Assembly: GCF_000446015.1 (NCBI RefSeq)
Contig: NC_022093.1
Span: 660,001-692,000 of the forward strand
Source of the DNA: Thermofilum adornatum
GTDB lineage: Archaea; Thermoproteota; Thermoprotei; Thermofilales; Thermofilaceae
Reading direction: 5' to 3'
Length of the DNA stretch: 32,000 nucleotides
The translations under genes were made by a program, and so were the position numbers. How positions within the stretch are numbered: the first letter of the stretch is position 1; each line of letters starts with the position of its first letter. Shown here one piece after another: positions 1 through 32,000 of this stretch. The notes below the pieces were generated by a model, which searched no databases, was not told the DNA's origin, and saw only the letters and a list, made by a program, of their open reading frames with translations.

Positions 1-278
1 CTCTGTCCAAGATAGCTGAAATGATGGGTCTACAGGTAAAGGTTACAGGCGAGGAGGAAATGAGTGTAGATCGCTGGATAAACATCATGAACTCCATGAC
101 CATGGAAGAGTTGCTGAACCCAGACATTATTGACTCCTCGAGGATTAGAAGAATAGCAAGAGGCTCAGGAGTTACACCCAGGGATGTAAGACAACTTCTA
201 GATGCCTACAAAAACATGAAGAAAATGGTAAAACAGTTGTCTAGGTCGCGTAGAGTAGGACTGCCACCCTTCTCTTAG
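1..278 (+). CDS. srp54: Signal recognition particle protein SRP54, C-terminal (M-domain) fragment; the 5' part lies outside the window
   Basis: The translation ...SMTMEELLNPDIIDSSRIRRIARGSGVTPRDVRQLLDAYKNMKKMVKQL matches the conserved C-terminal end of SRP54/Ffh. The frame is open to the window edge. Confidence 0.85.
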   Translation, partial: LSKIAEMMGLQVKVTGEEEMSVDRWINIMNSMTMEELLNPDIIDSSRIRRIARGSGVTPRDVRQLLDAYKNMKKMVKQLSRSRRVGLPPFS

Positions 279-310
279 CCCTCTCGGATAAAACCTGATT
301 CCCTGGCTAC

Positions 311-316
311 TTTTTT
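311..316 (+). terminator. T6 tract downstream of srp54, a candidate archaeal oligo-T terminator
   Basis: The sequence ctacTTTTTTcag lies 33 nt after the srp54 stop codon. Confidence 0.35.
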
Positions 317-427
317 CAGTTCACCGGTTCCCATGAGAAAATTACAATTGATTTTTAATTAAGGAACCTTGAAGAACTTCCTCATTTTCCTTGAATTTTT
401 TGATTTTTCACTTGAGTATAGATAAGC

Positions 428-435
428 TTTTATAT
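428..435 (+). promoter_or_regulatory. TATA-box-like element for the PRC-barrel gene
   Basis: TTTTATAT ends 22 nt upstream of the ATG at 457, which is the geometry of a leaderless archaeal promoter. Confidence 0.45.
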
Positions 436-456
436 GTCAACTCGCGAATCAAATTT

Positions 457-864
457 ATGGGAATAACACTTTCAGAACTTAAAGGCAAAAACGTTTACAC
501 CCAGGACGCGCGTCGAATCGGAGAAATAATTGACTTCGGCTTCAAGATAGGCGAAACCACGCCCTTCTTCGTGGTGAGAACTCCCTCCGGAAAACCCCTC
601 GAGATACCCTGGAGCAGTGTAGCGGCAGCCAAAGACATAGTTTTGCTGAAACCAGACTTCCAGGTTCCAGAAGACCTCCTCGTACAACCAGCCATGCCTG
701 TTGCAACTCCACAGACTACACAAGCACAACCTGCCCAGCAACCCCGCTTTGGAATCTTTAAGAAAAGCGAACAGAAGATTTGTCCCTACTGTGGAAAACC
801 AGCCACATGGATACCCCAGTATCAGCGCTGGTACTGCTATAATTGTCAAAAATACATAGACTAG
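457..864 (+). CDS. PRC-barrel domain protein with a Q/P-rich linker and a C-terminal CxxC...CxxC zinc ribbon
   Basis: MGITLSELKGKNVYTQDARRIGEIIDFGF...EIPWSSVAAAKDIVLL is PRC-barrel-like. The C-terminus CPYCGKPATWIPQYQRWYCYNCQKY is a 4-Cys ribbon. The ATG at 457 is preferred over the TTG at 391 because of the TATA box at 428-435. Confidence 0.6.
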   Translation: MGITLSELKGKNVYTQDARRIGEIIDFGFKIGETTPFFVVRTPSGKPLEIPWSSVAAAKDIVLLKPDFQVPEDLLVQPAMPVATPQTTQAQPAQQPRFGIFKKSEQKICPYCGKPATWIPQYQRWYCYNCQKYID

Positions 865-910
865 GAAAAAGCCTCCGCCGAAACGACGTGATTTTTCTCT
901 TAGGAAAGTA

Positions 911-918
911 TTTAAATA
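911..918 (+). promoter_or_regulatory. TATA box (TTTAAATA) upstream of the structured RNA at 942-1046
   Basis: A canonical archaeal TATA sequence ends 24 nt before the first G of the G+C-rich hairpin. Confidence 0.45.
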
Positions 919-941
919 TCAAATAAGAATTTTTCAACCGA

Positions 942-1046
942 GCGGTGCGCGCGGCATAGCCGCCAGTAGAGAGCGCTTCAAGCTAAAGGCGGTGTACCGC
1001 CGGTAGCTGTGAAAAGGCGTGTTGCCTGGCGGCTACAGCGCACCGA
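942..1046. ncRNA. Roughly 105-nt G+C-rich long irregular hairpin RNA of unknown class (possibly H/ACA-like); strand not resolved
   Basis: A G+C-rich island sits in an A+T-rich intergenic region. Perfect 8-bp helices are CGGTGCGC (943-950) with GCGCACCG (1038-1045), and GCCGCCAG (959-966) with CTGGCGGC (1026-1033). Inner pairings are 973-977/1016-1020, AGCT 981-984/1005-1008, and the hairpin GGCGG-TGTA-CCGCC (989-1002). TATA-like boxes flank it on both sides (911-918 on +, and 1069-1082 read on -). Confidence 0.45.
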
Positions 1047-1115
1047 GGACGACCACCCTTTAGTTGTAAAATTAAAATACCTGAATATTGTTGCTAGTTT
1101 AGTGGTGTGGTATAT

Positions 1116-2447
1116 ATGGGTGGTTTACCTGTTTCACCTAAATATGTTATAAGGGCTAGAATAGATGTTAAGGGTAACGTCGAGAAGCACGATATAATAG
1201 GGGCGATTTTTGGACAGGCTGAGGGCTTGATTGGAAACGAGCTTGACTTGAGAGAGCTCCAGAAGCTTGGGAGGATTGGCAGGATTGAGGTTGAGATGAA
1301 GCAACAGGACGGCAACGTTGTGGCTGAGGTGGAGATACCGACGAACCTTGACATGGCTGAGACAGCGATAATAGCGGCGACTATCGAGACCATTGATAAG
1401 GTGGGTCCTTATCCTGCCAGGAGCGAGGTAGTATCTATAGAAGACGCCAGGGCCGAAAAAAGGCAGAAAATTATAGAGAGAGCTGTTGAGCTATACAAAA
1501 AGTTGCAGGAAAGTATACCTGAGTCTAAGGAATTAGTCGAAGAAGTTCTCCGCAGGGTTCGGTCTGCTGAACTTGTAGAATACGGGGAGGAAAAACTTCC
1601 AGGCGGACCCGACGTAAAGACCTCGGATACCATTATACTTGTGGAGGGAAGGGCGGACGTCTTAAACTTGCTGAGGTACGGCTACAAGAACGTGTTAGCA
1701 CTGGGAGGCGCCACTATTCCCCCAAGTTTAAGGGAACTCCTTTCAAACAAGAAAGTTATCTTGTTCGTCGACGGGGATAGGGGCGGCGAGCTGATAGCGA
1801 GGAACGTAGTGAATTCTCTAAAGGTCGACTATATAGCCAGGGCTCCGCAGGGCAGAGAAGTCGAGGAGCTCACCGCAAAAGAAATTGCAAGGTCCCTACA
1901 GAATGCTGTACCAGTTAAAGATTTCCTTGAAGAGCTTGAGAAAGAAAAGAAACTGCAGAAAGAGAGGGAGACAAAAGCCGAGGTTATTGTCCCACCCACG
2001 AAGCTTATTAAATCCATCAAGAAAAATCCCGATATGGCTCAAGAAGTAGTTGTCCCCCTCGAGGTTTACCAGAAGATGGACGAATTAAAGGGAACCCTGG
2101 AAGCCATAATCTATGACGACAACTGGCAGATGCTTGAGAGGGTTCCTGTGAGGGATCTTGTTAACAAGCTAAAAGAGGTAGATAAAGCTGCACACGTAGT
2201 GCTGGACGGGATCATAACTCAACGCTTGGTAGACATCGCGTACACAAAGGGAGTGAAGACACTCATTGGTGTACGTATAGGGGAAATCATCAGGAAGCCG
2301 GACAACACAGTTCTCGCCACTTTCTCGACCGTCAAGCCGGAAAGCTCGCCTGAGACACCTGTCCAGCAAGAAAACGCTAATTCAAACACGGAAAACCAAG
2401 ACGCAGTGCATCAAGAAAACCAGCCAAGCGCCCAGGCACAGCAGTGA
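1116..2447 (+). CDS. dnaG: Archaeal DnaG-type primase / exosome-associated TOPRIM protein
   Basis: The N-terminus PKYVIRARIDVKGNVEKHDIIGAIFGQAEGLIG is characteristic of archaeal DnaG. The TOPRIM core is IILVEGRADVLNLLRYGYKNVLALGG...ILFVDGDRGGELI. The ATG at 1116 is preferred over the GTG at 1107. There is a Q/N/E-rich low-complexity C-terminal tail. Confidence 0.9.
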   Translation: MGGLPVSPKYVIRARIDVKGNVEKHDIIGAIFGQAEGLIGNELDLRELQKLGRIGRIEVEMKQQDGNVVAEVEIPTNLDMAETAIIAATIETIDKVGPYPARSEVVSIEDARAEKRQKIIERAVELYKKLQESIPESKELVEEVLRRVRSAELVEYGEEKLPGGPDVKTSDTIILVEGRADVLNLLRYGYKNVLALGGATIPPSLRELLSNKKVILFVDGDRGGELIARNVVNSLKVDYIARAPQGREVEELTAKEIARSLQNAVPVKDFLEELEKEKKLQKERETKAEVIVPPTKLIKSIKKNPDMAQEVVVPLEVYQKMDELKGTLEAIIYDDNWQMLERVPVRDLVNKLKEVDKAAHVVLDGIITQRLVDIAYTKGVKTLIGVRIGEIIRKPDNTVLATFSTVKPESSPETPVQQENANSNTENQDAVHQENQPSAQAQQ

Positions 2448-2481
2448 CAAAAAATTAAAGACAGTGGCTACAAATAGATCT

Positions 2482-2541
2482 CAGCAATGAAGACACTGGC
2501 CTGATCGGATGCTGTGAAGACATCGCACCTCCACTGAGCAA
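2482..2541 (+). ncRNA. Candidate C/D-box sRNA with variant boxes
   Basis: C box ATGAAGA (2487-2493), 12-nt spacer, degenerate D' CGGA (2506-2509), C' GTGAAGA (2514-2520), 13-nt spacer, D box CTGA (2534-2537). An A/T-rich box at 2452-2461 lies about 25 nt upstream. Both C-type boxes carry the same UGAAGA variant. Confidence 0.4.
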
Positions 2542-2556
2542 CATATAGGCGCCAAG

Positions 2557-2564
2557 TTTATAAA
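2557..2564 (+). promoter_or_regulatory. TATA box (TTTATAAA) for rpl24e
   Basis: It ends 33 nt upstream of the ATG at 2597. GAGGTG at 2586-2591 could act as a Shine-Dalgarno-like element. Confidence 0.5.
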
Positions 2565-2596
2565 GGGTTCAAATTGTAAGTTTCTGAGGTGTGTCT

Positions 2597-2782
2597 ATGC
2601 CTAGGGTAGTCACGTGCACATTTTGCGGACAGCCAATAAAGCCGGGCCAAGGAATAATGTACGTAAGGCTAGACGGCACAGTTGAGCGCTACTGTTCCTC
2701 CAAGTGCTTCAAGAGCGCGGTCAAGTACCATAGGAACCCTAGACGCCTAGCCTGGGTACGAAAAGCAAAGGCACAGGCATAG
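2597..2782 (+). CDS. rpl24e: 50S ribosomal protein L24e (eL24)
   Basis: [53 protein letters not shown] is the L24e zinc-ribbon pattern. Confidence 0.9.
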
Positions 2783-2924
2783 AACTTTCATCTTGTAGCT
2801 CCAATAGATATAATTTTGTTACACGTCTCTGTTTCTATACCTAGTTTTCACCTTGTGCCAGTCGTAGACCCGTGGCACAATAATAGTTATAAACGTCTGC
2901 ACCGAAACTCGCACAGGGAAAGTT

Positions 2925-4766
2925 ATGTCTAGCGAGGCTGGCATCCAAAATTCAGAGGCAAAATCCGAACAACAGTCTCAAACCTTTATTCGGTCGCCAA
3001 TTGTAGTTGTCCTAGGACACGTTGACGCCGGGAAAACTACTCTTTTAGACAAGATAAGGGGGACAGCTGTGGCAAAGCGTGAGCCCGGAACAATGACACA
3101 GCATATTGGAGCATCTTTTCTGCCATGGAAGGCGCTGGAAAGTATTTGTGGAGACCTGCTAAACAGGATCAAAGCAGAGATCATTATTCCTGGCTTCTTA
3201 GTGATAGATACGCCTGGGCACGAGGCATTCTCGAACCTTAGGAAACGCGGGGGCAGCATTGCGGACATAGCGATTCTGGTTGTTGACGTGCAACGTGGCC
3301 TAGAGCAACAGACATTCGAAGCAATAGATATTCTGCGCGAACGGAAAGTCCCATTCGTTGTAGCAGTCAACAAGATTGACAGGATCCCTGGCTGGAAAAG
3401 TTTTCCGGATAAACCCTTCATAGAGTCTTTCCAAAAACAGGAGCCTTCTGTACAGTTTAGGCTGGAGGAATTTCTAAGCTACATTATACAGCAGTTTAAT
3501 TCCCTTGGCTTCCGCGCAGACAGATATGACCGTGTCCGCGACTTTACAAAGGTTCTCGCACTAGTGCCTCTCAGCGCCCTGACTGGGGAAGGCGTCCCTG
3601 ACTTGATGCTTGTCTTAGCTGGGCTCGCCCAGAGATACTTGAAAAAGAGACTCGAGACAAAGATTAGTTCTGGCAGGGGCGTACTGCTCGAGCTAAAGGA
3701 AGAAGTCGGGCTAGGCACCACTGCAACGCTGATTCTATATGATGGAGTTATAAAGCGCGGAGACCTAGTTGTAACTGGCGGTCTAAATGGTCCAATAGTT
3801 ACAAGGGTGAGATCCCTTTTAATGCCTAAGCCACTGGACGAAATGCGGTCGCCAGAAGACAAGTTCCAAGAAGTAAAAGAGGTTGTAGCCGCCGCCGGTG
3901 TCAAACTTGTAGCCGAGGGGCTTGAAGAAGCGATAGCAGGCGCACCTCTCTACGTTGTCACAAACGAGTCTGAGATCGAGAAATTCAGCAAGCTCGTAGA
4001 AGAAGAAATAAAAGGAGTAAAGTTCGAAAAAGACGTTGTAGGCGTTGTTGTAAAAGCTGACACGCTGGGGACCCTGGAGGCACTAATTGGATTCTTGAAG
4101 AAGAACAATATACCTATACGTGTAGCAGACATTGGCCCCGTCGCTCGTCGCGACTTGGTGCACGCATTAATGGTCAAGGAAAAAGACCCGCTCTATGCCG
4201 CAATTCTCGCCTTCAACGTGAAGATTCTTCCCGAAGCCAAAGAAGAGGCCGCAATGAACGGTATACCAATCTTTTGGGGAAACATAATGTATAGACTGGT
4301 AGAAGATTTCCAGGCATGGCACCAGGCCCAGAGAGAACAAGCCATAAAAGCCGCGTTCCAGAAACTAACGCCTCCAGCTGTTGTACAGATACTGCCGGGC
4401 TACGTTTTTAGGAGAAGAGACCCCATAATAGTAGGGGTTAAAGTAATTACTGGGCGTATCCGTAGCGGCGTCCCTCTTATAACTAAAACAGGTAAGGAGA
4501 TAGGAGAGATAATGCAGATCCGTGAACATGAAAACGTGCTAGAATACGCCTCTGAGGGGGCAGAGGTAGCCATCTCGATCAGAAGCAAAGCGATGGTTGG
4601 GAGACAAGTCAACGAGGGAGACTATCTCTACTCGGATATACCTCTGGATCAGATAAACACCCTGTTGGAAAAATATGACAAGTATCTTACAGAAAACGAG
4701 AGAAACTATTTAAAGAAACTGTTAAGATTTAAAATGGGGCTTAGTAGCTCAATAGAGTACCCCTAA
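2925..4766 (+). CDS. infB: Translation initiation factor aIF5B (IF-2 homologue)
   Basis: The GTPase motifs are VVVLGHVDAGKTTLLDKIRG, IDTPGH and AVNKID. The length (613 aa) and domain order are typical of aIF5B, and no intein is present. Confidence 0.95.
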   Translation: MSSEAGIQNSEAKSEQQSQTFIRSPIVVVLGHVDAGKTTLLDKIRGTAVAKREPGTMTQHIGASFLPWKALESICGDLLNRIKAEIIIPGFLVIDTPGHEAFSNLRKRGGSIADIAILVVDVQRGLEQQTFEAIDILRERKVPFVVAVNKIDRIPGWKSFPDKPFIESFQKQEPSVQFRLEEFLSYIIQQFNSLGFRADRYDRVRDFTKVLALVPLSALTGEGVPDLMLVLAGLAQRYLKKRLETKISSGRGVLLELKEEVGLGTTATLILYDGVIKRGDLVVTGGLNGPIVTRVRSLLMPKPLDEMRSPEDKFQEVKEVVAAAGVKLVAEGLEEAIAGAPLYVVTNESEIEKFSKLVEEEIKGVKFEKDVVGVVVKADTLGTLEALIGFLKKNNIPIRVADIGPVARRDLVHALMVKEKDPLYAAILAFNVKILPEAKEEAAMNGIPIFWGNIMYRLVEDFQAWHQAQREQAIKAAFQKLTPPAVVQILPGYVFRRRDPIIVGVKVITGRIRSGVPLITKTGKEIGEIMQIREHENVLEYASEGAEVAISIRSKAMVGRQVNEGDYLYSDIPLDQINTLLEKYDKYLTENERNYLKKLLRFKMGLSSSIEYP

Positions 4767-4775
4767 CGTTCCAAG

Positions 4776-4834
4776 GGCGATGATGAAAAAACGCCTTCCG
4801 ACACTAAATGAGGAGCAGGAGTACCCCTGAGTAA
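4776..4834 (+). ncRNA. Candidate C/D-box sRNA
   Basis: C box ATGATGA (4780-4786), exactly 12 nt, degenerate D' CGAC (4799-4802), 5-nt loop, C' ATGAGGA (4808-4814), exactly 12 nt, D box CTGA (4827-4830), then T5 (4838-4842). It fills the 77-nt convergent gap between infB and hel308. Confidence 0.55.
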
Positions 4835-4843
4835 AAATTTTTC

Positions 4844-7069
4844 TCAAACACCGAAATATTCCTCGAGGTTTATCTGTTCAGCTTCTTCTAGTCTTTCCCC
4901 CTCCACCTCTTCCTGGCTCTCTACTGGGCTCTTCAGTTGCTGTTTTATTGCCTTTACGAGTGCCGGCCCAAAGCCCGGTATACGCAACAGCTCCTTCTCG
5001 TCTGCAACCGCTAGGTCATATATCGACCTATAGCCATGCTCGTACAGCTTCCTGGCCCTTACCCTGCCTATGCCCTTCAGCGCCACGAGTTCAAGTAGTT
5101 CTTCTTTTACCCCATGCGCTATTCTCTTGCTTAAAATGCTTAGTTTCACCGAGTGCTCATGGAAGCCTAGAATCTCCGCTATCTGGGAAAGAGAAAAAGA
5201 TATCCATTCGGCTGTCTGCGTCAATGAGTATATGTCTCCTGGGCCCACGTCATACTTCTCTACGATGCTGTCTTCTGGAACCTCATTTATCCAGTCCTCG
5301 AGCAAGAGGGCTGTCTTGAGGTATGAAAGGAAGAACTCATACTCTATCTCGTCCTGAGGAACCTGGTATGGAATCTCTCTTCCTCTATCCTCAAGGACTT
5401 CTTCTAGATACTCATAGTCACCTCGCCTTACACCTATAGTCGTCATGTCCGGAGTTTTAGATACAAGGAAGAGGTAGCCCAACACCTCCAGGCTTTCATG
5501 CTCTTTGAAGAGTCTTATACCTTCGAGGGCTGTATCCGGATCAATGTATAGCTCGGCAATCCTTTTCCCTAGAAAAGTAGGATTAAGGACTCCGTTCTTT
5601 TCCTCTATAAGTCCACCGGCGATAAGTTTCTCTAGGTTTTTCCTTGCAAGCGGGAGGATACCAAATGTTCCGTATCTCTGTGCGAAAAATGTTCTGCCTA
5701 GAAATTTCTCTAGCATATCCATGCTTCTTATTTTCTCATCAGTGGAGATAACCGCTAGTAGCTGAGACCTTAAGACAGGCTCGGAACCCAGCTGTGACTG
5801 TAGATTCTCTGGCTCAGCATAGATATACTTCTTGAACAAGTATTCTACCTCCTCGAAGCTCCTCGCTATAAGTATGGCTTCACCCTCTTTGTCGAACTTT
5901 GGTCTACCAGCCCTACCAGCCATCTGCTTATACTCCATAACTGGGATACTCTCTTGGTAGCCCAGCTCAACATTGTATCTCCTGTAATCGGTGATGACAA
6001 CCCTTCTCGCCGGTAGATTCACGCCTGCCGCAAGGGTGGGAGTTGCAACAACTGCCTTTATGTGGCCAGCCCTAAAGAGATCCTCAACTATTTCACGCGC
6101 GTCACCCGATAAACCCGCGTGGTGGAAAGCGACACCCCTGAGCAACAACTCTGCGAGCTCATGTGTAAGTTTATCGGCATGTAGCGACACTAGCTTTCTT
6201 GACGCTTCTTGAAGAACCCTTTTAGATCCTTCCGCTACAAATTTTCTCGATATATTTGCAACTTTTTTCGCCTCTGCAACTGCCGCCCTCCTTGTCGGAG
6301 AAAAAATCAAGACTTGTCCAGACTCTCTCAATGTGTCATATGTGAGACTGAGAACACTGTTTCCCAGGCTGTCTATCCTCCGCGTAGAGCCGTCAGCGAA
6401 GAAAATGTTTTCGTCGTAGTATACACCTTCTCTCAGAACAACAGGCCGCCAGTCTACTTTCACAGGTTTGGCATGGAGCCATCTAGCTACGTCTTCTAGG
6501 TTTCCAATTGTCGCGCTAAGCCCCAGAAGTTGCGGGGTATCTTCAGACATGAGTATACGTGTCAGCAACACTTCTAGCGTTGCTCCACGCTTCTCTGTTC
6601 CCAATAGGTGTATCTCGTCGGCAACTATAAGCGTTAGGCTGGGAAACCATGGAGCACTGTGACGCATGAGGCTGTCGGCTTTTTCGTTAGTGGTAACGAT
6701 AACGTCGTACTTGCCCAGTGCTGGATCGGCAGAGTCATAATCCCCCGTGCTGAGAACGGTCTTGTACCCGAAGGCTCCAAAAAACTTTTTGAATTCTTTG
6801 TATTTTTCGGACGCCAAAGCCCTCAGGGGAACCAGGTATAGAACCTTTCCTCCTTCCTCTAGGTGCTTCAATGCAGCCAGCCCAGCCACGAGTGTTTTGC
6901 CAGAGGCCGTCGGCGCGCTTAGAACGATATTTTCGCCGTCTAGAACACCATTTTTTATCGCTAGTAGCTGTGTAGGGTAGAGGGACTTTACGCCCTCCTC
7001 TTCCAGCTTACTAATAATCTCTTGGGAAAAATATTTCGACAAAACCTGACGTGCAGGCGTGTACTCCAT
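4844..7069 (-). CDS. hel308: Ski2-like DNA helicase Hel308 (Hjm)
   Basis: The motifs are LSAPTASGKTLVA (Walker A), ADEIH (DEAH-type), SATIGN and QMAGRAGR. The C-terminal HhH-like domain reads LVALKGIGRVRARKLYEHGY. The ATG at 7069 is preferred; a GTG at 7078 is also possible. The gene begins 8-17 nt after the mcm stop. Confidence 0.9.
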   Translation of the reverse strand: MEYTPARQVLSKYFSQEIISKLEEEGVKSLYPTQLLAIKNGVLDGENIVLSAPTASGKTLVAGLAALKHLEEGGKVLYLVPLRALASEKYKEFKKFFGAFGYKTVLSTGDYDSADPALGKYDVIVTTNEKADSLMRHSAPWFPSLTLIVADEIHLLGTEKRGATLEVLLTRILMSEDTPQLLGLSATIGNLEDVARWLHAKPVKVDWRPVVLREGVYYDENIFFADGSTRRIDSLGNSVLSLTYDTLRESGQVLIFSPTRRAAVAEAKKVANISRKFVAEGSKRVLQEASRKLVSLHADKLTHELAELLLRGVAFHHAGLSGDAREIVEDLFRAGHIKAVVATPTLAAGVNLPARRVVITDYRRYNVELGYQESIPVMEYKQMAGRAGRPKFDKEGEAILIARSFEEVEYLFKKYIYAEPENLQSQLGSEPVLRSQLLAVISTDEKIRSMDMLEKFLGRTFFAQRYGTFGILPLARKNLEKLIAGGLIEEKNGVLNPTFLGKRIAELYIDPDTALEGIRLFKEHESLEVLGYLFLVSKTPDMTTIGVRRGDYEYLEEVLEDRGREIPYQVPQDEIEYEFFLSYLKTALLLEDWINEVPEDSIVEKYDVGPGDIYSLTQTAEWISFSLSQIAEILGFHEHSVKLSILSKRIAHGVKEELLELVALKGIGRVRARKLYEHGYRSIYDLAVADEKELLRIPGFGPALVKAIKQQLKSPVESQEEVEGERLEEAEQINLEEYFGV

Positions 7070-7085
7070 GAATACCACAGATCCG

Positions 7086-9176
7086 CTAGAGAGACACGAC
7101 AGTTATATAGCCCTGTTTAGGCATCATTATCTCTCCGTTTTCTAGCAACTTGTCTACTGTCTTCCTCACAAAACTCTCCTCTATGCCCTTCTCACTAGCG
7201 GCTGCAATAACGTCTTCAATACTCACGGGTTCACCATTGTTTTCTCTGACAAGGCTCTTAATTATATCTATTATTGCAAGCATCTTTTCGCGCTGGGACT
7301 TTGGCTGTCCAGTCATAATTGTGTCGATGTCTATTGTCTTTGTCTGAGTATCGATGCCCACGTTTCTCAAAAAGTATTCCATGAGACTAATGGCTACCTC
7401 AGCATCCTTTGCAGTAACAACCTCCCTTAAATGCATCCTGGCATGTGCCTCGGACAGCCTGATAAGTGCCTCTAGCTGGCGCGGCGTGATAGCGATTGGA
7501 GAATTTGGGTCCTCACTTTTAGACCTCATGTTCACATAGTACTCGACAATCTTGTTCTTTGCTTCAGGGGAGAGCTTTGGTCTTACATGTTTCCTTGCAT
7601 AGGCTATATACTTCTTCAGAAGCTGTGCATTGAGAACATTTTCCAGCGTTGCTGGATATGTTTCTCCGTGGAAATCCACTACGTATTGGGCCAGTTCCTT
7701 GTCTCGGTCGGCGTTAGGAATATCACGTATGACAAATATAAGGTCAAACCTCGAGAGTATAGTTACTGGTAGATCAATGTTCTCTGAAATGTTTCTACCT
7801 GCAATATATCTACCAAACACAGGGTTCGCAGCAGCAAGTATAGATGTACGTGCATTTAGCGTAGCGACTATTCCAGCTTTAGCTATGCTCACCGTTTGTT
7901 GCTCCATTGCTTCATGTATGCTCACCCTGTCCTTGGTCTCCATCTTGTCGAACTCGTCTATACACGCGATACCGCCATCTGCCAAGACAAGGGCTCCAGC
8001 CTCAAGGTAGAACTCGCCGCTACTCTTCTCTTTGACAACCGCAGCCGTCAAACCAGCCGCGGATGCGCCCTTTCCAGAGGTGTAGAGCCCCCTAGGGGCT
8101 ATCGTCGAAACATACCTCAACAACTGGCTTTTGGCGGTGCCCGGGTCACCAATCAAGAGTATATGTATGTCGCCTCTGACCCTTATCCCGTCGGGATGAA
8201 CCTTCGGGACTCCTCCAAACAGGAGAAGCGCTATTGCAGTCTTTATCTCCCTATAGCCATATATAGATGGTGCAATAGAATTGACAATGACGTCCTCCAG
8301 GTCGCTTCTCCTGCTAAGCTCTAGAATTGCTTTTTCATCTTCAGGCGTTATCTCTACGTCTAGGTTCTCCTTTGCACGTATATCTATATAATTGGCCTCG
8401 AGATACATGTGGAAAATTGGCGGGGCATTTCTCACTAGCTTCTTGTCCTCCTCCATCTTTAGGAAGCCAATAACAGTCGCCCTGTCGCCCGGCCTCACTA
8501 GGTCCACTAGGTCTTCCTTTACTAGAACCTCTATAGAACGGGGGAGCTGTCCCGGAGGTAGTTCCTCGGGCTTCTCCTGCAGCACAAATTTCTGCAAATC
8601 AATGAACTTGCTCTTCTCCGGTAAAAGAACAAAGCCCGCAGACTTTTGTCCATTCTCAGAGCATACTGGGCAAACAGTTGGTTTGACGAGGCCCTCCCCC
8701 TCCTGTGGAACACGTATCTCGGTTCCACATGTTTTACATTTAAAAACCCCCTCGATAAGTTCCTGTTTTACAGGAGAAATCTTTGTTACTATCCCCTCAA
8801 TAGCTATTAGCTTGCCTAGGTGCCGCGCCCTCACGTCCCGTATCTTGACGTGAACATTCTCAGGAAGCTTTGAGAGCCTCGCGTGGACTGTCTCTACCTC
8901 TTTCGCGTACTCTGGAACCTCTATTTCTAGAACCTCGCGGACAGCTTTTGAGGCGGCCTCAATAAACTCGTGGGGCTTTTCTAATAGATAATCAGCTAAT
9001 TCCTTATCAAACGACAATAGATCCTCAAAATCAATAACAAGTGAAATACTACGCTCTATACTCATCCTGCGGATAGCTTCCCTGTACTTTTCCCTGCCAT
9101 TAACCGTGAAACCCTTAAGGAACTCTGTTATCCTCTCAACGAGTGGAAGACTTTGGACAACTACTTGGCTAGACAT
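7086..9176 (-). CDS. mcm: MCM replicative helicase
   Basis: The zinc motif is CKTCGTE...CPVC. Walker A is LLIGDPGTAKSQLL, Walker B is CIDEFDKM, and the arginine finger region is SRFDLIF. The protein is 696 aa with no intein. Confidence 0.95.
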   Translation of the reverse strand: MSSQVVVQSLPLVERITEFLKGFTVNGREKYREAIRRMSIERSISLVIDFEDLLSFDKELADYLLEKPHEFIEAASKAVREVLEIEVPEYAKEVETVHARLSKLPENVHVKIRDVRARHLGKLIAIEGIVTKISPVKQELIEGVFKCKTCGTEIRVPQEGEGLVKPTVCPVCSENGQKSAGFVLLPEKSKFIDLQKFVLQEKPEELPPGQLPRSIEVLVKEDLVDLVRPGDRATVIGFLKMEEDKKLVRNAPPIFHMYLEANYIDIRAKENLDVEITPEDEKAILELSRRSDLEDVIVNSIAPSIYGYREIKTAIALLLFGGVPKVHPDGIRVRGDIHILLIGDPGTAKSQLLRYVSTIAPRGLYTSGKGASAAGLTAAVVKEKSSGEFYLEAGALVLADGGIACIDEFDKMETKDRVSIHEAMEQQTVSIAKAGIVATLNARTSILAAANPVFGRYIAGRNISENIDLPVTILSRFDLIFVIRDIPNADRDKELAQYVVDFHGETYPATLENVLNAQLLKKYIAYARKHVRPKLSPEAKNKIVEYYVNMRSKSEDPNSPIAITPRQLEALIRLSEAHARMHLREVVTAKDAEVAISLMEYFLRNVGIDTQTKTIDIDTIMTGQPKSQREKMLAIIDIIKSLVRENNGEPVSIEDVIAAASEKGIEESFVRKTVDKLLENGEIMMPKQGYITVVSL

Positions 9177-9729
9177 GTTGATCCTCCATTACGAACATTT
9201 TCATCGACTGGGTCCACTCATTTATAGACTTGCATAGAGACGTGTAGAGTATCTGCTCCTCTTTCGTCATGGACTCCATAAACTCTCTGCTTATCTCTGG
9301 ATGCGAAGCAGCAAGTCTAACTATTTTTGTGAGCCGTAACCTCAAGAGATCAAGAAACGCGATGCGTGTCTTTTCCAGCATGCCTTGGGCGGCCGCGTCT
9401 CCCGAAGCCGCCTTTCTTTTTAGCAGATAAAAGTAGATTTTAAGCTTCAGGTAAAAATTGTCGTCTAGAGAAGAGAGGCCCTCAGACTTTTCCTCGATCC
9501 AGGTCTGCTTACGCACTGCTGAGAGGTCGAGTAGCTTCCCCTCGTCATATTTTACACTGCCCTTTGCCTCGAGCTCCTTAGCAATGATGAACGGTAATTT
9601 GACTTTTGTCCCCTTTTGGAGCTGTATCTGTAGTCCGCCTGGAAGCACAACTACGTCGTTTTGTACTACTTCGACATCTACCTCTGCATCGTAGTAGAGC
9701 AGGGTGCCCGCCAGTTTATCTATCATCAT
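9169..9729 (-). CDS. GINS subunit, Gins23-type (by context and weak sequence pattern)
   Basis: A 186-aa protein lies directly upstream of mcm and overlaps it by 8 nt. gins23-mcm linkage is known in Sulfolobus. The segment ...FLDLLRLRLTKIVRLA resembles the helical GINS A-domain. Confidence 0.55.
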   Translation of the reverse strand: MMIDKLAGTLLYYDAEVDVEVVQNDVVVLPGGLQIQLQKGTKVKLPFIIAKELEAKGSVKYDEGKLLDLSAVRKQTWIEEKSEGLSSLDDNFYLKLKIYFYLLKRKAASGDAAAQGMLEKTRIAFLDLLRLRLTKIVRLAASHPEISREFMESMTKEEQILYTSLCKSINEWTQSMKMFVMEDQHV

Positions 9730-9818
9730 TTAGTATTAGGCAATTGTGTTTCTTTGAGGTTTTCTACTAGATAACAGTGAAAGTAAAAACGTAATACAAA
9801 GATAAGACAAAAGACATT

Positions 9819-10058
9819 CTAACGCGTACTAATCTTTCTTGCTTCTCTCTCGGTCTCCCTAAGCAACACAATGTCGCCAATCCTGACTGGGCCCCTGACG
9901 TTTCTTGTTAGTATCCTGCCCTTGTCTCTGCCCTCTAATACTCGGACCCTTACCTGTGTGACTTCTCCAGTGATCCCAGTCCTGCCTATAATCTGGACTA
10001 CTTCCGCTGGGAAGGCGTCGCTAAATTTATCCGCCGGTTGAGAGCCATGCGTACTCAT
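9819..10058 (-). CDS. rps28e: 30S ribosomal protein S28e (eS28)
   Basis: [59 protein letters not shown] is a near-consensus S28e sequence. Confidence 0.9.
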
Positions 10059-10121
10059 ATGAATTCACCAATAAACAACAAAATAAAAAGTTTTTGATTG
10101 AAAGTATTCTTTTCCTAAGAT

Positions 10122-10502
10122 CTACTGTTTTATCTTTAGTGTTGATAGCTCCTTTATGATCTCGTTTACTAGACTTGCTGCTTCTCCTGGCTCAATTATG
10201 GCCGCAGCGGCGGCGGCAACGTTTATTCCGGCTGCCTTTCCTAGCCTTTCCTTGCTTGGGACATAGATGTAGGGAACCTTTTTCTCCTCGCACAGTAGGG
10301 GCAGGTGGGCAACAACCTCTGGCGGGTCAACGTCAGTAGCTATTAGGACGAGCTGTGCTTGTCCCCTCTCGACCGCTTTTGTTGTTTCATTTGTTCCTTT
10401 CTTTATTTTTCCTTTTTCCCTTGCCACTTGGAGTGCTTGGTAGGCTTTTTCGGCAAGCTCTGGGGGCACTTCAAACTTTACATAAAACGGTTTTTTCGAC
10501 AT
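10122..10502 (-). CDS. rpl7ae: 50S ribosomal protein L7Ae (K-turn binding protein)
   Basis: [59 protein letters not shown] matches L7Ae. The ATG at 10502 ([13 protein letters not shown]) is preferred over the GTG at 10526. Confidence 0.93.
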
Positions 10503-10576
10503 ATCGCTCACTCCTCGCTCATTCACCGTGTTGTCAATTAACCAGCTTAAATATTTTTTGATTCTATATTTGCACA

Positions 10577-11725
10577 GTGTCGTCCACGGTCTTCAGAGAA
10601 GATATCATAGCATATCTTGCCAGGTATCTTGGCAGAAAATATGCTGAGAAGCTACTTGAAAGTGTAACTACGCCTGGCACCCGCTATTTTTTCAGGGTCA
10701 ACACACTGAAGACTAAGCCAGAAGACTTGTTGCATGAGCTACGTAGTCAGGGCGTAAATGTTTATCAGCATGCACATGTTCCAGAAGCGCTCTTTGTGCC
10801 CGTGGAGGGCCCTTTCGAGATAAGAAGACTAGACAAGGTTGTATATGTGGATAAACACACTGCCGAAAGCGTTTACGTGGGCGCCAACGTTTTTGCTCCA
10901 GGGGTCTACAAGGTAGAGAATGCCGAAAAGGGGGACTACGTATCGGTCATTTCTCCTAACGGTATACTTGTAGCAGAGGGAATACTCGAGATGGAGCCCG
11001 ACGAGATTTTTTCGAAGAGAAGAGGGCTAGCCGTACGAGTGACAAGGTCTGTATACAAGGCCCAGTCGCTCCGAGATACTTCATATTTCCTCTCTGGACA
11101 TATCTATCACCAGTCGCTGCCCAGCATGGTCGCCGTGAGGCTACTTGACCCTAAGCCCGGAGAAACAATTCTGGACATGTGCAGTAGCCCGGGGGGAAAG
11201 TCCACCCATGCAGCCCAATTAATGGAAAACACTGGAGAAATAATTGCCGTCGACCGCTCGAAGTCAAAGGTAGATATAGTCCTGGAGAATGCGAAGAGGC
11301 TTGGGATAAACATTATCAAGGGCGTAGTATATGACAGCAGATATATCTCGGAGGTTCTTGGGAAGGAGAGCGTAGATGCCGTGATACTTGACCCTCCTTG
11401 TAGTGCTCTTGGCGTGAGACCTAAACTCTACTATGACCGTTCCTACCAGGACATAGTCAAGCTTGCAAACTACCAGAGACAGTTTATAAGAGAAGCAGTC
11501 AATGTTCTACGTAGAGGCGGAAAACTACTCTATACCACTTGTACTTTTTCTCCACTGGAGAACGAGCTCAACGTCGTCCATGCTTTCAGCGATTTCAGGC
11601 TCAAGCCCGTCCCAATCTCTTTTCCAAACATCAAGACACCGCTCCTAGGCATCCCTGGTCTCCAGTTTGATCCCCATCTCCACGATACACCTGGATTCTT
11701 CATAAGCATCTTAGTAAAAAAGTGA
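10577..11725 (+). CDS. PUA-domain NOL1/NOP2/Sun-family RNA cytosine-C5 methyltransferase
   Basis: The SAM motif is [16 protein letters not shown], and the catalytic motifs are [14 protein letters not shown] and [12 protein letters not shown]. The N-terminal part is PUA-like. The start is GTG. Confidence 0.85.
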
Positions 11726-11797
11726 CACACCTCATGCCAAATACATGCTAAAAAGCTTAAATAAGTGGCTTGACGTTCTTAGAGACAGGTGAAATAA

Positions 11798-12511
11798 ATG
11801 TTCCCAGCTGCACCTATGGCTGGATACGATAGAGCTATAACAATTTTCAGCCCTGAAGGCAGACTCTACCAAGTTGAGTATGCATTTGAAGCCGTCAAGA
11901 GGGGAATGACTGCGCTTGGAGTAAAAGCCGTAGACGGCGTCGTTCTAGCAGTCGAGAAGAGAAGCTCCTCCCCATTGATCGAGGGTACCGAGAAAATCAA
12001 GAAAATAGACACTCATGTAGGAGTAGCATTTGCAGGACTCTTTGGTGATGCACGCGTCTTGATCGACCAGGCTAGGGTATACGCACAGTCTCACAGGCTC
12101 GTTTATGGGGAGCCAATACCCATCGAGCTACTCGTAAAGAGGATATGCGACATAAAGCAGGTCTACACCCAGCACGGCGGAGTTAGACCGTTCGGTGTAG
12201 CATTCCTATTCGCAGGCGTCGATAGGGCTGGACCACACCTCGTACAGACGGACCCTGGAGGCACTTACCTGAGGTGCAAGGCGAGGGCAATCGGTATAGG
12301 TGCCCAGAAAGCAACAGACCTATTTATGAAGGAGTACCGCGAAGACATCAAGGTCGACGAGGCACTTATACTGGCTCTAAAGGCCCTAAGAGACTCTATG
12401 GAGGAGGGATTTTCTCCAGAAAACATAGAGCTTGCCAAGATAGATGTATACAGCAAGGAATTCAAAATACTCAGCGTTAACGAAGTCGCCGAGCTAATGA
12501 AAAAGCTCTAA
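11798..12511 (+). CDS. psmA: Proteasome subunit alpha
   Basis: GYDRAITIFSPEGRLYQVEYAFEAVKRG is the alpha-subunit signature. AGGTGA lies 5 nt upstream of the ATG. Confidence 0.95.
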   Translation: MFPAAPMAGYDRAITIFSPEGRLYQVEYAFEAVKRGMTALGVKAVDGVVLAVEKRSSSPLIEGTEKIKKIDTHVGVAFAGLFGDARVLIDQARVYAQSHRLVYGEPIPIELLVKRICDIKQVYTQHGGVRPFGVAFLFAGVDRAGPHLVQTDPGGTYLRCKARAIGIGAQKATDLFMKEYREDIKVDEALILALKALRDSMEEGFSPENIELAKIDVYSKEFKILSVNEVAELMKKL

Positions 12512-12543
12512 ATTTTGAGTAGCGCGCTATTCATCTACGGTTT

Positions 12544-12552
12544 TTTTAAATA
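12544..12552 (+). promoter_or_regulatory. TATA box (TTTTAAATA) for the SBDS/exosome operon, overlapping a T7 terminator-like tract after psmA
   Basis: The sequence ggTTTTTTTAAATAttgg ends 34 nt upstream of the ATG at 12586. Confidence 0.45.
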
Positions 12553-12585
12553 TTGGTTTTTGAATTATTCTTTCAGGCGTGAAAC

Positions 12586-13293
12586 ATGTCGAGCAAGAAG
12601 AAGCTTAGTATAGCAAGGCTTGAGAAGGGAGGAAAGCGGTACGAGATATTTGTGGATGTTGAAAAAGCCTGGAAATACAAGAACGGTGAACATATCAATA
12701 TTAAAGAAATAATAGAGGGAGAATTCATCTATTACGATGCAAATAGGGGCCTTAAAGCTTCAGAGGCAGAGCTGAAGAAAATCTTTGGAACAGAGGACAT
12801 ATATGCTATTGCCGAGACTATCCTAAAGAACGGTGAACTGCTTCTTACAACTGAGCAGAGACGGGAACTAATTGAGCAGAAAAAGAGACAGATCATCGAG
12901 GCTATTTCCCGTAACGCTGTCGACCCTAGGACAAACGCACCTATCCCCGTCAAAAGGATAGAGCTAGCACTTGAGGAGGCACGGGTAAATATAGATCCAT
13001 TCAAACCCGTCGAGCAACAGCTCCCCGACGTCGTTAAGGCCCTAAGAATGATACTACCAATGAAGATGATGCGCGCCATAATGGCTGTTCATATTCCAGC
13101 AGCCTACGTGGGTAAAACCTACAGCACCATTGGCAAAATGGGCAAGGTTCTACGTGAGAACTATCTTAGCGACGGCTCGCTACAGCTGGAAATAGAGATA
13201 CCCGCAGGGATGCAGACAACTCTAATAGAGAGAGTCGCCTCTCTGACAAAAGGAAACGGCGAAGTAAAACTACTTAAAACAGAAAGCGTATAG
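12586..13293 (+). CDS. SBDS-family ribosome maturation protein (Sdo1)
   Basis: [26 protein letters not shown]...[29 protein letters not shown] matches the SBDS family. Its position between psmA and rrp4 is conserved. Confidence 0.88.
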
Positions 13294-13301
13294 GTGTCAC
13301 T

Positions 13302-14000
13302 ATGCCGATATATGTTAAGGATAGACAAATAGTGGTGCCAGGAGAAGCAATTGGTGAACAGGGAAAAATAAAGATAGAGGGACACGTCTTCAGGATTGGG
13401 AAAAAATACTATTCAAAGGTGCTAGGAGTCGTAACAATAAACGAGGACGCAAAGGTTCTTAGAGTAATACCCCTGAAGGGAAAATATTTCCCTGTCGAGG
13501 GTCACACAGTTATAGGAAAAATCATTGACGTTGGCTTCACTAGCTGGGACGTTGACATAAATTCTCCATACACAGCTGTCTTGCCTGTTTCCGAGGTTAC
13601 AAGCAAGCCTGTAACAATCTCTAGGACAGACCTCTCCAAGATACTTGACGTTGGAGACCTGATACTGGCGAAAATAGTCTCGTTTGATTTAAACAAGGAC
13701 CCTGTGCTCACAATTAAGGAGTCTAAGCTTGGCAAGATACCACGTGGCGTCCTCGTCGAGATACCTCCACAGAAAATACCGAGAATAATCGGGAAAAAAG
13801 GCTCAATGATCTCAATGATAAAAGAAATGCTCGGCGTCGAGCTCATAGTTGGTCAGAACGGTAGAATAGTTATAGTTGGAGAAGACCCATACAAGGTTGA
13901 ACTAGCCGTGTTAACAATCAGAAAAATCGAGTCAGAGGCTCATACCACTGGATTAACAGATCGTATTAAGAAGTTTATAGAAGAGAGGTTGAGAACATGA
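13302..14000 (+). CDS. rrp4: Exosome complex RNA-binding protein Rrp4 (S1 + KH)
   Basis: It has an S1-like middle region and a KH motif [14 protein letters not shown]. It lies directly upstream of rrp41 with an ATGA overlap. Confidence 0.9.
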
Positions 14001-14731
14001 AGAAGACTCCACCAGAAAGACTAATAGATGAAAATGGAAGAAGAATCGATGGGCGACTCCCAGACGAGATGCGGCCGCTACGCATAGAGGCCGGGGTGCT
14101 CAAGAACGCAGACGGCTCGGCATACGTAGAGCTAGGCAACAACAAGGTCATAGCCGCGGCATATGGCCCAAGAGAAGTCGTGCCAAGGCACGAGGCACTG
14201 CCTGACCGCGCGGTTTTCAGATGCAGATATACTATGTTGCCGTTCTCGGTGGACGAAAGGAAGAGTCCTCAGCCGTCTAGACGCGAAGTGGAGCTTTCAA
14301 AAGTTATTAGAGAGGCCCTTGCTCCGGCGATTTTCCTCCAGGAGTACCCGAGAACAGCAATCGAGGTCTACATAAACATTATTCAGGCAGACGGCGGAAC
14401 AAGAACAGCAAGCATAATAGCTGGGGCGGTGGCACTTGCAGACGCAGGCATCTCGATGAGAGACCTCGTAGCCGCCATAGCCGTCGGGAAAATAGGAGAT
14501 ATACTAGTCCTAGACATAAACGGCATAGAAGACCAGTTCGGAGACGGAGACATGCCGATAGCCATGATGCCGAGCAGGGGAGAAATAACACTTCTCCAAG
14601 CAGACGGAGTATATACGCCCCAACAAATAGAGGAAGCAATCAAGCTCGCACAAAAGGCAATCCAAAAGATATATGCCGAGCAGGTGCGAGCATTAAAATC
14701 AAAGTATGAAGCGATAAAAGAGAGTGAGTAA
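13997..14731 (+). CDS. rrp41: Exosome complex exonuclease Rrp41 (RNase PH domain)
   Basis: [47 protein letters not shown] and ...[21 protein letters not shown] show the RNase PH fold. Confidence 0.93.
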
Positions 14732-14732
14732 A

Positions 14733-15575
14733 ATGTCTGAGGAAAGGATATATCTACCCTCCATAAAGCGGGACGTTATACTTGCCTCACTAGCAAAGGG
14801 CGAGAGACTAGACGGGAGAAAATTCGACCAGTACCGCGAAATAAGGCTGGAAAAAGGCATAGTGGGCAAAGCCGAGGGCTCCGCCAGGGTATACATAGGA
14901 TCCACACAGGTTATCGCCGGTGTAAAACTATCTATAGGCAACCCCTTCCCTGACACGCCAAATGAAGGAGTCCAAATAGTAAACGCCGAGCTATCACCCC
15001 TAGCGTCCCCGCTCTTCGAGTGGGGGCCCCCAGGCGAAGAAGATATCGAGCTTGCAAGAGTCATAGACAGAGGCCTTCGAAGCGCCCGCACCGTAGACCT
15101 CTCCAAACTTGTAATAATACCGGGCACGAAGGTCTGGACTCTCTACATTGACATATACCCCTTAGACCACGACGGAAACATCATAGATGCGGCGGGCCTC
15201 GCTGCCCTCCTTGCACTCCTAGACACAAAGGTCCCAAAAACCACAGTAGACAATGGAAAGATAACTGTCTTAGAAGAAAAAGACCCGCTACCCGTAACCA
15301 ATCTTGTAATCTATGTAACCGTCGCAAAGATAGACGAATACCTTATCCTCGACCCTACACTCGAAGAAGAACTTGCAGCCGACGCAAAAATCACCTTCGG
15401 AGTAACGGAGAAAGGAGAAATATGCGCAATACAGAAGAGCGGCGAGGGATCCTTCAAGCCAGAAGAAGTCCTCAAGGCAAGAGACCTAGCGATAAATGCC
15501 TCGAAGCAACTTTTTGAAGCCGTCAAGAAAACTGTAGGCCTCGCAGACACGCCTAAGCAAGCTCAGCAAGCGTAG
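14733..15575 (+). CDS. rrp42: Exosome complex component Rrp42
   Basis: GERLDGRKFDQYREIRLEKGIVGKAEGSARVYIGSTQVIAGVK is RNase-PH-like and non-catalytic. The ATG at 14733 lies 2 nt after the rrp41 stop; a GTG at 14724 is also possible. Confidence 0.9.
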   Translation: MSEERIYLPSIKRDVILASLAKGERLDGRKFDQYREIRLEKGIVGKAEGSARVYIGSTQVIAGVKLSIGNPFPDTPNEGVQIVNAELSPLASPLFEWGPPGEEDIELARVIDRGLRSARTVDLSKLVIIPGTKVWTLYIDIYPLDHDGNIIDAAGLAALLALLDTKVPKTTVDNGKITVLEEKDPLPVTNLVIYVTVAKIDEYLILDPTLEEELAADAKITFGVTEKGEICAIQKSGEGSFKPEEVLKARDLAINASKQLFEAVKKTVGLADTPKQAQQA

Positions 15576-15588
15576 CACTACCGCTAAA

Positions 15589-15596
15589 TTTATATT
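15589..15596 (+). promoter_or_regulatory. TATA-like box (TTTATATT) upstream of rpl37ae
   Basis: It ends 33 nt upstream of the ATG at 15629. AGGTG lies at 15617-15621. Confidence 0.4.
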
Positions 15597-15628
15597 AATG
15601 ATGACCTTCTCTCCCCAAGGTGTAAATT

Positions 15629-15901
15629 ATGGGTAAACACACGAAAGTCGTCGGGCCAGCTGGACGCTTTGGCGCAAGGTACGGAGCCACACTCCGTAAA
15701 AAAGTCGCAGCAATAGAGAGAAAAATGAAGGGCAAACACAGGTGCCCAAGGTGCCAAGCAGTCGGCACGGTTAGGCGACTCAGCGTCGGCATCTGGTACT
15801 GCGAAAAATGCGGCTACAAATTCGCTGGCGGGGCCTGGCTGCCAAAGACAGAAGCTGGAAAAACATTCACACCAGAAGAACTAAAACAAATGGGACTCTA
15901 G
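15629..15901 (+). CDS. rpl37ae: 50S ribosomal protein L37Ae (eL43)
   Basis: [62 protein letters not shown] is the L37Ae zinc ribbon. Confidence 0.9.
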
Positions 15902-16705
15902 CGACTTTTTCGCTAGACAGGCCACTTCTCTCGGGGACAGCTCCCTAACCCTTTTCTCTTCTGAAATATTACAATTTTCGAGAAGCTCCCTCGTCGCTCT
16001 CCTGTCCACTTGCAGGCCAAATTCAAGCGCCCTGGCTATCTTCCTGTTTATGTAGGGAAAAACCCTCTTAGTAAACTCCTCAACAACCCTCACCTCTTTG
16101 AGGTCCCTGTCCCGCCTAGGCACAAGCCTCAAAAAAGACGTGTAAACCTTGGGCCTAGGATAGAAAGAGTAGGGGGAAACATCAAACAGCCTCTCGGCAT
16201 CATAACACAGCCGTGCTATAACACTGAGCCTGCCATAGTTCCTCGACCCCTCACTAGCGAGAACACGGTCAGCAACCTCCTTCTGAACCCCCAGAAAAGC
16301 CTCTTCCAGACCAAGGTCATAACACAGCCTAACAATCAGAACAGACGACAGGTTAAACGGAGTGTTCGACACTGCAACATGCCTCGACAAACTATTCTCA
16401 AAACACGTAGCATCACAAAGCATAAGATCCACATTGCCGACACCCCGCCTCTCCAGCTCACGCTTCAAAAGCCCCAGAAAAACCCTGTCAACTTCACAGC
16501 CATAGATATACTCCGCTTTTCTGGCCATATAGAGAGTCAAACTGCCCAAGCCACTCCCAACCTCAAAGACAACCCTGTCCTCTACCAGAGACGCAACCCT
16601 CTCAGCGACCAAATCATCAACCAAAAAATGCTGGCCAAGACGCTTCCTCACCCCAACAAGACCCGCCAATCCATACACATACTCCCTAAGCATACCACGC
16701 GCCAC
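15881..16705 (-). CDS. rsmA: 16S rRNA (adenine-N6,N6)-dimethyltransferase KsgA/Dim1
   Basis: [15 protein letters not shown]...[16 protein letters not shown]...[10 protein letters not shown] matches the KsgA family. A TATA-like box read on the - strand lies at about 16726-16736. The 3' end overlaps rpl37ae convergently by 21 nt. Confidence 0.9.
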
Positions 16706-17085
16706 AAGAGCCCCAGACCATCATTTTATAAACAACAATCAGAACCACCTATAAAAAACGTTAACGCGAACAAAAAGAAAAACCTCATAATACATGGAAC
16801 CACAATGAGGCTACCCCTCTCCACAAGAATCATCCAACCTCATTCCCTTTCATAAAACATTTTTCTAAAACTATATTGATTGTATTTTTAAAGAGAATTT
16901 TTCAGAGTATGAGCTGAATGCTAATGAAGACTTATTGGTTTATGTCAGCAACTCTTTAGCTGTCAATGTAGACAAAACTAATTCTTGTCTCAATTGAAGC
17001 ACCAAACATCTGAGATAAAAGGTGGTCTAGGCGAATGGGTTCCCTTTTTCCGGGTTTTATGTATTCGGTAACTTTCTCTTGAGTT

Positions 17086-17722
17086 TGGCCGCTCGAGCCC
17101 GCAACTGTGTGGGCGTGTGACCAGCGGCAATCGTCTAGGGCCCCTTGGGCAACATGCATCCCCTCGGGGCCGCGTGTACACGCCGAGCACGTGGGATGAC
17201 CCCCAGCTAGAGTATGCTCGGCGTGGGTAGGGGGGACGCAGATGGCTAGGGGTGGGCCCGCAGAGGGCCGGGTAGCCTAAAGCATGCAGCCCGTCCGCCA
17301 AAAAACGAGTCTTTTTTCTGGCCCCTTTCCATTTTTTCTTCTTTCCCCTTTTCCCCGATCCGCCCCCACCCTCATATGGGTGGCGCCCCCAAAACAGGGG
17401 GCGGCTTCGACGCCCGAACCGTGTATGGGGGACCCTGCACGGCTCTGGGCAATGAGGGTCGCGCCTCGCCACGGGAGACCCTGACAGGCGCGGCTAGGGG
17501 AAGGGGGAAAGGGGCCAGCTACTGAATGCCTTGCCTTCACTATACACGGCAGTCCAAAAACACTCATAGACCCACACATGTGCCCGTCCCGCCGGCCCCT
17601 GGGGCCTAGCCGGATCCATGCCTCCGCGCCCTCACAGGGCGCCCCCGGATCCCAGGCTCCGGGGTGAGCAGGCATGGATATGGCTACAGGCCCCGAGGGA
17701 AGGCGGACGGGCCCCACCGACC
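17086..17722 (+). ncRNA. Large G+C-rich, highly self-complementary non-coding block: unclassified structured RNA(s) or a structured leader of the downstream ORF. Strand is inferred from context only.
   Basis: Composition jumps sharply: 47 of 60 nt are G/C in 17581-17640, against 14 of 60 in 16861-16920. All ORFs inside are Arg/Pro/Gly-rich nonsense. Many perfect helices are present, including the long-range pairs 17289-17299/17702-17712 (11 bp), 17318-17330/17506-17518 (13 bp) and 17614-17622/17671-17679 (9 bp). In a hyperthermophile with a moderate-GC genome such islands usually mark structural RNA. Confidence 0.5.
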
Positions 17723-18894
17723 TACTAGCAGAACTATACAGTAGAACACAGCTAGCGCAAAGCCAGCTAGGCAACCTGTTCAGCGGGCAGAAAAAATACT
17801 TCTACAAGACATCAGAAGCCATAGTTGACATATTCGACCTCCCACTAGACAAGGCAGACACATTGCGAGACTTTGCTGAGAAAGCCGTCAACCTGCTGGA
17901 CAAGGCATACCCACAAGCAGAGGCAAAGCTACAGAAACTATTGAAAGCCCTAGAAAGCAACAACGTCAAAGTCGAGCTAGGACCATGTGCTAAGAAGACG
18001 CTTCACGTCACGCCAGAAGGGGAAAAATGGTATGTCAGTGCTCATATGGTAGAGGATAAGAGATGGCTAATAAGCCTACCAATCTACAGGGTAAGCGCCG
18101 ACGCCGAGTTCCCAGACATACTCAACGTATCCGACCAAGACCTCTACTACCTACAGGCAGGATGGCGGGCAAGCGACGAATCCTATGAAGGAGACAAACC
18201 TAAGATGGGGACAACACAGCAATGGCAAGTATTCGCGTGGACAGCAGTGAGATACGGCTACTTAAGGGTTTATTTAAAAAACCTGAACTTTAACAAGAGT
18301 GGACCGACAATTCATTGGGTGTTAACTGCAAAGAGCTGGAACCAGCAGTGGCCCACGCGTGAAGGAAAGAAACAGGCACAGCAAGTAGCAAAACGGCATC
18401 CACTAGGCTTGCTGGCTTGGTACCTCGGCGACGGTAGGAGACACAAACACGACCTCTTATATGCAGTTGGAGACGACGAGGAATATAAGCCTAAAAACCT
18501 TATCCCAGAAATACTCCAAGCTGCGTACTATACAGGCTACGGAAAACTGCTAGACCTCCTAGAAAGCGAAAAATGGATAACACTGAAAAAGATTAAACCT
18601 AGAAAGCAACCAATATACGCAACACTCCTAGGACACACTTTCTGGCTTGTATATTTTTACAAAGAATTGAGTGCAAGAACACTATTCAAAGACCTCGGCG
18701 AAGCAGAAAAGCTGACAAAAGTCCTGGCAGACGTAGGCCTACAGGCAAAAGTGCGCACGTGGCAGTATCAGGGACGTGGTCCGTACTATTTTGTCGAATT
18801 AGATCAAACATCCGTCCTAAGACTAGCCGAAAACAATCAAGAATGGCGCTATGCACTCAATCAGATAGCACAAAAATACAGAAAACAGCTCTAA
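17674..18894 (+). CDS. Hypothetical 406-aa protein with two degenerate LAGLIDADG-like motifs (possible homing-endonuclease-like fold)
   Basis: This long ORF has host-like composition and no competing frame. The motifs are YLQAGWRASDE (aa 159-169, nt 18148-18180) and LLAWYLGDG (aa 246-254, nt 18409-18435). Each is followed by beta-strand-like segments, and the two acidic residues are 85 aa apart. I recognise no other family. Confidence 0.6.
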   Translation: MDMATGPEGRRTGPTDLLAELYSRTQLAQSQLGNLFSGQKKYFYKTSEAIVDIFDLPLDKADTLRDFAEKAVNLLDKAYPQAEAKLQKLLKALESNNVKVELGPCAKKTLHVTPEGEKWYVSAHMVEDKRWLISLPIYRVSADAEFPDILNVSDQDLYYLQAGWRASDESYEGDKPKMGTTQQWQVFAWTAVRYGYLRVYLKNLNFNKSGPTIHWVLTAKSWNQQWPTREGKKQAQQVAKRHPLGLLAWYLGDGRRHKHDLLYAVGDDEEYKPKNLIPEILQAAYYTGYGKLLDLLESEKWITLKKIKPRKQPIYATLLGHTFWLVYFYKELSARTLFKDLGEAEKLTKVLADVGLQAKVRTWQYQGRGPYYFVELDQTSVLRLAENNQEWRYALNQIAQKYRKQL

Positions 18895-18975
18895 AGGCTA
18901 CCTAGGCTCGCGGAAAACCCACCCCTCTACACGAAAAATTTAATATCCCTCAAAACTTTCTTATTTTTGATTATA

Positions 18976-19052
18976 GGCCTCGGTGGTGTAGCCTTTGGAA
19001 GCACGCCGGCCTGTGGAGCCGGTGGTCCCGGGTTCGAATCCCGGCCGAGGCC
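18976..19052 (+). tRNA. tRNA-His (anticodon GTG) with genome-encoded G-1 and discriminator C73; no CCA encoded
   Basis: Manual cloverleaf: acceptor GCCTCGG/CCGAGGC preceded by an extra G; D-stem GTGT/GCAC; anticodon arm CCGGC-CTGTGGA-GCCGG; T-arm CCGGG-TTCGAAT-CCCGG. A TATA-like box lies at 18938-18950. Confidence 0.9.
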
Positions 19053-19182
19053 CTTCTGCTTCTATATTAAATGTCCTTGGGAATCAATCATCTAATCTAG
19101 CTATTTTTCTGATTGTTTTCATTTCTGGAGTTGTAGCGCCTATTTTATTGTTGGAACTCTCTTGCGTGTATGAGAGGTAGAA

Positions 19183-19286
19183 TGGCGCCGGGGCCGGGAT
19201 TTGAACCCGGGCACCCTTTTGGGGTAGTGGATCTCGAGTGTGGCTTTTGGGGTGTCCACCGCCTTGGTCCGCTCGGCCACCCCGGC
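19183..19286 (-). tRNA. tRNA-Ser (anticodon CGA), class II with a long variable arm, a 16-nt intron (19238-19253) in the anticodon-loop region, and encoded CCA
   Basis: The reverse complement reads GCCGGGG-TG-GCCGAGCGGACCAAGGC-G-GTGGAC[ACCCCAAAAGCCACAC]TCGAGATCCAC-TACCCCAAAAGGGTG-CCCGGGTTCAAATCCCGG-CCCCGGC-G-CCA. After removal of the 16 nt the anticodon arm is GTGGA-CTCGAGA-TCCAC. G73 and the long variable arm fit Ser. Confidence 0.85.
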
Positions 19287-19362
19287 TAAGAAATAATGGT
19301 TGCAAGTAGATATTAATTTTACTGGGGCGTAACGTAAAAATACTTGTTTCTCGGCATTTGTT

Positions 19363-19420
19363 CCTGGGATGATGACTCTTAGTGGTGCGAGTTGTGAGCG
19401 TGTGAGCAGCCACTGACTGC
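19363..19420 (+). ncRNA. Candidate C/D-box sRNA
   Basis: C box ATGATGA (19368-19374), exactly 12 nt, degenerate D' CGAG (19387-19390), 2-nt loop, degenerate C' GTGAGCG (19393-19399), exactly 12 nt, D box CTGA (19412-19415). An A/T-rich box GTAAAAATAC lies at 19333-19342. Confidence 0.45.
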
Positions 19421-19468
19421 TGTAGATTTATTTATATGTGTGTGATGGATTGTTTGCGTGGTTGTGAT

Positions 19469-19636
19469 ATGTCGAAGTGGAGGCTGAGGTGTGAGAAGTG
19501 CTCGTCTGAAAGGGTACTGGACCTTGGTTTTAATCTTTATGAGTTTAAGAAGGTTTATCTGTATTGTCCAAGGTGCCAGGAGAATACTCCCCATGTTGTT
19601 CTAGGCGTGGAGGCTCCCGAGGCTGTGCAGGCCTAG
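19469..19636 (+). CDS. Small zinc-ribbon protein (55 aa), function unknown
   Basis: MSKWRLRCEKCSSERVL...YLYCPRCQENTPHVVLG has two CxxC pairs. The TATA-like box TTTATTTATAT at 19427-19437 ends 32 nt upstream of the ATG at 19469. Confidence 0.5.
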   Translation: MSKWRLRCEKCSSERVLDLGFNLYEFKKVYLYCPRCQENTPHVVLGVEAPEAVQA

Positions 19637-19646
19637 TGTAGGCCCC

Positions 19647-22037
19647 TTACCTTTTTAGTTTTACGAGTGTGACTCCTTCGAGTTTTTCGGCTATGTCTTC
19701 TGCTTGGGTAGTTATGATTGCTTGTCTGAGTCCTAGGCTGGGGAGAATGTTTTTCAGGAAGGATATCTTGATCTGTGTGTCTACGTTGGGTAGTGGCTCG
19801 TCTAGTATGACGAAGCCGACTTTCTTGTTTGTGAGCATGCTTATTCCGAGTGCCAGAGCCAGGAAAATTATTGTTTTTTGTCCGTCGCTCATACGGGAGG
19901 TGAACGGGAGCCAGTTTCCAGAGGTTTTTGCCTCTATAACGTAGGTGCTGTACTTTTTCTGGGGTTGCCTGTCCTCTGCTTTTGGGGGCGTCCTGATGCG
20001 TACTCTAACTTCTTCTATGTCAGTGTATGGATACATGGTTTTCACAAGCTTGTTCATTGTGTTGTTGAGTTCATGGATCTTGTTTTTTCTGAGCTCCGAG
20101 TGGACGTTTATTAGGATACCCTTTATCCTTGAGATGTTTTGTGCCATGCGGGCTATGCGTTCACGTTCTAGTCTGAGTTCTTCCAATTTATCCATTGTTC
20201 TTTTTATTTCCTCTGACTTCTCTTCGAGAAAACTTAGCCTTTGCGTTTTCTCATTTATCCGGCTATCCAGTTCCCTGATTTTTTCCTCGAGCTCTCTGTA
20301 TTTTTCCCAGTATGGTTTGAGCTCGGATAAATTGGCTTGAAGCTTGGATAAATTTGACTTTATCTCGTATGCCTGGTTTACGAGGGGTATCTTTGCATAT
20401 TCTTTTCGAAGCCTTGAAAGCTCGTTCCTGGCCTGTTTAAGCTCTACCTCTATATCTTCGAGAGCTGCCTTAGCCTTCTGGAACTCCATGTTCTCTGTCT
20501 CCAGCTCTTCCTCGATTTGCTGTTTCTGGTCTAACATTTCATGATAGGTGTCATATCTGTCCTGTAGAGAAATAATAACCAAGTTGTATGTCCTGAGGTC
20601 CTCGAGGGCGGATTTAAGTTCTTTTATTCTTTCTTCCAGCTGTCTTATTTTTTCCTCTATGTCCCGCATCTTCTTTGAGCCTTGGGACACGTCTAGCTTG
20701 GCCTTTTCAAGGAACTCCGACGTTACCTTGGAGCCGCATACTGGACAGTCTGCCTCGCCGTTCTTTGCAACCTTCTCGGCAACGTGTCTCTTCAAGACAA
20801 GTGCATAGCGTTCCATCTGGCTTGCCCTCTGAAGTTCATCGAGTTCCCTAGAAAGCTCCTGTATTTTCTGGTGAAGCTCCTTTTCGTCTCCATACTTGTT
20901 TTTTAGCTCTTCAACTATTCTTTCGGCTTTCTCGTAGTTATCCACGTCCCTCTCAAAGTTGACAAGGTTTTCCTCTATGGCTCTAAGCCTGCCATGGAGC
21001 TCCTTAAGGTGGGCCTCTTGCTCCTTTAGTGCTTCATATTTCTCGTAGTATATGTTTGTAAGCTCCGAATAAGCGGCCTCGAGTTCTCCAAAAACATTTT
21101 CCAGGTTTTTGCCTCCTATCTCTATGTTCTCTATTTTTTTTCTCGTGGAATCGGGTACCTGGAGCTTTTCAGCTGTACTTAGTAATTTTTCCTGAACCTG
21201 TATTAGAGCCTCTGTTATTTCTTCCATGCTTAGAACTCCTTTCTTTAGCTGTTCTTCTAGAACCTTTAAAGCCCCTTCTCCACCCTTAATCTGTTGTTCT
21301 ATTTGTTGATACTTCTCTGCGTAGGGTTCGAGCTTCTTTTTCTCGTTTTCAAGCTTTTCCTTTTCTGCCTTAAGACCCTCGAGCTCCTTCTTTACAACTG
21401 TATACTCTTCTTGGCCACTTGTCTCGTAGGTCTCTCCGCCGAATAGTTCCCGAATGCTCTCTATCTGTGAATCTATCTCGTTGAGCTTGTTTTCGAAGAG
21501 TTTTATTGAGAGGGAACTTGCAAGCTCCTTGACAGACTCTATCCCCAGCAATCGATCTATGACATTGCTCCTAGCTGACGGGCCACCATAGGCGAGCAGG
21601 AAAAGCGAGACATAGCTCACAGCGACGCTCCTAGAGAACTCGAAGAAGTCTAGTCCGGTGAGTTCCTCGACAAGACCCTTTATCGCTTCGGCTCCCTGGA
21701 TTGTTTCACCGCTTGGCAACACAAGTGTGGCTTTTTCTTTTCCACTCTTCGTTATTATACGTTCAAACTTATAGAGACCTTCCCCTTCAGCCTCGACCAG
21801 CAGTGAAACCCTTGCCGTTTCCGATGAATCATTTACTAGATCCCGCCTGGTGTAAAGCTTCTTGTCGATGTTGGCGTCTGTCCCGTAGAGGGCATACTCG
21901 ATGGCGGAGATGATGCTACTCTTTCCGGATCCGACTGGTCCAGAGATAACCGTTAAGCCTTCATTTATCTTGATCTTGAAGGGATCCCTAAAGACTCTGA
22001 ATCCTTCAACTTCAAGCTCCCTCAAGAGAAGCGTCAT
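19647..22037 (-). CDS. SMC/Rad50-like coiled-coil ATPase with a central CxxC hook (arcadin-4-like by context)
   Basis: Residue numbers follow the 803-aa track ORF. The N-terminus is LRELEVEGFRVF...ISGPVGSGKSSII (Walker A). About 500 aa of heptad-rich E/K/L sequence follow. CPVC lies at aa 438-441 (nt 20736-20747). The C-terminal signature is MSDGQKTIIFLALAL and Walker B is FVILDEP. The start at 22037 (MTLLLRELEV) is preferred over 22058. No mre11, herA or nurA is adjacent. Confidence 0.85.
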   Translation of the reverse strand: MTLLLRELEVEGFRVFRDPFKIKINEGLTVISGPVGSGKSSIISAIEYALYGTDANIDKKLYTRRDLVNDSSETARVSLLVEAEGEGLYKFERIITKSGKEKATLVLPSGETIQGAEAIKGLVEELTGLDFFEFSRSVAVSYVSLFLLAYGGPSARSNVIDRLLGIESVKELASSLSIKLFENKLNEIDSQIESIRELFGGETYETSGQEEYTVVKKELEGLKAEKEKLENEKKKLEPYAEKYQQIEQQIKGGEGALKVLEEQLKKGVLSMEEITEALIQVQEKLLSTAEKLQVPDSTRKKIENIEIGGKNLENVFGELEAAYSELTNIYYEKYEALKEQEAHLKELHGRLRAIEENLVNFERDVDNYEKAERIVEELKNKYGDEKELHQKIQELSRELDELQRASQMERYALVLKRHVAEKVAKNGEADCPVCGSKVTSEFLEKAKLDVSQGSKKMRDIEEKIRQLEERIKELKSALEDLRTYNLVIISLQDRYDTYHEMLDQKQQIEEELETENMEFQKAKAALEDIEVELKQARNELSRLRKEYAKIPLVNQAYEIKSNLSKLQANLSELKPYWEKYRELEEKIRELDSRINEKTQRLSFLEEKSEEIKRTMDKLEELRLERERIARMAQNISRIKGILINVHSELRKNKIHELNNTMNKLVKTMYPYTDIEEVRVRIRTPPKAEDRQPQKKYSTYVIEAKTSGNWLPFTSRMSDGQKTIIFLALALGISMLTNKKVGFVILDEPLPNVDTQIKISFLKNILPSLGLRQAIITTQAEDIAEKLEGVTLVKLKR

Positions 22038-22221
22038 ACTGTTCCACCAGGGATTCAAGCAGCTCTTTTACACCTTTTCTACCCCTCGACTTATATTCCT
22101 CAAGTATCTTCAGGGCTAGGTCCCTTGCTTCGGGATCCCCGCTCAGCTCTTTCTCGAAAATCTCCCGCAACATGTTTTCTATGCTTTTCCCAATGTGTTT
22201 CTCTTCAGACGTAGCGCTCAC
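22012..22221 (-). CDS. Small (69 aa) predicted helical acidic protein in the crenactin cluster
   Basis: Its GTG start overlaps the stop of the upstream 211-aa gene (GTGA). Its 3' end overlaps the SMC-like gene start by about 26 nt. Coupled operon geometry supports it, but I recognise no family. Confidence 0.4.
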   Translation of the reverse strand: MSATSEEKHIGKSIENMLREIFEKELSGDPEARDLALKILEEYKSRGRKGVKELLESLVEQYDASLEGA

Positions 22222-22853
22222 CTCTTCCTCTCCCTGGAGAGAATCCTAAGCCAAGGATTATCCTGTATAAAGCTTGGAAGACCAGACAAATCTTCTGTCT
22301 TCGGGGACTCGGGGACCTCCTCTTCTACTCTTTTCGCCTCTATGCTGTATGTTTCCTCCTCTACGTGTGGAGCCTCTACAGTCCTTTTCTCGACCCGCCG
22401 CTCCTCGGGAACCTTTACTGGACGTGCAGGTAACTCCTCCCTAACGGGACCTTCCCGTGCTTCCACGGGTTGCTTCGGGCCACGCCTGGGCGCAGAAAAA
22501 ATCTCTAGAACGCCTTCCTCGCTAACCACTAGGAGGCCAGCCTGATAAACCTCTTTAAAATGGTTCTTCAGCTCTCTTAGACCCGTAAGCTTAAGCCACG
22601 CCCTGCGGTCAATCACTATATAGACCCTGTCGTAGGGTGCCTTGTAACAGACACGGCCAGCCGCAAGTATCTTGTCTTCGACCTTGCCGGCTCCCTCTAC
22701 AACAATAAAGCCATACCTTAGGCCAGACGAGTCCTCGGCGACGAGGTCAAAGTCGCCGGCCGGCTCCTCCACTATCTTTAATCCTTGCTCTTCAACAAGA
22801 TAGCCTGATAGCAGACCTAGTATTTTCCGCTTTTGGAGCCCTCCACTATACAT
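22218..22853 (-). CDS. Arcadin-2-like protein: N-terminal globular domain, P/E/R/V-rich linker and a conserved-looking C-terminal peptide
   Basis: It lies immediately downstream of crenactin and has its own TATA box (read on the - strand, 22881-22889) 28 nt upstream of the ATG. Architecture: aa 1-120 globular, aa 121-186 low-complexity (PRRGPKQPVEAREGPVREELPARPVKVPEERRVEK...), aa 187-211 EDLSGLPSFIQDNPWLRILSRERKR. Confidence 0.6.
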   Translation of the reverse strand: MYSGGLQKRKILGLLSGYLVEEQGLKIVEEPAGDFDLVAEDSSGLRYGFIVVEGAGKVEDKILAAGRVCYKAPYDRVYIVIDRRAWLKLTGLRELKNHFKEVYQAGLLVVSEEGVLEIFSAPRRGPKQPVEAREGPVREELPARPVKVPEERRVEKRTVEAPHVEEETYSIEAKRVEEEVPESPKTEDLSGLPSFIQDNPWLRILSRERKR

Positions 22854-22880
22854 TTTTCCTAAAAAAGAGACACATAACTA

Positions 22881-22889
22881 ATATATAAA
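22881..22889 (-). promoter_or_regulatory. TATA box for the arcadin-2-like/69-aa/SMC-like operon
   Basis: The - strand reads gTTTATATATta and ends 28 nt upstream of the ATG at 22853. Confidence 0.45.
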
Positions 22890-22909
22890 CACACAACAGG
22901 TGCCGCGTC

Positions 22910-24184
22910 CTAGTAGTGAACCCCTCTCTTGTACCATCCCTCACGGGTCTTCCAGTTCCATTCTACCTCGTCTGGAACAGCTATACCGTACACAATGGTC
23001 CCTTTCCACACCGAGTAAAGCGGGTCTGACACAAGCCTAACATTGCTCTCAATGCCCAGCTTCTTCAACTCATAGGCAACCTTCTGGGCGCTATCGACAG
23101 CCACATCCTCAAGCCCCTTCGGAACCCTCCAGGCAAAGTTGCCACCGCTGAGAATAATGTCCCTGTAAAGCTCGGGCTGTAGCTCTATGCTTGTCCTAGA
23201 CACAGAGTGCACAATGGCCTGCGATAGCGGCATTGTTCCCCTTATCCTCTCGCCTCCAATAACAGTGTCACGGGGCCTGGGCATTCCACGCTTATAGTAG
23301 CTCTCAAACATCTCGTGCTCCGGATTGAAGATAGCCTCCCCTATGAGGAACCTCGCCCAGCCCATGTTCCCGAGATCCACCTGTATAGTGGTCCCCGGAA
23401 CACTGAAGACAGTTCTAAACCTTTCGGGCTCTTTCCTGGCCTTCTCCACTGCCTGGCTGAGATCCCTGGGGATTAGGCCCACAGCCTCTTTAAACTGTCT
23501 CACAAATTTTTCCTCGTGAGCCCTATCCTCGTAGCCAAGATCCCTAAGTATCTCGGCGGCAATTGCGTCCGCTTCGGCTCCTCCCCTGTTAAGCGCGACG
23601 ATTGCATTCCTTATGGGATACATCGAGATAGGCGTTATCTGTGTGTTCCCATGTCCAGACTCTATAACAACACATGTGACAGTTTTCTCTGCAATGGCTA
23701 CCGCAAGAGGCTGGGGAATAATTGTGACTGCCTTGACCAGCTTTTCCTCGGCGTCGATCTTTGCATGAATATCGAATATCCTCTCATACATGTAGTCTGG
23801 GGCAATTGCTGACAAGGCCGCCGTCACATAGAAGCCCTCAAAGTCCTTGCTCTTTGGACGAGTAGCCTCGAAGCCATACCTCGTAATCTCTAGAAGGACC
23901 CTCCAAGCTCTCTCGTCGTCCTTGTCAACTATACCGTCACGCATGGGATAAACCAGGTAACGTCCAACATCATCGATGCTACCCAGGTACCTAGAGAGCT
24001 CTGGACCAACAACAACATCCTTCCTCACGCCGAAGATATCCAGCAGGAGCTTCGACTCGCCGATAAGAAACAAGCCCCTGTTATCTATGACTAGAGGCTT
24101 CTCGGCTATGGGACCAAACTTGAACTGGCTTGTCCCGTAGTCCTCTCCATACACGTACTTCTTCTTGTACTCGCTTATCGACAA
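22910..24184 (-). CDS. cren-1: Crenactin (archaeal actin homologue)
   Basis: The actin-fold motifs are YGEDYGTSQFKFGP (phosphate 1), VVIESGHGNTQITPI (phosphate 2) and IILSGGNFAWRVPKGLEDVA (adenosine). Strings I remember from Pyrobaculum crenactin are also present: ALSAIAPDYMYERIFDI, TIIPQPLAVAIAEK, ALNRGGAEA, LVSDPLYSVWKGTIVYG and TREGWY. Confidence 0.9.
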   Translation of the reverse strand: MSISEYKKKYVYGEDYGTSQFKFGPIAEKPLVIDNRGLFLIGESKLLLDIFGVRKDVVVGPELSRYLGSIDDVGRYLVYPMRDGIVDKDDERAWRVLLEITRYGFEATRPKSKDFEGFYVTAALSAIAPDYMYERIFDIHAKIDAEEKLVKAVTIIPQPLAVAIAEKTVTCVVIESGHGNTQITPISMYPIRNAIVALNRGGAEADAIAAEILRDLGYEDRAHEEKFVRQFKEAVGLIPRDLSQAVEKARKEPERFRTVFSVPGTTIQVDLGNMGWARFLIGEAIFNPEHEMFESYYKRGMPRPRDTVIGGERIRGTMPLSQAIVHSVSRTSIELQPELYRDIILSGGNFAWRVPKGLEDVAVDSAQKVAYELKKLGIESNVRLVSDPLYSVWKGTIVYGIAVPDEVEWNWKTREGWYKRGVHY

Positions 24185-24215
24185 GACCTACACCCACAAA
24201 ACAAGACCAATCAAC

Positions 24216-24224
24216 ATAAATAAA
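24216..24224 (-). promoter_or_regulatory. TATA box for crenactin
   Basis: The - strand reads gtgTTTATTTATg and ends about 32 nt upstream of the ATG at 24184. Confidence 0.45.
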
Positions 24225-24295
24225 CACTATGCTTTTAACGGCGCCAACGAGAAGAGTCGAAAACCTTTTAGATACTGAATATCCCTACACAACAC

Positions 24296-24694
24296 ATGCC
24301 AAGAAAAATAGAGATAACGATTGAGAAGTTCGGGAAACAGCTAGCAGTACTCGAACTAAAAGAGGCACAGATACCCCTTTCCTTTAGCAATCTATCCCAA
24401 CTAACCAGGCTCGTAACCGTGGTAAAAAAGGCCGGACCACTCCTCCTCATAAACATCCAGTTACCAATGAGCCCCGAGGGCTCAATTGCCTCGGGCTACA
24501 AGACAGGCGAAGTACTCACGGTTCCCTCTTCTAAGTCACTGGCAATAGTCACACAGGACAAGGACTCGTTACCCCTAGAGGTATACAAGGCTGGGACAGT
24601 AAAGGACGGGCTGGAAAACCTCCTAAAACTGGAAGACGGATCCATAGTCACGCTCAAGGCCAGAATCATAGCCGAAGAAGAGCAAACTGTTTAA
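24296..24694 (+). CDS. Hypothetical protein (132 aa), divergent from crenactin
   Basis: It is a clean ORF with host-like composition. A TATA-like CCTTTTAGATAC lies at 24263-24274. I recognise no family. Confidence 0.5.
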   Translation: MPRKIEITIEKFGKQLAVLELKEAQIPLSFSNLSQLTRLVTVVKKAGPLLLINIQLPMSPEGSIASGYKTGEVLTVPSSKSLAIVTQDKDSLPLEVYKAGTVKDGLENLLKLEDGSIVTLKARIIAEEEQTV

Positions 24695-24718
24695 AAGCCA
24701 AGCCGCACACTATAGACC

Positions 24719-25078
24719 GTGTCTAGCGGTGAAAACGAGGCAAAAATAGAGAGAGCAATAAAAGTCAAAGTGGAGACACTCGGTGACTTGGCGAGACTAG
24801 CAAGTAGCGCAACCACGCTTGGACACATGGTCTACATCATACACTACGAGGAAAACTCTAAACACTACTACGGGGTATTCATTGTTTTTCGGGACTACTA
24901 CAAGATGTATGGCCTCCCCATGTTCTACTACTATGAGACCGAAAAGCCCCTAAACGGGAACTACATCCTATTCAAGATGGACGACTCGGGCGAACAACTA
25001 GAGGTAGCCAAGGGCACTAAGCCCGGCTACATTACGATACCAATAGTAAACTTCTCGAAGAAGCCAGAGATACTATAA
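24719..25078 (+). CDS. Hypothetical Tyr-rich protein (119 aa)
   Basis: A GTG-start ORF begins 24 nt after the preceding gene and looks beta-rich (YIIHYEENSKHYYGVFIVFRDYYKMYGLPMFYYYE). I recognise no family. Confidence 0.5.
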   Translation: MSSGENEAKIERAIKVKVETLGDLARLASSATTLGHMVYIIHYEENSKHYYGVFIVFRDYYKMYGLPMFYYYETEKPLNGNYILFKMDDSGEQLEVAKGTKPGYITIPIVNFSKKPEIL

Positions 25079-25112
25079 AAGAAAAACAGCAAAAGACGAC
25101 GCTATAATCTCT

Positions 25113-25403
25113 TTACTGTTTTTTCTCGAGCAGTATCTCGATGGTGCTGATGGTCCTCTTCTTGTCTCCTTCGCCGACAGTCTCGCTGCCAATCTTTATG
25201 CTACTAACGTCGACTTCGCCCTTGAGGAACCTGCTCCTGACGATCTCTGCAACGTCGACAGCCCTGCTGATTGCTCTTCCCCTTGCCTTTATGAGAACCT
25301 TCTTGGCGCCCTGGTTGAACTGTATGACGGCTGCTAGGACGTAGTTCATTACGCTCTTGTTTCCTACTAGTACGCTTCCTTCTGTCACGGACATTTTGTT
25401 CAC
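25113..25403 (-). CDS. albA: Chromatin protein Alba (Sso10b family)
   Basis: [50 protein letters not shown]...STIEILLEK matches the Alba family. Confidence 0.9.
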
Positions 25404-25458
25404 CTTTTCGGCAACGTGTTTAACGACGTATCATTAATAAAGGTATCGCATGGGAAAA

Positions 25459-27048
25459 CTAGCCCAGCGACGGCTTCAAGTCCAAGTCGTAGCCGTATCT
25501 ACGCACGATTCTTTCAAGCTTTCTCCTGGGCTTCCCGGCGAGATAATTAAACTCGTCGACCGGCACCCTGATTGTTACAACTGCATCAGCATCGTTGATG
25601 GTTATCTCGTAGCCACTGTCTCCAATAATCTTGAAGAGCGCCCTCTCCAAGGCATTCTTCATCTTGTAGTTCTCGACGCTTATCTTTTCGGAGTGGCGCT
25701 TGATCGGGACCACAAAGGTTCTCTCACCAAACACGTATAGCTCGTACTCTGGGTCCCCCGACAAGAAGTCCCTAACGACGACCACCGGCCTTGCCAAATC
25801 CTCCTCCTTCAAGCCGTAAGGAATCTTGACCGTTGTCTCAAGCGAGTAGACCTTCTCGACACGTCCATGCTTAACATAGATAACAGTGTCAATAATCGAC
25901 GGAATCATTCCTAGCTCCACCCTCCCGATAAACCTCTGGACAGCGTCTATAGGCGAAGTAGCATGTACAACCCCAACCATACCCACGCCTGCAAGCCTCA
26001 GATCCGCGTAGAGCTCAAAGTCCTTCGTGTCACGCATCTCGTCGAAAAACGTGTAGTCGGGCCTGCTCAGCAACAGGACGTCGTGTATCTCCTCGGATGT
26101 GGCGTAGTTCCTGGAATACTGCGTAATGTCGGCTGGCAGGTGCATGTCCCTCGGAGACTCAATCGTCTTGACAACTTTGCCCTTCCTGTAGTAGTACTCC
26201 GCCAAGGCCTGGGCAAAAGTGGTCTTACCCATGCCCGGCGCGCCCGCAATAAGTATACCCTCGGCTTGCTTCTCTAACCTCTCCAAAAGCTTCTTAGGCA
26301 GATTGTAGTCTTCCAGCCGCAACCTGGCGACCGGCCTTGTAACAGTTATCTCTATGCCGTCTGAGAAGGGCGGCTTAGTTATAACCACACGATAAAGATC
26401 AAGCTGTGCAATGACGACGCCTACACCCTCATACTCGATAAACGACGTGCTAGTGTTAGTCCTAACCATCTCAAAGATCTGCCTCACGTAGTCCTCCAGC
26501 TCCTCTCTCGTTAACGGCTCCTCACGCAGACTGACAAAGCTCCACTGGCCAGGCACCCCCCTCTTCGCGTACGGCTTGGCCCCCTCCTTCAAATGTATAC
26601 TCATAACGTCGGGCCCAAAAAACTTCTCCAAGAAGAACTCCTTCTCCCCCCTAGGGGGCAACACCCAAACATCTATACCCATAGACCTGGCAACGGTTGC
26701 GGACAGCTCGTCACACGTCACAAGAACCCCGTCGACCTCCAGGGCCACAAGCCTCGACACGACGTCTGGACTCAGGTCCCGCTGGCCCCTAACAGAGCCC
26801 GGCAACTCGTAGACATACTCCAGCTCGACAACCTCTGGCATAGTCTCGACTGCCTCCCTTAACAAGCTAAGCTCACGGACCCCACTATACCCAATACTGC
26901 TACCCTTACGGGCCTGCTCTTCAAAGTAGTTCAGCAAGTACGCTGGAACAACGACTTTGCCAGACACCTTCCCATCTAGTATGTACTCTCGAAACACGCC
27001 GCTAAGTATCGCAGACGTGTCGGGGACGTATATCTTCCCTTCAGACAT
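25459..27048 (-). CDS. PIN domain / PilT-like ATPase / KH domain protein (conserved archaeal COG1855-type ATPase)
   Basis: The N-terminus IYVPDTSAILSG is PIN-like. Walker A is LIAGAPGMGKTTFAQALA. The C-terminus AGKPRRKLERIVRRYGYDLDLKP is KH-like. The ATG at 27048 is preferred because a TATA-like GTTTAAAAG, read on the - strand at 27083-27091, lies 35 nt upstream. Confidence 0.8.
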   Translation of the reverse strand: MSEGKIYVPDTSAILSGVFREYILDGKVSGKVVVPAYLLNYFEEQARKGSSIGYSGVRELSLLREAVETMPEVVELEYVYELPGSVRGQRDLSPDVVSRLVALEVDGVLVTCDELSATVARSMGIDVWVLPPRGEKEFFLEKFFGPDVMSIHLKEGAKPYAKRGVPGQWSFVSLREEPLTREELEDYVRQIFEMVRTNTSTSFIEYEGVGVVIAQLDLYRVVITKPPFSDGIEITVTRPVARLRLEDYNLPKKLLERLEKQAEGILIAGAPGMGKTTFAQALAEYYYRKGKVVKTIESPRDMHLPADITQYSRNYATSEEIHDVLLLSRPDYTFFDEMRDTKDFELYADLRLAGVGMVGVVHATSPIDAVQRFIGRVELGMIPSIIDTVIYVKHGRVEKVYSLETTVKIPYGLKEEDLARPVVVVRDFLSGDPEYELYVFGERTFVVPIKRHSEKISVENYKMKNALERALFKIIGDSGYEITINDADAVVTIRVPVDEFNYLAGKPRRKLERIVRRYGYDLDLKPSLG

Positions 27049-27410
27049 CACTCTATACCCTGCCAACAACAAACAACAACCCCTTTTAAACATTATGAAC
27101 ACAGAGAATAACATATATTGCGTGGGAATTTTCCGAAGCTAACAATTCATCGAAGCCCTAAAATATGACATCATATGACATAATTCTCTACAACTCCAAA
27201 AGACTAACCTAACAAGGTTCAAAAAAACCTAGTCACTCCACATATTGGATAATGATAAACCTCTTTCTGAATATATTACAAAAATATTAAATCCCCTTTT
27301 TACAAGCTATCATATGCGTACTCAAAGCGCGCTTACATGGCTAGCCTCAATCAGCCAGATCAAACCAGTATGGAACCAGGTCTACGTGTTCTATTAGGAA
27401 GGTGGCTGGA

Positions 27411-28313
27411 ATGAGTAAGGCGTGGATAGTTGCAAAGAAAGAGATAAAAGACAACATAAAGAGCAAGAGATATTGGGCGCTTGTAGCCATCCTAGTACTT
27501 TTTGGCATAGCCCTCTCCACCTATCTAACTGTATCAATCACGATTGGAGAGAGACAGGAAAGACTCTTCACAAGTTTCTGGAGTAGCTTTGTCGGTTCCC
27601 TCTCCTTCATACTACCAATAATTGGAATATCCCTTGGCTTTAGCTCGATATCCGGGGAAAGAGAGAGGGGCACAATAAGACTCTTACTTGCTAGGCCAAT
27701 ATACAGAGACGACTTACTCAACGGAAAGCTTATCGCAGGGGCACTACTAATATTATTGGCACTCTTTGTCTCCTATTCCTTGATCATACCCTCAGCCATC
27801 CTGCTTAGAGGCGTGAACCTGACCACGACTGATGTCGCAAAGCTACTTCTCCTAGTAGTCCCAGCAGAGCTTATAGCCCTCGTGTATCTCTCGATATCTC
27901 TCTTCTTCTCGACAGTCTCCAACAGGTCGGGAACCTCGCTTGTCCTCTCAATCATAGCCTGGATACTCTTCCACATCATTATGCCCCTACTAGCCTGCTT
28001 GGCCGCCGTAATGATACTAGGACCACCACCAGCCCTACCAACACAGACAAGCGGAGTCCCACAAATCCCTCCACAGGCAAAAGACTATTACCAAAAATTC
28101 ACAATCATCGTTGGCACCATTCTCTCCATTGTTCCGGATCAGCACTTCTCGACGCTTGCTTCAGCCATATATGGACGACAAGAATCCCAAGAAATCTATG
28201 TCCCCGAAATACTTACAAACGCATGGGTCTCCTTACTGGTTCTAACAGGATACATCATAATATTCCTAGCCCTCTCATACACAGTCTTCGTAAAAAGACA
28301 GGAAAACAAATAA
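27411..28313 (+). CDS. ABC-2-type transporter permease with no adjacent ATPase
   Basis: The N-terminus MSKAWIVAKKEIKDNIKSKRYWALVAILVL is typical of ABC-2/NosY-like permeases. About 6 hydrophobic segments are visible. Confidence 0.65.
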   Translation: MSKAWIVAKKEIKDNIKSKRYWALVAILVLFGIALSTYLTVSITIGERQERLFTSFWSSFVGSLSFILPIIGISLGFSSISGERERGTIRLLLARPIYRDDLLNGKLIAGALLILLALFVSYSLIIPSAILLRGVNLTTTDVAKLLLLVVPAELIALVYLSISLFFSTVSNRSGTSLVLSIIAWILFHIIMPLLACLAAVMILGPPPALPTQTSGVPQIPPQAKDYYQKFTIIVGTILSIVPDQHFSTLASAIYGRQESQEIYVPEILTNAWVSLLVLTGYIIIFLALSYTVFVKRQENK

Positions 28314-28490
28314 CTAAAACATGTTAACAGCCTTTTTCATTTTTGCCGCAATTCTAGACCTCTTTCGTAGCGAGCTTCCCAACCTTTTTCTCTCGATCTG
28401 AAAATCTTCCCTCAGAAAGTTGCAGAACAATAAGTAACGATATAACTTGTAGCAAAAATACTTTGAACCCAGAGCCTAACTAACGTCTAC

Positions 28491-28886
28491 CTATAGCTCT
28501 GTCAACAGCTTCAAACCATGCTTCTGAAATCTAGGGTAGTGTCGAAGGTCACGCGTCAACAATGGCAGACCCAGAGATATAGCAGTTGCAGCAATAACCA
28601 CATCAGCCTGGGGAACCTTATAGCCCTCCTTAGATAACGCTACATCAAGCTCAAGAGCCTTCATTAGTATGTTTTGATCAAGAAAGACAACACTAAAGAG
28701 CTTCTCGATAACATTTTTCTCCCTTTCAACACTCTTGCCTAGATACGCATAGCCATATAAGTACTCGTATAGTGCTACAAACGGAACTAAAGCTATTCTG
28801 CTTGAAAGCTTCATAAATAGCTCTTCGTCTCCATTCTCTAACACATCTATGAGAATACTCGTATCCACAACTATCTTCTCAGCCAA
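28491..28886 (-). CDS. vapC: VapC-type PIN-domain toxin
   Basis: IVVDTSILIDVLENGDEE...PQADVVIAATAISLGLPLLTRDLRHY shows the PIN acidic residues. It overlaps the upstream antitoxin gene by 16 nt. Confidence 0.85.
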   Translation of the reverse strand: MAEKIVVDTSILIDVLENGDEELFMKLSSRIALVPFVALYEYLYGYAYLGKSVEREKNVIEKLFSVVFLDQNILMKALELDVALSKEGYKVPQADVVIAATAISLGLPLLTRDLRHYPRFQKHGLKLLTEL

Positions 28887-29119
28887 GCGCTCTCCTCCCT
28901 CAGCCTCCCCCTAACCTCTGCTAGTACGCGCTTCTCCTCCTCGGACAAATCCTTATTCTTCACGTATTCAAGCACCTCCATGGCCATGGCACGATTAGCC
29001 AGCTCTACAGCCATGCGTATAGCATCCTCAAAAGTGGAACAGTTTGTCCTCTGCTTAAACTCACTCAACAAAACATATGTTTCCTCAGACACAGCTACAG
29101 TCCTAACCTTCCTGCGCAC
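28871..29119 (-). CDS. vapB: VapB-type antitoxin (ribbon-helix-helix-like N-terminus)
   Basis: An 82-aa ORF lies directly upstream of and overlaps the PIN gene. VAVSEETYVLLSEFKQRT is typical of archaeal antitoxin N-termini. Confidence 0.65.
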   Translation of the reverse strand: MRRKVRTVAVSEETYVLLSEFKQRTNCSTFEDAIRMAVELANRAMAMEVLEYVKNKDLSEEEKRVLAEVRGRLREESAWLRR

Positions 29120-29235
29120 AACAATATAGCACTACATCAATATATTAATATTGCGTCTCAAACTTGCTTGATCCCCGCAAAACAACGAATCCTCGTGGTA
29201 AATACTTAGCCGTGCTATAACCTTTTACATAATAC

Positions 29236-30054
29236 CTATAGTGGCTCATCTTTGACCTTGATAGTTGCTAGACCCACGAGGAAAAAGGCTATAGAAGCCG
29301 AGAGAGCCATAAGCAAGGACGAGTGAAAACCCTGTGCTTCGCTTACAAAAACGGGAAAAGCAGACACCAGGAATAGCCCGATGACAAACAGGAGACCAAT
29401 AATCTGTGCCCCTGCATAGCCCTCCCGGAGAGTCTCATTGGTCCACACGGCTGGACTTCTAGGAAGACCCCTAGCGGCGAGAAAAGAGAAAGCCACGCTA
29501 GACCCGATAGCCCCCAATAAAAAGATGATAATTCCTGTAACCGCTATACTCGGTTCCCCAAAAACATATCCAAGAGTCGCTATAATAGCCATTGTTGGAA
29601 GTGAAAAAACAAGACATGTCGCCGCCTTCCGCCTAGCCAGCCAGCCCCTAGTCACAGGTAGAACATATAGTAGAAGCGAGCCCTCCCCCTCAGCCACATA
29701 GAAGTAGCCCGCACCCGCACCGGCGAACCCCGCCATAAACAGGCTAAGTGACGGGATTATCAGTGCAGTCTTGGATCCCCTCATGAAAGAGAATATAATC
29801 ATTAACGGGACCACGTTCATGTAGTATACTATATATGCGAGCATCCTGGGATTCCTAGCCAGAAGCTTCAAATCCTTCAACAAAGGCTCAAAAAAACCCG
29901 ACCGCAGATGCAGTCTCCCGCCAGCCTGAGGCACATGCATAGAAGAAAGCCCCGAGCCAGCCAACCGCCAAAGCCGAGACGCCCCATACCAAAAAACCGT
30001 TGCCCCGGCAACGACGAAAATGACTGAGGAAAGGATAGCAGGACCCAAGCCCAA
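29236..30054 (-). CDS. Integral membrane ABC-2-like permease, distal ORF; the 5' boundary is uncertain (see finding)
   Basis: It has multiple hydrophobic helices. FEPLLKDLKLLARNPRMLAYIVYY resembles an ABC-2 permease N-terminal motif. The frame stays open upstream to 30105. Confidence 0.55.
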   Translation of the reverse strand: MGLGPAILSSVIFVVAGATVFWYGASRLWRLAGSGLSSMHVPQAGGRLHLRSGFFEPLLKDLKLLARNPRMLAYIVYYMNVVPLMIIFSFMRGSKTALIIPSLSLFMAGFAGAGAGYFYVAEGEGSLLLYVLPVTRGWLARRKAATCLVFSLPTMAIIATLGYVFGEPSIAVTGIIIFLLGAIGSSVAFSFLAARGLPRSPAVWTNETLREGYAGAQIIGLLFVIGLFLVSAFPVFVSEAQGFHSSLLMALSASIAFFLVGLATIKVKDEPL

Positions 30055-30752
30055 TACAGCTCCCCCAAAGGAAAACGGGGCAACACGTCCAAAACCTCCC
30101 TGGGCAAACTAGCCCCTGGAAAAAGCTGGGGTACAATCTGCAGGATACCGGCCAAGCTCAAAAAGACAAACCACACAGCCGTCTGGACCCCTCTCAAAAA
30201 CAAGCTCCTCGTATACTTCCCCCCAAGGGACCCCGCAATATAGCCAATGCCAAAAGCCAACAAGAGAACCGAGAAAGCCTCCACCAGGCCCCAGAAAATC
30301 AGGCCCCACATCTTGAAATACAGCGAGACCACTATGACCCCCGGAATCACCAGAAACGGCACCGAGGCGCCGCCAAGATACACCCCCACCAGGAGAAGGG
30401 CAATCCTAAGGTCCCACTCGTCCACCGGCATAAAAGAAATGGGCTTCAAAAGGTCTTCGCTAAGAATAGTATTTGTAGCCGCAGTCACGGCGAAGGCGCC
30501 AAAAAAGAGCCCGAGAAGGCCGAGAGCCCCCATAAGCAAGGGGAGCGCACCTATATCAGACAAAAACATTACAGAAGACACTACAGACAAAAAACTCATA
30601 AACAGGATGCCCACGGCCATAGACCCAGAGAAAAACCCTCCAAGAAAATACTTTCTCCCAGATACCCCAGACCCAAACTTCCTAGATGCACGGTAAGCAG
30701 TCTCCCTAACAAGAACCCTGGACAGCTCCCTCCAGCCCATCAGAACCCCCAC
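29877..30752 (-). CDS. Integral membrane ABC-2-like permease, proximal ORF; the 3' end is doubtful
   Basis: It overlaps the ABC ATPase stop by 13 nt and has several hydrophobic helices. The last 55 aa or so (…GWLARGFLLCMCLRLAGDCICGRVFLSLC) look non-native and overlap the next ORF by 178 nt. Confidence 0.55.
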   Translation of the reverse strand: MGVLMGWRELSRVLVRETAYRASRKFGSGVSGRKYFLGGFFSGSMAVGILFMSFLSVVSSVMFLSDIGALPLLMGALGLLGLFFGAFAVTAATNTILSEDLLKPISFMPVDEWDLRIALLLVGVYLGGASVPFLVIPGVIVVSLYFKMWGLIFWGLVEAFSVLLLAFGIGYIAGSLGGKYTRSLFLRGVQTAVWFVFLSLAGILQIVPQLFPGASLPREVLDVLPRFPLGELYWAWVLLSFPQSFSSLPGQRFFGMGRLGFGGWLARGFLLCMCLRLAGDCICGRVFLSLC

Positions 30753-31498
30753 AGCAACCTAATCATCTCCTTAACCTCGTCGCTGAGGCCAGTAGCCCTA
30801 AGAAAAACTGACTCCAGGTCGGGCGCCGAAAGCCTCTCCTTTAGCTCCTTCGGGGACCCCGCTCCCACAACCCTCCCCCTACTCAAAATAACAACATTGT
30901 CAGCTACAGCCTCGGCAATCTCGAGAATATGAGTAGAAAACACGACGGTCCTCCCCTCACTTGCAAGCTTCCTCAAAAGCTCCTTGAGAATCCTCCCAGA
31001 CTCCGGGTCGAGACCATTAAAAGGCTCATCCAAAATGAGCACCGCAGGCTCGTGGAGAAGGGCCAAAATCAGCGAAAGCTTCCTCTTGTTCCCCAAGCTC
31101 AGCTCCCCACAAAGCTTCCCCACCTGGTCCCCAAGCTTAAAAAGCCTCACAAGACGCTCAATCCTCTCCCTCAAAAACCCGTTGGGAATCCCATATATCG
31201 AGCTAACAAACGAGAACAGCTCACCAGGAGTCAAACTCTCATAAAGAACAACCTCCTCCGGACAATACCCAACGATCCGCCTAGCAGAAACCGGATCCCG
31301 CACAGGGTCAACGCCACCAACCACAACACGCCCAGAATCAGGTCTCACGAGGCCGAGAGCCATCTTCATAAGCGTACTCTTACCCGACCCATTAGGACCC
31401 AGCAACGCGTGGACAACACCCGGCCTAAACTCCACGGAAACACCGTCCAAAACAACATTGCCCCCAAACCTTTTGGACACACCCTGATAAATCAGCAT
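30740..31498 (-). CDS. ABC transporter ATP-binding protein
   Basis: Walker A is LLGPNGSGKSTLMK, the signature is LSLGNKRKLSLILAL, Walker B is LILDEPFNGLD, and the H-loop is VFSTHIL. Confidence 0.95.
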   Translation of the reverse strand: MLIYQGVSKRFGGNVVLDGVSVEFRPGVVHALLGPNGSGKSTLMKMALGLVRPDSGRVVVGGVDPVRDPVSARRIVGYCPEEVVLYESLTPGELFSFVSSIYGIPNGFLRERIERLVRLFKLGDQVGKLCGELSLGNKRKLSLILALLHEPAVLILDEPFNGLDPESGRILKELLRKLASEGRTVVFSTHILEIAEAVADNVVILSRGRVVGAGSPKELKERLSAPDLESVFLRATGLSDEVKEMIRLLWGF

Positions 31499-31646
31499 AC
31501 CATATCACTATATAACTAAAACTTCGACTTTATAAACCTATTTATAAATCCCAGCGTCAAACTACAGCAACTCGCCTGAAATGCCAGCTAAACATTGAAG
31601 CAAGCTCTAGAAAAACATATATGCATGTGTTACAAAAAATACATGT

Positions 31647-31889
31647 ATGGCAATCATTACCGTAAGGATCCCCGAAGAACTAAAAAAGAAAATGCGCGAA
31701 ATAGACATAAACTGGAGCGAATACATCAGATCCGCCATAGAGAAAAGAATAGAAGAAGAAAAAAGAAAAAACATAGCCAAAGCAGTCCTACTAAACGAGA
31801 AACTCAGAAAAAAATCCAAGGGCGAACCACCCGCCGAAGAGATCATACGAACATTCAGGGAAAGCCGCTATGGAGACAGTGGTAATTGA
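31647..31889 (+). CDS. vapB: VapB-like antitoxin
   Basis: MAIITVRIPEELKKKMREIDINWSEYIRSAIEKRIEEEKRK is typical of archaeal antitoxins. It overlaps the downstream PIN gene by 20 nt. Confidence 0.6.
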   Translation: MAIITVRIPEELKKKMREIDINWSEYIRSAIEKRIEEEKRKNIAKAVLLNEKLRKKSKGEPPAEEIIRTFRESRYGDSGN

Positions 31890-32000
31890 CGCAAGCGTAG
31901 CAGTCAAGTGGTTCGTAGAAGAACACGGCACACAAAAAGCACTAGAACTAAGAGACCGCTACATAGATGGAGAACTAAAACTTATAGCCCCCCAACTATT
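31870..32000 (+). CDS. vapC: VapC-type PIN-domain toxin, N-terminal fragment that runs off the window
   Basis: My own translation from the ATG at 31870 is METVVIDASVAVKWFVEEHGTQKALELRDRYIDGELKLIAPQL, a canonical PIN N-terminus. Confidence 0.75.
   Translation, partial: METVVIDASVAVKWFVEEHGTQKALELRDRYIDGELKLIAPQL

Follow-up and report, generated by a model that had tools for sequence, protein, structure and literature searches.

The G+C-rich block that lies between ksgA and a 406-aa ORF in the 32,000-nucleotide stretch of the Thermofilum adornatum genome analyzed here (the window) is a conserved folded RNA of roughly 630 nt on the + strand, and forms the 5′ part of a unit of ~1.9 kb (about 17007-18948) that consists of a promoter, the RNA, and the ORF. 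The whole structured RNA spans 17086-17715 (+ strand, as are all features described below) and is set apart by its 66% G+C, its identity across loci, its lack of coding capacity, an excess of G-U pairs, and the absence of any Rfam match. Comparison between loci has shown three conserved parts: modules M1-M3, which make up the 5′ domain; domain B, central and multi-branched; and domain C, a three-way junction on the 3′ side. The RNA would be the leader of the mRNA for the ORF, and may in addition exist as a stable RNA. The reading that we favor, tentatively and with slightly less than even confidence, is that an RNA family not catalogued before, and limited to archaea of the Thermofilum type, gates, as a structured leader or RNP RNA, the translation of a selfish endonuclease associated with tRNA genes.

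An earlier note on this DNA, made from the sequence of the window, had drawn attention to the contrast in G+C, and recounting gave the same figures (47/60 at 17581-17640 and 14/60 at 16861-16920), with 420/637 (66%) over the block of 17086-17722 and 47.8% over the whole window. The block boundaries given there need correction. At the 3′ side the last ~50 nt (17674-17722) already supply the first ORF codons and double as part of the RNA fold; at the 5′ side conserved sequence reaches beyond the G+C rise at 17086, as far as ~17007 within the AT-rich promoter region. The block had also been read as non-coding, in agreement with the stops found in each of the six frames of all 19 close copies and with alignment gap runs that are mostly not multiples of three (181, 98, and 50 runs for length modulo 3 of 1, 2, and 0, respectively).

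Both long-range complements noticed previously, 17289-17299 with 17702-17712 (11 bp) and 17318-17330 with 17506-17518 (13 bp), are exact, and so are the local helices 17112-18/17178-84, 17366-71/17378-83, and 17385-90/17397-402, while two others had been placed 1-5 nt off and have their arms at 17179-17189/17215-17225 and 17244-17248/17273-17277. The longest perfect inverted repeat of the block is 13 nt (shuffled mean 9.1, maximum 12), and its MFE z-score is -4.4 at 37°C against dinucleotide shuffles and -8.7 at 85°C against mononucleotide shuffles, with prediction indicating that the fold withstands 85°C. At 37°C a similar z-score is obtained for the antisense strand; the strand is indicated by the paired columns, in which G-U far exceeds A-C (159:46 in domain C, 70:3 in domain B), pointing to an RNA of the + strand. 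In the relatives, helices are retained through compensatory changes, which upholds the earlier reading of a conserved, base-paired + strand RNA and removes the concern raised with it, that homologous loci lacking such changes would betray a compositional relic. That the block is functionless, either a compositional leftover of foreign DNA rich in G+C or a protein-coding gene in decay, might be suspected from the abrupt G+C step and from the spurious ORFs that gene callers predict within the block. Nevertheless dozens of loci keep the RNA at 86-96% identity while the proteins of their adjoining ORFs are only 45-84% identical, all frames hold stops, indels ignore the reading frame, and covariation is seen, and this explanation, to which we attach almost no probability, is refuted by the present results.

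The unit opens with a conserved AT-rich promoter region (17015-17064 in alignment A3; blastn homology with other loci begins at ~17007) containing two TATA-like boxes, ATAAAAGG at 17015-17022 and GTTTTATGTAT at 17054-17064, of which the second would set the transcription start at ~17086-17090; lineages with an alternative 5′ end carry a TATA box (TTTTTTAACGAC) ~28 nt 5′ of the first RNA module. MFE and RNAalifold folds place three hairpins at 17088-17171, P1 (17088-93/17123-28), P1a (17097-102/17109-14), and A2 (17139-44/17166-71), which occur in window-type copies and are missing from the alternative-5′ lineages. Module M1 (17172-17243) is a stem (17179-17189/17215-17225) capping a loop with GAUGA at 17195-17199, and in other lineages its order is (A)UGAUGAAC, stem, GGGAUGACGAUGAACCC, stem′, GGGAUGGGUGAGGAC. 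Because MAFFT and RNAalifold applied to M1-M3 misaligned this stem across lineages, it was compared by anchored extraction, which recovered at least eight distinct, fully complementary sequence versions. Module M2 (17244-17277; GGCUAGGGGUGGGCCCGCAGAGGGCCGGGUAGCC) has a sequence core, GGGGUGGG..CCGCAGAG.GCCGAGUAGCC, kept in all Thermofilales lineages. A kink-turn consists of a three-nucleotide bulge followed by tandem sheared G-A pairs, and is bound by L7Ae. The motifs of M1 may be box C/D-like or k-turn-like, and the GAUGA-type motifs, which are conserved at 17195-99, at 17451-57, and in M1 of other lineages, could likewise be k-turn-like and serve as putative L7Ae sites.

Module M3 (17289-17318) begins with GCCCGUCCGCC (17289-17299), the strand that in the window copy exactly complements 17702-17712, and continues with a conserved A-run, a spacer, and a U6 tract (17300-17318). 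In L048/L081 a G-to-A change in M3 is paired with C-to-U in the 3′ strand; the complementarity is weak and diverged in L031 and L067, hence not universal, and comparing duplex energies of cognate and non-cognate pairs of M3 with the 3′ strand of helix C1 was uninformative because one lineage supplies most copies. The U-tract following M3 is a candidate attenuator, and the first 250 nt hold two U6 runs (17313-18 and 17333-38).

Domain B (17318-17518) is a multi-branch structure closed by the pyrimidine/purine helices B1 (17318-30/17506-18) and B2 (17345-56/17497-507), inside which lie hairpins B3 (17366-83) and B4 (17384-403), the variable B5/6 (17412-49), and helix B7 (17457-65/17487-95), just preceded by AAUGAGG. 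In RNAalifold on alignment A7, B3 and B7 show compensatory changes and B2 numerous U-G pairs, and in L035/L081/L048 both strands of B1 are jointly deleted. Domains B and C are separated by a variable, AT-richer cassette (17519-17579), of which there are at least three mutually unrelated types of 60-140 nt. Two loci (L062 and L064) encode ORFs that are 100% identical and have leaders 93% identical, with different cassettes. An Rfam search of a type-2 cassette gave no match. That the cassette might be a guide was considered and rejected, since a single cassette type adjoins different tRNAs and identical ORFs have different cassettes.

Domain C (17580-17714) is composed of helices C1 (17582-93/17702-12), C2 (17601-23/17670-94), C3 (17626-42), and C4 (17643-64), and here the RNA runs into the ORF. 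The Shine-Dalgarno-like GGUGAG (17663-68) lies within the domain, its G17663 and G17664 sitting in helix C4, and in the predicted fold the AUG (17674-76) is paired with 17617-19 in C2, and ORF codons 10-13 with an upstream strand. The block had previously been taken for an independent, free-standing gene between ksgA and the ORF. Instead it is fused to the ORF, its 3′ domain taking in the Shine-Dalgarno sequence, the AUG, and codons 1-13, and it recurs with the same ORF family as many dispersed copies, the RNA being directly 5′ of the ORF in most loci; no copies without an ORF were found among nine homologues of a spurious block ORF, the examined contexts lying beside the ORF or at a contig end. 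Pairing is kept across lineages in that both sides have changed in 37 of 51 pairs, and 93.8% of cells are paired, compared with 30-49% once the partners are slid. Model R1 finds the domain 5′ of the ORF in 43 loci and scores the window at 128 bits sense and 47.5 antisense. A leader that gates translation calls for a Shine-Dalgarno sequence, a start codon, or both paired within a conserved structure contiguous with the ORF, and the predicted fold agrees with this, the helix being kept with covariation over 43 loci. Helices C3 and C4 are nearly invariant in sequence and are retained in L052/L036 and L042, which are devoid of domains A and B, and domain C is the minimal element beside the start codon. 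In the predicted protein structure, ORF residues 1-12 are disordered. Some intact family members have no leader at all (L060/L076) or keep C3 and C4 alone, which implies that the large RNA is dispensable in cis.

The ORF (17674-18894) had been called an orphan, but a protein search yielded 80 homologues at E ≤ 1e-3 and a larger library 261 cluster representatives, and it belongs to a small family with a predicted LAGLIDADG-like fold. LAGLIDADG endonucleases have two alpha-beta-beta-alpha-beta-beta-alpha domains, the motif of the first helix ending in a catalytic Asp/Glu. The ORF carries the motifs LQAGWRASDE (residues 159-169) and LLAWYLGDG (246-254), the acidic residues of which, D168 and D253, are invariant in the family. 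Its AlphaFold model (pLDDT 88) predicts extra N- and C-terminal domains flanking a LAGLIDADG core, and the top Foldseek matches are nearly all LAGLIDADG enzymes (2dch with probability 0.99, 7qsu with E 6.8e-4; TM-scores just 0.14-0.28), among them the archaeal intron enzymes I-Tsp061I and I-DmoI and the bI3 maturase. Pfam LAGLIDADG_3 appeared below threshold in three members (E 0.005-0.012). On these low-TM structural matches, sub-threshold Pfam scores, and two motifs, the product resembles a LAGLIDADG-like endonuclease. No family was assigned by Pfam, NCBIfam, or PADLOC to the ORF and its distant relatives, a PDB sequence profile search with the ORF returned a designed helical protein only, and viral contigs contained no relative; an identity of the Pyrobaculum relatives as paREP2 was not substantiated, there being no Pfam match. 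Variation in the protein falls on its beta strands. The window ORF ends at an in-frame TAA ~18 codons short of the usual family C-terminus, and in a distant Thermoproteus family the upstream regions are likewise more conserved than the ORFs, with the RNA modules absent.

The neighborhood of tRNA genes, which the earlier note did not see, is probably the key to the biology of the unit. Its 3′ end (18895-18948) consists of residual coding sequence (..LAENPPLYTKNLIS), with homology to other loci extending to 18925-18948, and overlaps the BRE/TATA (AAAAATTTAATATCC, 18934-18948) of an intron-less tRNA-His(GTG) gene (18977-19053) that begins 83 nt past the ORF stop. Of the distinct contexts, roughly half have a tRNA gene on the same strand that starts ~50-100 nt past the stop, the ORF terminus overlapping the tRNA-gene promoter, and decayed units retain this promoter-bearing 3′ end. 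At the corresponding locus of a related species (L111) the tRNA-His gene is inverted and has introns, and only a remnant of the unit is left. Genomes carry several dispersed copies, truncated and fragmented copies and remnants exist, and leader/ORF combinations are mosaic between copies, with differing leader types together on one contig (L035 + L043; L052 + L057). With its dispersed copies, mosaics, remnants, and tRNA adjacency the unit is selfish-looking. A search for flanking direct repeats or integrase-type duplication of tRNA fragments gave one short remnant, similar to the ORF 3′ end, upstream in the window, and nothing general.

The earlier statement that the block belongs to no recognized RNA class stands, as Rfam 15 leaves it unmatched in the window both at gathering thresholds and at E ≤ 10. 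Across the window and nine other loci the Rfam matches were all tRNAs, apart from RNase P and SRP RNA elsewhere. RNase P RNA normally has a single-copy gene. The archaeal RNase P model (RF00373), which spans CR-I to CR-V with the P4 pseudoknot context and scores 113.7 bits on the genuine RNase P RNA of a Thermofilales locus (L002), matched the multi-copy block neither at gathering nor at E ≤ 10, and the archaeal SRP RNA model (RF01857; 93.5 bits on the genuine SRP RNA at L002 941-1260), with its helix 8 (GGAA/AGCA) and Alu domain, left it unmatched as well. Group I and group II introns were rejected, since no intron family matched in the window (E ≤ 10) or in the nine other loci (E ≤ 1 to 5), and the flanks of the unit are unrelated genes, with no recognizable exons and the unit's own promoter at the start. 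A scan of 16990-19000 for bulge-helix-bulge boundaries of the strict form (two 3-nt bulges on opposite strands with a 4-bp helix between them) gave matches by pyrimidine/purine-tract slippage only, and no conserved candidate. A box C/D sRNA has the C box RUGAUGA near its 5′ end, the D box CUGA near its 3′ end, a length of 50-70 nt, and unpaired guides. M1 of the alternative lineages opens with (A)UGAUGA and contains GAUGACGAUGA, but its would-be guides pair together, the window copy is without the 5′ box, and there is no Rfam C/D match.

Several known systems come near to the unit, and a literature search on LAGLIDADG with Thermofilum, Thermoproteales, or tRNA, and on Thermofilum non-coding RNA, found no description of the element. 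HEARO/omega RNA with IscB is similar in that a large, structured, well-conserved, multi-copy RNA lies 5′ of a nuclease ORF and overlaps its start, as IscB omega RNAs also do. We rejected this identity although the position fits, because the protein has no RuvC/HNH and there is neither an Rfam match nor a guide segment that tracks the neighbor; whereas IscB is a RuvC/HNH protein, the one here is LAGLIDADG-like and diverges much faster than the RNA, and the unit has no IS200/605 ends, TnpA, or identifiable guide segment. In phage T4, RNA hairpins that sequester the ribosome-binding site restrain homing-endonuclease genes such as I-TevI, and the free-standing SegB, of the GIY-YIG family, resides in the tRNA gene cluster. 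The T4 genes thus share RNA structure over the Shine-Dalgarno sequence and start codon, and in the free-standing ones the adjacency to tRNA genes, but their hairpins are tens of nucleotides long, unlike the ~630-nt multi-domain RNA conserved across lineages here, and host (archaeal) and endonuclease family differ from those of SegB. Twin-ribozyme group I introns have a ribozyme just 5′ of the endonuclease ORF, and group I introns with LAGLIDADG ORFs resemble the unit in joining a large structured RNA to the ORF, in contrast to which the unit has a promoter and neither exons nor a group I core recognizable by covariance models. The archaeal rRNA bulge-helix-bulge introns (I-DmoI, I-Tsp061I, I-PogI) belong to the same phylum, encode the same protein fold class, and are likewise mobile, multi-copy, GC-rich structured RNAs of hyperthermophiles; however, the unit lies outside rRNA and tRNA genes with no such motif found, and has ~590 nt of non-coding RNA before the ORF, while the ORF fills the intron there. 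Type III toxin-antitoxin systems (ToxIN) also combine a structured RNA, a terminator-like signal, and a nuclease ORF in one transcription unit, but their antitoxin RNA is a tandem repeat array and their toxin an endoribonuclease, whereas the unit has no repeats, another protein family, and no PADLOC match.

According to the leader model that we favor, domain C would act as a translational gate silencing a potentially toxic nuclease. Two upstream copies of one 11-12-nt strand, M3 (17289-99) and the 5′ strand of C1 (17582-93), may compete for the in-ORF strand 17702-12, and the outcome would set the state of the gate, while the conserved U-tract past M3 would cut many transcripts short. A stable protein-bound body could arise from domains A and B, which bear the k-turn-like GAUGA motifs, and would be in contact with conserved host factors instead of the fast-evolving encoded protein. 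Against this model, a simple gate needs no further ~500 nt at 86-96% identity, and with two U6 runs much transcription would end before the ORF, so that a separate small RNA fits equally well. The function of the 5′ two-thirds of the RNA (domains A and B) is not accounted for by the gate.

Rather unlikely, in our estimate, but the nearest competitor, is that the RNA is the functional partner of the nuclease, a stable RNA in an RNP with the LAGLIDADG protein that acts in trans and serves leader-less copies too, by analogy with maturases and their intron RNA or IscB and omega RNA. The RNA is modular and more conserved than the protein, as functional RNAs are, and overlaps the ORF start in the manner of omega RNAs; intact leader-less ORFs share genomes with full units (L052 + L057 on one contig), the conserved U-tract could free a 5′ RNA, and the protein extends N- and C-terminally beyond the LAGLIDADG core. 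Leaders and ORFs recombine freely, so any RNA-protein interaction must be generic. We know of no RNA-dependent LAGLIDADG enzyme beyond intron maturases, which speaks against a partnership, and so do the variable beta strands, which fit protein-based DNA recognition and would make a guide unnecessary, the cassette that tracks neither ORF type nor tRNA neighbor, and the lack of any ORF-less RNA gene among the homologues of the spurious block ORF. The strongest version, in which the RNA is an obligatory partner, would make the unit the first free-standing ribonucleoprotein of LAGLIDADG type, being neither an intron nor an intein; we consider it improbable, and are equally doubtful that a particle of the nuclease, host L7Ae, and the ~630-nt RNA with its k-turn-like motifs directs or licenses recombination or cleavage at the promoters of tRNA genes.

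Of similarly low probability is conservation at the DNA level, the block being a homology or recombination substrate for endonuclease-gene spread and gene conversion, and its folding a by-product. Intron-less homing with co-conversion of flanks would suit window-type copies from the same metagenome, in which leaders are ~90% identical, ORFs divergent, and tRNA genes different; mosaic junctions fall at the ORF start, C3 and C4 are invariant inverted repeats without covariation and could therefore be protein-binding DNA sites, and the upstream regions of the distant Thermoproteus family outconserve the ORFs without RNA modules. Yet helices persist between lineages of completely diverged sequence, the G-U excess over A-C is strong and strand-specific, and leader types are unhomogenized on shared contigs (L035/L043; L052/L057). 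Lower still we rank a remnant, or a new kind, of group I or bulge-helix-bulge intron that escaped from an rRNA or tRNA gene, with the RNA as intron body. LAGLIDADG ORFs typically reside in introns, I-Tsp061I, I-DmoI, and the bI3 maturase are among the top Foldseek matches, adjacent tRNA genes vary in introns (none in tRNA-His of the window, present in that of L111), and mobile introns of tRNA and rRNA are a known trait of the Thermoproteales; set against these are the missing group I/II match in Rfam even at E ≤ 10, the dedicated scan without a bulge-helix-bulge motif, and the unit's own promoter and unrelated flanking genes, with no recognizable exons.

With this family archaea gain a large (~630-nt), well-supported structured RNA, where to our knowledge few large archaeal non-coding RNAs are known besides rRNA, RNase P RNA, and SRP RNA, and one that evolves far slower than the nuclease encoded downstream. 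Since the unit targets, or stays at, tRNA gene promoters, it joins homing endonucleases, RNA structure, and the instability of tRNA neighborhoods in Thermoproteota, which are usually studied apart, and makes testable both the idea of LAGLIDADG enzymes working with RNA outside introns and a role in tRNA gene rearrangement and in intron gain or loss. An obligatory RNA partner, if true, could explain both why the unit accompanies tRNA genes and why tRNA introns in Thermoproteales are reportedly mobile. As a minor observation, it is in annotated Thermofilum genomes that gene callers have put the spurious ORFs into the block.

The G+C-rich block at 17086-17722 is part of a multi-copy, decaying unit associated with tRNA genes. 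In this unit the 406-aa ORF (17674-18894, + strand), a LAGLIDADG-like gene, has its start fused to a new RNA structure of the + strand that is conserved and composed of several domains. Its G+C content is 66%, compared to 47.8% for the whole window, and the profile climbs from 26-38% at 16850-17050 to 58-72% over 17050-17750, then settles at a coding level of about 48%. Both 60-nt G/C counts of the earlier note (17581-17640 and 16861-16920) were exact on recount, as were its 11-bp complement (17289-17299/17702-17712) and 13-bp complement (17318-17330/17506-17518); most of its local helices were also exact, with two misplaced by a few bases. The longest perfect inverted repeat in the block, 13 nt, is above all 60 shuffles, and the sequence folds far more stably than its shuffled controls (z = -4.4 at 37°C, -8.7 at 85°C). 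On energy alone the reverse strand does about equally well, and thus folding energy leaves the strand undecided. The block had been claimed to be non-coding, which is borne out across 19 close copies by stops in every frame and by alignment gaps that disregard the reading frame.

The proposed Rfam check, run on the block, matched no known family. At gathering thresholds of Rfam 15 only tRNA-His was matched in the window, at E ≤ 10 no credible match was obtained in 16800-17900, and the homologous regions of nine other loci likewise gave none for the block. The models are effective in this clade, since locus L002 (loci numbered in this way carry the ORF family or its neighborhood in other genomes or metagenome contigs), from a Thermofilales genome, gives a genuine RNase P RNA at 113.7 bits and an SRP RNA at 93.5 bits. 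At L002, which belongs to a MAG, the RNase P RNA (521-845, - strand) adjoins the SRP RNA (941-1260, + strand), the pair lying some 3 kb upstream of the unit copy there. Full-text literature searches returned no account of such an element. The block stands outside every catalogued RNA class, and the earlier note's call for an undescribed structured RNA is upheld.

Transcription is predicted to start at about 17086, coinciding with the G+C rise, behind an AT-rich promoter region with a conserved TATA-like box (17054-17064, + strand); in lineages whose 5′ domain differs, a TATA box precedes the first module by about 28 nt. Alignments divide the + strand RNA into a 5′ domain A, containing M1 (a stem that caps GAUGA-rich loops), M2 (whose core is invariant in sequence) and M3 (17289-17299, followed by a conserved A-run and a U6 tract); domain B (17318-17518), closed by pyrimidine/purine helices and carrying a replaceable insert besides hairpins B3, B4, and B7; a cassette that is AT-richer and hypervariable; and domain C (17580-17714), a three-way junction. 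In domain C, 93.8% of cells are paired vs. 30-49% with partners slid, and its covariance model matches in 43 loci, scoring the window at 128 bits in sense vs. 47.5 bits in antisense; in the alignment fitted to this model, both sides have changed in 37 of 51 pairs across lineages. The M1 stem occurs in at least eight different sequences, each fully complementary, and domain B has compensatory pairs in B3 and B7 and joint loss of both B1 strands in three loci. Within paired columns G-U/U-G exceeds A-C/C-A by 159:46 in domain C and 70:3 in domain B, and therefore the + strand is the folded one. The RNA modules are restricted to Thermofilales-type loci, and in a high-GC lineage (L041, L043, and L046) units of about 45 nt (GCAGCAGAGCAUAG..., CACCGGUAAGC...AAAGCAUAG) are repeated in variable number between M1 and M2.

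When window positions 17001-17680 were compared by blastn with 104 related loci, the majority of Thermofilum-type loci carried the block directly 5′ of the ORF, with an identity of 86-91% across 520-690 nt vs. 45-66% protein identity of the ORFs. Domains A and B reach 91-96% in local alignments irrespective of ORF identity (45-84%). Between L062 and L064 the ORFs are 100%, the leaders 93%, and the far-upstream regions 87% identical, and therefore leader and ORF have differing histories, a sign of recombination. Homology between the window and other loci runs from about 17007 to 18925-18948, hence a unit of about 1.9 kb, and ORF-less copies of the block were looked for and none was found. The structured RNA of the earlier note is real, but the block is not a separate element between ksgA and the ORF: it is fused to the ORF start, as part of a repeated RNA-plus-endonuclease unit tied to tRNA genes.

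Nor is the ORF an orphan as had been thought, having 80 homologues at E ≤ 1e-3 in one protein search and 261 cluster representatives in a library of 1.84 billion proteins. The family is therefore narrow; it extends over Thermofilum at 45-94% identity and over Thermoproteus and Pyrobaculum at about 30%, with several copies per genome (at least 11 in Thermoproteus sp. CP80, and two on single Thermofilum metagenome contigs). Searches of Pfam, NCBIfam, and PADLOC assigned no family. The AlphaFold model is confident (pLDDT 88), and its best PDB matches, at low TM-scores, are with few exceptions LAGLIDADG homing endonucleases and a maturase. LQAGWRASDE and LLAWYLGDG are invariant in the family and compatible with the LAGLIDADG pattern, both acidic residues being retained, and three members give sub-threshold LAGLIDADG_3 matches. 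The product is thus read, with support short of proof, as a divergent endonuclease of the LAGLIDADG type, probably active, that carries additional domains at its N- and C-termini. In the distant branch (L004-L026; Thermoproteus sp. CP80 and Pyrobaculum), at about 30% identity and with one genome holding 11 copies or more, copies whose ORFs are 62-80% identical share 87-97% identity over the 200-800 nt ahead of them; this branch shows neither the Thermofilum RNA modules nor a tRNA association.

Domain C contains the start of translation. GGUGAG (17663-17668), the usual crenarchaeal Shine-Dalgarno core, lies 6-10 nt ahead of the start codon (AUG, 17674), which pairs with 17617-17619 in helix C2, and the 3′ strand of helix C1 (17702-17712) is formed by ORF codons 10-13, residues 1-12 of the product being disordered in the predicted structure. 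Two upstream strands are complementary to 17702-17712, namely M3 (17289-17299, exactly) and C1-5′ (17582-17593, with one bulge). An alternative-pairing switch between them is plausible but unproven, because besides these two strands a G-to-A change in M3 of L048/L081 is paralleled by C-to-U in the 3′ strand, but M3 complementarity is weak in L031 and L067. C3 and C4 are near-invariant in sequence and retained in L052/L036 and L042, which have neither domain A nor B, and L060/L076 carry ORF copies without any leader. The 5′ strand of C1/C2 (17590-17606, CGCCGGCCCCTGGGGCC) shares 82% identity with the anticodon arm of tRNA-His next to the unit (19004-19020, CGCCGGCCTGTGGAGCC), a likeness probably due to chance, because this leader segment is unchanged beside other tRNAs.

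Among known kinds, the block was rated as resembling nuclease-associated structured RNAs and translational-gate leaders. With a little less than even confidence, we favor a leader whose domain C would gate translation of the nuclease, with competing M3 and C1-5′ strands and an attenuator-like U-tract modulating this gate, and domains A and B forming a protein-bound body that may contact conserved host factors; the GAUGA motifs are candidate L7Ae sites. Its main weakness is that gating does not account for some 500 further nt that are tightly kept, nor for the copies without them. It is rather unlikely, though to be taken seriously, that the RNA is instead a trans-acting partner of the nuclease, and doubtful that the unit is a free-standing LAGLIDADG ribonucleoprotein, which would be categorically new. 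Conservation chiefly at the DNA level, through gene conversion, is similarly doubtful, as covariation across lineages and the G-U bias speak against it, and an intron relic or new intron type is less probable still, core, BHB motif, and exons all having been looked for and none found. A compositional relic is refuted by the data.

The finding is real, and the biology of the unit is linked to tRNA genes. The unit is scattered among unrelated genes. In roughly half of its different contexts in Thermofilales, a same-strand tRNA gene begins about 50-100 nt past the stop codon; the tRNAs concerned are His, Arg, Gln, Thr, Leu, Met, Glu, and Pro, several of them with introns. One further context has a convergent tRNA-Met after the ORF. 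This convergent gene, a minus-strand, apparently intron-containing tRNA-Met(CAT) directly past the ORF stop (L106, 7267-7480; L028, 4279-4440), is flanked on both sides by a long inverted repeat (AAGGGGGCGACCCC ... GGGGTCGCCCC). The ORF/tRNA junction is stereotyped, with a conserved C-terminus ...LRRLLELAENPP, an immediate BRE/TATA such as AAAAATTTAAAYCC, and the tRNA about 30 nt further on. Decay is also seen: the window ORF has an in-frame stop ahead of the usual C-terminus, the L108 ORF is fragmented, and tRNA-Arg(GCG) in L031 (about 4790-4914) and L105 (about 9385-9510) has nothing of the unit ahead of it but the final ~130 nt of the ORF and the BRE/TATA, with no intact unit at these sites. 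Decayed units retain the promoter-bearing end. No integrase, transposase, terminal repeats, or general target duplication was seen, and the element was not found in the viral contigs searched. In its dispersal, its stereotyped tRNA junctions, and its decay, the unit behaves as a selfish element settling at tRNA promoters.

In a related species with 74% identical KsgA (L111, 2728-2900; also L112 and L113), the ksgA/tRNA interval has no unit, and an inverted, intron-containing tRNA-His abuts an opposite-strand remnant of the ORF 3′ end; the window tRNA-His, unlike that of L111, is intron-less. Window positions 16806-16830 (AGGCTACCCCTCTCCACAAGAA) resemble the ORF 3′ end (18894-18937) lacking an internal stretch and may represent what is left of an older copy on the upstream side of the unit; nothing comparable was seen at other loci. 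At 19183-19286 (- strand) lies a tRNA-Ser(CGA) with a 16-nt intron, which was missed by default ARAGORN and by Rfam gathering thresholds and found solely by intron-aware ARAGORN and homology to L111.

Follow-up and report, generated by a model that had tools for sequence, protein, structure and literature searches.

The window, by which we mean the whole 32,000-nt stretch of Thermofilum adornatum DNA that was analysed, carries on its + strand a 406-aa ORF that extends from an ATG to a TAA at positions 17674..18894, as the original prediction had stated, and that probably encodes a LAGLIDADG-derived protein. Upstream of the ORF lies a long structured leader RNA; approximately the first 14 codons fall within a helix of this RNA and are missing from relatives that do not possess the helix. 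At the other end, an in-frame TAA shortens the C-terminus in comparison to most relatives: The coding sequence of the usual ...LLELAENPP runs on untranslated past the ORF at 18895–18925. The tRNA-His gene (GTG; 18977..19053, + strand; identified by ARAGORN and Rfam), in front of which this copy sits, had been predicted downstream of the ORF and is indeed found 82 nt past the stop codon. Its BRE/TATA-like box AAAAATTTAATAT is located at 18934..18946 on the + strand, 31 nt upstream of the tRNA, and a second, intron-containing tRNA gene follows on the − strand (19186..19286).

The protein is composed of an N-terminal helical hairpin (residues 14–94), a beta domain (98–146), a complete alpha-beta-beta-alpha-beta-beta-alpha domain (154–239), and a split second domain (243–387). 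Two motifs with an aspartate at the position of the catalytic acidic residue had been claimed, and both are borne out: Motif 1, YLQAGWRASDE (aa 159–169; 18148..18180, + strand), ends with D168/E169, and motif 2, LLAWYLGDG (aa 246–254; 18409..18435, + strand), contains D253, 85 aa away from D168. These motifs are the best-conserved parts of the family. The residues G163, W164, R165, A166, D168, and E169 of the first (GWRA.DE) and L251, G252, D253, and G254 of the second (LGDG) are invariant in 41 of 41 sequences, and in a 30-sequence alignment that reaches down to 17–24% identity D168 never varies and the conservation of D253 is 90% or higher. The protein is under purifying selection, with a dN/dS of 0.25–0.35 between close relatives. 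AlphaFold models of the protein and its core (AF2; pLDDT 90.4 and 91.1) place both motifs at helix ends with beta strands next, in agreement with the strand-like segments noted earlier behind each motif. Specifically, motif 1 ends the helix formed by residues 154–165 and is followed by strands at 169–180, residues 154–239 display the exact alpha-beta-beta-alpha-beta-beta-alpha element order, and the helices at 274–306 form an insertion that splits the second domain.

The 50 top matches that Foldseek retrieved from the PDB for the core-domain model are, without exception, LAGLIDADG enzymes or maturases. The best of them is I-Tsp061I (E 3e-5 at a probability of 1.0 for the core model, E 8e-4 for the full model), I-DmoI is also among the best matches, and bI3 maturase and I-AniI are present. 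Superposition on canonical enzymes is poor (TM-score 0.12–0.29, rmsd 16–20 Å), and motif 1 is very degenerate relative to the LAGLIDADG signature. In a comparison with PDB sequences, the broad family profile A7 ranks I-DmoI first (E 0.008) and aligns motif 2 with the first LAGLIDADG motif of this enzyme. Moreover, one family member only, the distant relative P0224, passes Pfam LAGLIDADG_3 with 27.9 bits (threshold 22.5 bits) and reaches Pfam LAGLIDADG_WhiA at threshold. LAGLIDADG_3 is weakly matched by P0176, whose motif 2 region aligns with the motif part of the profile, and by P0126, and weak Pfam LAGLIDADG matches occur in 8 of the 41 relatives (best E 0.012). The 406-aa protein itself gave no match in a Pfam scan at E≤10 or in searches of NCBIfam and PHROGs, and when the PDB sequences were searched with either the protein alone or the profile of its close family, only a de novo helical design emerged. 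The claimed resemblance to LAGLIDADG proteins is therefore upheld by the Foldseek top 50, the A7 alignment with I-DmoI, and the Pfam match of P0224, whereas a Pfam match of the protein's own is lacking and TM-scores stay at 0.2–0.3. Taken together, profiles and models support a LAGLIDADG ancestry, yet not a canonical enzyme.

The designation of the protein as an orphan had to be abandoned: The first search retrieved 80 homologues at E≤1e-19, and the family amounts to 282 cluster representatives, many of which are fragments, and more than 585 metagenomic loci, including two copies on a single 170-kb contig. All homologues belong to the Thermoproteales and all are unannotated. Thermoproteus sp. 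CP80 carries at least 11 copies, one Thermoproteaceae MAG at least eight, and Pyrobaculum WP30 two; many copies lie at contig ends. The copies are found in differing genomic contexts with unrelated housekeeping genes as neighbours, and decayed remnants occur in L031, which is the TCARB_0030 locus of Thermofilum adornatum 1505, and in the syntenic relative L118. A comparison of copies at a single locus revealed flanks of 95–99% identity that enclose an RNA of approximately 90%, an ORF of approximately 55%, and a right end of 80–94% identity. In the literature on Thermofilum LAGLIDADG proteins, free-standing archaeal LAGLIDADG proteins, and tRNA-linked elements we found no description of the family. 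Membership of the ORF in this undescribed, Thermoproteales-restricted family of free-standing genes is established here; that these multi-copy, LAGLIDADG-derived genes behave as selfish, recombining cassettes is a proposition to which we assign even odds.

A recurrent feature of these cassettes is their position in front of tRNA genes. The same order of cassette end, 5–10 nt, AAAAATTTAA, approximately 30 nt, and tRNA is present in at least 17 loci, and the adjoining tRNA genes comprise about nine isoacceptors. Native tRNA upstream regions contain similar boxes without the cassette-end motif, which we call IR-R. Lodged immediately before the BRE/TATA box, the cassette leaves the tRNA with a promoter of its own. 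Neither side of the cassette shows an rRNA or any other Rfam gene family; its 3′ side is intergenic and lies upstream of the tRNA promoter. Many other copies of the family adjoin no tRNA.

The GC-rich, strongly folding region that had been described upstream of the ORF is present and consists of two modules, which are preceded by the TATA-like element TTTTATGTATT (17056..17066, + strand). This putative promoter of the leader RNA is conserved in all loci with module 1 and is kept as CATTTATGTATT in the L031/L041/L040 subfamily, whose upstream part otherwise differs. Module 1 (17083..17519, + strand) is GC-rich, structured (fold z-score −5.4), and assigned to no Rfam family; it is 90–96% identical across loci with ORF proteins that are 43–90% identical, and nhmmer located its 3′ half in front of numerous additional copies. 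The + strand is favoured by compensatory pairs, for example at columns 318:346 (CG 11, GC 8), as well as by many G-U pairs. An oligo-T run conserved within module 1 (17311–17320) could end transcription before the ORF. The variable linker between the modules (17520..17575, + strand) exists in two unrelated versions, one of approximately 60 nt (window, L042, L046) and one of approximately 115 nt (L032 and others), both of which occur in loci that share module 1. Module 2 (17576..17725, + strand) is a multi-helix structure with two invariant hairpins on an outer stem, which is rebuilt from different sequence in the L047/L049/L059 clade. It encloses the Shine-Dalgarno-like sequence GGGGTGAG (17661–17668) and the ATG (17674), and both are predicted to be buried by its pairing. 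The covariance model R1 scores module 2 at 138.6 bits; 30 loci of the Thermofilum type show a + strand match where the gene begins, and no locus of the Thermoproteaceae type does.

A search of positions 16997–17725 against Rfam (15) gave no match at gathering thresholds or at E≤10 beyond chance-level miRNA/PTE hits; RNase P, SRP, group I/II introns, HEARO, and comparable families are consequently unsupported for the leader. The anticipated co-occurrence of RNA and protein is strong in the Thermofilum-type branch, where the upstream GC-rich RNA is part of the cassette unit, but does not extend to the Thermoproteaceae branch, which is devoid of a large RNA. It follows that the RNA is dispensable for the core function of the protein. 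We also considered a role of the leader as RNA guide and discarded it: In 13 loci, the stretches over which the leader is exactly identical or complementary to the tRNA or spacer downstream do not exceed those of shuffled sequences in length, and the lone long match, in L061, involves an unrelated tRNA gene. Likewise, module 1 was dismissed as a resident host RNA gene that serves as a landing pad, given that the same RNA recurs in different genomic contexts, that weaker versions precede tRNA-linked copies, and that the RNA of one locus has diverged further than the sequences flanking it.

The leader and the cassette end are connected by a predicted long-range stem. Its 5′ arm, IR-L (GGCTAGGGGTGGGCCCGCAGAGGGCCGGGTAGCCT; 17244..17278, + strand), contains a predicted 3-nt bulge AGA at 17262–17264, and its 3′ arm, IR-R (GGCTACCTAGGCTCGCGGAAAACCCACCCCT; 18896..18926, + strand), is at the same time the conserved right end of the cassette and contains an A-rich bulge at 18914–18917. 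The duplex energy of −49 to −51 kcal/mol compares to −25 ± 4 for shuffled sequences, none of which was as good in 1000 trials, and IR-L is the best partner for IR-R anywhere in 16900–18850. The same stem architecture is conserved in 19–20 loci: A 3-nt bulge on the 5′ strand is separated by a helix of 4–5 bp from an A-rich bulge or internal loop of 2–4 nt on the opposite, 3′ strand. As this 3′-side bulge comprises two to four A, often opposite one or two unpaired bases, the motif departs from the canonical 3-4-3 bulge-helix-bulge (BHB). The co-evolution of the arms was judged from duplex energies and a permutation test and is reflected in compensatory changes and a p value of 0.004. In most copies IR-R is translated (LLELAENPP); it is still conserved where it is untranslated, i.e., in the window copy, in L041, and in the remnants within L031 and L118. 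IR-L is located inside the conserved left part of the element and not at its end. Among Thermoproteaceae-type copies, the long-range duplex is found in a subset (L009, L092, L106) and is overall not significant. A pattern search of the examined loci for an uninterrupted GGGGTGGG...CCCACCCC hairpin found none.

With family membership, copy number, decay, RNA linkage, stem, and tRNA position as observations at hand, the reading that we prefer, at a probability of about 0.5, is that the element analysed here is a selfish LAGLIDADG cassette of intron-like make-up, with gene conversion as its means of spread. The relocated intron endonuclease considered in the original prediction comes close to this. 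A Thermofilum-type unit, such as the one in the window, comprises the TATA-like box, the structured leader of approximately 600 nt, the ORF, and the conserved right end, and the latter pairs with a leader segment in the predicted long bulge-helix-bulge-like stem around the ORF. This layout is shared by pre-rRNA processing stems and by ORF-bearing archaeal rRNA introns, the kind of intron that encodes the closest structural relatives of the protein. The protein would introduce a site-specific DNA break, repair from a cassette-bearing copy would spread or replace cassettes, and the conserved RNA and right-end sequences might serve as homology arms in this process. On the RNA level, module 2 may hold translation low, and the stem may be where the RNA is processed, perhaps through cleavage by the splicing endonuclease, which would define or circularise the ORF-bearing RNA.

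Four other explanations compete with the gene-converting cassette. The protein might be an RNA maturase or RNA-binding partner that lost DNA cleavage or never had it, that binds its own leader to fold or process it or to autoregulate translation in the manner of the fungal LAGLIDADG maturases bI3 and I-AniI, and that is spread by ordinary recombination. Tight linkage of protein and RNA in the Thermofilum-type branch, the stronger conservation of the RNA compared with the protein, the placement of start codon and Shine-Dalgarno-like sequence inside operator-like invariant hairpins, and the appearance of bI3 maturase and I-AniI among the Foldseek matches all point in this direction. Maturase activity, however, does not need conserved acidic residues, which are dispensable for it in bI3, and the Thermoproteaceae-type half of the family retains both motifs with invariant acidic residues although it has no RNA; furthermore, multi-copy spread and cassette replacement require a mechanism of mobility. 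We therefore regard a pure maturase as rather unlikely. Far less credit still is due to the notion of a false resemblance, in which the protein would have no kinship with LAGLIDADG enzymes and its motifs would be coincidental. It would account for the low TM-scores and for single-sequence and close-family-profile searches of Pfam, NCBIfam, PHROGs, and PDB sequences that returned no match, but three independent lines lead to the same superfamily and the same motif positions, and no competing fold appears in the Foldseek lists, so that we consider it very improbable.

It is also conceivable that the protein has been domesticated as a sequence-specific DNA-binding protein acting at or near tRNA promoters, for which the LAGLIDADG-derived transcription factor WhiA would be a precedent, and that the copies are paralogous host genes. 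The proximity of the cassette to tRNA promoters, the purifying selection on the protein, and the score of P0224 at the Pfam LAGLIDADG_WhiA threshold would suit such a regulator. A host gene is difficult to reconcile with a patchy copy number that varies from one to more than 11 per genome, with remnants of decayed copies, with alleles that are swapped at one locus in near-identical strains, with the many copies away from any tRNA, and with the preservation of aspartates at the catalytic positions, which leaves this explanation improbable. We give similarly little weight to a DNA transposon, in which the inverted repeat would act at the DNA level as terminal inverted repeats and the LAGLIDADG-like protein as nuclease or transposase. 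Such an element would be expected to be dispersed and multi-copy, as is observed, and the ORF is bracketed by a conserved imperfect inverted repeat of approximately 32 bp whose two arms change jointly in divergent subfamilies. The left repeat, however, is located 170–250 nt or more inside the part that moves jointly: Conservation across contexts begins at approximately 16997–17007 in the window type and approximately 780 nt before the ATG in the L031/L041 type. Moreover, pairing at the RNA level accounts more readily for the G-U-compatible changes and the conserved bulges, the protein matches no known transposase family, and a non-rigorous search revealed no target-site duplication.

A comparison with known systems helps to delineate the proposed intron-like cassette. 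I-Tsp061I and I-DmoI, the enzymes of a Thermoproteus 16S rRNA intron and a Desulfurococcus 23S rRNA intron, respectively, are the best structural and profile matches of the window protein and stem from the same or neighbouring archaeal orders. They likewise combine two motifs in a single chain, with an acidic residue ending each motif helix, and their ORFs are bracketed by a long-range RNA stem. The window protein differs in being twice as long, with approximately 150 residues added at the N-terminus and a second domain that is split, in having no curated-profile match of its own, and in superposing poorly; its cassette lies outside rRNA or any recognisable host gene and belongs to a dispersed, multi-copy family. 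In archaeal BHB introns and pre-rRNA processing stems, the splicing endonuclease cuts and the products are circularised, and known ORF-bearing BHB introns encode LAGLIDADG enzymes. The cassette shares with them inverted repeats around a long RNA and, in its predicted stem, two bulges on opposite strands with a short helix in between. Its motif is nevertheless relaxed (3-nt bulge, 4–5 bp helix, 2–4 nt A-rich bulge), and its "exons" are its own leader and intergenic DNA, so that no host gene is interrupted.

The free-standing seg/mob endonuclease genes of phages are also solo nuclease-type genes between unrelated host genes, with patchy presence, decay, and allele replacement accompanied by flank co-conversion. 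They encode, however, GIY-YIG or HNH enzymes, reside in phage genomes, and have no large dedicated RNA, whereas the cassette family is chromosomal, absent from IMG/VR, and equipped with a structured leader of approximately 600 nt. In twin-ribozyme group I introns, the lariat-capping ribozyme GIR1 is located upstream of the ORF and matures the endonuclease mRNA. In the cassette, too, the ORF of an endonuclease-type protein follows directly on a structured RNA within a mobile element, but the cassette RNA is unrelated (no Rfam match), its host is archaeal, and the partner enzyme of GIR1 is of the His-Cys box type. Yeast Ty3 and the Dictyostelium elements TRE5-A and DGLT-A resemble the cassette in that they insert, time and again, some tens of bases in front of many different tRNA genes, which remain intact; these are retroelements that target via Pol III factors, whereas the cassette has neither reverse transcriptase nor integrase, and the likeness is one of outcome only. 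Finally, WhiA and other host proteins of LAGLIDADG fold likewise combine a degenerate scaffold with additional domains and are independent of introns and inteins. WhiA is single-copy, conserved, vertically inherited, and devoid of the catalytic residues, in contrast to the multi-copy, decaying cassette family with both acidic residues kept.

To our knowledge, rRNA introns and inteins are almost the sole places from which archaeal LAGLIDADG enzymes have been described. The present analysis describes a large, unannotated, lineage-specific family of free-standing LAGLIDADG relatives with a putative promoter of its own, a dedicated structured RNA conserved beyond the protein, a stem that closes the unit as in introns, and a marked tendency to sit in front of tRNA promoters; its leader adds a new large structured archaeal RNA that is not in Rfam. 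If the gene-converting cassette is the correct reading, it would show an intron endonuclease leaving its intron or, conversely, free-standing cassettes as the origin of ORF-bearing archaeal introns. Prokaryotic mobile DNA would also gain a tRNA-proximal "safe haven" strategy, and thermostable, highly diverged LAGLIDADG scaffolds (43–90% identical at one locus) would become available for possible use in meganuclease engineering. A more far-reaching and, in our estimation, doubtful possibility is that the cassette stands for a class of archaeal mobile element in its own right, intron-like yet located outside host genes, with a partner RNA and a bulge-helix-bulge-like stem cut by the splicing endonuclease, which would yield a circular mRNA for the LAGLIDADG nuclease, combined with integration directed just upstream of tRNA promoters. 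The ultra-conserved RNA of approximately 450 nt would then be a functional partner, for example a ribozyme, scaffold, or processing module. Such a novel element would represent the first prokaryotic counterpart of tRNA-upstream targeting and might, as a missing link, connect free-standing endonuclease genes to the introns of archaea.

Two other affiliations of the family were pursued and set aside. Carriage by viruses was rejected as neither the protein nor the leader RNA matched IMG/VR. A relationship to PaREP2 was likewise rejected: One of 41 members matched Pfam PaRep2b at E 0.087, and the Pyrobaculum and Thermoproteus members scanned gave nothing. PaREP2b is merely termed a putative transposon in the P. 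oguniense paper (PMC3558965). As regards chromosomal surroundings, at least ten loci of the family adjoin the distal end of a CRISPR leader, and these look like a single orthologous locus in related strains.

The plus-strand gene at 17674–18894 encodes a protein of 406 amino acids (ATG to TAA) with two LAGLIDADG-like motifs, YLQAGWRASDE (residues 159–169, nt 18148–18180, plus strand) and LLAWYLGDG (residues 246–254, nt 18409–18435, plus strand). Reading of the sequence placed both motifs, as well as the aspartates D168 and D253 at a spacing of 85 residues, exactly where the original prediction had put them. That prediction had taken the protein for an orphan, which proved wrong: A word-indexed search of 5.8 billion proteins retrieved 80 relatives with 94% to 27% identity, all labelled ‘hypothetical’; Thermofilum species contribute some of them (e.g., TCARB_0030 of T. 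adornatum 1505), and the more distant ones belong to Thermoproteus and Pyrobaculum. An exhaustive profile search of 1.84 billion representatives yielded 282 cluster representatives at E ≤ 0.001, many of them fragments, and a metagenome scan confirmed at least 585 loci, with two copies lying 40 kb apart on one contig. In a genome scan, Thermoproteus sp. CP80 had at least 11 copies, one Thermoproteaceae MAG at least eight, and Pyrobaculum sp. WP30 two, while Vulcanisaeta had fragments; many of the hits are located at contig ends. The family is absent from the IMG/VR viral contigs. Two copies (L008, L018) reside on short contigs binned as Candidatus Nanopusillus sp. (61% G+C in L018); host (Thermoproteaceae) contigs placed in the wrong bin seem likelier here than genuine DPANN genes.

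Housekeeping genes of ordinary archaeal type surround the window copy: those for an RNase PH/exosome subunit, L37Ae, and KsgA/Dim1 lie upstream (identified via the syntenic locus L118), and one for a coiled-coil ATPase lies downstream. Between them lie the two RNAs that had been predicted to flank the ORF. A large structured RNA precedes it (59% G+C in 17001–18000 compared with 44–50% for the window; folding far stronger than that of shuffled sequences, z = −5.4), and tRNA-His (GTG; 18977–19053, plus strand) follows 82 nt past the stop codon. An intron-containing tRNA at 19186–19286 on the minus strand emerged from a covariance search of a short stretch (41.8 bits, cut-off 29) and was missed by ARAGORN in default mode and by the Rfam gathering run on the whole window; a near-identical copy in locus L038 is called tRNA-Ser(CGA) with a 16-nt intron. 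A 66-aa ORF with two CxxC pairs (zinc-ribbon-like; 19436–19636, plus strand) is located between the tRNAs and the ATPase gene and is ~96% conserved in L038.

The window protein itself has no match in Pfam, NCBIfam, PHROGs, or PDB sequences, so that of the features of the LAGLIDADG superfamily it displays motif and fold without a curated-profile match; the distant relative P0224, which hhalign joins to the family with 96.8% probability, does exceed the gathering score of LAGLIDADG_3 (27.9 bits). This is also the commonest weak Pfam match in the family (8 of 41 members). The AlphaFold2 model (pLDDT 90.4 from a 41-sequence alignment; 91.1 for the core of residues 140–406 alone) shows the exact alpha-beta-beta-alpha-beta-beta-alpha order in residues 154–239, with motif 1 closing the first helix. 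Motif 2 closes the helix 243–253; next come a beta hairpin and another helix, then insertion helices at 289–306, and finally a beta-beta-alpha-beta-beta-alpha module at 321–387. Foldseek searches of the PDB matched the full model almost exclusively, and the core model in all of the top 50 hits, to LAGLIDADG enzymes: The best match was I-Tsp061I (E 3e-5, probability 1.0), and others were the Tli VMA intein endonuclease, I-DmoI, I-OnuI, and the bI3 maturase. TM-scores are only 0.12–0.29: The local architecture fits, but the global arrangement of the model is not superposable on the canonical enzymes. A family profile of 30 sequences, down to 17–24% identity, had I-DmoI as its first match among 177,635 PDB sequences (E 0.008), aligning the family's LLTxxLGDG with the first motif of I-DmoI and the C-terminal beta-alpha-beta-beta module with its second domain. 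The suspected LAGLIDADG resemblance is hence backed by fold, profile, and P0224 alike and, as these three indirect lines (structure, sequence profile, and, by transitivity, Pfam) agree, we conclude that the family is LAGLIDADG-derived. Close pairs have dN/dS values of 0.25–0.35, and the protein is therefore under selection; D168 and D253 are conserved in the family, and we infer that the protein may be catalytically competent.

The GC-rich upstream region is kept in L031 (T. adornatum 1505), L032–L037 (Thermofilum sp.), and dozens of metagenomic loci despite differing gene neighbourhoods: The RNA belongs to the cassette unit. Its first part, module 1 (17083–17519, plus strand), is 90–96% identical in every pair among nine loci whose proteins share only 43–90% identity (95% for the RNA versus 43% for the protein in L056 and L063), and nhmmer detects its 3′ half ahead of many further copies. 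RNAalifold revealed compensatory changes (columns 318:346, CG 11/GC 8; 320:344, UA 10/CG 6) and numerous G-U pairs, which would be A-C if read from the opposite strand; this assigns the RNA to the ORF strand. Such strong conservation is more than a mere leader role explains; a role as guide RNA found no support, and Rfam offers no matching family for the leader, even with the cut-off relaxed to E ≤ 10. In mid-module 1, AAAAAC-GAGTC-TTTTTT(T) (17311–17320) has an equivalent in all subfamilies. Its oligo-T run looks like an archaeal termination signal and could release the first ~235 nt as a separate small RNA or act as an attenuator ahead of the ORF. In the L031-type leader (L031 ~4455–4520, L041, L040), module 1a of the window is swapped for a different segment of ~120 nt that holds ATGATGA...GATGACGATGA (C-box or K-turn-like) around the hairpin CTCCGTGACC/GGTCACGGAG.

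A variable linker, of which there are two unrelated versions, separates module 1 from module 2 (17576–17725, plus strand), in which two invariant hairpins (GCGCCC-loop-GGGCGC and CCCCGGA-loop-TCCGGGG) sit on a long outer stem that the L047/L049/L059 clade has rebuilt with different sequence. The 3′ strand of the second hairpin leads into GGGGTGAG (17661–17668), which resembles a Shine-Dalgarno sequence 5 nt ahead of the ATG; in the predicted fold, pairing also covers the start codon itself and the first ~14 codons. This pairing accounts for the stronger conservation of the disordered N-terminal peptide (MDMGTA..GWRTGP) relative to the remainder of the protein. It likewise accounts for the later start of relatives that lack module 2 (e.g., L048), whose proteins begin at the equivalent of residue ~16, downstream of a plain TATA box. 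Co-occurrence of homologues with the upstream RNA holds for one half of the family: A module 2 covariance model matched the plus strand at the gene start in 30 Thermofilum-type loci but in 0 of 21 Thermoproteaceae-type loci, which have only a TATA box, a leader of ~60 nt, and CCTGT repeats upstream. In loci of the latter type, such as L106, L114, L080, and L095, five to six short CCTGT/ACAGG-type repeats occupy about −60 to −140 from the TATA box, upstream of a strong AAGGCTTATATAGC promoter.

The last ~30 nt of the unit, GGCTACTCGAGCTCGCGGAAAACCCACCCC (18896–18926 in the window), usually code for a C-terminal LLELAENPP. A stop codon precedes this region in the window, L041, and two decayed remnants, where the region is conserved nevertheless; it therefore matters as nucleic acid. 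It is complementary to a conserved segment of module 1 (17244–17278), its best partner in all of 16900–18850, with a predicted duplex energy of −49 to −51 kcal/mol versus −25 ± 4 for 1000 shuffles. In 20 loci covering all Thermofilum-type subfamilies the predicted duplex has one architecture: an outer helix of 8–14 bp, an A-rich bulge of 2–4 nt in the 3′ strand, a short helix of 4–5 bp (CCGC:GCGG), a 3-nt bulge of variable sequence (AGA, AAA, AUA, UAG) in the 5′ strand, and an inner helix of 10–16 bp. Compensatory changes occur in L067 (GAGTAGCC:GGCTACTC to GAGCAGC:GCTGCTC), L048 (GGGGTGGG:CCCACCCC to GGGGCGGG:CCGCCC), and L057 (TGGCT:AGCCA to GGGCT:AGCCC), L069 has one extra G:C pair, and in its variable outer part an arm pairs better with its cognate partner than with non-cognate arms (permutation p 0.004). 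With two opposite-strand bulges around a short helix the stem is akin to the bulge-helix-bulge (BHB) substrates of the archaeal splicing endonuclease, albeit in a relaxed rather than canonical form. That these arms are simple transposon ends is argued against by the left arm being internal to the conserved left part. In the Thermoproteaceae-type loci L009, L092, and L106, CGGCGTTTAACGCGTTATGG in the 5′ leader is complementary to CCATGCGTTAACCAACGCCG directly after the stop, with opposite-strand 3-nt bulges; such pairing is not significant across all copies of this type.

In at least 17 distinct Thermofilum-type loci, ARAGORN with intron detection places the start of a tRNA gene on the same strand within about −160 to +85 nt of the computed stop, with anticodon calls for His, Pro(GGG), Pro(TGG), Arg(TCG), Leu(TAG), Asn, Ile/Gln, Met, Ala, and Ser, a few intron-containing ones being uncertain. 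The junction is stereotyped: ...GCGGAAAACCCACCCC, 5–10 nt, the BRE/TATA-like box AAAAATTTAA, ~30 nt, and the tRNA. Cassette-free tRNA genes have similar TATA boxes without the cassette-end motif, save two tRNA-Arg genes with a 120-nt cassette-end remnant. We estimate ~46 tRNA genes in a genome of ~1.8 Mb; at that density, adjacency by chance should amount to well under 1%. Several Thermoproteaceae-type copies are 8–150 nt from a tRNA gene, but convergent. Further copies occupy other sites, one notable group adjoining the distal end of a CRISPR leader. At least 10 loci have a CRISPR array (repeat GATGCAACTCAGAAAGAATTGAAAG, minus strand, period ~63–69 nt) and a leader of ~230 nt adjoining the left end of the cassette (L032 at 3727–4023, L039, L042, L045, L046, L054, L056, L057, L063, L064, L071), probably one orthologous locus in related Thermofilum strains. 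In the near-identical strains L032 and L033, similarity stops at 3989, within the array, with different genes upstream.

L118 is syntenic with the window (74% nucleotide identity over 13001–16693), and between its KsgA and tRNA-His there is only a decayed cassette right end. This tRNA-His (L118 2728–2850) is inverted relative to KsgA when compared with 18977–19053 in the window and seems to have extra, intron-like sequence; its 3′ end is adjoined by the decayed right end (GGCTACTTGACCTCGCGGAAAACCCACCC, other strand). L057 and L063 are 95–99% identical in their flanks, ~90% in module 1, and 80–94% in the right end, versus ~55% (nucleotide) and 46% (protein) in the ORF. In situ divergence cannot yield near-identical flanks around such an ORF. 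Instead, a divergent paralogue took the place of the cassette by crossing over within the conserved RNA and the right end, and gene conversion triggered by an endonuclease would have an outcome matching this pattern exactly. Thermoproteus copies have unrelated housekeeping genes as neighbours. The closest relatives of the window KsgA (15881–16705) are 98%, 74%, 53%, and 47% identical, with none from a named Thermofilum genome in the protein database at E ≤ 1e-40, while the cassette RNA shares 93% identity with its counterpart in Thermofilum sp. L032, a contrast that hints at horizontal spread of the cassette or at extreme constraint on the RNA.

The data demonstrate a multi-copy, patchy, and decaying LAGLIDADG-derived family that recombines as a cassette with a structured leader burying the ribosome-binding region, a conserved closing long-range stem, and a site ahead of tRNA promoters. 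In the mechanism we propose, the protein would cut a specific DNA site and repair would copy the cassette; module 2 would limit translation, with precedents in the fold-back inhibition of insertion sequences and the occluded RBS of phage intron endonuclease mRNAs. Processing may take place at the stem, possibly by the splicing endonuclease, and would delimit the ORF RNA or close it into a circle, much as in rRNA introns that carry an ORF; the tRNA-proximal site may be a target that is either recognised or simply tolerated. Among known proteins, I-Tsp061I and I-DmoI come closest; in architecture, the nearest known parallels are BHB introns with an ORF and free-standing homing endonuclease genes. 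The cassette interrupts no host gene and is therefore not an intron in the accepted sense; it carries no transposase, and full-text literature searches returned no description of the family, its RNA, or its tRNA association. That it constitutes a new class of RNA-processed, tRNA-promoter-targeting archaeal element is a speculative reading, to which we assign a probability of roughly one in five.

Compared with L040, T. adornatum 1505 (L031 6955–8383) has an insertion of ~1.4 kb between tRNA-Pro and the cassette remnant preceding tRNA-Arg; it contains a 509-aa gene on the minus strand without a Pfam match and is possibly a further mobile element inserted into this tRNA cluster.
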